Below, one piece after another: positions 1 through 64,000 of a DNA stretch of 64,000 nucleotides (the stretch's first letter is position 1; every line of letters begins with the position of its first letter). The stretch comes from Octopus sinensis. Its lineage: Eukaryota. The DNA is taken from contig NC_043001.1 of NCBI RefSeq assembly GCF_006345805.1, positions 46,252,001 to 46,316,000 on the forward strand, read 5' to 3'. The notes under the pieces are model-generated. The model saw only the letters and a program-made list of their open reading frames with translations. It searched no databases and was not told where the DNA came from. The position numbers and the translations under genes are program-made.

Positions 1-1235
1 CACATACACATACATACATATACACACATACGCACACACACTCACATATATTTATTTATTTGTGTTGACTTTCGTTGTGTCGCTCGAAGCGAACGGTACA
101 ATAGTTTCTCATTTTGTTTGAGTTTCGTGCCATGTAAACATTTATTTTTTTGCCGGTTTCGTTATTTCAAACGAAAACGAGAGTTCGCTTATTTCATTAC
201 TTGTCTTACCCTTTAGATCAGTGAATAGCCCTCTTTTCAGTTTTGTCTCACAAACGATCAAGTTAATATGTTTATATTAGTTTCTATTTGTGTATGTATT
301 ATTACATTTCTGTTTTGGCCCAAACGAAGCCAATGTCCTTTTGCTTCTGTTTATTTATTTATTAATTTTTTTTTTTGTTGAAAATTTATTTGTACTTAAG
401 AGAAGTGTATAGTTTATTTGAAGTTAATCTCAATATATATTTTTTTCTCCACGATTTAGCATTGTTTGAGTGGCTGTTACATCACACCACATCACTAGCT
501 TCGGCGTCCAAAATGGCTGCTTCGTATAGAGTTCGGTATGGTACAGGAATCGGTACGAGGGGACCGTGGCGCTAGCGGTAGCATTGGCGGCGGCTCGGTA
601 ATGTACAAACAGTTGTACTCATTCTTTTTTATATAATTTGACAAGTGGGTGGCAGGTTTGAAACGCGTCTCATAGAGAGCCGAGTTCGCATCCGGTCGAG
701 GTCGAAGTTGCTGTATCATCTGCTCACAATGCGAAGTAGAGCTCAGCGAAGGCAGTAAAGTAGACAATAAAGAAGAAAGAAAATTTAAATTAGATTCACA
801 CGGTCTCTTTTACACTCTCTTTTTCCCTTCTCTCACTTCTACCACTCACGCAATATTTCAACTTCTCTTTCTCATAAACGTTTCTTTGTAGCCTGCCTTT
901 TAATTGAATAATTCGGCAAGAATGGCACCGGGATATGATACAATAATAATAATAATAATATAATAATAATAATAATAATATAATAATAGTATTAGTAGTA
1001 GTAACAGCTGCAACATCAGCAGTACGTGGTGGCGAATTCTTTCTCTTTACGTACACGCGTATATTCTTTTTAGTTGACATTGTAACATACAAAATACACA
1101 GACACACACGTACACACAGTCACATACACAAGTTTTATATTTGTTGTAAAGTTGTCTATATACATCCCTATAAGAACACAAGAGTGAAGGTGAATCTATC
1201 CATCCGGAGATCCATCTGTCTGTATTTCTTACTAC

Positions 1236-1320
<85 letters not shown>

Positions 1321-1531
1321 CAAGAGAACAGTCGATTATATCAGTCCTTGCATTTCACTGATACTTTAGTTTATCCGCTTGGAAAAGATGAAATTTGTCG
1401 GCGAAATTTGAACTCTGACTGTAAAGCCGTAATATACATGGTTAAACATTTTGTCCAACGCTCTAACGATTCTACTAATCATTACATACATGCATACACA
1501 CACACACACACACACACACATATTTATGCCG

Positions 1532-2727
1532 AGTCCAGCAGGGAAACCTGGTTGATTAAAAAAATAAAATGGCGGTAGTTTGATTGCCAAGAATGAAAAA
1601 CCACGTTCATATAGGCATTGAACACCACAACGACTTTAGTAGCTATGGAGCAGTGAAACGTGCGATATCGTGCTTTTGTGATCGAAATGGTTTTTAAAAG
1701 TGTTGCTTTGTATATTCAAACGCAGCGAAATTTTCGTCTGCACTTTAACGACGACTTTCATGAAAACACGCCGCGTCGGAATACGATTCTGTGTTGGCTA
1801 GACAATTTCAGATGGTTGGTTTAACGTTGGAGAAGAAACCATCGTGATGTGTGCAAAGTGTCGGAAATATCGAGAATATTGAGGTCATTAGACAGTCTGG
1901 AAGGAAACTTAGACATCACAACTTGTAGTGTGTGAAGAATATTGCACTTTGATTTATGATAAATTATCTATACAACAATTTTATAGTGCAAAAGAAAGAA
2001 AGAAATATGATTGGGAAAATCGGAAAATGTTTGCAGAAAACAAACCAATGACATGGCTTTTCTCATGGACGAAGAAACACATTTCCATCGGTCTGATTGT
2101 ATAAATAAACGAAACTTGCGCTTCATGAGCATTTTCTTTGCTGTAAAAGTACAACAGAAAGGTACTGTGTGGAAAATTCTGGTGTGATGGGGGTCATATT
2201 TGTTTTGAAAAGGCTAGCCATTCGGAAACATTGAAGTCTGATCGGTGTGTGTTAATGTTGTGAGACCTCTTTTCCCCAGACTTGAATATATGTGACACGT
2301 ATGGTTTCAGTGAGACAGAGCAATCGTTCAAGCAGGAAAAACATCCATTGGGGGATATTAAAGAAATGTTTACTAATGGCATTCCTTCTCAGCTCCTTGA
2401 CATGTCATGGCTTACTCAATCACATGGTATTTAAGTGAGTGATTATTTATTTCCTATGGGGTTGCCTCAAAGGGATAGTGTTTGTCAATAAACAATAACG
2501 ACTGGATGAGCTGAAAGCTTCCATTTATCAGGAAATTATGGCAATAATTCAACACATGCTGAACTTTCAGACAAATATGTGTGTAAAGTTATGGGAAAGC
2601 CTTTAGATAACACTACTTTCAAGTCTAATTACACATCATTCTGTACAATTAGACAAAAAAGGTTACTAATATCTATATTTGCCAATATTATATTCACTTA
2701 AAACCCATCAGGTTTCCCTGCTGGACT
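1532..2727 (+). mobile_element. Degenerate Tc1/mariner-superfamily DNA transposon
   Basis: Perfect 19-bp inverted repeat agtccagcagggaaacctg (1532-1550) / caggtttccctgctggact (2709-2727). It encloses stop- and frameshift-ridden transposase-like sequence (QRNFRLHF, SPDLNICD). Confidence 0.7.
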
Positions 2728-4087
2728 GGTCATCCCCCGTCTATCATTTATCGATCCGTTGTGAAATGAATGGAAATGCTTCATACAATGATCCAAGTGA
2801 GCACTAGAACTATATTGAGGTCTTTGATATAATCCTTCACATTCTGCCTACTGCTACATTGTATAAAAATGAGTTTTATGAAGGCATAAAATCGAAGTGT
2901 TTTCTCTTTCTTTCTTTCTTTTTTGTTGTTTTGCAAGGGATCTTGATAGAGAAAATGACATGGGAATTGAAATGGTGTAATAGCGAAACTAAGTATGATT
3001 CGAAACCAGACTGAAAAAGTAATTCATGAAAAATTTATTTCAAAGCCTATATTCTCATTTAGGCTTCTCTACTAAACCGGTTTCTTACATTAAGACAAAG
3101 TCTCAAAATTACAGAGAATGGAGGCATAATTAGCTGAAGTGACTCTATTACATGACTGATATAGCGTGTATTTAATCGACTCAAGTCCAAGTCAATACCA
3201 GCACGATTTGAACTCAAACCATAAAAAGGCTTAATGGAATAGTTTTTTCTAATTTTGGCACAATGCCGGCAGTTTTTAGACAAGAGAGAAGTCGATATCA
3301 TTGACCCCAGTGCTCAACTGATACTTATTTTATCGACCCCCCATCCCCCCCCCCCCAAAGGAAAAGCTATGTGGAGATCAGCAACACTTAAACTCAGAAC
3401 GTAAAGAGACAGGAGAAATTCCATTAAGCGTTTCGTCCGGTGCGGTTACGGTTCTGGCAGCTCACCGTTGCAAGAGCTTTAGTCGCGTCATTGAAATGAA
3501 ACGAGAGATATAGCGAACGCCATTGAACCTCATCTACATAATCGATTGTTTACGTAGTGCATGAAGTCTACAGCACATGAAACAACGAAGCTCTCATCAT
3601 TGAACCCAAACTGTAATTCTACCACCACAATCCACCACCAGAACGATCAACAACAGGAGTAGCAGCACCATCACTACCACCATCACCCCAATATGAGAAT
3701 AATATACAATACTGATCAACAGTATACTTCCTACTACCACTACCAATACTACCACAAGCTACATCATTGTAAATTTGTAAACATACATTTGCATATATTT
3801 GTATAAATATATACATAACCTCCTCCCCAACATGTCTATATACACACACATACACACACGTTTGTTTTTATGTTCAGTTATAACAAAAACAATTTTACAT
3901 TAATCCGAAGGGCTACTCTATACTTTTGTAGAGTACAAATTTATTATTCTTAAACAAGAATATTGTTGACAATGACTTCGAAGTTTCGGTCAGGTAAGCT
4001 TTCGTCGAGCTCTCCGATGATGGATTGGCTGGCCGAAACTTCGAAGAAACTGTCAATGATATTCTTGTTTAAGAATTTTTATATGTA

Positions 4088-4954
4088 CAGAGTGGGTGGA
4101 AAGTAACTAGGCATTAGAAACTGCTTATATAATTTTTAGTATCACTGAAGTCATGACGAAAACATTTTTTAAACAGACAACACTAATGGGGATATTTTAA
4201 ATTTTCTTATTGTTTTATTTCTTATTTCTTATTTTCCAGATGACCAGTCGCTTGACTGTTCAGGAGCGAGCTAAGATAGCAGCACGCTATGAAGTGTGGA
4301 ATTCCTTTGTTTTGGTTCAGAGATGGTGGAGTGCGTGGAAAGGTAAGCATGCAACACTACGTCCGGAGACAATAAAAAGTTGTCATGCAAAGCTGATGAC
4401 CACGGGCTCTGTGAACGATGCAAGAAGAAGTGGCCGTCCAACCACATCCCGATCAGCGGAGAACGTGGCAACAGTGCATCAAATGTTTAATTGCAGCCCA
4501 CAAAAATCAACATGTCAAGCACAGTGTTGCATAAAGAATTGAATTTTCATCCGTGGAAACCACATTGCGTGCAGGAGCTAAAACCTGAAGACTGTGACCA
4601 CAGAAGTCCAGAACTCCAAGAAATCCAGATCTCACTCCCGGTGATTTTTACCTGTGGGGTTACACAAAAGAGGAGGTGTACAAGACAAAAACGTGCACAC
4701 TGGAGGACTTGGACACACGGAGCCAGAGGATTCTCAATGATATTCCAGACGACATCCTTCAGAAGGTTGTTCATTCCATCCCTGGCCGTTTCAGGAAACT
4801 AGTTGACGCCACCAGTGCTTACGTTGAATTATGAAGATTTACTTTCATATTCCCATGTAATGAAGAACATGTATTACTTATTTTAATAAATTTGTAAAAT
4901 GAATATGGATTTTATTACCAATTTTTAATGCCTACTTAATTTTCACCCTCTCTG
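4088..4954 (+). mobile_element. Internally deleted Tc1/mariner (Tc3-like) element with TIRs and TA target duplication
   Basis: Imperfect ~29-bp TIRs cagagtgggtggaaagtaactaggcatta / taatgcctacttaattttcaccctctctg, flanked by TA. ORF 4210-4542 has an HTH region with RSGRPTT and SPQKS; the downstream frame reads PDLTPGDFYLWG. The catalytic core is deleted. Confidence 0.85.
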
Positions 4955-5221
4955 TATATGAATGTATATATTTATATATATGTAAGGACTTTTTATGTAT
5001 ATATTATGTTTACAAGAAATCTTCAGTTACACGACTTTAAAAAACTATGTACTCATACATGTATAAACACACATATATACATGCACATAAATACATACAT
5101 ACAAATATATATATATACGTATAAACTACATATACATATTTATATACATATATACCAATACATTCATATATAAACTTATATGTATATACATACATATATA
5201 TATATACATATACATACATAG

Positions 5222-5283
<62 letters not shown>

Positions 5284-5588
5284 TATATATATAGATGCAT
5301 GTATGTATGTGTATATATACATGCATGCATATATATATAGGCATACGTAGTGAAGTAATGCTCAAATGCACGACCGTAATATACACACCCTGATATACAT
5401 TTACTCGTATACAAACACACACATACACACATAGACACACACATACTCACACACACGCTTAAACAGGCAAGACCTCGTGGTGCCACATTGTCCGTCGTAT
5501 ATATAATATACAATGAATCCGTGCCGTAGCTACCGCTGCGCTCCGTTGCTTTCTGAATCCACATAATTTGAATTCTGATTTGATACGA

Positions 5589-5594
5589 TTTATT
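5589..5594 (-). promoter_or_regulatory. Candidate polyadenylation signal AATAAA about 40 nt after the FAM20C stop
   Basis: tttatt on the + strand. Position is plausible but the hexamer is common in AT-rich DNA. Confidence 0.25.
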
Positions 5595-5632
5595 CCAATC
5601 AAGTTCTGAACTGTTCTGATTCCATCAAACTG

Positions 5633-5918
5633 TTAAAATCCATCATCGACAATTACATCCGCTACAGCATTTCCGCGTATAACACATTCATAAACTGTCC
5701 GTAAAATAATCGCGACTCTTCTGTCCAGCGCATTTAAATGAGCTTTGGTGAGTATCGGAAATAGACTGTCGGAGGCAAGAGACTGTTGCATCATCTGGCT
5801 GAGCGGTACTGGTCCCCGGTGAAAGCGAAACAGCTTCATGATGGTCGAATAGCGTATCAGACAACATTGGAAGACAGGGGCTAAAATGGTGAGCTCGTCG
5901 TAGTTGCTTCTTCCAAAC
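5633..5918 (-). CDS. FAM20C: FAM20C last coding exon (FGRSNYDELTILAPVFQCCLIR...HLNALDRRVAIILRTVYECV...VDDGF*)
   Basis: Acceptor ctcaccacag|G, 286 nt, ends at TAA (5635-5633). Confidence 0.96.
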
Positions 5919-7069
5919 CTGTGGTGAGAGAAAACAAAAAATCAGCAAACGTCAGTAAGAATTAATATATTGCTGTGAAAAAGGATTTTCGGTTCTGACA
6001 AACATCAAAAACCCCAAAAAGGGGAAGGCTTCTTTGTGCTGATGAGATATGAGTTTGTCTATTTCAAATTAAGTCTAATATAAAGGAGATTACTCATCAA
6101 AAACAAGCTCATACCTTTCATTAAATTTGTGTAATCTAAACATATTATAAGTTGTGTTATATATTATATTTAATGCACTATTAGGCGTTAAAAAAAAAAA
6201 ATTATCACATAAAACTTGGTGAGGGGCGAGCAAATTTTCATTCCGAAAATGCATCCCAGAGAAAAGGATTCTGGGAATCATTGAATTAACTCTTTAGCAT
6301 TCACATTATAATCTGCCAAAAGTTATGCTTATTTATTTACATCAATGCTCAGGACGTCGGCTCCCCTCAAAGACATACATACATACATGCATACATACAT
6401 ACATACATACATATGTATGTATACATGCATATATGTATGCATGTAAGCATGCATGTAGGTATAATTTTTGAAACTGAAAATACTAGAAAAGTTCCTGGTG
6501 GGACTCCTGTTTGGTATACAATGCTTGTGCATCAAATGATAAGTTTGGCAAGTTTTGTTTTCACGAAACTGGCGGCTGCAAAGGAAGTCCTGAGCTCTTT
6601 CAACTTCAAATATCGTTATGCTTATATCTGTTTAAAGTAACTTCACTAATCGGTTAGTCCGATTTGCATAACATTACTTTCGTGGGCAGCATGAAAAAAA
6701 TGAATGAATATTCACAACTTCATGGATGAGGTTCTGACCTCAGATACAATAACCACTTTTCACCACAAGTATTAAATATAATTGACATCACGGAAATTAA
6801 TTAATCAATTAATTAATTATGTATTAAACAGTGTCAGATGCATAATCTGGAATGTACAGGTAGATACATATATAGTAAGGTATATCATTACATATAGCTT
6901 ACTATTCGTTTTTGATTATGGGATATACATGATAGATGGTGCATCGTTAACTGAATGTTTAAGGAGAGACAGGAAATACGAAATGAATAACACTGGAGAA
7001 AATAAAGATATGCGCGTGTGTGAGTGAGGGAGAGAGAAAGTGGGAGAGAGAGAGAGAGAGAGAGAGATA

Positions 7070-7107
<38 letters not shown>

Positions 7108-7379
7108 ATCACTGTGAATGGAAAGGGAAAGAGAGAAGAAATAATAATTTCTTACATAGGTACAAGCAAAGTAATATTAGGAGCAGGGAGCAACGAACAA
7201 TTCATTATATTGACTCCTGCACTTTACAGATACTTTATCCATCCCGGAAGGATGAAAGGGAAAGTTATTCGTGACAGTATTTGAACTCCGGCCTTAAAGA
7301 GCCGGAGCAAATATTACAAGGAATTTTATCTGTCGCAATAATAATCATTTTGCCAATCGCAGTAATTCATAATACTCAC

Positions 7380-7461
7380 CCTCTACCGTTATCGAGATGT
7401 AGAGGGAACGTGTCGTTTCCAAATTCCCGGAATGTGTCGTAATGATGCCTGTCCATGTTTC
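7380..7461 (-). CDS. FAM20C: FAM20C coding exon 7 ([28 protein letters not shown]), catalytic Asp and metal-binding DNG; absent from the ORF track in this frame
   Basis: Acceptor tttttag|GA, donor AGAGG|gtgagt, 82 nt, phase 1 to 2. Confidence 0.96.
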
Positions 7462-7660
7462 CTAAAAAGAAAAAAAAAGAAAAGATAAATACTTGTACAA
7501 GAGGGTATGAGTGGTGGTAAACGATGTGGAGTTGTTTCTACATGCCAGGAGTACAATAAAAAGACCACTATACTCAGTGAATTTCCGAGAGAAAGAGCTG
7601 GAAAGACTAAATCCATCAAGTAGTAGCGAGTTTCCTGCTTATGTCATTCAAAATGTTTGC

Positions 7661-7693
<33 letters not shown>

Positions 7694-8046
7694 TGTGTGT
7701 GTGTTCGTGTGTGTGTGTGTGGGTGTGTGTGTGTGTGTGTGTATGCCTACATGTGTGTCTCTAGACAGAATGAAAATATACGAAGCTGCTATCAAAACTA
7801 CAATCGTCAGACAACGAACCAACTAGGGCGCCTCTACATTATTGCTCGACCAGCTACAAACAGCAGCTAAATCAGTGCCTGCAAAGTGCAGGAGTCAATA
7901 TAACTGACTGATCAGGGCCGACCTGAGACTAAATAACAATAGCAACCACCTGATATTTTTCATTTTGTCAAAATAAAAAAAACATTGTTTTCCTCTGTGT
8001 GTATGCGTATGTGTGTGTGCGTGCGTGCATGCGAGTGAGAGAGAGT

Positions 8047-8115
<69 letters not shown>

Positions 8116-8179
8116 CGTAGTTAAATATACATATGGTGGAAGTGAACTCTGACCGAGTAATACCGCTTCTTAAACTCAG

Positions 8180-8560
8180 TAAGTCCATACAAATGTTCCA
8201 AGAGTTCGAGAGGTCCCTGTGCATGGATTTGTTTTGAGTGGGATCAAGTGTTGCATAGCACTGAACTCATGGTTCAGCAGAATCAACTATAACACCAGTG
8301 GCACAACAGAAGTTGAGACGACCAGAAACCAACTGCACTTTGGGTTTATTTATTTATATAAGTTTACCTTCTCCAAGAAGGAAGATCTTATGAGAACCAG
8401 GGGTCCTTCGCTCCCATTGTGTCACATACCAGTTAACCCATAGCAGAGAGAATCTTACAGGTGCTACTATTTGGGGGCAAGGTAGAACTGGGGACAATAG
8501 TGGTTATGGTGTAGTTCCACATTCCTCAAACCGCTGGAATTAACCGTAACTGAGCCCCTA
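8180..8560 (-). mobile_element. Fragment resembling an RTE-type LINE 5' region
   Basis: Minus strand has tccttcttggagaaggtaaac, similar to tccttctaggagaaggtaac at about 41710. Confidence 0.35.
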
Positions 8561-8788
8561 CCGGATATAGTTAAAGTCATACTCAGGATAAAAATGCACA
8601 CGTACACACACATACACGTATATATGCTTATACATACATTTACACTTACGTATATGGGTGTGATTATTTAGTATAAAAGCAACAATATGAATGAATGAAA
8701 AATTGCGAATCTGCATGGAATGGGATAAGTGCTTGGACAAAAATAACTGAATGAATTAATAAATAAATAAAAAGTCAATTGCACTCAC

Positions 8789-9079
8789 CTGTTAGGAAAT
8801 CAAACACTGCCATATCGGTCATATCAAGTAGGCGACGACCTTTGTCGAATGGAGGCTTTGTTCGAACTTGGTCGCAATAATCGTCGTAGATTTCCCACAG
8901 TGCCTTTCGATGCTTCGAATAAGAACGTCTCCAGGGCGACCGCCATATTTTGCGCGGAGCCACTTTGTCCGGTGGAAGTAGAAGTGCAAAAGATCCTTCC
9001 AGCATATCTGGGTTGCCACAGATTGCGTGACTTGTATCACAGTAGTAAGAGCAGCTTCCATGGAAGCAGACGTTTTTGG
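8789..9079 (-). CDS. FAM20C: FAM20C coding exon 6 ([22 protein letters not shown]...WRSPWRRSY...DMAVFDFLT)
   Basis: Acceptor ttacag|CC, donor ACAG|gtgag, 291 nt, phase 1 to 1. Conserved Fam20 cysteines. Confidence 0.97.
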
Positions 9080-9544
9080 CTGTAACGGAATAGAATTGAA
9101 ATTGAAGAACATTACATTTTTCACCCACTTCTTTTTTTGTTTTAATTTTTAACTGTAGCGGAAGTGTCCATTTTGGTAGATCGATGCCTCTTATATAGAA
9201 TTATATTTCAGTTTGCTTAAAAAGCATATCGTAGTACGGAACCAAAACCAGTGTTTAAGTCTGGTTTATTACTATTCATGTCAGTTCACTTGCTAAGCGC
9301 CCCCTTTAAAATAGTGATGTACTTATAGCTGAAGGAGAAATTAAACTACATAATCCTAGATGCTGATACAGAGGCAAAGCGACCAAAACTAGAACATCGT
9401 TGCTCTATTCAAAGTTGCTCTTGAGCTAAGCCATAGCAAAAGACGCCATGTTCTAATTTATAAACTCAGAACGTAAATATTTTGTAAGGAAAATATTGGA
9501 GAGGTATTTCTTATGTCTCTCCGTTCTGAAAGTAGAAAATATCA

Positions 9545-9913
9545 ATAACAAGAGCACTCAGAGAGTACAAACCTCCGCCAAGGCAACACCAACACCTTCT
9601 CAACGATTAGCCGGAGACGATTTTTAAAATGGGAATATCTGAAATAAACTCGACTGCTCTCACAAACGAGAATACTAAAAATGAATCCGACCGCTCTCAA
9701 AAATTAAGTTAAAAACACAGGAAAAATAATCCAGAATTCTTGTCCGGTACCAGATTGATTCCAAAATCTAATCAGTTCGTGCGAGTCACGAGGCCAAACA
9801 TCCCTGAAAGTTTCATTCGAATACATCCAGCGGTTCTTGAGATATCTTGTTCACGGACAAACAAAAAGACACGACCGAAAATAATACCTTTGCCTTAGCG
9901 AAGGCAGAGGTAA
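9545..9913. mobile_element. Helitron/Helentron-associated (HINE/DINE-like) non-autonomous element
   Basis: Subterminal ctccgccaaggc and terminal gccttagcgaaggcagaggtaat motifs, no coding capacity. Family assignment is from recalled architecture. Confidence 0.45.
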
Positions 9914-9953
9914 TAAACGGCGAAGAAATTAATTAATTAAAGTTTTTCCTTAC

Positions 9954-10066
9954 CTGGAGATATGAAAAATGTTTTTGCCAGTTTCTTATCGGAAAGTCTT
10001 CTGATATCTCGTGTCATATTGATAAGACGTCCGGAATTGGGCGGGACTCGATTAAAGTTCAGTATC
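9954..10066 (-). CDS. FAM20C: FAM20C coding exon 5 ([37 protein letters not shown])
   Basis: Acceptor ctccag|G, donor CCAG|gtaag, 113 nt, phase 2 to 1. Keeps the NMT glycosylation sequon. Confidence 0.96.
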
Positions 10067-10224
10067 CTGGAGTTATAAAAGATCGAAAATAAGAGAAGTA
10101 GATATGAGAAAGGTGCTAAAGTAATTAATGTTCTATTGTATGATGTGGTGCTTACGTTGTCATGGAGTTGTATATTGTTGTTTAGTGCCAGGTCAATCAT
10201 GATTTGGTAGACTTAGACTTAATG

Positions 10225-10558
10225 ATAAACGACATTCCAGCAGGACTATTTGGTCTTTTCAACGGTTTCCATGGCAACAAAACTGAATGTAACATTGTAT
10301 ACTTTATAGGCATGTGTAAAATTTGAATGAAATTGGTTGTGTAGTTCTCAAGGGAATCGTAGTGGAGAAGATATGATATTGCTGTGGGCTCGCCCTAGGC
10401 AAAAAGTTCAAAATTTTTGCCGATGACATTCCCCGGGCCCTAAGTAAGGCATGTGTAAAATTTGAATGAAATTGGTTGAGTAGTTCTCAAGTTTTAGGGA
10501 AACAAACAGACAGACAGACCGACATACATTCTCAGTTTTATATATATAAAGATAAAGA
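10225..10558 (+). mobile_element. DINE/HINE-like non-autonomous element with an internal ~43-bp direct repeat
   Basis: ggcatgtgtaaaatttgaatgaaattggttg.gtagttctcaag occurs twice (about 10309 and 10449). Ends acagacagacagac...ttttatatatataaagat. Confidence 0.55.
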
Positions 10559-10575
10559 TATATGTACACACACAC

Positions 10576-10643
<68 letters not shown>

Positions 10644-10699
10644 AGAGAGAGAGGATGTTACATAAAGTATACCAGATAGATTGAAGAAACTTTGCTCAC

Positions 10700-10792
10700 C
10701 TATCGAGATGGAAAGCTGCGATTTCGGCATTGTGGCGTTCGAAGTCAACAAAGTAGAAATGGTTCGGTAAGGTCTCCTTGTCGCGTGGGAAT
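10700..10792 (-). CDS. FAM20C: FAM20C coding exon 4 ([31 protein letters not shown]); absent from the ORF track
   Basis: Acceptor tttttcag|A, donor GATAG|gtgag, 93 nt, phase 2 to 2. Confidence 0.96.
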
Positions 10793-11009
10793 CTGAAAAA
10801 GTAGAAAGTCCATCAGGATCGTTATCAACATCGTCATCACCATCATCATCATCATGCCAATATGATCCCTCCCCCCACCATCATCACAACCACTACGACC
10901 ACCAGCGGCAACTCTACTTTGTTGATCGGAATGTAGGGAATTGTGGCCTAGATCTCCTCATATATTATTCCACCGTCATTAAACTGGCAAAATATAAAGA
11001 ATAAACCCC

Positions 11010-11042
<33 letters not shown>

Positions 11043-11227
11043 TGTGTGTGTGTGTGTGAAATTAATATATACAGCCGTGCGCAATGTGTTACCAAAAAGG
11101 AAAACTACAATTGTCACTAAATGTGACTAAGAGTGTTGGAACATCTACATTGCTAGAAATAAGAGCTAACAAGCTCTAATGTTGTAGTTAAAGCACATAA
11201 TTATATACATATATAATGATAGGGACT

Positions 11228-11325
11228 GTAATCGCCCGAAAACACCAGTCGAGAATTCCCTATACTCACAGTTTCGACTATTTCTGTAGCCTCATCAGCA
11301 AAGGCCGCTCGATTCGGCTGATTAC
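11228..11325 (-). ncRNA. Putative type I hammerhead ribozyme in FAM20C intron 3, sense strand
   Basis: Minus strand reads CTGATGA-GGCTA-cagaaa-TAGTC-GAAA-CTGTGAG-TA. It has the full core, a 5-bp stem II, a short stem III, a GUA cleavage triplet and an extended stem I with internal loops. Confidence 0.65.
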
Positions 11326-13074
11326 AAACGTAATTCTATATCAGTATAGCTGTATTTACCATGATAATCTATGGTTGATTTAGCGAAAGTTACAACAATG
11401 CGAGGAAACGCATTGTGACCAGCGGTGTATAACAGCATCGATAATCTTGTTGACACAATGATATGTCTGTGTATATACATAAATTTGATTCTACTTTCCG
11501 TATTATGTCCCCTCATTTGTTATTCTTAAGATTGCTTTAATAACCCTAATTATAACAGATGAGGGGATACAATACGGAAAGTAGAGTCAAAATACACAGA
11601 CATAGCACAGTATCAACAAGATTACCGATGCTGTTATACACCGCTGGTCACAATACGCTTCCTCGCATTCATTTAGTTTCGAATGATGTCACCCTACTAG
11701 CTAGGCGGGAAGGCCAACATTCTCCCTAAACCGAACGCGAGTCCGGCGATGGGTTATCCATTTACAGCTGAGTGGACTGGAGTAACGCGAAATGAAGTGT
11801 TTTAGCTGAAGAACACAACGCGCCGACCGGTCTGGAAACTATAACGGGTAGTTAGAGAATCACTTTCGTGTACGTACAGTAACCTCTTTTCCTCGTAACA
11901 AATGTATGAAGTAGGGCGCGAAGTACAAAAGTGTATCATAGTTACGTCAGCCTGCCAGAATGTGATTGTCTCAAATTACAATCCGCGAAAGAATCTGAAC
12001 TCAGTATCAGTTTTTACGGAGACTTATTTATTATAACGTAAGAGGCAACAGCTAATCACTTAGTTTCTACTTAAATGGTACCTATTTACTGTTATATTAT
12101 ACCTATTTACTGTTATGCTGTACTCTGTTGGAGTTACACGCTTAGATGTATCTATTTACAACCAGATATGTGTGTTTACAATCAGATTGACTTATCTATT
12201 GAAAGGTAGTAATTTATTGTTTGGTGGACATCGAGTGTTAAGAGGAACTTATCTACACGGAAGCAGACTCAGCTGTTGCGAGCTACCTATAAACAGCAAG
12301 GCAGTTTCTGTTGTTGAGCAGTACCTATTTACAGCTCAGTGGACTCAGATATTAAGAGAAATATCTATTAAAAAATAGGTGATCTTAGGTGTTGAGAACT
12401 AACCATTTATATTTAGGCGGTCTTCTCTGATGAGGAATGCTTGAGAGGTACCTACGTACAACTAGGTGGATTCAGCAGTTAAGTAGTGCTTATTTACAGT
12501 TGATGGAAGATGCCTACACACAGCTTAGTGAACTCACCAATTGTTCTTTTATAATCTTTTACTAGGAATAAAGGCGGTACTTATGATGTCCGCAGGGCTC
12601 CCGCGACCAGTGGGAGAGAGGTTGGCAGGTGTCCTCTTACGAGGGATATGCCCCAAATATTTACAACAGAATGCTTTCTGCTAAAGGCACCCAAGGTGCC
12701 AGGTGGTGGTATTAATCTGAGTAGTATTTAAACACGGAATGCAAAGAAACATGCTGCAGAACCAGTGACTGGATACAAAATCTAGTGGGTATCTAATGCA
12801 TTTCCTCAGACAGCCTTGCCGTTGTTTCGTTTCCTTTGACCAAACCGAAAACCGTAATTTAATCTCAATATTTAAAGAATGAAGAAAAAAAGACCACGAC
12901 TTGCATGAATAAATAGATAGATAGAAAGATAGATACAAACATACATACATACACACATACATGCATGCATACACATACATACATACATACATACACACAT
13001 ACATACATACATACATACATACATACATACATACATACATACATACATACATACATACATCAACTCAAATTCAG

Positions 13075-13375
13075 CTGGCATCCCGTTGATTACGACAACG
13101 AGTGTTCCAGTCAACGGAACAGTCTGCTCGTGAAATTAACGTCCACGTGGCTGAGCTCTCCACAGACATGCATACCCTTAACGTAGTTCTCAAGGAAATT
13201 CAGTGTGACAGAGGATGTGACAAGGCTAACACTTTGAAATACAGGTACTTATTCATTTTTGTCAGCTGAGAGTGGACTGGAGCAGCGGGAAAAAATAAAG
13301 TTTCTTGCTCAAGAGCAGAACGCATCGCCGGGAATCGAACTCACGATTTTAAAACTTAGTGGTTAGGGTATTCGG
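13075..13375 (-). mobile_element. tRNA-derived SINE, family C in my labelling
   Basis: Reverse-complement match to the copies at 51516-51833 and 54722-55050. Confidence 0.75.
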
Positions 13376-13804
13376 TTCAGGATCCTACATACATATATAT
13401 GTGTGGGTGTGAAATTTCGCAGATGGAAACTGCGTGGAAGCCTGTCATTGGGGCTATTTTTGCACTTGGTTTTAACACTCTTACTCGTTCCTCGGGTCTC
13501 TGCTGCGAGCATTCGAGCCAGGTTTCGGATGGAGGAAAACTTCTGCCCTCCAACATGCTCGTCTCAGACACCCTCACAATTGTCGAGGGTGCTGTTGCCC
13601 TTCCTCCTCTGACAAAGCCATTAAGAAACAAACAGCAAAAACAAATCACCTTGCGGCCCCTCAAACTCACACCCTACATCAAAATGTCGTTTACACCATA
13701 GTTTTAAACGAAGCAGATAATGAAAAACAAAAAGTAAGGTAAATGAATAAAAATACACGAAACTACCTTTTATCTCGTATTTCAAACAAAATTGGTTTTC
13801 TAAC

Positions 13805-13846
<42 letters not shown>

Positions 13847-15026
13847 GTGTGTGTATGTATGCATGCATGTATGTATGTTTGTATGTATGAATGCATGTAT
13901 GCATGTATGCATATATATATATAAATATGTGAGCATGTGTGTATGTATACATGTGTGTGTGAGACTGTATATTATATAATGTATACATTTATAGATATGC
14001 ATACACGCATGTATGTGTGTGTATATATATATTTGTAGATAGGTATACACACATACATATGTATGTATGGTGCCTCTGCGTGTGCATATGTGTGTATTTG
14101 TGTGTGAGAGAGAGAGAGAGAAGGAAAAAGTAAAAGTATAGGGAGAGCTTCCAAACATTATGAAAGGATGTTTCTACATGCCCCTTCCACCTTCAGACAT
14201 TCACACATGTCAGTTATCTCATAAGTTCAAAGGAAAAATAATATTACCCCTGTCCACTTCCCGCCGTAAACGAGAAATTAGTAAGTTACATGTTGAAAGA
14301 AAAATAACTTGCATCCCACCACAAAGTCTAAGATCATCCACCTAAGTGTAGGAAACAGAAAATACTGTTTTTAAACTCAATCCAACAATGCGCTTATAAC
14401 ATCATATGTTTTTCAGCAAATGCACTCAGTCTTAAGTTTCTGTTAATCAATCAACGAATGCGCTTATTATGTCGAAAGTTTTTCGCCAAATATATATATA
14501 GTTATCGGTTTTTTTCTTCTTTTTTTTTAACTTAAGCCTTAAACGGAGGACATCAACTGATGTTTCATTAGAGAACAGCGGACATCATCAATTGATGTTT
14601 CAAAATTTTACATGACTATGGCCACCATCAAAGGAAAGTGAATATATGATGGCACTTTTTTGAAAATGAGGTTGTACAATTTTCCTGTGCAAGAGACTAA
14701 CAATTATTATAGTTTTTGAACTTATTTAGATTGAAAATGAATATAAAAATTGCCTTTAACAAAAAATAAAAAGTATGTGACATCAAAAATATTTACATTA
14801 TTAAATTTGGTTCTAACTCAAAATATAATTTTAATTACTTGTGCAGCGCAGTTGCACATCAGTAAATAGGTTTTTACACTATTTGCATACCTCAGAGCAG
14901 CGATTTGAATTCGTTTCGAGGGTTACAAGACTATACAGTACTGAAGAGTTGAAATAACAGCGAAATATCGATATCTAGTGTTCTCGTTCGCCTACGAGAC
15001 AATTCGTTTCATTTATTTTGGCGGTA

Positions 15027-15249
15027 TACATGGCTGTGCTGAAAAGTTCTTAGCTTTGGGTAAAAGAAAATACAGAAGGATCAGCTAATTATGATTTTAT
15101 TTAACATATTACCCTCTCAGATTCACAAACTTTTTGCAGCAGTCCTTCAGTTTTTCTAAGCCCCGTGAAAGAACTTGGAAAGTTGGGCCTCCAACCAGGC
15201 CTTTCGCGACACCTTTAAATCCAGAAACTTTTGAGCAGTTCCCCCGTTA
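15027..15249. mobile_element. Mariner-derived MITE
   Basis: Ends tacatggctgtgctgaaaagttct... and ...agaaacttttgagcagttcccccgtta form an imperfect inverted repeat around non-coding sequence. Confidence 0.55.
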
Positions 15250-15549
15250 CAAGTGTTAATTTTTAATACTCTATGTCTTAAAGAGACATTCTCTGACAAA
15301 ATAACGCAGCGTGAAAACATTTGAACAAAACACATACATTATGTCAAATCAGTGATATATTTTTGTTTTTTGTCCCTTTGACACGTACATTCTGTAACCA
15401 TTCCCCTTCGTTTAAGAGTTAAGCTACAACACAGATACACCCACACAAACACACACACAGTACACTAATTATGTCGTAAGTTTGTTTATTCAGTCCACCA
15501 AATACTATCTAAATCTATCACAGACACGCGCGCGCGTGAGCGCACAACC

Positions 15550-16570
15550 ACTAATGAGCCTTTCTACTTGTAGGTGCAGGGCCTGAAATTTTTTGCCGGG
15601 AGATAGTCAACTACATCAATTCCATTGCTCAACTAGTACTTATTTTATCGGCGCCGAATGAGTGAAAGTGCTAAGTCGTCGAACTTAGCGGAACTCGAAC
15701 TTAGAAAGAATAGCCGGAAGAAATGTCGTTAAGCATTTTCCCAGTATGCTAACGATTCTGCCAGCGTGTGACCTTAACACATACATACACGTAAACGGTG
15801 GCGGAGGCAAACACAGACACAAAAACACACATATGACGGGCTTCTTTCAGTCTCCGTCTACCTAATCCACTCACAAGGTTTTGATCGGCCCAAGGCTATA
15901 GTAGAAGACACTTACTCAAATTGTCACGCAGTGCGACTGAACCCTGAACTATGTGGTTGGGAAGCAAGCTTCTTACCACACAACCATGCCTACACCTAAT
16001 ATGTCATAGGTAGTTTTCATTTTTTATCTCAACCATGCAAATACACTAGCTTTGTCATAACTTTTTCTCTCAATCCACCAAATTAATTATAAGTAGTAGT
16101 TAATTACTGTCCCGAATACACTTTTTTTATTCTGTTTATTTATTATTTTCATTTTTTTATCTTTTACTTGTTTCAGTTATTGACATAATAACTGAGGTCA
16201 TGCTGAGGTAAACTGCTTTGAAGGGTTTAGTCTGGACAGATCGAACCCAGTACGGCCGTTTTTTAAAGTCTGGTAGTTTATTCTAGTTCTCACTTTGGCC
16301 AAAGCGCTATATCATGGTGACATAAACAAACCAACAACGGTGTTGTGAAGCGGTGGTGGTGGGGTGACAAACACAGACACACTCATGAACACACATATAC
16401 ATACATATACGGGACGGGCTGCCACGCTGTTTGCATCTATCGAATTCACTCACAAGGCTTTGGTCAGCCCTAGGTTGTATTAGAAAACACTTGCCCAAGG
16501 AAACACGCAGTGGGATTCAACCGACGACGACGTAGTTGCAAAGCGAGCTTCTTAACCATGCAGCCATTCT
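15550..16570 (-). mobile_element. Cluster of SINE family A (about 15550-15780) and family B (about 15790-15995 and 16160-16570) copies
   Basis: Similarity to fuller copies at 63560-63782 (A) and 55211-55610 (B). Confidence 0.7.
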
Positions 16571-16853
16571 CGCATTTACGTTACCATTTTTAAAAACTAA
16601 ATCCACAAGTTGTTGTGATTGTGTCATAGCATTTTCTCCAAATACACTTTGTCATACAAATACCAGTCAATCCCAAAACGCAGACGTGATAGCCGAAAGA
16701 TTCCGATTTCGACCCGGTTGGTTGTCATACAATTTCGTAGTAGTTGGATATATCTCCAAAGATATTTTTGAGCAAGAAGACCTAAACGCACATATACTGA
16801 CACGCACAGGTGTGTATGTGTATGTTACCACATACACACACACACACACGCAC

Positions 16854-16904
<51 letters not shown>

Positions 16905-17710
16905 ATACGAGTGAATGAACAAACGAAAGACACATACTTATAAATTTGTGTGCGTGCGTGCATATATGTGTAACATTTACACAGCATATGTGCATCTGCA
17001 CACACATAAACACATACATGAATATGTATGTGTGTTTGTGTATATTTAATTATATATATATATGCGAAAACAAAAGTGTATCTCTGTGTGCTGGCAAGAG
17101 TGTATGTAAAGTCTATTCGTGTACACACATTCACATGCAAAATTAGACTAAATGGTCATATGCGTGTCAGTTCCGTAACTGAATGGAACTTAATTAAGCC
17201 GAAACTGCAATCTCTTAGTTTTTAGACTTTATGTTTACTCCTTGCCTGCCTGCCTGCCTGCCTGTCTGTCTGTCTGTCTCACTTCATTCCCCCACTCGTC
17301 CTTATAACTTTAACATTCTTAAACATTGAGCCTAAACATATATTGCTCTACAGACTCAGTGTTTTGTTATGTAATTTTTCTCGAACACGTATCGCTCAAT
17401 CCACCGCTGGTCGATAAAATCTGAACACATATACGTAGATATTGCAACCACGTATCAGTCGTTCCATTAACAATTCAAACTACTCTAATGCTGAATGAAA
17501 TCCAATATGGCTGAAATAAAGATGTTTCTGTTATCATATCTGCATCTTCAAAGGGACCAAATCCTGCCGTGGCCCACATGGGTGATAGACTTAATCAGTT
17601 GCCTAGTTTAACTTTGGTTCAAAGAATAAGTTCCCTCTATGTGAGTCTATTTCCAACAGTTTGGTAAAACGAAGGAAGATGCATGGAAGATGGACGTTAA
17701 ACGATGCTGT

Positions 17711-17753
<43 letters not shown>

Positions 17754-18409
17754 GGAATAAACACTCAAGTGAAACACGCAGTACGACTTTACTCCTCTCA
17801 ACTCTTTCTTTTCTGCACGCCACTAAAACTCAGGTGAAGGCCTTTACACGTTTTTTGCTTTCGATCTGCTACAAATCGTAGGCAAATACCTTTCAAATCA
17901 TACTTTTCTGTCTTAGACAAAGAATGAAGCATCAAACAATATAATCACTTGTATACCAAAAAACAAAACAAAACTAAAAACCCCCCAAAAAACAGGATGA
18001 TCACGGTTAGGGCATCTTTTATCACCATTCTGTCCGATTTGGGGATTAACAACAACAACAAAAACAAAATCAATAGGAAAGCATTGAAGTGGTCGAATTG
18101 GTAAAAACATTGAATTAAGAACTCATAGGTTGTACGTTCAAATCTTTTTAATGGTGTTTCGTTATGGCTTTCAGTTGGGCCATGTAGTCCTCCACTGTCG
18201 CGGTTTATTTCGCTGTGATACATACATTAAGTGATATGTTAGTCTAAAACATCGTTTGCCGAGCGAAATTTCCCAAAAAACTAGGCTTCCGTAATAATTT
18301 TATGCAAATGTATTTTTGAGTTATTGTGGGTAATGCCAAACCTATCAAAGACAGTTTTATGATTTGCTTAAGTTAGCTTTAAAAAAGAGGGAGGGAAGGA
18401 AAGTGAGAG

Positions 18410-18476
<67 letters not shown>

Positions 18477-18782
18477 AATTTGAACTGTGTTTCCAGAGAT
18501 ATAGAATGCACTTCAATGATTCTCTAAGAATGACCCTAATCTTAATAGTAAAATGGTTTGGAAACTCTGGTCTAACATCATATCTGAATCTTTTTTCGTA
18601 TTATCTGAAAAGTTATACTTGCAGTTTCAAGAAAGCCACATGAAAAAATACCAAAAGATTTTACGTATCAATAAATAGGATAAAGATGAAAATTAAAAAA
18701 ACCCAAAACGATTCAATCATGTTCAGAATTTTAAACAAAGCTAGACGTTCCCGCACGGTGTAAAAAAAAAGAAGCCATTTAC

Positions 18783-18861
18783 CTCATCGGTTTAAATAAA
18801 GCTCGGCCTTCGTTCTCAAAAGTAAAAATCAACTTCAATTGCGTGCCACCAGATTTCATTT
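18783..18861 (-). CDS. FAM20C: FAM20C coding exon 3 ([27 protein letters not shown]), Gly-rich loop and ATP-binding lysines; absent from the ORF track
   Basis: Acceptor ttttctag|AA, donor ATGAG|gtaaat, 79 nt, phase 1 to 2. Confidence 0.95.
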
Positions 18862-18944
18862 CTAGAAAATAAAATGTTAGAAATAAATGTTGTCATTGAA
18901 GTAGAACTATAGTACTCATATATAGAACACTTACAAGGGACTAA

Positions 18945-19090
18945 ATCGATTACATCGACTCCAGTACATAACTGGTACTTATTTAATCGACCCCGAAAGG
19001 ATGAAAGGCTAAGTCGACCTCGGCGGAATTTGAACTCAGAACGTAGCGGCAGACGAAATACTGCTAAGCATTTCGCCCGGCGTGCTAACG
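18945..19090 (-). mobile_element. tRNA-derived SINE family A copy next to exon 3
   Basis: Minus strand has an A-box-like gagctggcagaaacgttagc, a B-box-like gagttcaaattcc and the core gcctttcatcctttcggggtcgattaaataagtacc. The core resembles the Meta/Sauria-type SINE central domain (from memory). Confidence 0.85.
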
Positions 19091-20268
19091 TTTCTGCCAG
19101 CTCGCCTACCGTGTTTGCCGTGTAAGACGCACCCCTATTTTGGCGTGTTTCATCGGGGCTGACTTGAGGTTAAACGACAAAAGCCACAGCATACTGATAT
19201 CTTATGCAGAGATTATGAAATAAATACAAAATTTTACCGATACTCTCACGATGAATCTGCCCTTATATTAACTTTTGACAAAACACCACCACCGCTACCA
19301 TCATCATCATCGCCACCATCGTTGTCGTCGTGAGCCAATAAAGAACTCTCTACATACATGTGAACAAACATACATACACTTACACGCGCGCACGCACATT
19401 AGCTGGAACCAAAATGGCTAACTTTGTTAGTTTCAGCAAGATGCACCTTTCATTGAAATCTCGTAGATGAGTTTAAGTCGTTTTGGCATAGTCATTTTGG
19501 CACCGATAATTTGGCATCGCCGAGTCGATGCTGACTTATTTAATATCGGACGTTTTAATGTTTCTCTTGTCCTCTCCCACCCCTCCTTTCTTCCTTCCTT
19601 CTATTCTTTCTTTCTTTGCCTTCTTTCTCTCTGTCTCTCTTTTTTCTCCTCCACTCTTTCTGTTCCTGTGTATGAACATATTTCTCTTTATTTGCATTAG
19701 GATAACAAAAGCGTTTGTAATCAATTGTGTTCAATTGATAAATATCAATCTCTCTCTCTCTCTCTCTTTCCCCCTTCTCCTCCATCTCTCCCACTCTGTA
19801 TGTGTATACTTCTATGCGTGTATATGTGTGTGTATTTGCCTCTAGTGCCAAAAGCTACAGTCGTCAAAACAAACTGAATGTCGAGTCAGGTGTGGCAAAT
19901 GGTTTGCATCTAAACAGCTGCACCAAATCGCCTCATTCGCGGGTGCATCAAACGGCACAATTGGTACAGAGGTAAAGTGGATTAGAAGGATGAGTAGGTG
20001 GGTTTGAAAAATGCCATGCAGTATCTTGTTATAATCCTTTACTTTCTCAGTTCGAATTTCGCCATGTTTGGCTACCTTATCGAACTTCTGGAGCGGAAAT
20101 CTCTTTCTCTCCCCATTTCCCCTCTCTTTCTTTTCCTTTCCTTCTCTCTTTCTCTCTCTCTCACATATGTATTTTATGAGTTTATAGGAACACACGTACA
20201 ATTCCACAAATATCTATTTAAGGTGTCTCAATCTGCAATGCATAAATATAACCGTTTTTGTGCCTTAC

Positions 20269-20396
20269 CAACTTCTTCAATCGGTTGTTCCAGTAGGTCC
20301 TTAAGCACAGCCTTAACAGCAGGGTCTCTACTGTCATACAGAGCATCCTGCTTGATATTGTAGAAAATAGCTTCCCAACTGGTCAGTTTGGACATT
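20269..20396 (-). CDS. FAM20C: FAM20C coding exon 2 (MSKLTSWEAIFYNIKQDALYDSRDPAVKAVLKDLLEQPIEEV)
   Basis: Acceptor ttttcag|A, donor GTTG|gtaag, 128 nt, phase 2 to 1. Resembles the Fam20 pre-kinase helical segment. Confidence 0.9.
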
Positions 20397-20494
20397 CTGA
20401 AAATATACAAAGAAACAGATATATAAATAAATAAATATAAGACATTATTTTGTGGGAGTGGGTAGAGAAGAGGCTGTGTATGTATATATATATA

Positions 20495-20897
20495 TATATA
20501 CGAGAGAAAGAAGGTGCTGAGTTGTGAAACATTTAAACCAAATTTTCTCAAAACAACTTGTCCGACTGTCCCATAGGCCCCCCTTTGAGAAACACTGATT
20601 TAACCTAAATTTGAGACACCAGCAAAATAAGAAATAATGATAGACTTTTTCCTATTCCAAGAAAAACGATTTTACAAATGCACGTTCCCACGGCTTCATC
20701 GATTCTCACCTGGAATCGATTTTTGTAATTTTTTCAAGACATGTCCTGATACCGTCGGTATCTACATATCAAATTTGAACGCAATCGGATGGAGGATGCC
20801 CGAGATCCTAGAAGACACATAGAGAGATAGACAGAACGGATTTTATATAATATAATATAATATAATATATATATATAATATAATATAATATAATATA

Positions 20898-20949
<52 letters not shown>

Positions 20950-21357
20950 ACGAGAGAAAGAAGGTGCTGAGTTGTGAAACATTTAAACCAAATTTTCTCA
21001 AAACAACTTGTCCGACTGTCCCATAGGCCCCCCTTTGAGAAACACTGATTTAACCTAAATTTGAGACACCAGCAAAATAAGAAATAATGATAGACTTTTT
21101 CCTATTCCAAGAAAAACGATTTTACAAATGCACGTTCCCACGGCTTCATCGATTCTCACCTGGAATCGATTTTTGTAATTTTTTCAAGACATGCCCTGAT
21201 ACCGTCGGTATCTACATATCAAATTTGAACGCAATCGGATGGAGGATGCCCGAGATCCTAGAAGACACATAGAGAGATAGACAGAACGGATTTTATATAA
21301 TATAATATAATATAATATAATATAATATAACATAATATAATATAATATAATATATAT

Positions 21358-21395
<38 letters not shown>
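20495..21395 (+). repeat. Near-exact tandem duplication, period 450 bp, of a DINE/HINE-like element plus TA-rich tail
   Basis: cgagagaaagaaggtgctga starts at 20501 and 20951. The identical 61-aa ORFs 20637-20822 and 21087-21272 confirm the period. A related copy lies at about 53560-53755. Confidence 0.9.
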
Positions 21396-21407
<12 letters not shown>

Positions 21408-22249
21408 GAGGGGTTTGGTTCACTGATGATCTAAACGAATAGGTACGATGCATTGGTCATCCGTTAAGTTCCAAATTCACAGCTGAGGCTGGAGCTAGGG
21501 ATCCATAGTAGGCTTCCAAGTCAGCAGGTATATATCAAAGGAAAATTAAACAAAACCAAGGCAGGACGAGCGTCTCAGATCATTGAGAATATTTAGAATA
21601 AGGTGAATCAAAGATGTAGAAGAAGTAATTAATATCTTACAGCTGTTTCTGGCATATATCAGGTGATGGGTCAACACCTCCATACACAGGGTATAAGCTT
21701 GTAAGATAAATGGTTCACATAGGAGTACCGCGTGTACCGTCTCTCTCACACGGTATGTGTGAGGACCATTTTTCTAACAAGCTAACCACTTGATCTATTC
21801 TTTCAATCTGAATGCAACATTCAAAATACTATCTGGATTTACCTGGGATTATACTTAAGGAGCTATACCTTCACGAAAGTACAGACTAACCTCCATATCC
21901 TCAAGAACAAGATGAACAATGAACTTTATTCTCCTGTCTTTATTCTTCTATCTACTGTTTTATTATTACATACTGTGAATTCCCTGTATGGAACTTTCCT
22001 GCAGATACACCTTGTCTCTGACGACGGAATACTCAGTGTATGGAGACCGATAGAATAAGTACTAGTCCTGGGGTCAATTTGTTCGATTAAAGACGGTCCT
22101 ACAACATTGCCGCAGACAAATGACTGAAACAAGTAAAAGAATAAAATATATATGTATGTATATATGTATATTCGATGTACATATACTTGTATGTATGTAT
22201 GTATGTATGTATGTATGTATGTATGTATGTATGTATGTATGTATGTATG

Positions 22250-22557
22250 TATGTATGTCACAGTGACTGACCAGGCTCTCAGATGTTGCTACACACCGCT
22301 GGTCACAATGCACTTCGCATTGTTTTAGCCTTCAAATGACGCCACCCCGCTGGCTAAGCGAGCACCCAACAGAAAAAAGAGTGAGAGAAAGTTGTGGTGA
22401 AAGAGTACAGCAGGGATCGCCACCACCCCCTGCCGGAGCCTCGTGGAGCTTTAGGTGTTTTTCGCCCAATAAACACTCACAACGCCCGGTCTGGGAATCG
22501 AAACCGCGATCCTACGACCACAAGTCCGCTGCCCTAACCACTGGGCCATTGCACCTT
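22250..22557 (-). mobile_element. tRNA-derived SINE family D (tRNA-Arg-like head)
   Basis: Minus strand ggcccagtggttagggcagcggacttgtggtcgtaggatcgcggtttcgattccc. A second copy lies at 32266-32560 on the + strand. Confidence 0.8.
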
Positions 22558-22679
22558 CACACACACACACACACACACACACACCACACACACACACACA
22601 CATATATTATATATATATATATATATATGTATGTATCACTTCTAGCTTTATCTCTATAGATATTCTAGTTACGACGATT

Positions 22680-23075
22680 CGCATACAATTACGTCTATAC
22701 AAACAATGCGATTGAAGACAGGAAAACAGATAATGGATATCTATGCATAATGGGTGTATGTTTATGCGTAATGTGTAAGTCTGTATCTATATGAAACATT
22801 TTGTATATGCGTACATTTATTTCATTCTCTAACCTTCTATCATTTTCCTACGTTACTAGATATGTTTTTCTCTCCCTCTACCCACCCACCTAAAAGATTA
22901 CTGATTACTAACTACATATAGACGCTTCAACCAAATGTAAATATGTAAATTTTGTATTCTATGCTTCTCTGTCTGAGGAGTTTCTTATAGGAGACATCTT
23001 ATGTGTTTTCTACATGTTACAGTTTTGTAACTCCTATTAGCAAATGAAACACGTGTATTGGTGAATAAATAATAC
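22680..23075 (+). mobile_element. Probable Penelope-like element 3'/pLTR remnant with a decayed hammerhead motif
   Basis: ctgaggag...stem...gaaacacgtgta followed by aataaat. Penelope pLTRs are known to carry hammerheads. Confidence 0.4.
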
Positions 23076-23299
23076 CAAATAATTCCCAATCCCCTGTTTT
23101 AATGCATGTATATTTATAGATATGCACACATATCACTTAGATTGACCCGGGAAAATATTTGACACTGACTTCGAAGCTTTGGCTAAGTTGCCTTTCTCAA
23201 ATATTTTGACGAAGCTTCGAAGTCACTACCTTTTTAAAACAAAATAATATGATATTCTACTTAGATATACTAATATATAAAGTCATCCTTTTATTAACA

Positions 23300-23372
23300 T
23301 TTAACTGGTTATACATACATACATACACACACCACACACACACCACACACACACACACACACACGCATATAT

Positions 23373-23421
<49 letters not shown>

Positions 23422-23615
23422 ATATTAATATATATATATATGCACACACAAACATACAATCATAAATATACATATGTATGTGAGTATATATGTGTGAGTG
23501 TATGTGTGTCGGTATGTATGTATGTGTATACACACACACATACAAATATATAGATAGATGTACATGTAAAAACACATGCATATTTATAATATACAATATA
23601 TATAATATATATATA

Positions 23616-23664
<49 letters not shown>

Positions 23665-23702
23665 GATATACATATATAATATATATAATATATATATATA
23701 AT

Positions 23703-23751
<49 letters not shown>

Positions 23752-24294
23752 AGATTTGCATGTGTCAAGGGACACATCTGTATTCTACACCGTGGGCACC
23801 AGGGGTACAGAGCACAAAACCGTTTAGCTTTATCCAAACGATAAATAAGTGAGAATTTAGATGTTGACATCTTTGTGAGGTTATATGACTGGTGATTCAG
23901 AGTAATAAATTAATTATGACTGAATATAAAAGTTGATCTGTTGAAAAGGCGTTGATATTTATTTCGGAGTCAGAGTTTATTGATTGGTGTATTGACATAC
24001 TTGCATACATAGGTGTATACATACATACATACGTACTCACGGTCTCAAACCTATATACTTATAAATATGTATGCATTTGAGTATGCGTGTACATATATGT
24101 GGGTGCGCGCGTGTGTGTGTGTGTGTGTGCACAGCTCTCTACCTCACCCTCTCTCTCTATATATATACATATGTATAAAGAGAGAAGCAAAGACACATAC
24201 ATATGTATACATATATATATGCATGGATAAACAAATATGCATACACACATACACAGGCAAACACACACATATCCGTATATATGTATGTGTGTGA

Positions 24295-24336
<42 letters not shown>

Positions 24337-24339
24337 TGC

Positions 24340-24384
<45 letters not shown>

Positions 24385-24395
24385 GTATATATGCA

Positions 24396-24438
<43 letters not shown>

Positions 24439-24517
24439 GGTATGTATATATGTATGTAACCATACACATGTACTTATATATATGTGCATATATGTATATA
24501 TATTTATCTACATATCT

Positions 24518-24552
<35 letters not shown>

Positions 24553-25392
24553 CATATATTTCTGTATGCGTGCGCATGTGTGTGTGTGTGTGTGTGTGAA
24601 GTCGCCTGGCGTAATGATTAGTGAGTCGGGCTGTCGCATAATGCGGACCTCAACGAAAAAGATCCTCGCAAATTTAAAGCAGCCTCGATATGAAGAAGCG
24701 GATCATCTTTTCCCAAGAGGGGAAAAGATGACGTTTAAAATTCAAACGAAAGGAAGTCTCAATTAAAGAACACGATGTTGCTTTCAGAATTTTCGAAGAA
24801 GGAAAGAAGATGATAATCGATTCAGAACCCGAATGCATAGAGAATGTTGCAAATCAGAAGACAAGAATTGAAAATGCACTTAGCTGCTATATCGACATGC
24901 ATAAAATGAAGAATAAAGAAAAGTGAAAGCAAACAACATTTTTAAAATATTTAAAAAAGAATAAAGAGCGTTTTTTGTCGGTTTATGCTGATACAAGTCG
25001 ATAAACTAGTAAAATATAAAACTGCATTTAATTCATATATTTGTTTAATTATATTGATTTTCATTTGCTTTTTTGCCACAAGGTATTTCGGAAAATATAA
25101 AAATCGAGAAATCGATCGGTTATTTTACAGGTATTTATGTATTCGAACGCCTGGAGAGGAGACAGGCGCCACCAAGTCAGCAATCCATTTAAATATAGTG
25201 ACACAGTGATATAAGGTCACGTCATTTTGTATGCACTAACGGCCTTCCAACACTAAGAATTCTCATTGATCTACTGATGTTCGAACACTACTGTGCTTTA
25301 GCAGCGCACTTTGCTTGCAGTGATCAAGATATTTTCTCATCTTAATCCTCATCTCTTTATGTGTATGTATGGAAAGATAGATAGAGAAACTA

Positions 25393-25490
<98 letters not shown>

Positions 25491-25600
25491 GTATGTATGC
25501 ATGCATATATTTGTGTATATATGTGTATATATATATATATATACACACACGCATATGTGTGTGTGTATGTGTGTGTGCGCGCACGCGCGCGTGTGTGTAT
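23300..25600. repeat. Dense compound microsatellite zone ((TA)n, (CA)n, (TACA)n); similar tracts occur throughout the window
   Basis: Direct inspection. These tracts explain the YIYIYI / HTHTHT / MYVCMYV ORFs in the track. Confidence 0.95.
24650..24927 (+). mobile_element. pogo/Tigger-like transposase C-terminal fragment
   Basis: Frame reads SIKEHDVAFRIFEEGKKMIIDSEPECIENVANQKTRIENALSCYIDMHKMKNKEK*, resembling Tigger C-termini (IENAxSCY..basic tail). Confidence 0.45.
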
Positions 25601-26955
25601 AGTTTGATAATACTAAAATTCTAGGGATGTGTGTCTGCACCCGAAATATCTCAGAAATAGTATATTTTATCTTAATATTGTTTTGCATATTTATTTTCAT
25701 ACTTACCTTCAGCAGTGCAGTACAAACTTTTGCGACATTTAGACCTCTATTTATTAACGAAAACGAGTGAACACAATTTTTGTTTGTTATTTCTTGACGA
25801 AAAAAAAACATGGCTTCCGTGACGTCAACACACATTCACACATACAGAATAAACACATATAATGAACGTCAAGGCTTGTCAATCAATACAAACACACGTC
25901 CTCTATCTGTGACATATACACACACATAGTCTTCGCGCTCTCTAAGAAAGACAAAAAAAAACGTCGACTTTTTGACGTACACAATATCTTAATCATTCAG
26001 AAACATTTTTAACTGAATGTGATTTCAAAAATGCATGTCGCTTGTACAGCAAGCATTTATATTTTAGCTTTCTTTAAACAGACAGTATTTTTGTTTTTTA
26101 AAATTATTTTCAGTTTCCTTAAAAATCTTTTATTTACTTTTGTTTTTAAAGTGAAAGAGAGGAGAAAGTGAAAGATGTATGTACGTGTATATGAAATGGA
26201 CGTGTGTGTATGTGAAAGAGAGAGAGACAAAGAGAAAGACAGAGAAAAGAGAAAGAGTGAGTGAAGGGCAGTGTTGTCATGTATACGTACATACATCAAT
26301 ACATATGTGTACATCTTTTATGTATGTACGTGTGCATGTGTGTGTGTATGAGAGAGAGTGAGTGAGTGAGTGAGTGAGTGAGTGAGTGAGTGAACTTGTG
26401 TGTTCTCATGGATGTGTAAGTGTCACTCTCTTTATCTCTGTCTGTCTGTGTGTGTGTCTCTCTCTTTCACACACATCCATTTCATATACACGTTCATACT
26501 TCTTTCACTTTCTCCTTTGTTTCACTTTATAACAAAAGTAAATAGATAAAAAAATTTACGGAAATTAACGGACAAAACTAGCTGGTCAGGATGACAGTTC
26601 TGAAAGTCAAAGCGACAGTTCTAAGAGTCAAAGCGAAAGATCGCCCCAAGAGAATACCATTACAAAAAATGTTTCGACTGCATTCAACGTATCTCAGCTC
26701 CAAAAATTTGGCTGCTATTTCTAGCACGCCCTGCTAGCACGTAACAGCTATCTGCGATAAAGGATCCGAAATACCTGTTACGTGGTAGCAGGGCTTGCAA
26801 GAAATAGCAGCCAAATTTTCCTTTTTTGGGGGGAAAAGAGCCGTTTACGCGTGATTTCGATGTCAGATTCGTTGGAAGCATGCGAAATAACTTGGAAAAG
26901 AAAACTCCTTTGCTGGGAAACTCAGACTTTCCAACGGGTCACGGGTAGTCTAGTG

Positions 26956-28184
26956 TACACAGACATGCAGGAAGTAAATATACACCTTTAATTTTCAAAA
27001 TCTTTTATTTAATACGCAAAGCGAACAGTTGAAACGTAATCGATAGGTAGGACTACATACTTTAGTATTTAGTTGACATTCCCTAAGCAGTTTTTAATTC
27101 AGAATTTTTTTTGGCATTAAACTGATGAGCTTTGTGTTTGTCTCTTGTGGAATTTCTGCCCACTTTTCACGCAACAATCGAAACAATTCATCTTTAGATT
27201 TAGGTTTCTGTCGAGTTTTTCGTATAGCTCTATCTAGTATGCTCCAAAGATTTTCAATTGGGTTCATGTCAGTAGATTGGCTCGGCCAAGGAAGCTTTTT
27301 GATCTCATTTTCAGTCAGCCATTGTTGATTCCTTTTCGCTGTGTGGCATGGAGCCTCATCTTCCATGAATAAAAACTCATTTTTCGCTGTTATCGTGCGT
27401 ATACATCGGAAGTAGTACTTGCTTAAGTATTTCGATGTATTTTTCAGAGCGACTCAGAATGACCATTGCTGGTGACAGCTCCCTATACCATTACACAGAT
27501 ACCGCCATGTTTCACAGTTAGTTGGAGTCGTTTCATATAAAATTCTTGATTGTGAAGCCGCCAGATCCAAACATGTCCACTGTCTGAAAATAATGCAAAT
27601 CTGGATTCATCTGAGAAAATCACTCAATCCCAGAATGAACTGGATTTTTCTAACATCTCTTTAGCCCATTTCTTTCTTTTCATGATATTAATTGGTTGAA
27701 GGAGAGGTTTTCTTCTAGCGGCTCGTCCATAATACCCAAGCTTATGCAGATATGTAAGACACGTTCTTGGATTAACTTACAACTGTTTTGCAATGTCAGA
27801 AGCCTTCGAACGGGGTTCGTTTTCCACAATTCTCTTCAAACAGCGAAGCTTCCGTTCCCAGGGTCCAGGTCGGCCGGGACGAGAATCTGTTGATTTTTTT
27901 CCTTGGCTTTTGAATTGCACTATAATTCTATTAACAGTAGCAAGAGGAATTTGAAAATTTTTGGCAATTTTTTGCTGACTAAGACCAGCCTCAAATTGCC
28001 CAACAATACGATCTCATTGAAAATCTGATAGTTCTGCTGAATTTTTTGTGCGTGGCATGGTTACTCTTCGCAAATGTTTAATATAATGACACCTGGAATG
28101 AAAAAGAATAATTACATAGTAAATTCTATACCGCTGAAAACATATTAAGACGCTTAGATCAGAAATTTTGAAAATTAAAGGTGT
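26956..28184 (-). mobile_element. Tc1-like DNA transposon with disrupted DD34E transposase
   Basis: Start MPRTKNSAELSDFQ at 28058. C-terminal ORF 27094-27366 has DEAPCH...WPSQSTDMNPIENLW. Perfect 19-bp inverted repeat at 26982-27000 / 28166-28184. Confidence 0.9.
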
Positions 28185-28913
28185 CAACCTAAAAGCAGAA
28201 ATACATACGTCACTAAAGTGTACAAGGGCACTAATCATCACCAGTATTCCTAGAAATAACAGTCGAAACAACTCAGTAACCACTAAAAGCACTCTCTTAA
28301 TAAGCTGAAAGGGAGACAAGCTCCCTATGGTCGGAGAACACCGATGATTTCGCATTCTAATGCTCATCAGTTGCTCTCACTGCGCCTAGGGTTAAACTCA
28401 TCTCGTCTTGTCAGCTTATAAGATCTACGTTGAAATCATATGCTGATTTCATATACGGTAGTGTGAGAATTATAAATAATATGGGGTGGCTAATTCGCAA
28501 TTTTACAACCTAAAGGCAGAAGTAAATACGTCACTAAAGTGAACAAGAGCAATAAACAGTACCAGTATTGCTAGAAATAACAGTCAAAACAACTCAGTAA
28601 CTACAAAAAGCACCATCTTATGTATGTATGTATGTATGTAAGTATGTATGTATGTAAGTATGTATGTATGTATGTATGTATGTATGTATGTATGTATGTA
28701 TGTATGTATATCTAAATTATATGAAAAGTTGACAGTTTTCTCTAAGTTTTGCCCTTGGCTTTTCATGACAGCCAAAGGAGAAAATCTCTCTGCGCGCACG
28801 CGCACCGTGTGTGCGTTTATATATATATAGTTTTTATATATGTATAAGTATATTATATATCATACATATATATATATATATTATATATATATATACACAT
28901 ATATATACATATA

Positions 28914-28998
<85 letters not shown>

Positions 28999-29889
28999 CA
29001 TGTACGTAATTCTTCCCCTCATACGTATACACACACACACACACATATATATATACATACATACACACATTCTGTTATATAGAGGGCTACGCATTCTCGT
29101 TAGCTAATTACGTAGTCCCATATTGCTTAGGGTCACAGACATTTTCTCAAGGGTGTGCACACGCATTCGTCTGTTATATCTACGTACATATACACAACAA
29201 TTTGTACACCTGCAAATTAAACCGGTTAATTATACAGCCTGTCAATTTCAATATGCTAATTAGGAGATACCAGTTTCTCAAAATATTCCCCCTTAACCTT
29301 CATTGCATCAGTCAGTCTGTCCCCCACTTCTTAGCTTTGGAACGTCTGACGCTAAACATACACACATACGCACGCACCCACAAACACGCACGCATACACG
29401 TACCCATGCACACATATACTCACGCACGCACGCACGTACCCACATACATACTCTCTCTCTCTCTCTCTTCTCTCCCACACACACACACAGACATGCAGAA
29501 GCACACTGACACACAGCCACACATAAGCACTTGGGCCAATGTCTGCATGTATGGATTAATATATATATATATTTGTACGTCTCTATGGGTGTCTATTATA
29601 CATCATATATATATATAAATACACACATATATGCAATTTTATATACACATATATAAAGGTAGACGCATACATATGTCTATGTTTGTTTGTGTATATTCGT
29701 TTGTCTGAGTTTATGTGTGTGTTGTGTGTGGGTGTATAAATGAGCACGTGAGTGTATGTGTGGATATACGGCCGCACATGGATATGAATTTTCAGTTTTT
29801 AATGAAATTACACATTCGAGGGAACATTGTATCCTAATCGACATTTTCAGATGTGTGTTTATAATATAAAGCAGAAAACATATGGCAAA

Positions 29890-32105
29890 TAATCCTTTCT
29901 ACTATATGCAGAAGGCTTGAAATTTGGGGGAAGGGGATGAGTCGATTACATCGACCCCAGTGTGTAACTGGTACTTAATTTATCGACGCCGAAAGGATGA
30001 AAAGGCAAAGTCGACCCCGGCGGCATTTGAACTCACAACGTAACAGCAGACGAAATACCGCTAAGCATTTCGCCCGACGTGCTAACGGTTCTGCCAGCTC
30101 GCCGCCTAAAGATATGGCAAATAATATTGGTTTCAAATTCTGGCGCAAGGTCAACAGTTTCGGGGGAGGGGATCAGTTGATTACATTGACCCCCAGTACT
30201 CAACTGGTACTTATTTTTATCGACTCCGAAAGGATAAAAAGCAAAGTTGACCTAGGCAGAACTTGAACTCAGAGCGTAAAGACAGACGAAATGCTGCTAA
30301 GCGTTTATCCTGGCAGGCTAACAATTCGGCCAGTTCGCCGTTTTCATATGGCAAATATTATTACAGATGTTTTTGTTTCTTTTTAGATATTAGCACAAAG
30401 CCACGCATTTCGGTTGGAAGTTGTAAAATCGTTTAAAACGACCCAACTTAACAGCTTCATATTTTACCGACATTAGTGGGATTTGAACCGAAAGGTAGAG
30501 ACATTTTTTTTTCAATTCAATTCAATTTTTATTGGCTCAAAAAGCAAAAGCAAGGCCATGTAGGGGGACATGGAGTTATGTACAGGGAGGGTGGTCATAC
30601 AAAGAGTGCAGGCCATTTCTAGTCAAGAGAGACTTTGAACCGAGCTGTCGTCGGCATCTTCACTATCTCGTCCGGCAGCTTATTCCACGGATCCGCAACC
30701 CGGACGGAGAAAGCTCCTCTCCTTCGATTGAGATGAAATCGTCGTAGATAGAGCTTTTCGGAGTGACCCCGCAGCCCACGCTCTGGAGTAGGAGCGTGAG
30801 CTATTTCAAAGCCTCTTGTCCAACACTTACAGATTCTGTGATTTTATTCCAACGGGCGGCGAACTGGCAGAATCGTTAGCTCCCCGGACAATGTACCCAG
30901 CTGTATTTCTTTCAGCTTTACGTTTTGGGTTCGAATTCGGACGAGATCGACTTTGCTTTTCGTCCATTCGGGGGTCATGCAATCGATTAGCTCCCTTCCA
31001 TTCAAAGTTCAGGTCTTGTTCCTATAGTAAGGATTAATAATGGTTTCAAATTTTGGCATATGGCTAGCAATTTCAGGGAGGTGATAAATCGTTTACATCG
31101 ACTCCAGTGTTCAACGGTATTTATTTTATCACACCCGTAAGGACGAAAGGCAAAGTCAACCTCGGCGGAATTTGAATTGAGAACGTAAAAACGGACAAAA
31201 TGCCGCTAAGCATTATCTCGGAGTGCTAACAAATCTGCTAGCTCGATACCTTAATAGTTCCAAGGACGGCAAGCTGGTAGAATCGTTAGCGCGTCAGACA
31301 AAATTCTTCGTCGTATTTCTTTCGACTCATTACGCTCTGCGTTCAAATTTAGCCAAAGTCGGTTTTCCCTTCATGTTTTTTTTATTTTTTTAGAATCTGT
31401 ACCAATCAAGTATTAGAGTCGATGTAATCAACCTCCCCCTTCACTCAAATTTGCTAGCCTTATTCCAAAAATTAGAAAGAATTACTATATTTGTCAAATT
31501 TTTGAACAAGGCCAGCAAATTTTTGAACAAGGCCAGTGAGTAACAAGTTGATTACATTGACTCCAGCACTTTATCTTATCGACTCCGAAAGGATGAAAGG
31601 CAAAATTAACCTTGACAGGATTTGAACTTAGAAAGAAATGTCGCTAACTATTTTATCCGATGCGCTAACAATTTTGCCAGCGCGCTGCCTCCATAATAAA
31701 TCATTGTAACTTTTGGTCCAAGGCCAACAATTTCGAGGGGAGGGGTTAAGTCAATTACATCAATCCCAGTGCTCAACTGGTACTTATTTTATCGACCCCG
31801 AAAGGATACAAAGCAAAGAAAGTTGATATCAGCGGTATTTGAACTCAAAATAGAAATAGCAGAAAGAAATGCCGTTAAGCATTTTGTCCGACGCTCTACC
31901 GGTTCGCCGCCTTAATTGCTCTTTCTATTATAGGTATAAGGCCTGATTACATCGATCCCAGCACCAAACTTTATTTCTTTTATCGGCCCCGAAAAGATGA
32001 AATGCAATGTTGACTCGGCAGATTTCGAACTCAGAACGTAAAGCCTGAAGAAATGCGTTAAGAATTTTGTTCGGTACTGTAACGATTCTGCCAGTTCGGT
32101 GCCTT
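29890..32105. mobile_element. Cluster of about nine SINE family A copies in both orientations
   Basis: Repeated tcgaccccgaaaggatgaaaggcaaagtcgac...gaactcagaacgta units. Copies at about 30858-30975 and 31265-31470 are on +, the rest on -. Confidence 0.85.
30511..30800 (-). mobile_element. CR1-type LINE 3' end with (TTGAA)n tail
   Basis: Minus frame reads GLRGHSEKLYLRRFHLNRRRGAFSVRVADPWNKLPDEIVKMPTTARFKVSLD, a typical CR1 ORF2 C-terminus. ttcaattcaattcaa lies at about 30511. Confidence 0.85.
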
Positions 32106-32265
32106 GTTTGTTGTTCTTATATAAAAAGGAATTGTTCTTTTAGAGCTGTGAAAGACAGACTTAGTGTTCGTAGCTGACGATGCGAAAAAACGAAAATGCA
32201 TTAGACTGTGGGCAAGCTAAAGCACCGTCTTAACTTCTTAACTTATTCAATATATTTACGCTTAG

Positions 32266-32560
32266 AGTGGAGGCGCAATGGCCCAGTGGTTAGGGCAGCG
32301 GACTCGCGGTCGGAGGATTGCAGTTTCGATTCCCACACCGGGCGTTGTGTGTGTTTATTGAGCGAAAACACCTAAGAGCTCCACGAGATCCGGCAGGGGG
32401 TGGTAACGGCCCCTGTTGTACTCTTTCGCCACAACTTTCTCTCAATCTCTCTTCCTATGTCTTGAGTAACGCTGCGATAGACTGGCGTCCCGTCCAGCTG
32501 GGGGAACACATACGCCACAGAAACCAGGAAACCGGGCCTATGAGCCTGGCTAGGCTTCAA
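32266..32560 (+). mobile_element. tRNA-derived SINE family D
   Basis: ggaggcgcaatggcccagtggttagggcagcggactcgcggtc...tttcgattccc head, matching 22250-22557. Confidence 0.8.
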
Positions 32561-33793
32561 AAGGAGGAAAAAAATTTACGCTCAGAGATGTCTAGTAAAT
32601 ATATATATTTGAACGAAAATATACATTCACTGTACTCTGAGGTATCTGTCACTTATTTCTAGCCCGAAATACTTCGTTCATGATGTTATTCCCGTTTTCT
32701 ATCAGTAACTTCATAATAAATCATAACTGATCCCAAATAATAATTTGTGTACTTACTTTCCCTTATACACAGATTCCAAATTGATAGTAAAGGATATGAT
32801 ACTTTTTGCTTGGAAATTTTTTTAAATGTTATGTTAAGAGGTTAACAGACTTAGATGATCAAATCGATCCCAATAGTAATTTCTTTAAAAGTCTGAAACT
32901 CACTGTATTGAAATATTTTGATGAATCTCCTCATTCGAGAACGCAAAGAAACAGCAAAGGGCTGCCAAGCAATGGGGGTGGGGAGGGAGAACAGCAAACA
33001 AATAAATGCACGCAAACACACATGAAATGGGCTTCTCCTACTTAGTTGCCACTTATCAAATCCACTTTAGTGGCATCGGTCGGCCAAAAGCTATAGTATA
33101 AGACATTTGCCCAAGGTGCAACCAAGTAGAGCGTGTATGTATTTATGTATGTATAACAAGCTTCCGAACAATTCCCTTCCAAATTCCACTTCAGGTGCTG
33201 ATCAATACGAGAGTATTGCAGAAATCACTGCCAAAAAAAAAAAATTCTTGCACGGTGGAATCGAACACGTAACCGTATGTTTGAAAGGCAATTTTCATAA
33301 CCATGTAACCATGTAAATAATCTGAGGTATTTTTCCTACTACGAGTCTTTTGGTCGACTATACAGTTCGAGAAATAATAAATGATGTTGACTGAATGATT
33401 TAAATTACATTGATTTGTGATTCATTATGCAACAGGCTGTTGTGTTTGAAATTTCATATGTATCCAGATCCCTTGAATTTTAAAACGGGACCATCTGTCG
33501 CGTGATGAATAGGAATATACGTCAGAAGCCAAGAAACTAATATGTTGATACAGGTACGCAATTGAAAAACCATTCTGTCATGATCATTCATCTTTTCTCA
33601 GTCTGATGATGTGTACAATCGCCAAAAAGTTCGATTAAACGAAACCAAAGAACAAATTTATAATCTTGTGTATCTCAATTTTGACAAACAGCTATCAAAA
33701 TTTACACACATTGATCATAAAATTGTGTTAAACATCGTCACGTTTTTGTATTACAAGATAAAACAAAACAATATGTAGGTACACAAACAGGCA

Positions 33794-33854
<61 letters not shown>

Positions 33855-33864
33855 CATATATACG

Positions 33865-34075
33865 TAGTTAATCCAAACATGAAAACACAAAGAGAAAACA
33901 CAACAACGAGAGGATGTGGAACAAGTATAGTGTTATTGGACGCTCAGGAAAGGAAGGAAAGAAGGAGGATTTAACGTTTCGAGCGGAGTTCTTCGTCAGA
34001 AACATAGGAGAAGGAAAGATCCAAGGAAGGGAAGACGGAGGGAAAAAATCGCCAACGATAGACACGCGGTCACAC
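33865..34075 (-). mobile_element. Probable Penelope-like pLTR remnant with a hammerhead-like motif
   Basis: Minus strand ctgacgaagaactccgctcgaaacgtta at 33972-33999. Confidence 0.45.
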
Positions 34076-34079
34076 ACAC

Positions 34080-34113
<34 letters not shown>

Positions 34114-34964
34114 ACACACACACACTTATATAGCGGCAAAATAATGCGAATATTGTTACTATTTATATCTAGTTTAGAGATTTTAGAACTAGCTACTTTG
34201 CCGCCTGTCTTTTTATATATTGTGAGGAGGGACAATTGTCTGCCATCTAGCGATGCTAGAGCAGGCAGGTCCCCAGTACCGGTGACGGGTAAAGACCCAG
34301 AAACCATGATCCACTAGTCTTGCCAAGCTAGGCGGGGTGGGGTGGGGGATTTGCTGCCTTACTCATAATATATCAGACAGAGGTTGTGTCGTTAACCAGG
34401 TGGAAAAGACCTTTTCTTGGGATTAAAATGTAGTAACATAGTTCTTTACGGAACAGCCATGTTATAGTGACAAAAAAGTTACCTATATATATATATATAT
34501 TCACACACACGTATATATGTATGTGTGTATACGCACACACACACACCTGTAATCAGTATTTGTTCTGTGTACAGCGAGGTCTGAGACGATGATTTGCATA
34601 CTTATTCTTAACATGTTCCGGCAGATTCGAACGCAAAATATGCTAATCACTGTTGTGCATGTCTTACGAGGATAACATCACCCTTTTACGATTACCATGT
34701 GCTCTTAACACATTCGGCTCATTGGCGCAAGAGATGTGGTGTAACCAGTTTGCTTACTTTTCACAGTAAGGCTAAAGTCACACGTTATGAAAAAAAAAGT
34801 AAGCATACTGTACATTACATTTCAAATTATAAAAGGAAAAAAGAAGTGCGTAAGTGGAAGACTAAAATAGGTTTCCGTGCAGGAATGACGTTGTTATAAA
34901 TCACTTGTTGAAAATAGAAACATTGTTACACGCCCCCCTATCCACATAGATACATATATTACAT

Positions 34965-35335
34965 TGGTTTCAAAGTTTGGGTCAAATCTAGCGTTTTCGG
35001 GAGAGGTGTTAAGTTGATTACATCGACCCCAGTGCACAACTGGTTACTTTATCGACCCCAAAAGGATGAAATGCGAAGTCGACCTTGGCAGAATTTGAAC
35101 TCAGAACGTACAGACAGAAGAAATGCGTCCAAGCATTTTGCCCGTTGTGCTAACGATTCTTTTCTGTTCTAGGCACAAGGCCCGAAATTTTGGGGGAGGG
35201 GGCCCATCGATTAGATCGACTCCGAAAGGATGAAAGGCAAAGTCGACCTCGGTGGAATTTGAACTCAGAACGTAAAGACAGACGAAATACCGCTAAGCAT
35301 TTCGCCCGGCACGCTAACGTTTCTGCCAGCCTTAG
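34965..35335 (-). mobile_element. Two tandem SINE family A copies
   Basis: Same core as the other family A copies. Confidence 0.8.
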
Positions 35336-35349
35336 ATAAATATATTATA

Positions 35350-35549
35350 CAGGGTTGGCCAAAAGTCATCCGACAGTAATTCAAAATTCCATAAATACTT
35401 AATATTCAATTTTATTTATCCATTTGGAAAAATGATGTCGCTCAAGAAGGACTTCAGTTTGCTTTTATTAAATTCATTCAGTTGTTAAAAATAAAATCTT
35501 GGAATTAAATGGTTTTGATTTACTGTCAGGTGACTTTTGGCCAAGCCTG
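35350..35549. mobile_element. 200-bp Tc1/mariner-type MITE with TA target duplication
   Basis: TIRs cagggttggccaaaagtcatccgacagtaa / ttactgtcaggtgacttttggccaagcctg, flanked by TA. Confidence 0.85.
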
Positions 35550-36072
35550 TATATTAATATTTTGTCGAGCCACAGGCTACGTTGCATAGCAGCAGAGCTA
35601 GGCTAATACTGGTCGTCTCATTTTTATCCGATCTCTTTCGTTGCGTTTGTGATCGATCCATTTAACCATGCGCTGGTGCGATATTTCAGATGTTTTTACG
35701 AGGTACTTTTCAAATGGCAACTTTTGGAAAAAAAATTTCTGTGTTTCGGTAAGAACCTCCTAAAAAACAAACAAAAAAACCCTGGAATATCACACCATCA
35801 CTTAATTAAATGGGTCAGCACTCAACAATCACATACTCTATTTTGTAACCTTACACTCTGTCATTGTATACATAGCACTACAGATAATTTCCTATCTCTA
35901 TTTCCTCTCTTCTGTTTTAACCATTATTTTACTTCCCTGCAGTCGCTATACACTTTGCAATCCTCTGTTTTCCCTTATAATTCCCATATTGCCTTGATTA
36001 AATTCACCCATTTCTTATGATTTATATTTTTAATTTATTATTTTTATAATACATTGATATTATTATTATGAA

Positions 36073-36385
36073 GTTGCATAGCTCAGTGGTTAGGGCGTCG
36101 GGTTCACAATCTTGAGGTAGTGAGTTCGATTCCCGGACCGGGCTGTGTGTTGTGTTCATGAACAAGACACTATTTCACGTTGTTCCAGTTCACTTAGCTG
36201 TAGAGATGAGTTGTAACATCATTGGTGCCAAGCTGTATCAGCCTTTGCCTTTCCCTTGAATAACATCGGTGAAGAGGGGGGGGGCTGGTATGCATGGATA
36301 ACTACAGATCTTCTATAAACAACCTTGCCTGGAGGGTAATTTTCTAGGTGCAATCCCATGGTCATTCATGACCTAAAGGGGGTCG
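36073..36385 (+). mobile_element. tRNA-derived SINE, family E in my labelling
   Basis: A/B-box head tagctcagtggttagggcg...gagttcgattcccgg followed by a central domain similar to family C. Confidence 0.7.
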
Positions 36386-36411
36386 TTACCTTATTGCTAT
36401 TATTATTATTA

Positions 36412-36890
36412 TGTGAGAGCAGTGCATGCCATCAAAGTGACACTGGGGTAAAATAGACGAAGCCCAGTATACTCATCATGACTACCCGTCTGGCGCATGC
36501 ATCAAAACCATATGTGCGCAACATGGTGATCTCATATCAAGATAAACAGCACATGACCTTATAGGTGGGGCCCAGTTAGAATTTTCTTCTGGTCGAGTAA
36601 CCTACCACGCTCAAAAGGTCCCTGAATAAAGGTTGTTTATGGATGTTGAACGAAACACCCATGTTTCCATAGGTGAATTATTCAAACCCCAAAGAATCAC
36701 ACTCAACACATGGCTATGATGCTCCCCCACTACTTCTGCTCATGATCAGAGATGCACATATCGCCAGCCACTAAGGGACATGGTTAACTGGTTAAGGTCA
36801 AACAACTGACAAGCAAATCTGTGGCATTGAGCAGAATATTTGCCGTAGCCCATCTTTTATACCAAGACAAAACAATGTACATGATGACAC
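36412..36890 (-). mobile_element. Non-coding retroelement 3' segment with (TAA)n tail; second copy at about 62426-62907 on +
   Basis: About 480 bp of clear reverse-complement similarity between the two loci. Both copies end in an (AAT)n run. Confidence 0.75.
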
Positions 36891-36913
36891 TATTATTATT
36901 ATTATTATTATTA

Positions 36914-38863
36914 CATGTTTGACTTTTGCTTTATATTTGTACAAGTTGACTCCAAGTCTCACCCGGAGACCTCAAAAGACAACAGGTTGGAAGTTCACAT
37001 TGTTGTTATGCCTAGTGTGCCATATATTTGGTTGTTTTTTGTGTTGTACTGGTGGATGTCTAAAAAAAATGTTTGTTTTAAACCTTGAGATTACATAGAA
37101 AGTATTTTGCGTAGGATATGAGCAGTTCCCATGAGCACTATCTTTTGAATTTCTGCCATTTTTGGGGTTTCCTGGTATCTGAGTTAGGTAGCTATCAGCC
37201 CCTTTTGCTATCATTCCCAGGGCACCTATGACAACAGGTACTGTTTTAGTCTTCATGTTCCACATTTTGCTGATTTCTATTTCAAGATCTTTATATTTGC
37301 TCAGTTTTTGGTAGGTCTTGACAGATATGTTTATATCGATTGGGACAGTAATATCAATGAGGAGGCATGTTCTTTGTTTGAAGTCTTTCAATATGATGTC
37401 TGGCCTATTTGCATCTATCTTTCTATCAGTTTGAATGGTGAAGTTCCAGAGGAGTGAGATGTGGTCATTTTCAAGCACTGGGGGTGGTTTGTGTTCCCAC
37501 CATTTTTTTTTCATGGGGCAAATCCAGGTTTTTGCAGATTACCCAGTGAATATATTGTGCAGCTCTATCGTGCCTGTTGAGATACTCTGTAGGCGCTAGA
37601 AGACTGCACTTGGAGACCACATGATCAATGGTTTCATTTTATTGCTGGCATACACGACGCGTTGGACTGCTGCTGATCTTTAATATGTTGGTAGTTTCTT
37701 GTTGGTAGGCATTGATCTTGAGCTGCTATGATAAACCCCTCTGTTTCAGATTTTAAGCCAGAGGCCATTAGCCATTGATGGGTCAGGGCTTTGTCAACAT
37801 CTGCATTATTCGCTCTCTTTGGGTATTTGCCATAGAGAGGTTTTTCTTGCCATTTATCATTCAGAATATCTAAGGCCGCAGATTTAGCACGGGTTTTCAT
37901 GCGCTTAGCTTTTTCTGTGCCTGTTTCTTGTATGTCTATCTCTAATTCCGAAATTTGTTGTATTCGGAATTCACTTAGATATTCCTTTGCCTGTTTTGTT
38001 ACTGAGTATGATGCTTTCTTGTTTTCATGTTTTGAGACAAGTTTTAACATCCAGTCCTCAGAGTTTTTCAGGTAGGTGTCTAGGCTAATTGTAGCAATCT
38101 TCATTGTTATTGCCAGTTGTAAAAGTCCACGGCCTCCCTCTTTTCTTGGCAGATAAAGTCGTTCTGTATCTGCCTTAGGATGGTGCATTCTATGCATTGT
38201 CAACAGTTTTCGTATTTTTCTGTCAAGATTACATATTTCAGTAATTGACCAGTTAACGATATTGAAACTGTAAGTCACGACTGGTATGGCTAATGCATTG
38301 ATCGCTTCGATCCTGTTTCTCGCATTCAGCTCTGTCTTGAGTATTGCTCTTACTCTGCAATAACATTCTCTCCTGATCCTTTCCTTCATCTCTGAATGCC
38401 TTATTCCGTCTCCTTCAATTACCCCTAGATACTTGTAGTTCTCCGCTGGGTCTAATTCTTTTATGACATTCTCCTGGTCAAGGTTAACGTTAGATGTTTC
38501 TGTCATTTTTCCTTTGATAAAGGTAGCTTTTGCACACTTATCGAGGCCAAATTGCATTCTGATGTCATCACTGAATTGTTTGACAATCGCTAGTAAGCCC
38601 TTGAGTTGTTGGTCATTTTTTGCAAAGAGCTTTAAATCATCCATGTAAATGAGATGATTTATATTTTTATCAAACATTTTATATCCGTACTGCGCGTCAT
38701 TGAGCAGTTTTGAGAGAGGTATTAAGGCTAAACAGAAGAGGAGTGGTGAAAGTGAGTCACCCTGGAAAATGCCACATGAAATTTTTACATCACCAGCATT
38801 TAGAGATTCATTGTCACTGTTCAAAGTTAGTGTGGTTCTCCATGATCTCATACTTGCAGAAAA
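36914..38863 (-). mobile_element. 5'-truncated R4/Dong-clade non-LTR retrotransposon (RT, CCHC knuckle, PD-(D/E)xK restriction-like endonuclease), frameshifted
   Basis: ORF 37634-38851 has GIFQGDSLSPLLF and YMDDLKL. It is followed by ETIDHVVSKC and by ORF 36972-37514 with NRPDII...LIDITVP...KLSKYKDL. Flanked on both sides by (TAA)n. Confidence 0.92.
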
Positions 38864-38937
<74 letters not shown>

Positions 38938-38948
38938 CATTATTATTA

Positions 38949-39015
<67 letters not shown>

Positions 39016-39016
39016 T

Positions 39017-39742
39017 TCCCGATTGATTTGCATTTTATTTCGTCTTCCGACCCGGTTTCTAGCAGAGACCTAATACATGTATATATTAGATGGAGAGAAA
39101 CTTACCGAGAATGTGGGTAGTTGATGTCAACATACTTTTTTGAGTCTCATAGCTTGTTGGTTTCCCAGAGATCTGGTCAAAACATTTATCAGTACCTTTC
39201 TTGATCATTCCCAGGGCACCTACAACAACAGGGATGATTTTGGTTTTTAATTGCTATGTCCTGGATATCTCAATCTCAAGGTCCTTATATTTCGACAGTT
39301 TTTCGAATTCCTTTGCTGAGATGTTTCTATCAGTAGGCATTGTCATATCAATTAACAGGCATGTTTTTTTACTTAGGCCTTTGATGATAATGTCCGGTCT
39401 GTTATCATTTAATTGCCTGTCTGTATCCCATAATCCCATAGGATGATAACATTCTCTCCTTCAGTGACTGGATGGTGTTCATAGCAGTTCTTAGGGTGCG
39501 GGATATTATAGTGACGGCATATGCTCCAGTGCAAGTATTGGTCAACTCGATCATGCTTGGTCTTATATTCTGTAGGGCAAGGACTGAGCAACTGGCAACA
39601 ATGTGGTCAAGACAATCCAGTTTGTCATTTCAGAGTCTACACTTTGTGTCTACCTCATCGTGTAGTTCCGGGTGAGGAGACTCTGATCTTGTGCCGCCAG
39701 GATCCCTCTGTTTCAGCTTTCAAACTAACACTCTGCAGCCAT
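39017..39742 (-). mobile_element. Second, more decayed R4/Dong-type 3' fragment (knuckle plus endonuclease)
   Basis: ORFs 39254-39439 (NRPDIII...LIDMTMP...KLSKYKDLEIEI) and 39409-39591 (CPTEYKTKHDRV). Confidence 0.85.
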
Positions 39743-39899
39743 TATTATTACTATTATTATTATTCTGAGTTCAAATTCCGCCGATGTCGATTTTGTCTTT
39801 CGGGGTTAATAAATTAAGTACCAATGAAACACTGGGGTCGATGTAATCGACTAGTCCCCTCCCCACAAAATTTCAGGTCTTGTGCTTATAGTAAAAAGG

Positions 39900-39958
<59 letters not shown>

Positions 39959-39962
39959 CATC

Positions 39963-39998
<36 letters not shown>

Positions 39999-39999
<1 letters not shown>

Positions 40000-40242
40000 A
40001 CTTAGGTTTTGTTGGAACTCCTGGAGTCTTGCATGCGTAGCGGGCTTGCTACCTGCAGTCTACAGCCTACTACACCTTGCTACTTGTTCTTTTCAACTGT
40101 CTAATATTTTTCTGATTATTCTGGTCGTGCCAAGAAAGCAAACCTTTTATAATAACTCTACTGGGCACACTATTCTCATTTCTTTTATATTCCTCTTGAC
40201 ACCTTCTGATACTGTCCCCAAAGATCCAACAATAATTGGCAC
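39999..40242 (-). mobile_element. Third R4/Dong-type 3' end
   Basis: Minus frame reads VPIIVGSLGTVSEGVKRNIKEMRIVCPVELL*KVCFLGTTRIIRKILDS*. Confidence 0.75.
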
Positions 40243-40257
40243 ATTATTATTATTATT

Positions 40258-40470
40258 CAGTAGTTTTATTTTTATAGCGTGCTTTCACTTCACTACCGAG
40301 CGCAGCTCTGTGTGCCTTGGGTATGTGCTATGATTTGTTGTGATGCTCTGATGGTTACTGTATTGAAAGTGTTTTGCGTAGGGTGTGTGCAGTGCCCAGT
40401 AGTGCAATTTTCTGTATTTTATATGTGTTTGTAAGTCCTGGTGTTTCTATGTATTTGTCTGAATATTTTT
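40258..40470 (-). mobile_element. Fourth R4/Dong-type 3' end
   Basis: Minus frame reads TPGLTNTYKIQKIALLGTAHTLRKTLSIQ*. Confidence 0.8.
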
Positions 40471-40472
40471 AT

Positions 40473-40515
<43 letters not shown>

Positions 40516-40525
40516 GCTGCTACTG

Positions 40526-40579
<54 letters not shown>

Positions 40580-41350
40580 TTATTATTATGTGTATTTGCA
40601 AAATTACTGGAAAACGGCTGAATGGATTTTCGCCAGATTTGGCAGAAATACTCATTGGGTAAGTGGATCGAAATGATGAACATTTAGTTTGATTATCTTT
40701 AAAAAAAAACACAACAAAAAATCAAGCTTACAAATTTCCCTATAAGCAAGTGGTCATATTATTTTGTGTACTTTCTTTTTCATATGAATCAATCCTCGTC
40801 TGTGTGTGTATAGATTATGGTGTACCTATGCGCGTAGAAACGTGTGCGTACATACATACATACGCAACTCTGTGTGTGTGTGTGTGAGCAGTGATGGATT
40901 CGAGGGTTTCGTTTATTTAAGACTTGATTTCTGAATTTCACCCGAGTATAAAAATACCTATAATGGTGATACTTAAAAAAAACCCAATAAAATAAATATT
41001 GAATTCACAAATTTATCGATAAGCAAGTGGTCATATTATTTTGTTCACTTTCTTTTTCATATGAATCGAACCACGTTTGTGTGTGTATAGATCGTAGTGT
41101 GCCAACGGGCGTAGACACATGTACATTCATATATATATAAATACATACATAGCTATGCGACTCTGTGTGTGTGTGTGCGTGCGCGCGCACACATACATAC
41201 TGATGGATTCGAGGATTTCGTTTATTTACGAGTTGATTTCTTAATTTCACTGGAGTATAAATACCTATAATGTGATACTTAAAAAAAAATTAATTCAGCT
41301 CAATTAAAAATGATCGGAAGAGGAAGAAGTTGGCTTGAAACGTGGTTGGC

Positions 41351-41374
<24 letters not shown>

Positions 41375-41387
<13 letters not shown>

Positions 41388-41880
41388 GGTCACTTTCGAG
41401 TGCTACTCGTAACATATAACCCAGTACAACCTGTTGCATGGTCGGGCCGTCGGCGACTAAACCGGCAACCCCACCAAGCTTGCTTGGTGAGGAGGGTGTT
41501 TATTGGACACCCTGCGGGATGAAAAACAAAACCCGTCAAAGGGCGGAGGAACTCTTGGGAGTCAACGGCCATCCAATAAATGTGTCATTTTTTTCTCTTA
41601 AGGCTTAAGGCTGTATCATGCGCGGGGACATAGAAATAATCGGACTGAATACCCGATCGCGCGGTTAAGCCATTGGAAGTGAAGGACTCCTAGCCCTTGT
41701 TAGGGCATCCTTCTAGGAGAAGGTAACTCAGGTAACTGGGATAACTCCGACATAAAACCTGCGGCTCAGTGGTTACCGATGATGTTGACTTGTTCTTATT
41801 TTCGGATTATGGCTGCTGTTGCTTAGTGATTGGGACTAACTCAGTGCACAGCCTTTCCTCACTTAAAAAAAATCTTCCTG
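41375..41880 (+). mobile_element. GC-richer structured segment resembling an RTE-clade LINE 5' UTR
   Basis: Several hairpins and a ctaggagaaggtaactc motif. A short related piece occurs inverted at about 46990-47035. Confidence 0.4.
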
Positions 41881-42098
41881 CACAGGCATTGCACGATAAC
41901 AACATTGTTCGTGGTTGTTGATGGTGCTGTGAGTCTCAACTGAATGGCTGGCTGTAGCCTTAAAATGCAAATAAAATTCACATTCGATCACAGCACCAAT
42001 AACAGTTAAGCCTCGTGCAATGGCTATACTCGATAACGAGGGGTAGCTATCATATATATATATTCGTATATATATATGCATGCATGTATATATATATA

Positions 42099-42129
<31 letters not shown>

Positions 42130-42130
42130 C

Positions 42131-42159
<29 letters not shown>

Positions 42160-42161
<2 letters not shown>

Positions 42162-42698
42162 TTCAGATGAATATGGTACTTAAGTTGAGGCACCAGAATT
42201 TAGTACGATATTATCTATGCAATTTCAAAATAAGGTGATTAAAATCAAAATAAGCAACACGGATATCCAGAGGTAATGCAGCACGATCGTTTCATGCAAC
42301 TCCATTTAATTAAACAATGCAATCATTACGTCAATTTAACATGTAGTGCAATTTTCAGCTGCACAGACATAGAATTTAATTGAATTAGAACAGATGGACA
42401 CTTTAGTATAATTATACCTAAAATCTCCAAGAAGTGTCTACTTCAGCATAGAAGTAACTTCTATGCTGAAATAGGAACAACATGTTCTTTATCTATCTCC
42501 TTAACTTCTTGGAGATTTTAGGTATAATTATGCTAATGTGTCCATCTGTTCTAATTTAATTAAATTCTATGTCTGTGCAGCTGAAGATTGCTCTGCGTTT
42601 TAAATTGATGTAATGATTGCATTGTTTAATTAAATGGAGCTGCATGAAACGATCGTGCTGCATTACCTCTGGATATCCTTGTTGCTTAATTTGATTGT
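42160..42698. repeat. Large fold-back: two inverted copies of an element whose solo copy lies at 56383-56690
   Basis: Arms about 42248-42436 and 42503-42698 are reverse complements. There is a central 14-bp palindrome at about 42442-42470. Confidence 0.85.
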
Positions 42699-42937
42699 AT
42701 ATGTGTGTGCGCCTATGTGTGTGTGTGTGTGTGTGTGATGATAGATCGCTAGCCACTAAACCTTTTTCTATTTTCTCTCCCTGTTTATTTCTGTGTTCGT
42801 TTCTGTCGAAGAGTGTAGGCTCGAAACGTGAAAGACTTTCTCATTTCCCGAGCGTTAAACTAATACATCTGTTTGTTGTTTACACACCCGTCTTCGTCTT
42901 TTCTTTTTTTTTTTTGTAAATTCTCGCTATATATGTA

Positions 42938-43030
<93 letters not shown>

Positions 43031-43559
43031 CATGGAAAATGCGAGCATTTTACAGGACGGCCAATAACTTGTCCTGTACTTTTCCAGGTTTATAATCTTC
43101 AGAATATTACTTTTCATGCTCGCATTTTTCCATATAATACATGATTTTTCCAAGCATTGCTGTTATAAGGCAATGAATAATGTGTTAATTAATAGTTTAG
43201 GATTTTACCTTATAAAATACTAGGTATGGGATACATTGGCTGCTATGTGTAGTTGTCGAGAGACCGGGTAGAGGCTCTTTCATTGGTTTGATAGCGTGAT
43301 GAGATTTTTTTACACACATATGTATAATATGCATATATATCATTAGCAAAAGTTAGAGAGTAAGTCAAAAGCTGAGAGTTTCGTGTATTGGTACTTATCA
43401 AACACGAATTTGCCCATTATCACTCTTTAACTTGTGACGAAATAACTTCTAAGATACAAAATTTTGTCAAAAACGTTAATGTTGTGTGTGACACATTGTA
43501 CCAGTATCGAAAGTTTCAAAGTGTTTAGTTTTAAAAAAATAATTAAATAATCTGTACAT

Positions 43560-44235
43560 CAAATTGAATAGATCCGAAATGGATAAAAGGCAAAGTCGAC
43601 CGCGGCGGAATTTAAACTCAAAATGTAAACACAAGCGAAATACAGTTATGCACAAGGGGCTAAACACAGAGAGGACAAACAAGGACAGACAAAGGGATTA
43701 AGTCGATTACATCGACGCCAGTGCGTAACTGGTACTTAATTTATCGACCCCGAAGGGATGAAAGGTAAAGTCGACGTCGATGGAATTTGAACTCAGAACG
43801 TAACTGCAGACGAAATACCTATTTCTTTACTACCCACAAGGGGCTAAACACAGAGAGGACAAACAAGGACAGACAAAGGGATTAAGTCGATTACATCGAC
43901 GCCAGTGCGTAACTGGTACTTAATTTATCGACCCCGAAGGGATGAAAGGTAAAGTCGACGTCGATGGAATTTGAACTCAGAACGTAACTGCAGACGAAAT
44001 ACCTATTTCTTTACTACCCACAAGGGGCTAAACACAGAGAGGACAAACAAGGACAGACAAAGGGATTAAGTCGATTATATCGACCCCAGTGTGTAACTGG
44101 TACTTAATTTATCGACCCCGAAAGGATGAAAGGCAAAGTCGACCTCGGCGGAATTTAAACTCAGAACGTAACTGCAGACGAAATACCGCTAAGCATTTCG
44201 CCCGGCGTGCTAACGTTTCTGCCAGCTCACCGACT
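43560..44235 (-). mobile_element. Head-to-tail multimer of SINE family A with 184-bp period
   Basis: cacaaggggctaaacacag starts at 43651, 43835 and 44019. Confidence 0.9.
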
Positions 44236-44814
44236 AAGGACGTAAACATTCATTTTAACAATATATTCTTTAAATTCTTATTGCTAAGCGTTACTTCCTT
44301 ATTCTCTTTCTGACACGAAATTTCGTGGAATTTCACCCCATAACTTTTCTTCTACTAATTTTTGTTCAGTACGACTAATGACTCTGAATTCCTCATACGT
44401 TTTTCTATAATTTAAGCCTAAGAAAAGCATATTTTTATTTTAAAATTAAAAAGTTTACGTTCATTGAATGTGAATAGGTGCCTTACAGCCCCCTTGAGGT
44501 CGTAGATATTTTGTCTACTGAACCAAATCTCAAACTATTTATGTCACAGTGTAGCTGAGGATGTTTCCTCTTTAAAACTATTAACAACTATTTAGTTGAG
44601 AACTGAATTAGTGGTGAAGTTTGGAGCTGCCGCGATTGACGAAATGGTGGACTTAAGAATATATTCAACCACTACTGTGGCTGAATGATACATAAATACA
44701 GAAAACAAGAGAGAGAGAGAGAGAGAGAAACTGAGAGGCAGACATGTATGTGTACGTTTGTGTCGCAGAGACTTGCAAGAAAGGCTTTGTGATAAATATT
44801 AAGGGTGTACTTAC

Positions 44815-45713
44815 TGGTCATAACTGCGGAAAATCGACTTGAGACTTGGCATCCTCACGTTTCGGCGCTGTGCCGGTACGACATCGATTTTATCCCCGAA
44901 GTACTTTTCCATGATTCGATGGAGTTCCTTGATATATACTGCGTTAAGACTTGAATTCACACACTTCTGTAAAATGTCAGCGTTTAACAAAGATGTCCTC
45001 TTGCTGTTACGCCAGCGTAAACTCTTATCCATTCGGCGCGGGTTGTTGCCTCCACCTTCCAACTCGTGACGTAGCGGAATGTCGTCATCCTGTTCGGGCG
45101 TATCGTTTTGGTCGTGGGCTGCCTTCTCCCGCTCCAAGCTTATGTTGTTATTGTTGTTGTTGTTGTTCTCATTGTTGTCATCTTCATCGGCGGCACCACC
45201 ACCACCACCACCACCACCACCACCGCCGCCACCACCACCACCAGCAGCAGCAATAGCATCAGCAGCAACGGCCTTACCGCCATTGCCAGCGGCACCTACG
45301 CCACTATCAGCCCCTCCTCCACCTCCTACTCCACCACCACCACCACCACCACCAACAGCAGCGTTATGGCCACCACCGCCACCGATACCAACACCACCAC
45401 CACCTCCTCCTCCTCCTCCGCCGCCGCTACTGGCGTTACTTTTGTTGAGGTTCTTTCGGAGCAAGTGCAAATGAGCTCGGTTTGCTCCGGCTCTGGTGTT
45501 AGAGTAATCTATGCGATAGGGGTCGCTGACGGCCTGGCCCTCGCGAATTAGGTAGTATGCAGCCTCTTTGTCGCCAGCTGCGTCCATATCTGTCCCCAAG
45601 TAATCAGTGGAAGACATGGAGAAAAGTCGACTGACTAGGGCTGTATTTAACAGCACGACAGTTAAGACGAACGATAACGCAACCAATGTTAGGAGCCGTT
45701 GGAGGGTCTTCAT
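44815..45713 (-). CDS. FAM20C: FAM20C coding exon 1: signal peptide/type II anchor plus low-complexity Gly/Ala/Asn stem
   Basis: ORF MKTLQRLLTLVALSFVLTVVLLNTALVS... has a hydrophobic N-terminus. It ends GAC CA|gtaagt (donor 44814-44809, phase 2); CA+A joins exon 2 in frame as Gln. Confidence 0.85.
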
Positions 45714-46059
45714 GTCGTTTCATATGATATAATATAAATATATAAATATATATATATACGTATATGTAGACATGTAATATATATTTATTTATTTATATAC
45801 GTGTATATAAATACATATACATACATACACGCACACACATGTATATATGTATACACATATATACATATATTCTGTTTATCATTGGCTGTGTGAATACGAA
45901 GAGCTGTGAGGGACCGGTTGCGTAGATCTATATTGTCGAGTTGTGCATTGGCCAGTAGTGCAGCTGAAGCATTCTGGGAAGGAAGACAAAGGAACACCTG
46001 GCAAATAGAAAGAGAGAAAAAAAGAAAATGAATGAATGACTGACTCAAGAAAATGAATG

Positions 46060-46143
46060 ACAAAAAGCAAAATGACAACAACAATAACAATAAAAGATTA
46101 AGAAAAAGAAAAAAGCAGCAGCAGCAGTAGTAGCAGTAGCAGT

Positions 46144-46205
<62 letters not shown>

Positions 46206-46250
46206 AAGAAGAAGAAGTAGTAGAAGAAGAAGAAGAAGAAGAAGAAGAAA
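46060..46250. repeat. Compound trinucleotide tract (CAA/CAG/TAG/AAG)n upstream of the FAM20C start codon
   Basis: Direct inspection. Confidence 0.9.
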
Positions 46251-47461
46251 TTAAATGCTGCTAATATAATTATTTGATAAACTGGAAAATATTTGAAATT
46301 TTTGAAATTTAATTTAATAAAAAATGTGGAAATTAATATTCCACTGTAAATTACACAAACACACACACACACATACGCTGTATATAAAGATTTAAAACGA
46401 AAAGACCCTCCATAATAATTTAGTCTCATTTACGGAAAAATCATCAATAACAAACTAAATAACGACACCAACAAGGAAAACAACAATCTTTTTTATCTTT
46501 CACTTGTTTCAGCCATTGGACTGCGGCCATACTGGAGCACCACTTTTAAGGGGTTTTAGTCGAACAAATCGACCTTAGTATTAATTTTTTGAAATTTGGT
46601 ACTTAGACTATCGGTGCATTTTGTCGAACCGTTAAGTTAGTGAAAGTAAGCGAACAATACTGGTTGTCAAGTAATATATGTGTATGTGGGGGGAGGAGAC
46701 ATAAAGACAAAGACACAGATATGTATGTATATACATACATACATACATACATACATACATACATACATACATACATACATACATACATACATACATACAT
46801 ACATAATACATACATACATGATGGCTGCAACGCGGTAAACTAACACGGTAAACCAAAACGGTCGAACAAACACCGTCAACTACCCTCGTTGACAGTTCAC
46901 CCAGCTCTTATTTATCGTAATCGATTGGTCCACCTTCAGTCGCGTGAAGGGTTCAGAATTCTCCCGTAACATTTGCTGACGGTTTGATCATGCGCTGGGT
47001 TGTACTGGGTTACATGTTACCAGTAGCACTAAGAACGACCTGACATACATGTATTTATGTATGTATTTCGTTTTCACCGCTCCAAGTTATTCAAACAGAG
47101 CGAAATACATAGCTTTGTAAATATTTAGACATGATAATTTCAATAAAACGTTAAAAGGTGGTGGAAGATTTATGTGATATGCATTGAGTAAATTTGACTT
47201 GCTGTCAGACAATGGTAGTAGCTTCATTTTCTTAACATATGATGTTTAGAAGCTTTCAAATAGAAGTGGTCAAGCAAAACAAAAGAAAGAAAGAAAATGA
47301 AACCAATATTATACAAAAGGTAATTAATAGATATATACAAGGTAGGAAAAAGTCAAGCATAAAGTAAGCTCAATACGTTCCGTAATTGTCGAAGACGTTT
47401 CAATTTTCTAAAACTGACTTAAATAAATGATTAAATTAATTAATTAATTAATTAATTAATG

Positions 47462-47512
<51 letters not shown>

Positions 47513-48046
47513 GTAATACCTCAATATAAATAAAATGTCAAATGTTTTTGTGCGTGACTTTTGGTCCACCTTGAATATACATGATATGCGCTTATACCTA
47601 CATACATACATACAACCAAGTTTGATCACTCATAAAACCATTACATGTAAACCGAAAGATAATTGGTTAAAATAAAGGCGGGATCTATGCCAGTAATATC
47701 AGTGCACCCGGCAAACCGTGACATTTAAGTAGCATGCTGATTGGTCAAAACCGTATTCGAAAAAATTCAGCTTGTCGGAGGCTTCTAAAGGGCATAAAAA
47801 GGAAGTTAGTCATTACACCATAGTTGTCAAGCACTCAACTCAACTGTCAGCCAATATATTTTGAAATCTGATGATTACTACAAATGTGTGAAAGCGCTAA
47901 CTGAACTTTATGAACGTCACAAAATATTTTTTAAATGTTTAACACACTTCAAAATTGTAAAAGAATTTTGTTTAAATACAATAATAAAAACGCGAAAACC
48001 AGACCATGTGTAACTCTATTCAACTTACATATACATATACATACAC

Positions 48047-48098
<52 letters not shown>

Positions 48099-48124
48099 CT
48101 ATAATATATATATATATACGCACC

Positions 48125-48480
48125 ATTAATCAAGGGCCACTCGACTAATTGGAAGGATGACTAACGGAGAAACTCTAGTCTCTGGCTCACATGAGTGCTG
48201 TCTCCTCTCCTTGTCTATTTTATCGTTGCTATAATGGTCACTGTTCCTCGGAGCTGGCTGGCTGGTCTCGTACCTCGATTAGTCAAACACTCCAAATCAC
48301 TCGTCTCTGTCCAACTCTCGTCCTCTTTGTTACCTCCTCCAAACCCACTCCCCAGCCACTACACCCAATCATTCTTCGCTAGAACATCAGTACTTCGAAA
48401 TTTTCTCCCAATCTGTAATGTTCATGCAGGTGCTGAAGTACAGCGTTTTAAACGACCCATTAATAGCATCAACTTCATCG
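48125..48480 (+). mobile_element. CR1/L2-group LINE ORF2 3' fragment
   Basis: ORF 48191 reads SAVSSPCLFYRCYNGHCSSELAG and continues in another frame as SHYTQSFFARTSVLRNFLP. Confidence 0.75.
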
Positions 48481-48580
48481 GGCTCGAAGGGCCTGCGAAG
48501 GTCATGGCCACTGTCCCAGCCCACTACCAGACTCAGCAAATAATATGTGCACGCACGTGCATGTGATATGTGTAGTGTTG

Positions 48581-48622
<42 letters not shown>

Positions 48623-48623
48623 A

Positions 48624-48658
<35 letters not shown>

Positions 48659-49124
48659 ATGTATGTATGTATGTATATATGTATGTATGTATACATGCCA
48701 TGGTTAAATGCTGCTTCTAATTTCATGGTAGAAGGCAAGTAAACACTTAACGATCATTTAACTTATACAATGCAAATACCGTGCAAATATACCCGCTTGT
48801 GTCCGCTGATGATTGCAAATATCTGAGTGAAACCATGGTGTAAATTGGATCGTCTCAGCGGACTCAGCAAATAATGTGTGCGCACGCGTATGTGAAATGT
48901 GTTGTGTTGATTATATGTGTGTGTGTGTGCGTGTTTGTGCTTAACCAACACAGTGTAAATATCGGACATATAAACCTGCTTTGTATCAAGTTATGATTGC
49001 AGATATGTAAGTGAAATCATAATTCATAAGAGTGACATGCCTAATTTATGAATTTGTGAGTCCAAGAGCAGGAGCTGATAAAGTCTAGGAATAGAAAACA
49101 ATAATGCCAAATGTTTTATTTGTT

Positions 49125-49282
49125 TTAGTCATTGCACTTCGGTCATGCTGGGGCATCGCTTTAAAGAGTCTGGTACTTAATGTATCGATAGTTTTGCCGA
49201 ACCGTTAAGTTACGGGAGCGTCAACAAACCAACACCGGTTGTTGAGCGTTGGCGAAGGACAAACACAGGCACGATATACGCA

Positions 49283-49327
<45 letters not shown>

Positions 49328-49500
49328 GACGGCCTTCTACATATTTTCCGTCTTTTCAAACTACAAAATTCCACTCACAGGGAATTGGTCAGCCCAGAGC
49401 TATAGTGGAAGAACACTTTCCCAAGATGTTGCACAGTAGGACTGAACCCAAGACCACATGGTTGCAAAGCGAGTGCTTTAACAATACTGCCGTCCCTGCG
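49125..49500 (-). mobile_element. tRNA-derived SINE family B, degenerate
   Basis: Similar to 54262-54622. Confidence 0.7.
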
Positions 49501-50910
49501 ACCGTAAATATTTACGTTTTGTTATCTTGGTTCTAAACTGCGATGAACTATTAAATTGCCCTTCATCAGTCTGGGTTCCCGAAAGATTAGTCCAGTAGAT
49601 GTGTGCCGCCTACTCCCACTAAACCAAACATGTGTCACCTAGTGTAAAAGTTTCAAGCAGTTGTTTTAAAATTCATTATGATATTTACCCCACTCTTCGT
49701 TTTCCGCAAAAATAAGTTTAAATAAGAAGTAAATGAGATTAAAAAATTGCATTAAAATGAAAATAACGAGGAACAGGAAAATAAATTAAGAATAAAAACC
49801 CAAATGTCAAATTATCCAGAATATTTTTTTCGTTTTTAAATTTTCTCCTTCTTATCTATCTATCTATCTATCTATCTAACATACATTTACATGCATATGT
49901 GTGCATATATACATATGTATACGTGTGTGGTTGTGTTTGTGTGTGAGAATACATGTATGTAGATGTGTATGTGTGTGTGCTTGTATATAGAAGTATCTAT
50001 CTATTTGTCTGTTTATTATCTATCTATACACACACACATACACGCGCGCGTATATATATATACATATATAATAGTTGTTTTCCTATAGTTTCACGTGTTC
50101 CCAATAGAAAAGTTTTGTGAAGAATTTAAAATTTAATTCTTACCTTTTCAATACGAAATCCAATTTCAATGCAAAATTTACAAGCGCAAGAAAATCTAAT
50201 CTATTAGATTACAAAATCAAAAGCAAGGAATATAGACGTGGCTATATATATATATATGTACATATATGAATAAGCTTAACTATACATTCTTCTTTCTCTG
50301 TACTCTCTCTTCCGTCCCACCTCAATCTTCGTGTTTATACGTATTATGTATATGTATTTATCTATCTTCCCTAACTGTCACTTATCTATCTATAAATCTT
50401 CCTAACATTTATCAAAAAGAATGAACGTGACTGTCTCAGCGTCTCCGAAGATCGACGACAGAACAACGGTGACTGGTTTGGTGACGTTAATTCGAGAAAC
50501 TATAAAAATAAAATGGATGCTCGAGGCAGCCATAGTGAAACATCAAAACGTGACAAGAAAGTATGTGTAATATAGAGAGGCGGACAAACGAACTAATACA
50601 CGCACGCACGCACGCACGCAAGCACACATAGACACACAGACACTCATGCTCACAAATAATATATGTAGGTGTATGTATGCATACATACACGTGTATGTGT
50701 GTATGTATATACATATATATTTTATATAGACGTATATATACATACATGTATATATATATATATATCTATATATATATATAGATATATATATATATATATA
50801 TACATATATAACACATACATACATACACACACAACATACCCATATATATATATATTATATATATATATATATTATATATATATATTATATATATATATAT
50901 ATATATATGT

Positions 50911-51072
50911 AGGCGCAGGAGTGGCTGGGTGGTAAAAAAGCTTGCTCCCAACCACATGGTTCCGGGTTCAGTCCCACTGCGTGGCACCTTGGACATCTTC
51001 TACTATAGCCTCGGACTGACCAGAGCTTGTGAGTGGATTTGGTAGATGGAAACTGGAAGAAGCCTGTCGTAT
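50911..51072 (+). mobile_element. SINE family B 5' half
   Basis: aggcgcaggagtggctgggtggtaaaaaagcttgc...ccgggttcagtcccactgcgtggcaccttgg. Confidence 0.8.
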
Positions 51073-51077
51073 ATATA

Positions 51078-51111
<34 letters not shown>

Positions 51112-51515
51112 ATATATATATATATATATATATAACACTACTATATATATATATATATATATATATATTAGTAGTGTTTGTTTTTATGTGATTTTGCCCT
51201 TTCTCACAAGGCGGCGAGTGGACAGAAATGTTAGAGCGTTGAGAAACAAATGTTTTGCAGTATTTACTCCGATCTGTTATCTTCTGAGTTCAATACTCGC
51301 TTACATCAACTTTGTATTTCATTTCTCTAGAGACGATGGTATCGACTTACTCCCTTCCTTCAAAGATTGGCTGACCTTGTTGCTGGATTAGGAAAAAAAT
51401 ATACTTTCCCACTCTGTTGTAGATTGATTGTACTGACTATCATGAGATGGTAATATCTCTCACATTTACTTATTGTGAGGTTAATGTTTTCGTTTATGTC
51501 TCGACATAAACGAAA

Positions 51516-51833
51516 GCGCGTGGCTTAGTGCTTAGGGTATTCGGCTCACAATCGTAAGGTCGCATGTTCAATTTCCGGCGTTGCGTTGTGTTCCTTGAGC
51601 AGGTCTCTTTATTTCACGTTGCTCCCGTCCACTCAGGTGGAAAAAAATGAGTAGTACCTGTATTTCAAAAGGCCAGCCTTGTCATACCCCGTCTCATCCC
51701 GAATATCCCTGAGAACTATGTTAAGGGTACGCGTGTCTGTGGAGTGCTCAGCCACTTGAGCGTTAATTTCACGAGCAGGGTGTTCCGTTGATCGGATCAA
51801 CTCGAACCTTCGTCGTCGTAACAGACGGAGTGT
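51516..51833 (+). mobile_element. Full-length tRNA-derived SINE family C
   Basis: A/B-box head gcgcgtggcttagtgcttagggtattcggctcacaatcgtaaggtcgcatgttcaatttcc. Near-duplicated ttatgtctc(g/t)acata flanks (51494 and 51841) may be a target-site duplication. Confidence 0.85.
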
Positions 51834-52298
51834 CCGTCGGTTATGTCTCTACATAGCCTACAGTTGTCAATCGATGTGTTATGTAGAAGATATTTAGTGA
51901 GGCTTTCTTCCCTCTCATACTGTATTGAGACAGCTTTCGAGGTGAAATGTTCGCTGTCGGTATGTCTTCTATATGGTACTCTGGCAGTCTATTGGGCGGT
52001 AAAATTTAGCTGGGCAATTTGACTTCAATTTTTTTTTTTTAATGAGAAGAGTAATGGCATTTGATAACCTTTTAGCCCGTCTGACCCTGATGCTCATTTC
52101 AAACAGTGTTATGGAAAGCTCGAAAAAATTCGTCGGTTAAATAGTGTGTCTGTCTGAATTAAAAGTGCCCGTACAATTTTTATCTATATGCTAGACCTAC
52201 TGAGAAGGTTATCGAAGTCCAGCATATGCGTTGATTCTTATGTATGTATGTATGTATGTATGTATGTATGTATGTATGTATGTATGTATGTATGTATG

Positions 52299-52329
<31 letters not shown>

Positions 52330-53144
52330 GCATGCATGTAGGTTTGTATATGAATGTATTAATAGATATTGCACTAACGCTTAAATATATCTGCAAATGT
52401 ATGTTAGCAAATGCTATCGTTTATTCGTACTTGTAGCTTTCATACACTTTTATATCTATACGTATACACACACATATACACTCGGACACACACATATAAG
52501 TATATATATTCATATATGCATAGATTTTGGGGTTTTGTGTGTGTTTTCGTGAAGACACGCATATAAATATGAAGATAAGTCTTTACGTATATTTGTGATT
52601 AAGTTGTGCATTCGCAGAGAAGACACAAAATAACATAGTTTTTACAGGAGTAAATATACAGATAATATTCTATTCACAACACACACACACACATGCACAG
52701 TATTACGTACTACTCACACATATGCATACAGAAATATGTACATAAGTGTTGAGAAGCAAAACGCGCGCAAACACACATATACACATAAATACATATATAC
52801 ATACATACATGTAGACAATCTGCAATTTGTATCTACGCTTTTCTTGAAATGACGCAGTTTCCGAGAACAAAAACACGCAAAACAGTAATACTCACATAAA
52901 TCAATTTGTGCACAAACACACGAACTGATTCATGTATTTCTGTACTGTCACAAGCATACATTCAGCTCATTGAGTTACAATATATATATATCAAGATTAA
53001 TCAGCCGAAATTGCGAGGATGATCCGGTTCTTGACTGAAGATTAGAGGCTTCGAATGACTCGTCCGTTTTTTGTATCGTCTATTTGAATGTTTTGCGTTC
53101 TTGTCCCATTTTGTATTTTTTTTATATATAAGTAAATAATATAA

Positions 53145-53194
<50 letters not shown>

Positions 53195-53207
53195 ATATAT
53201 ATATTTA

Positions 53208-53760
53208 CGAGCAAAACGCCCCCCGTCCAATGGACGGTGCTGAATCATATCTGCTGAATAAAAAGAAATCAGTGTTTTTTTTTTCTTAAAGAATAATTAA
53301 GCATGCCTTAATTCAATAAAATGTTTGGTTTTGTTAAACGAAGTTAAGGCAAAAGAAAAACAATACTTCTTGAGAAACCAAATAATCTTTCCTTCCTTCA
53401 TGCCAAGTTTGAAGAAAATATCTCTTTTGCATCTTACTTTTTTGGTCTCTTAAATATACTGTATTTTGTGGCATTATTTCAAGCCAGCCGGCTTTTTTTG
53501 CGCAAACTGCACGTGCACTTTTCTCGCGTATGCGTAGTATCGATTGCAACAGCTGATATACTTGCGCGTACAAATGCACGATCCCACGGCTTTATCGATC
53601 GCATTCTCACCTGGAATCGATTTTTGTAAATTTTTCAAGACTTATACACACCCTGATACCATCGGTATCTACATATCAAATTTGAGCGCAATCGGATGGA
53701 AGATACCTGAGATCCTAGAAGACACATACATAGACAGACAGAACGGATTTTATATAATAT
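53208..53760 (+). mobile_element. DINE/HINE-like Helitron-associated element
   Basis: 5' hairpin ccgtcca-a-tggacgg. The 3' part matches the 20690-20850 unit and ends gacagacagaacggattttatata. Confidence 0.6.
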
Positions 53761-53766
53761 ATATAG

Positions 53767-53803
<37 letters not shown>

Positions 53804-54261
53804 CGTGGGACACCATTTTTTTAAAAATTACGTTTTGAAATTCGGTGTCGCAACAATCCGAATGACGCATGATTCGCCATATTCTTTCAGAAATTCCTAC
53901 TTGTTTCTAAGTGAAATAGCAATTTAAAACGCCTTATTATGCTGTGGATTCAATAGATATTGGTTTTGTCATATATTTTATTGACGTTTTCCTTTTAAGT
54001 AAAGATACCAGCACAATCCCCATCGGAAGATTTTGTTGCATTTCTCCATATTTGTATAAACACACACAGACAGTCAGACACATGTTTAATTTGTATCTTA
54101 TATTAATTAAGCTATGACGAACTATGTTTCCGTTCCGCAGTCATGTAATTTATATAAATAAGTCGAAATACATGCGCATGTGTGTGAATGTATGAAATAA
54201 TTTTTATAAACTTGAATGTCTGGAAACTTTTATGGGTTTATTTGAGATTTCTCTTTCTCTT

Positions 54262-54622
54262 TTCTCTTTTACTTGTTTCAGTCATTTGACTGCGGCCATG
54301 CTGGAGCACCGCCTTTAGTACTTATTCTATCGGTCTCTTTTGCCGAACCGCTAAGTGACGGGGACGTAAACATACCAGCATCGGTTGTCAAGCAATGCTA
54401 GGGGGACAAACACAGACACACAAACATATACACACACACTTATATATATATATATACATATATACGACAGGCTTCTTTCAGTTTCCGTCTACCAAATCCA
54501 CTCACAAGGCATTGGTCGGCCCGGGGCTATAGCAGAAGACACTTGCCCAAGATGCCACGCAGTGGGACTGAACCCGGAACCATGTGGTTGGTTAGCAAGC
54601 TACTTACCACACAGCCACTCCT
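54262..54622 (-). mobile_element. Full-length SINE family B
   Basis: Reverse complement of 55211-55610. Confidence 0.88.
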
Positions 54623-54721
54623 TAAGTTTTTTTTTTGTTTCATTTGGAGAATTCAAGCTGGCCACTAGGAAGTGGCAAGGCTCTTTTGTTTCAGTTAAGA
54701 CAGGTATGGGACTTAGTATGA

Positions 54722-55050
54722 AGACGCGTGGTTTAATGGTTAGGGTATTCGGCTCACGATTGTAAGGTCGTGAGTTCGATTTCCGGCGGTGCGTTGTGTC
54801 CTTGAGCAAGACACTTTAGTTCACGTTGCTTGAATTCACTCAGCTGATAAAAATGAGTAGTACCTGTAATTCAAAAGGGCCAGCCTTGTCACATTCTGCG
54901 TCACGCTGAATCTGCCTGAAAGCAACGTTAAGGGTACGCGTGCCTGTGGAGTACTCAGCCACTTGCAGGTTAATTTCAGGAGCAGGTTGTTCCGTTGATT
55001 GGATCAACTCGAATCATCGGATTATCGTCGTCGTAACTGACGGAATGCCA
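54722..55050 (+). mobile_element. Full-length SINE family C
   Basis: Matches 51516-51833. Confidence 0.85.
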
Positions 55051-55210
55051 GGGGAAAAGAGGTCATCTGAATCGGCTGATACGTATGTAATAATGTGGTT
55101 GTGCTCATGGGAGATTTGCATTTGCATGCTGGGTATTCGTCTCACACGTTTTACACTTTAGTATGCAAGTCTTTCTGTGTTCATACTTATGTATATAAGG
55201 ATATGTATAC

Positions 55211-55610
55211 AGGCGCAGGAGTGGCTGTGTGGTAAGTAGCTTGCTTACGAACCACATGTTTCCGGGTTCAGTCCCACTGCGTGGCACGTTGGGCAAGTGT
55301 CTTCTACTATAGCCTCGGGTCGACCAAAGTCTTGTGAGTGGATTTGGTAGACGGAAACTGAAAGAAGCCCGTCGTATATATATACATGTGTGTGTGTGTA
55401 TTGTTGTATGTCTGTGTTTGTCCCCCCACCATCACTTGACAAACGATGCTGGTGTGTTTACGTCCCCGTAACATAGCGGTTCGGCAAAAAGAGACCGATA
55501 AAATAAGTACTAGGCTTAATAAGAATAAGTTCCGAGGTTGATTTGTTCGACTAAAGGCGGTGCTCCAGCATGGCCGCAGTCAAATGACTGAAACAAATAA
55601 AAGAATAAAA
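55211..55610 (+). mobile_element. Full-length SINE family B (CORE-like central ccttgggcaagtgtctt)
   Basis: tRNA-like head, central domain, internal microsatellite and ...gcggtgctccagcatggccgcagtcaaatgactgaaac tail. Probably one of the described octopus OK/OR SINEs; exact family not assigned. Confidence 0.88.
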
Positions 55611-55816
55611 GAAGAGAAAAGAAAAGAATGTCTGGCGGAAGAACTTCACATGAGAGTCCCTCGAGTATTTTACATGATTTTCACATGTTTAACACGGAGA
55701 AACTCACGTGGAGGATGTCTGGAACGTTTTGCAAATTTTAACTCTACGACTGGTTTTGTGTATTTGGAAAACACGGATTAGTTTGACTTATGTATGTATG
55801 TAAGTATGTATGTATG

Positions 55817-55850
<34 letters not shown>

Positions 55851-55895
55851 TGTATGTATGTATGTATGTATGTATGTATGTATATATGTATGTAT

Positions 55896-55995
55896 NNNNN
55901 NNNNNNNNNNNNNNNNNNNNNNNNNNNNNNNNNNNNNNNNNNNNNNNNNNNNNNNNNNNNNNNNNNNNNNNNNNNNNNNNNNNNNNNNNNNNNNN
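55896..55995. other. Assembly gap (100 N) within or next to a (TATG)n tract
   Basis: Run of exactly 100 n; the true distance is unknown. Confidence 0.99.
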
Positions 55996-56382
55996 GAGAA
56001 AACCTTCGGGTGTATGTATGTATGTATGTATGTATGTATGTATGTATGTATGTATGTATGTATGTATGTATGTATGTATGTATGTGTGAGTGTGTGCAAA
56101 TACACACACACATATGTGCAGGTTACTCTGTGATTAATCGGTGGAGTGACGAGGGCAGTGTAATCTATTTGAGTGTAAACTTACATATATCATATAAACA
56201 AGGACATCGAAAGCATTGCCATGAAATTTAGATGTTCTCGTTGCAATAGTCAAATACCGGGTTCAATCCCACTGCGTACCATCTTGGTACCAATATGTTT
56301 TTTACTACTGTTTCAGATCAACTGATACCTTATGACTGATACCTTAGAAGTCAGTTTAGACTTCTAAACTAGAGTTGGGATA

Positions 56383-56690
56383 ACATGTTCTTTGTCTATC
56401 TCCTTAACTTCTTGGAGATTTTAGGTATAATTATACTAATATGTCCATCTGTTCTAATTTAATTAAATTCCATGTCTTTGTGCAGCTGAAGATTGCATGC
56501 ATTTTAAATTGATGTAATGATTGCATTGTTTAATTAAATGGAGTTGCATGAACGATCGTACTGCATTACTCTGGATATCCTTTTTGGCTTATTTTGATTT
56601 TAATCACCTTACTTTGAAAGTGGAATGGATAATACCGTACTAAATTCTGGTGCCTCAACTTAAGTACCATATTCACCTGAATCTAAATTT
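56383..56690 (+). mobile_element. Solo copy of the non-coding element forming the 42.2-42.7 kb fold-back
   Basis: About 300 bp of direct similarity to 42478-42698 and inverse similarity to 42160-42436. Confidence 0.8.
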
Positions 56691-57047
56691 TTGCTGTATA
56701 TATATATATATACATGACGAGCTTCTTTCAGTTTCTGTATGTGTGCGCACGAGCGAGCGTGTGTGTATGTGTGTGTGTGAGTGTCTGTGTTGTCTCCCTC
56801 CCTCCACCAGTGCTGGTGTATTTATGTTCTCGTACCTTAGCGGTATTCCCTATTTAAAAGAATTCAAAAGTTTTTTTTACAATAATCATCATACGTTCGC
56901 ATATTCAAATACTCTCCCTAATGGAGATGACCAGTCGAATAAATTCGAAGAATTTATGAAATGACATGCCAAAGATTTACTGTATTTAGGGCTTTCTGTA
57001 CAAAGACAGCTGGCAAATAGTATCTGAAAGAATCACTTTTTAGTTTA

Positions 57048-57445
57048 CTAGCAGTATCGCCCGGCGTTGCTCGGGTTTGTAAGGGAAATAATTATATAAG
57101 CAGTTTTAGAGATGTAAAGTATAATAGCCATCTCAATATGGCTAACCACAAAGGGGGGTGTTACTGTAGCTTTTTACGTTCTGAGATAATAATAAATTTT
57201 TAGAGAGTTACTTCCTTATATATGAATATATGCCAAAAAGCATTAAAAATGGGAAAAATTGATGGTAAATTTTTTTAATCGTAGACTCATCGTAGACGCG
57301 CGCTAATACCCAGAAGGGCTCGATATGAATCACGACTATAAGATACCCGGTTTTGGTTAAACTGCACCGCAAAATGTGGGAGTAGTTAGGTATCTAAATC
57401 GTAGGAGACAGACAGCACACAACCTCACTTTTATATATAAAGATA
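57048..57445 (+). mobile_element. Helitron-associated DINE/HINE-like element
   Basis: Starts tactagcagtatcgcccggcgttgctcggg, ends acagacagcacacaacctcacttttatatataaagat. Confidence 0.65.
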
Positions 57446-60180
57446 TATCAAAATATGTTTAAAACATTAACCATAAGCGTGCTTCAATAGGAATGTAATT
57501 AAGAAAATAAAGAGCATTAAAAATGAAGTAAAATAAAAAGGCATAGATAAGCAAAAATGCCACAAATCTTATGAAAAAAACGTGGCAATAACTGCTTTTA
57601 AAAAAGGAAAATAGAAAAGTGCAATTGAGAATCATTTAAAATAATTGATTGTCGCCTCAACACTATAATAGTAATGATAAAAGCGTTTGATTAAGATGTT
57701 TTACAATCCTTCTTATTACTTCTTCTACTTCTGATGAGTAATGTACTAAAGTACATATCGGTTCCTGATGTGCCAGAAACGCCGTTTGCCCCTGACATAC
57801 TGGAACAGTTGTCTCCACCTACTGTCGTACTGGAACAGCCGTCATGTCTTTAACGTGATAGAGCAGACGTCTGTCTTTGACATACCAGAGCATTCAGTTT
57901 GCAGCGTGCGAGAAGACATCATTTAGCGAACCTCATCAGGTGTGAAGTCCTGATGTAACAGAGCAGATGACTTTCTGTGACGCGCCAAATTAGACGTCTG
58001 TCTGTGACGTGTCTGAGAGGACGTTTAGAATCATCGCCCCGCCCCCACTCCTGACGTGCTAGTGGTTTACCTACTTCGGACATGCCGGAGTAAGCAAAAG
58101 TATGTCGGACCGTATCACAGATCCTGTGATGAAAGTGATGGCTGAAATATCGTTATCCGGATCGAAAAACTAGAACACTGGTTTATTCCATGCTTTGTCA
58201 ATAGGATGTATAAAACATAAGAATCATACAGAAACATTCAACTTCTATAGATGACCTGTTTTTCTCAGAAAGTTTACTTTAGTCCTACTCGGCCTATTAA
58301 ATGCAGTTTGTATTTTTTAAGGTAAATGTTATGTTTCACAACTTATTGTGTCGTCAAGACACCACTGAAGATCCTATGGTCTTGTTGTGTATACATCTAG
58401 GGCACGAAATCTTAGCAGGATCCATACCTCTGCATACTGTACCTATGGAAAGTATTGTAAGTACTCGATGTCAGTGCGTACTAGAGTGTAAGTAGTTGGG
58501 GTCAGGCTGCATTGTAATCACAGATCCGTTCGATCAGGATTGCTCAGAAATAAAGCAGCAACGCAGAAATATGCAATCGATAGTAGTGATGTAGAGGGCA
58601 TGTCGATGATGTTACCAAATTCACTCACAAGAAAATGGTCAGTCTGGGACCATGGCAGGAGATGTTTCTGAAGGGGCTACACCGTACGATTGAAACAGAG
58701 ATCCCTTGGTCACGAAGCAAGATTCATAACCACATAACCATACTTGCACTTACAACGTAACCGGTGGTTGTAGTATCGATTTTAAGAGTATTGATCTTGT
58801 AGTTTGATCTCAGGTCAGCCCTGACTTAGCAGACCTATGAATATTTCTGTCGTGACTACCATGTTTTTAAAGATGGTAGACTATGATTGGAAGGAAATAT
58901 TGCTAATCTTTTTAAAATCATATGAGCGCTTAAAATCCCCCTGTTTTAGTGAGCTGTTGATGGCTGAGTCAGATTATATAAAAACTTCACTTTTATTTTA
59001 CAAAAAAACCCCAAAAAACCATTAGATTCAATTGCAGTGAAGGGGTGATGGACTTATTGCCCTCTTCTAGAACTCTCCTCTATTGTCTAATTGTTGCTGG
59101 CGCAGACCATCACCAGTTTCCATACATTTCAGCTTTTACTCTAATAATGTTAGAGTGTTGTAGAAGAGAAATAAGACTTCTATGAACGGCTACAAAACAC
59201 GAGAAATCTCTTGTTTTTTTCCCCTCAAGCATATATATTTACAGCACCGTCATAAAAGGAAAAAATATATATAAATAAATAACTGTAAAAACAACAATTC
59301 ATATGTGAGGACAAGAAGTTTATTTGTAGAGGGAAAAAAATGTATATCAGTAAGAACTGGGTGAACTTGTAAAATCGTACACAGGATCTTCATTGTTCCG
59401 TGCCAACCGGAAACGAGAGACTGCAGTCTCGCCACTGGAGGCACCATATCAATAAATGTGATATTCATAGAGAGCTTCTGCATAGCGGAAGACGGAAATA
59501 CCATTGTATCTATCTGTTTATATATGTTTGGGTTTGCGTTGTATGTGTGTATATGTGCTGTATGTGTTTATGTTATGAGTGTGTGTTTGTGTTGTGAATG
59601 TGTGCTCGTATGACGTGTGAGTGTGCGTACATGTCTCTGTGTGTGCGTGCAAACGAGTGCGTTTCTGTATATATTCATAAATACAAATATGTGTGTGTGT
59701 ATGTAAAAACAACATATAAGTACAAGTACATGTATGTATATGTGTGTGTGTGTGTTTGTGTGTGTATGTATGTACATAAGTATGAATACACACATGTATA
59801 TGTTTACATATATTTAGATATATATATTTATATTTACATATATACAAACATATGCGTATGTGCATATATATATATAAATGCGTAAATATATAAATATGTG
59901 TGTATATGTATGTGTATATATACGTATAAATATATAAATATGTGTGTGTGTATATGTATATATACATATGTACATACACACACACACACACACAAGTTTT
60001 TGCAAAAATACTTGTTACAGTCACATTACTTGAAGGCAGATTTTCTTAGAACATCTTTTAAAAAACGCAAGAAACAGAATGACACGAACCTTTTGGGTGG
60101 AAGTTTTTGAATTGTATGTGAGCGCTTTCGCTGTTAAGTTTTTCAAACACACGTGTTATGAGCTAATCCCTTTATATACA

Positions 60181-60270
<90 letters not shown>

Positions 60271-60486
60271 CGTTCAATACGAATAGCAACACCAGATCAT
60301 GCTGGGAACGTTACGTTCTTCCAGAGGTAGTTTTGCCTCATTCCTCGCTCAACACAGCCAAAACTGGAGAGTTCTTAAATGAGTTCGAGAAACTAAGGAG
60401 AGTGAGGTTTGAAATTTTGAACCATTTTTACTATGGCAAATAGTGAGAAAGAGACAGAAAGTGCCGCAACTGAGGAAAAATGTGTA

Positions 60487-60669
60487 CAGTGGCGTAACGA
60501 GAGTGTGCAACACCCGGGGCGGCACTCGAGTCTGCTGCCCACCTACGGGACCCAAAGCTTACACAAACTTGTATAGTAGACTCTAAAGCGTTGACCCCAT
60601 GAAAACGTCACACGAGGCGGATTTCCACCCTTAGCCCCTCACCGTCAAACATCATTAGTTACTCTACTT
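60487..60669. mobile_element. Possible decayed hAT-type MITE
   Basis: cagtggcgtaac at the left end and a degenerate tagttactctac at the right end. Confidence 0.35.
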
Positions 60670-61769
60670 GCTGTAACATGGTGCACTTAGAACTCTATTA
60701 TCTAGTCTGACCTTCTTTTCTAAGATGATAGGATATGATATGAATGAAATTTTGGTTGATATTTCTAACAGATCGGGAGACGACATAGGAGCATGGATTG
60801 TATTTGTATGTACCTGCCTAATTTATGAATGCGTTTGTATGATGCGTGTACGTGTATATATTATACATGTATGTATAATATTTACACATACACACATCAT
60901 GGAAATGTATGCGCATGCATATATGCATAAGCTTTGATTTCAATTCAATTGAATGGCGAAAACTTTTCTTTAGTAAATAACATAAGTTATACGAGTTATA
61001 CAATTAGATTAAATCAAATTCATTGTTTGATCTAGGAGTGAAGCAGGTGAAGGCATATATAAACAATTAAACAAAGTAAAACACGTTGACGTAAAGCTTG
61101 CTTATAAATAAAGGGTGAAACTGTGAACATGAGAGAAACCACGTCTTCTTCAAACTACGATGTAATTCCCACTAAATAATGCATAGTTAGTGATTGTACA
61201 GCTATTTAAGTACAAAAGAATCTTTGTAATGGAAACTTATAAATTATACACCGTGCAAACATGGAAAAATTTTCTTTTTAGGATAGAAAAATGCATTTAA
61301 TAAAAACGAATGCTGTTATAATTTGAAGTTCACAGGGTTTGATAGTTTTAGTGAGTTAACAAGCAACAAAGAGTTGGGCGAATACGGAGAGCACAAAATA
61401 TTTCGTTTCCTGCATTTATTATTAAATAAGAATCTTGGTTTCTTTCAGAACGTAGACAAGTTAAAGTTGTAATTTATTTTTTAGTTTTTGTTACTTATCC
61501 AAATTCACAAATCTCACTGAGATCAAGCCACAGACTCGCAGGGAGTCTATGCATCACAGATTAAGATCGTATGTTGTAAATCAAGACAAACATAAAAAAA
61601 CCATCCAAAATATCATGTATCAAAACACTAAGCGTTGTTTCGCTATCGTAACATCCCTTACGTCAAATACGCCATGTTCGGTCACTTTGATTTTCTGGTT
61701 CTACGTCAATTAAGTTCTCTTTTACTTAATTAGCAACATATGTAAGTTGTTGTCTTAATACAGTTAGTG

Positions 61770-61965
61770 GAAGGCGGCGAGCTGTCAAAAAGTTTAGCGC
61801 GTCGGACAAAATGCTTCGAGGAATTACTTCCGGCTCCTTACGTTCTAAGATCAAATCCCACCAAGGTCGACTTTGTCTTTTATCTATTACTCAAGTACTG
61901 GGCTTGATGTAATCTACAAACCCTGTCCCACCAAAATTGTTCGTTTTATGCCAACATTTGAAACA
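61770..61965 (+). mobile_element. SINE family A copy
   Basis: aaggcggcgagctgtcaaaaagtttagc...ggtcgactttgtctttt. Confidence 0.75.
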
Positions 61966-62084
61966 ATAATTATAACAGATACTGCATAGTATATTTGAAA
62001 AATGGCGGGAAAAATATAGTAACTAATAATAATAATGATAATTACATGATGATGATGATGAATTGAAGTGGGAAATACGTAGAT

Positions 62085-62325
62085 TGTGGGCAATGAAGAA
62101 AATGGACGTGATACCAATAGTAATTGGCGTGCATGGAAGTATCAGCCCTCAACTACCAGCGTGACTCAAAGAGATTAGTACAAATATAAAGATAGAACAC
62201 CTACAAAATTTATCATTGCTTGGAACTGCTAAAGTTTTCCATGGGGTTCTTGGAGCATGACCAGCAAACAAGTGTCAACTTAGTCTGCTGGCTGTGGACA
62301 GCTGACATTTTCCACCCTACCCAGC
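62085..62325 (+). mobile_element. R4/Dong-type 3' end flanked by TAA-rich repeats
   Basis: Frame reads WAMKKMDVIPIVIGVHGSISPQLPA*LKEISTNIKIEHLQNLSLLGTAKVFHGVLGA*. Confidence 0.7.
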
Positions 62326-62910
62326 AAAATAATTATGATTATTATTATCATTATAATAAATTTCCTGATGCAGTACCAGGCAGTGGCTCTCATGGCTTCT
62401 GATCTTCACTGATTGGAAATATTATCATGTACATTGTTTTGTGTTGGTATAAAAGATGGGCTACAGCAAATATTCTGCTCAATACCACAAATTTGCTTTC
62501 AGTTGCTTGACCATAACTAGTTGAGCATGTCCCTAAGTGGCTGACGATATGTGCATCTCTGATCACGAGCAGAAGTAGTGGGGAGCATCATAGCTATGTG
62601 TTGAGAGGAATTCTTTGAGGTTTGGATAATTCACCTCTGGAAACATGGTGTGTTTTGTTCAACATCCTTAAACAACCCTTATTCAAGGACTTTTGAGCGG
62701 GATTGGTTACTCGACTTGAAGAAAATTCTAACTGGGCCCCACCTGCAAGATCATGCGCTGTTTATTTTGCTATGAGATTATGTCACGCACATATGGTTGT
62801 GATGCATGTACCTGGTGTACCCTTATCAGACGGGTGGTCATGATGGGCATACTGGGCTTCGTATATTTTGCCCCAGTGGCACTTTGATGACATACCCTGC
62901 TCTCTTACTC

Positions 62911-62974
<64 letters not shown>

Positions 62975-63559
62975 GTAATAATAATAATGTTTATAGTAAC
63001 CGGAGATCTGATACCACGCCTAAACAAACTATAGGAGCACGATTCACATCAACACCGGACCATTTCTGTCTCCAACACAAGAAATGTTAAACAATACATA
63101 TTAAGATAACGTATCATTCAGCTTTAGATTAAGAGAGGAATGCGTTCTTGACATCACCAGAAACAAGTAGACTGGTACCCAATGAAAATGCTGACAATCT
63201 AAATAAAGGACAAGACTTGAATCACAAGTAATGTGATAAAACAGAAATGAACACGAGAGGAATATGTTTCTATATTACATGCATATTTTACAGCCACATA
63301 CCATCTCAGAATGGAACTTCATAATATAATTGCATAGAACATAGAGAAAGTAGTCCGGATCGCAGCCTAAATTTGAATACCACCACACACATCAAGCAAT
63401 TCAGAAGATACTATCTCAGAACTAAAAGTACTAGAAATCGAAACAGAACACTTAAAAGAAAGAATGCATAACGAAAAGGTAAGTAACCAATACAAAGTAA
63501 ACAAAAAAAAAATACAATCACCGATAATACAAAATATAATAAACAATATATATTTCTCT

Positions 63560-63782
63560 ATTACCCACAAGGGGCTAAACATGGAGGGGACAAACAAGGA
63601 CAGACAAACGGATTAAGCCGATTACATCGACCCCAGTGAGAAACTGGTACTTTATTTATCGACCCCGGAAGGATGAAAGGCAAAGTCGACCTCGGCGGAA
63701 TTTGAACTCAGAACGTAACGACAGACGAAATACCACAAAGCATTTCGCCCGGCGTGCTAACGTTTCTGCCAGCTCGCCGCCT
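63560..63782 (-). mobile_element. Full-length, little-diverged SINE family A
   Basis: Minus strand aaggcggcgagctggcagaaacgttagcacgccgggcgaaatgc...gagttcaaattccgccgaggtcgactttgcctttcatcc. Confidence 0.9.
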
Positions 63783-63873
63783 TTATATAATAAACAATAA
63801 ACAATATAATAAACATAATAATATATAATAAAAATAATAAACAATATAGCTTCAGAACACATACAGAATAGTA

Positions 63874-63921
<48 letters not shown>

Positions 63922-64000
63922 AAAAAAAAACAGAGCAACAAAAACAAAAACTTAAATAAAGGCAATTAGCTCAATTTAAGTATAGGAAATTCTAAAAGTG

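What the first reader, a model, noticed from the sequence alone, without database searches (positions are those of the whole stretch)
11228..11325. Apparently intact type I hammerhead ribozyme in the sense strand of FAM20C intron 3
Seen on the minus (pre-mRNA) strand: CUGAUGA (11298-11292); stem II GGCUA/UAGUC with loop CAGAAA; GAAA (11275-11272); stem III ACU/AGU with a GUG loop; cleavage triplet GUA (11265-11263). Stem I has 5 proximal pairs (three G-U), an internal loop, then UCGAG/CUCGA, and further CCGAA/UUCGG and GUAAUC/GAUUAC helices. Known: hammerheads occur in Penelope-like elements and retrozymes, and conserved intronic hammerheads exist in amniotes; loop II-stem I contacts boost activity. 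Inference: co-transcriptional cleavage between 11263 and 11262, about 470 nt upstream of the exon 4 acceptor, could affect splicing or intron turnover. The wobble-rich proximal stem I may make it slow or dead.
Basis: partly seen in the sequence, partly recalled or inferred. Interest (0 to 1): 0.7.

Follow-up and report, generated by a model that had tools for sequence, protein, structure and literature searches.

The report
Weak hammerhead ribozyme motif, likely transposon relic
The intron really does contain a complete hammerhead self-cleaving-RNA motif on the gene's sense strand, but it looks like a weakly folding leftover of a mobile element, a kind already known from many animal genomes, and not a new regulator of FAM20C.

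Summary
The predicted cut (11263|11262) lies 470 nt upstream of a FAM20 exon (10792-10700).

- **Above chance for this window.** My descriptor finds it as the only match, with about 2e-5 expected per window and about one per 2.5 Gb.
- **Independent model.** A covariance model built only from four experimentally validated animal type I hammerheads scores it 20.9 bits (E about 1e-3).
- **Rfam.** No hammerhead model reports it, even at E<=10 on 126 nt.

The motif is atypical and weak. Proximal helix I has about 0 kcal/mol of stability, against -6 to -7 in validated ribozymes. Helix III is 3 bp with a non-palindromic triloop, so neither the monomer nor the dimer route looks good.

The same model finds a second, more canonical hammerhead in the same intron on the opposite strand (14935-14981, 23.4 bits) and a degenerate one at 28377-28335. 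A 120-nt unit follows both the candidate and that degenerate copy, where it forms a 321-nt partial tandem.

Most likely this is a solo, decaying copy of a retrozyme- or Penelope-type hammerhead repeat. An effect on splicing is unlikely, because RNA polymerase II covers 470 nt in roughly 7-14 s. Conservation and activity could not be tested.

The parts
11228..11325 (-). Whole 98-nt hairpin: type I hammerhead-like motif with an extended helix I
   Evidence: Read directly. The predicted lowest-energy fold keeps the three distal helices and helix II.
11292..11298 (-). Core box C3-A9 (CUGAUGA)
11276..11291 (-). Helix II GGCUA/UAGUC (G10.1-C11.1 present, one G-U) with loop 2 CAGAAA
   Evidence: Loop 2 resembles the validated loops CAAAAA (axolotl Ax330) and AGAAA (coral).
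11272..11275 (-). Core G12 A13 A14 A15.1 (GAAA)
11264..11272 (-). Helix III ACU/AGU with triloop GUG. It is not palindromic. As a lone hairpin it costs +2.1 kcal/mol.
11262..11263 (-). Predicted scissile bond: A17 (11263) | U1.1 (11262), triplet GUA
   Evidence: A GUA site is attested in the validated axolotl Ax353 ribozyme.
11299..11303 (-). Proximal helix I, 5' strand CUUUG
   Evidence: Pairs with 11262-11258 (UAGGG): 5 bp, three G-U, duplex energy +0.1 kcal/mol.
11258..11262 (-). Proximal helix I, 3' strand UAGGG
11308..11325 (-). Distal helix I, 5' strands: GUAAUC (11325-11320), CCGAA (11317-11313), UCGAG (11312-11308). Followed by internal-loop CGGC (11307-11304).
   Evidence: Pair probabilities 0.6-1.0.
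11228..11257 (-). Distal helix I, 3' strands: internal-loop AAUU (11257-11254), CUCGA (11253-11249), UUCGG (11240-11236), GAUUAC (11233-11228).
11084..11204 (-). About 120-nt 'A unit' directly 3' of the hairpin. It is shared with the locus at 28.2-28.6 kb.
   Evidence: Smith-Waterman z 8-9. nhmmer finds exactly three copies in the window.
10700..10792 (-). Downstream FAM20 exon (context only). Its acceptor is 470 nt from the cut site.
14935..14981 (+). Second, more canonical type I hammerhead-like motif in the same intron, antisense to the gene. Helix I is 6 bp with one G.G, helix II is GUUG/CAGC with loop AAAUAA, and helix III is the palindrome AUAUCGAUAU. Predicted cut 14975|14976.
   Evidence: R1 23.4 bits, E 2e-4. 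Rfam HH9 14.9 bits, E 0.24.
28335..28377 (-). Degenerate hammerhead-like tip (CUGAUGA-GCAU-UAGA-AUGC-GAAA) of a very stable hairpin. Unpaired bases at the junctions with helix I break the motif.
   Evidence: R1 12.4 bits, E 0.34. Hairpin -56 kcal/mol, z -6.8.
28181..28622 (-). 321-nt partial tandem: A unit (28622-28501), hairpin segment, A unit (28299-28181).
   Evidence: 115-nt direct repeat, 87% identical, spacing 321. nhmmer.

Best explanation
This is a genuine hammerhead-derived sequence: a solo copy of a hammerhead-bearing, non-autonomous retroelement of the retrozyme / Penelope-like-element kind. It sits in a transposon-rich, roughly 8-kb FAM20C intron, in sense orientation.

**Shown.** The catalytic core and the type I three-helix topology are intact.

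**Inferred.**
- If the motif folds, it would cut the pre-mRNA between A11263 and U11262 by the usual 2'-OH transesterification.
- It probably folds poorly. Proximal helix I is five pairs with three wobbles and no net stability. Helix III is a 3-bp triloop hairpin, and it lacks the palindrome that lets animal type I hammerheads work as dimers. No second copy lies nearby to pair with.
- A rod-like alternative fold sequesters C3-U4 and the cleavage site.
- It is therefore most likely slow or inactive, and has no effect on FAM20C splicing.
For: - **Core and helices.** Complete, and the only descriptor match in the window. Chance expectation is about 2e-5 per window.
- **Independent model.** A covariance model from four experimentally validated animal type I hammerheads (sequences from Suppl. 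Table 2 of PMC7229834) gives 20.9 bits, E about 1e-3. Noise in the window stays at or below 12.4 bits.
- **Second motif.** The same model finds a more canonical hammerhead 3.7 kb away (23.4 bits), so the region is enriched in such motifs. Aligned to the model, the two form 22 of 24 possible pairs, and 5 of 12 pairs differ on both sides.
- **Loops.** Loop 2 (CAGAAA) and the helix I internal loop (CGGC) resemble validated coral and axolotl ribozymes.
- **Repeat context.** A 120-nt unit follows the hairpin. It recurs only at 28.2-28.6 kb, where it flanks a degenerate hammerhead-like hairpin in a 321-nt partial tandem. That size lies within the 170-400 nt reported for animal retrozymes (PMC7229834).
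- **No coding partner.** There is no RT or endonuclease domain in 11330-16300, so the copy is non-autonomous or solo. Most such motifs are single, truncated copies (PMC4209133).
- **Weakness.** Helix I +0.1 kcal/mol against -5.9 to -6.8; helix III +2.1; helix III self-duplex -2.1 against -4.6 to -13.4; hammerhead fold -18.6 against a lowest-energy fold of -27.6.
Against: - No Rfam hammerhead model reports it, even at E<=10 on 126 nt.
- My model has only four seed sequences and rough E-values. At 20.9 bits, tens of chance matches per 2.5-Gb genome would be expected from the E-value alone.
- No second copy of this ribozyme hairpin exists in the window or in any searchable collection.
- The hairpin segment is not detectably homologous to that of the 28-kb locus (z 0.5), so the link between hairpin and A unit rests on two loci.
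- The locus is neither a tandem nor next to a Penelope-like ORF.
- Nearest-neighbour energies ignore tertiary contacts. Validated hammerheads also show gaps of 2.9-12.5 kcal/mol to their lowest-energy fold. 'Slow or dead' is therefore an inference, not a measurement.
Confidence: 0.6

Rival explanations
1. It is a catalytically competent monomeric hammerhead. The long closed helix I (21 bp in four segments) clamps the weak proximal pairs, loop 2 contacts the internal loop, and the RNA cleaves at a measurable rate. It acts only as part of the mobile element's own RNA processing, or neutrally in the intron, with no host role.
For: The core is intact, G10.1-C11.1 and C15.2-G16.2 are present, and a GUA site occurs in the validated axolotl Ax353 ribozyme. 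The distal helices have high pair probability. Loop 2 resembles validated loops. The mussel retrozyme ribozyme lacks the canonical loop contacts yet cleaves at about 0.1 per min (PMC7229834).
Against: Proximal helix I has no net stability and helix III is unstable. Helices I and II are 5 and 5 bp instead of the canonical 6 and 4 (PMC4209133). A competing fold is 9 kcal/mol lower. There is no Rfam hit.
Confidence: 0.15
2. It is a chance look-alike. An imperfect hairpin from some repeat happens to carry CUGAUGA and GAAA at the right spacing, and it never was a ribozyme.
For: There is no Rfam hit. The hairpin is not unusually stable (z -1.36). About one such core match per genome is expected by chance. 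At 28370-28348 the same boxes sit at the tip of a plain, very stable hairpin where CUGAUGA simply pairs with UCAUCGG. No family copies were found.
Against: The expectation per window is about 2e-5. Two independent strong matches to the validated-hammerhead model in 64 kb (E 2e-4 and 1e-3) are very unlikely together. Helix register is specific in the slide control. Hammerheads are known to be abundant in invertebrate genomes, including molluscs (PMC7229834, PMC4209133).
Confidence: 0.18
3. It is a domesticated intronic ribozyme. Co-transcriptional cleavage 470 nt upstream of the acceptor tunes FAM20C splicing or intron turnover, in the manner of the amniote HH9/HH10 hammerheads or the CPEB3 ribozyme.
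For: It lies on the sense strand, close to the acceptor. Precedents exist for conserved intronic ribozymes (PMC6155905; PMC10919898).
Against: At 2-4 kb per min the polymerase reaches the acceptor in about 7-14 s, so only a very fast ribozyme could compete, and slow ones leave splicing unaffected (PMC10919898, PMC2995048). The helices are weak. The setting is rich in transposons, with a sibling motif on the antisense strand. There are no conservation data. In Xenopus, retrozyme copies are depleted from introns, which suggests they are selected against there.
Confidence: 0.05

Closest known systems
Canonical type I hammerheads of animal non-LTR retrozymes (coral Amil224, mussel Mg353, axolotl Ax353/Ax330; Cervera & de la Pena 2020, PMC7229834)
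   Same: Type I topology and an identical core. Short helix III. Helix I interrupted by an internal loop and then closed by a distal stem. A-rich loop 2 of 5-6 nt (CAGAAA here; AGAAA and CAAAAA there). GUA site as in Ax353. The associated repeat unit, about 321 nt at the sister locus, lies within the 170-400 nt range. GC content is low.
   Different: Here there is a single copy, not a tandem array. Helices I and II are 5 and 5 bp instead of 6 and 4. Helix I is wobble-rich with no net stability. Helix III is not palindromic, so the dimer route is closed. No circular RNA or expression data are available.
Minimal hammerheads in the flanking repeats of Penelope-like elements (Cervera & de la Pena 2014, PMC4209133)
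   Same: They are mostly found as dispersed single motifs from truncated elements. [quoted passage not shown] Their activity in vitro is low. Microsatellites lie beside both loci here, and (TA)n is a reported target of such elements (PMC8557442).
   Different: Minimal hammerheads lack helix III or have a palindromic one, often have 7-8 bp in helix II, and carry an extra base between A9 and 10.1. None of these is seen here. No RT or GIY-YIG ORF lies nearby.
Amniote intronic hammerheads HH9 and HH10 (RECK, CTCL, DTNB; Rfam RF02275, RF02277)
   Same: Type I hammerhead on the sense strand of an intron of a protein-coding gene, thought to derive from retroelement hammerheads (PMC6155905).
   Different: Those are ultraconserved, have canonical 6/4-bp helices and loop contacts, and pass the Rfam thresholds. 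This one gives no Rfam hit, and its conservation is unknown.
CPEB3 HDV-like intronic ribozyme
   Different: It is a different ribozyme class. Its cut is about 10 kb from the next exon, so a half-life of about 2 min is matched to polymerase transit. Here the distance is 470 nt.

Membership tests
Hammerhead ribozyme, type I | Invariant core: C3 U4 G5 A6 N7 G8 A9, G12 A13 A14, A15.1-U16.1 pair, H17 not G | tested here: met
   CUGAUGA, GAAA, A-U closing pair and A17 are all present.
Hammerhead ribozyme, type I | Three helices around the core, with helix I open and helices II and III capped; G10.1-C11.1 pair | tested here: met
   Helices of 5, 5 and 3 bp, with G-C at 10.1-11.1. Eleven of the 12 model pairs form.
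Hammerhead ribozyme, type I | Score at or above the curated Rfam gathering threshold (clan CL00010 models) | tested here: not met
   No hammerhead hit at gathering score, nor at E<=10 on 801 nt or 126 nt. The neighbouring motif at 14935 reaches only 14.9 bits against a threshold of 52.
Hammerhead ribozyme, type I | Significant match to a covariance model of experimentally validated animal type I hammerheads | tested here: met
   R1, built without the candidate, gives 20.9 bits and E about 1e-3 in 128 kb. The E-value is rough and the model has only four seeds.
Hammerhead ribozyme, type I | Canonical animal architecture: helix I 6 bp and helix II 4 bp, with loop 1-loop 2 tertiary contacts | tested here: inconclusive
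   Helices are 5 and 5 bp. Loop 2 CAGAAA and internal loop CGGC resemble validated examples, but the contacts themselves cannot be computed here.
Hammerhead ribozyme, type I | Covariation of the helices across family copies or orthologues | not testable with these tools
   No copy of this hairpin exists in the window or the collections. Only a comparison with the unrelated motif at 14935 was possible.
Hammerhead ribozyme, type I | Site-specific self-cleavage giving 2',3'-cyclic phosphate and 5'-OH ends | not testable with these tools
   This needs a wet-lab assay.
Animal non-LTR retrozyme | Head-to-tail tandem repeats of 170-400 bp, each with a type I hammerhead | tested here: not met
   There is a single copy at 11.2 kb. 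A 321-nt partial tandem (1.4 units) exists only at the sister locus, whose hammerhead is degenerate.
Animal non-LTR retrozyme | Short helix III capped by a palindromic loop, which allows a dimeric ribozyme | tested here: not met
   ACUGUGAGU is not palindromic. Its self-duplex is -2.1 kcal/mol, against -4.6 to -13.4 in validated ribozymes.
Animal non-LTR retrozyme | Expression as circular RNA of monomer size | not testable with these tools
   No transcriptome data are available here.
Penelope-like element flanking repeat (pLTR) | Hammerhead within direct repeats that flank an RT plus GIY-YIG ORF | tested here: not met
   No Pfam domain at E<=0.1 in the six-frame translation of 11330-16300. The downstream side is the FAM20 exon.
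Domesticated intronic hammerhead (HH9/HH10-like) | Conservation at the orthologous intron position across species | not testable with these tools
   No cephalopod genome is searchable here. The only related contig (L001) aligns over an exon only.

The most novel reading that the evidence does not exclude
The motif is a conserved, domesticated sense-strand ribozyme of octopod FAM20C. It would be held in shape by its unusually long closed helix I, and its cleavage just upstream of the acceptor would modulate splicing or intron fate. That would make it an invertebrate counterpart of the amniote intronic hammerheads.
Probability: 0.04. Interest if true: 0.65.

Novelty: new member of a known kind. 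Interest (0 to 1): 0.25.

Why it matters
If the best explanation holds, it matters little. Type I hammerheads derived from retrozymes and Penelope-like elements are abundant in invertebrate genomes, including molluscs, and solo copies inside introns are common.

There is modest value in three points:
- I found no paper describing hammerheads in cephalopods.
- One 64-kb window holds two or three such motifs that Rfam thresholds miss. Curated models therefore probably under-count them in this lineage.
- The 321-nt partial tandem looks like the more-than-unit-length product expected from a circular RNA template.

Only if the motif proved conserved and fast would it bear on the open question of what intronic ribozymes do.

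Tried and rejected
- **Rfam cmscan.** Run at gathering score on the whole window, and at E<=10 on 801 nt and on 126 nt. No hammerhead hit for the candidate. The sub-threshold plant-miRNA hits at 11397-11669 only reflect a long inverted repeat.
- **Other copies in the window.** A pattern search with 3 mismatches and a sensitive blastn found none for the hairpin.
- **The CUGAUGAGG at 12427-12435 (+)**, flagged as inverted repeat I18. It has no GAAA or helices, so it was rejected.
- **Family copies through proteins.** The 55-aa and 117-aa ORFs overlapping the motifs gave no exact record and no homologue.
- **Orthologous intron through FAM20 exons.** The protein collection holds only exon fragments. 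The closest contig (L001, 1577 nt) matches the exon at 77.5% and no intron sequence.
- **Metagenome scan** for CTGATGAGGCTA-N4-8-TAGTCGAAAC: 0 hits.
- **Homology of the hairpin segment with the 28-kb locus.** Not significant (z 0.5). The arms of the three motifs share a GGUGUUYUC block, but p is 0.06-0.25.
- **Gap between the hammerhead fold and the lowest-energy fold as a discriminator.** Rejected, because validated ribozymes span 2.9-12.5 kcal/mol.
- **Penelope-like ORF nearby.** The first Pfam call failed on stop codons. The rerun with X in place of stops found nothing.

Full report
**1. The observation**

On the minus strand, the stretch 11325-11228 reads GUAAUCAGCCGAAUCGAGCGGCCUUUG-CUGAUGA-GGCUACAGAAAUAGUC-GAAA-CUGUGAGU-A|UAGGGAAUUCUCGACUGGUGUUUUCGGGCGAUUAC.
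- Core and helices: CUGAUGA 11298-11292; helix II GGCUA/UAGUC with loop CAGAAA; GAAA 11275-11272; helix III ACU/AGU with loop GUG; triplet GUA 11265-11263.
- Helix I: a proximal part of five pairs, three of them G-U; then a 4x4 internal loop (CGGC/AAUU); then three distal helices.

The next exon encodes [31 protein letters not shown], a FAM20 kinase motif. It begins at 10792 after a cag acceptor and ends at 10700 before gtgagc. The predicted cut at 11263|11262 is therefore exactly 470 nt upstream.

Other FAM20 exons lie on the same strand at 45713-44811, about 18860-18787 ([23 protein letters not shown]), 9068-8785 (Pfam PF06702 relatives), about 7450 and about 5866. The motif is thus on the sense strand of an intron of about 8 kb. 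I did not verify that it is intron number 3.

**2. Is it more than chance?**

- A type I descriptor requires CUGANGA, a capped helix II, GAAA, a capped helix III closed by A-U, H17, and helix I. It finds this site as the only match in the window at helices >=4/2/4 bp.
- In 57 Mb of first-order Markov sequence, that stringency gave no match.
- In 152 Mb of composition-matched random sequence it gave one match, and stricter settings gave none.
- Scaling by the pairing probability (0.38 per added pair) gives about 2e-5 expected per window for the observed 5/3/5 bp. That is roughly one per 2.5-Gb genome, before counting the 16 further base pairs of distal helix I.

The match is well above chance for this window. 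The core alone would not be compelling at genome scale.

**3. Tests against known hammerheads**

Rfam's curated models do not report the candidate, at gathering score or at E<=10 on 801 nt or 126 nt.

I then built an independent model. It used four type I hammerheads whose self-cleavage was shown experimentally: coral Amil224, mussel Mg353, and axolotl Ax353 and Ax330. Their sequences come from Supplementary Table 2 of PMC7229834. I aligned the cores and built a covariance model with the textbook structure. The candidate was not in the model.

| Site in window | Strand | Bits | E-value |
|---|---|---|---|
| 14935-14981 | + | 23.4 | 2e-4 |
| 11304-11257 (the candidate) | - | 20.9 | 1.1e-3 |
| 28377-28335 | - | 12.4 | 0.34 |
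| everything else | | 12 or less | |

These values were the same with and without speed filters. The E-values are rough, and the model is small. Even so, two strong matches in 64 kb, where about 0.001 is expected, argue that this genome region carries real hammerhead-derived sequences.

Aligned to the model, the two motifs form 22 of 24 possible pairs, and 5 of 12 pairs differ on both sides while staying paired. Sliding the partners drops pairing to 58% or less.

**4. Anatomy compared with validated ribozymes**

The literature describes the canonical animal type I hammerhead as follows: helix I 6 bp, helix II 4 bp, interacting loops, and a helix III of 1-2 bp capped by a small palindromic loop. 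The palindrome lets two copies form an active dimer (PMC4209133).

The motif at 14935 fits this description. It has ACAGUA/UAGUGU with one G.G, GUUG/CAGC with loop AAAUAA, and the perfect palindrome AUAUCGAUAU. Rfam's HH9 model also sees it weakly (14.9 bits, E 0.24).

The candidate deviates in several ways.
- **Helix lengths.** Helices I and II are 5 and 5 bp.
- **Helix I.** The proximal duplex has +0.1 kcal/mol, against -5.9 to -6.8 in the four validated ribozymes.
- **Helix III.** It is a 3-bp triloop hairpin costing +2.1 kcal/mol. Its sequence ACUGUGAGU is not palindromic, with a self-duplex of -2.1 against -4.6 to -13.4.
- **Competing fold.** In the lowest-energy fold, UGCU (including C3 and U4) pairs with AGUA (including the cleavage site), giving a rod 9 kcal/mol more stable than the hammerhead fold (-27.6 against -18.6). 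This gap does not discriminate by itself, because validated ribozymes show 2.9-12.5 kcal/mol.

In its favour:
- Loop 2 (CAGAAA) resembles CAAAAA of axolotl Ax330 and AGAAA of the coral ribozyme.
- The 5' internal loop CGGC resembles the coral's CAGC.
- A GUA site is used by Ax353.
- The distal helices are predicted with high probability and could clamp the weak proximal pairs.

**5. Context**

The intron is a mosaic of repeats.
- Directly upstream on the RNA lies a 273-nt MITE-like inverted repeat (11397-11669), with a relative at 22235-22347.
- A SINE-like unit at 11754-11838 has four further copies.
- Directly downstream of the hairpin lies a 120-nt 'A unit' (11204-11084), followed by a (CA)n(TA)n microsatellite.

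The A unit has exactly two other copies in the window, at 28622-28501 and 28299-28181 (nhmmer; z 8-9). Those two are 87% identical and 321 nt apart. They flank a very stable hairpin (-56 kcal/mol, z -6.8). The tip of that hairpin carries CUGAUGA-GCAU-UAGA-AUGC-GAAA, which is the third hit of the model. That copy is degenerate, with unpaired bases at both junctions with helix I. It starts at a (TATG)n microsatellite.

So an A unit directly follows both of these minus-strand hammerhead-like hairpins. At one locus the arrangement is a 1.4-unit tandem of 321 nt. That lies within the 170-400 nt size range of animal retrozymes. It is also the shape expected from more-than-unit-length reverse transcription of a circular RNA (PMC7229834).

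The hairpin segments of the two loci are not detectably homologous (z 0.5), so this link is suggestive and not proven.

No reverse transcriptase or endonuclease domain is detectable in any frame of 11330-16300. The copies are therefore non-autonomous or solo. This is the usual state of such motifs (PMC4209133). In Xenopus, dispersed retrozyme monomers overlap introns in 42-44% of cases (bioRxiv 10.64898/2026.07.22.740005).

**6. Mechanism and consequence**

If folded, the RNA would cleave itself after A17 (11263) by in-line attack of the 2'-OH, leaving a 2',3'-cyclic phosphate and a 5'-OH. This is established hammerhead chemistry (PMC6155905).

Whether it folds is the open question, and the weak helices I and III argue for slow or no cleavage (inference).

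For the host gene, published work shows that a ribozyme in an intron disturbs splicing only if it cuts fast. Slow hammerheads leave splicing intact through exon tethering (PMC2995048 citing Dye 2006 and Fong 2009; PMC10919898). With 470 nt to the acceptor and 2-4 kb per min for RNA polymerase II, the window is about 7-14 s. That requires rate constants of several per minute, which only the best natural hammerheads reach. An effect on FAM20C splicing is therefore unlikely (inference).

**7. Comparison with what is known, and novelty**

It works like, and is most simply filed with, the type I hammerheads of animal retrozymes and Penelope-like elements.

| Feature tested | Result |
|---|---|
| Invariant core | met |
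| Type I topology | met |
| G10.1-C11.1 pair | met |
| Match to a model of validated ribozymes | met |
| Rfam threshold | not met |
| Tandem arrangement | not met |
| Palindromic helix III | not met |
| Adjacent Penelope-like ORF | not met |
| Covariation, orthologue conservation, cleavage | not testable here |

Full-text searches found no paper describing cephalopod hammerheads. This is at most a first sighting in that lineage of a well-known kind.

**8. What could not be done**

No cephalopod genome is reachable with these tools. Attempts through ORFs, exon homologues and a metagenome pattern scan all failed.

**Verdict**

It is a real hammerhead-derived motif, most likely a weak or dead solo relic of a mobile element (confidence 0.6).
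- A regulatory role is improbable (about 0.05).
- Chance resemblance is not excluded (about 0.18).
- Interest is low to moderate (0.25).

Noticed in passing
window 14935-14981 (+): A second, more canonical type I hammerhead-like motif sits in the same intron, antisense to FAM20C. It reads ACAGUA-CUGAAGA-GUUG-AAAUAA-CAGC-GAAA-UAUCGAUAU-C|UAGUGU, with a palindromic helix III and a predicted cut at 14975|14976. My model scores it 23.4 bits and Rfam HH9 14.9 bits, E 0.24. It is embedded in a roughly 110-nt hairpin.
   Followed up: partly
window 28181-28622 (-): A 321-nt partial tandem: two 120-nt units, 87% identical, flank a very stable hairpin (-56 kcal/mol, z -6.8). The hairpin tip (28377-28335) carries CUGAUGA...GAAA in a degenerate hammerhead arrangement (12.4 bits). 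The array starts at a (TATG)n microsatellite. Its shape is retrozyme-like.
   Followed up: partly
window 11397-11669: A MITE-like nested inverted repeat: outer arms 78 nt at 91% complementarity, inner arms 50 nt at 84%. It has a diverged relative at 22235-22347. It produces sub-threshold Rfam hits to plant miRNA hairpin families (MIR6217, 78.5 bits against a threshold of 110), which are artefacts of the long hairpin.
   Followed up: partly
window 11754-11838, 13249-13339, 36130-36202, 51575-51643, 54783-54851: A short interspersed repeat of about 75-90 nt at 70-79% identity, containing GAGTGGACTGGAG...CGAAA. It is probably a SINE fragment.
   Followed up: no
window 37634-38851 (-) and 27094-27366 (-): A 405-aa ORF with a reverse transcriptase domain (RVT_1, E 1.7e-13), probably a retrotransposon of unknown class, and a DDE_3 transposase fragment (E 3e-9). 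Both lie in upstream introns of the gene.
   Followed up: partly
window 14550-14598 (-): A weak match to the model (10.9 bits, E 0.9) with UUGAUGA in place of CUGAUGA. It lies within a local direct repeat (GGACATCA..TGATGTTTCA) about 350 nt from the motif at 14935. It is probably noise.
   Followed up: no
window 44811-45713 (-): The first coding exon of the FAM20 gene carries long poly-Gly and poly-Asn tracts. No Pfam domain is found in it.
   Followed up: no
window about 55850-55950: A run of 100 N (an assembly gap) lies inside a (TATG/CATA)n microsatellite. It shows as X runs in the ORF translations.
   Followed up: no
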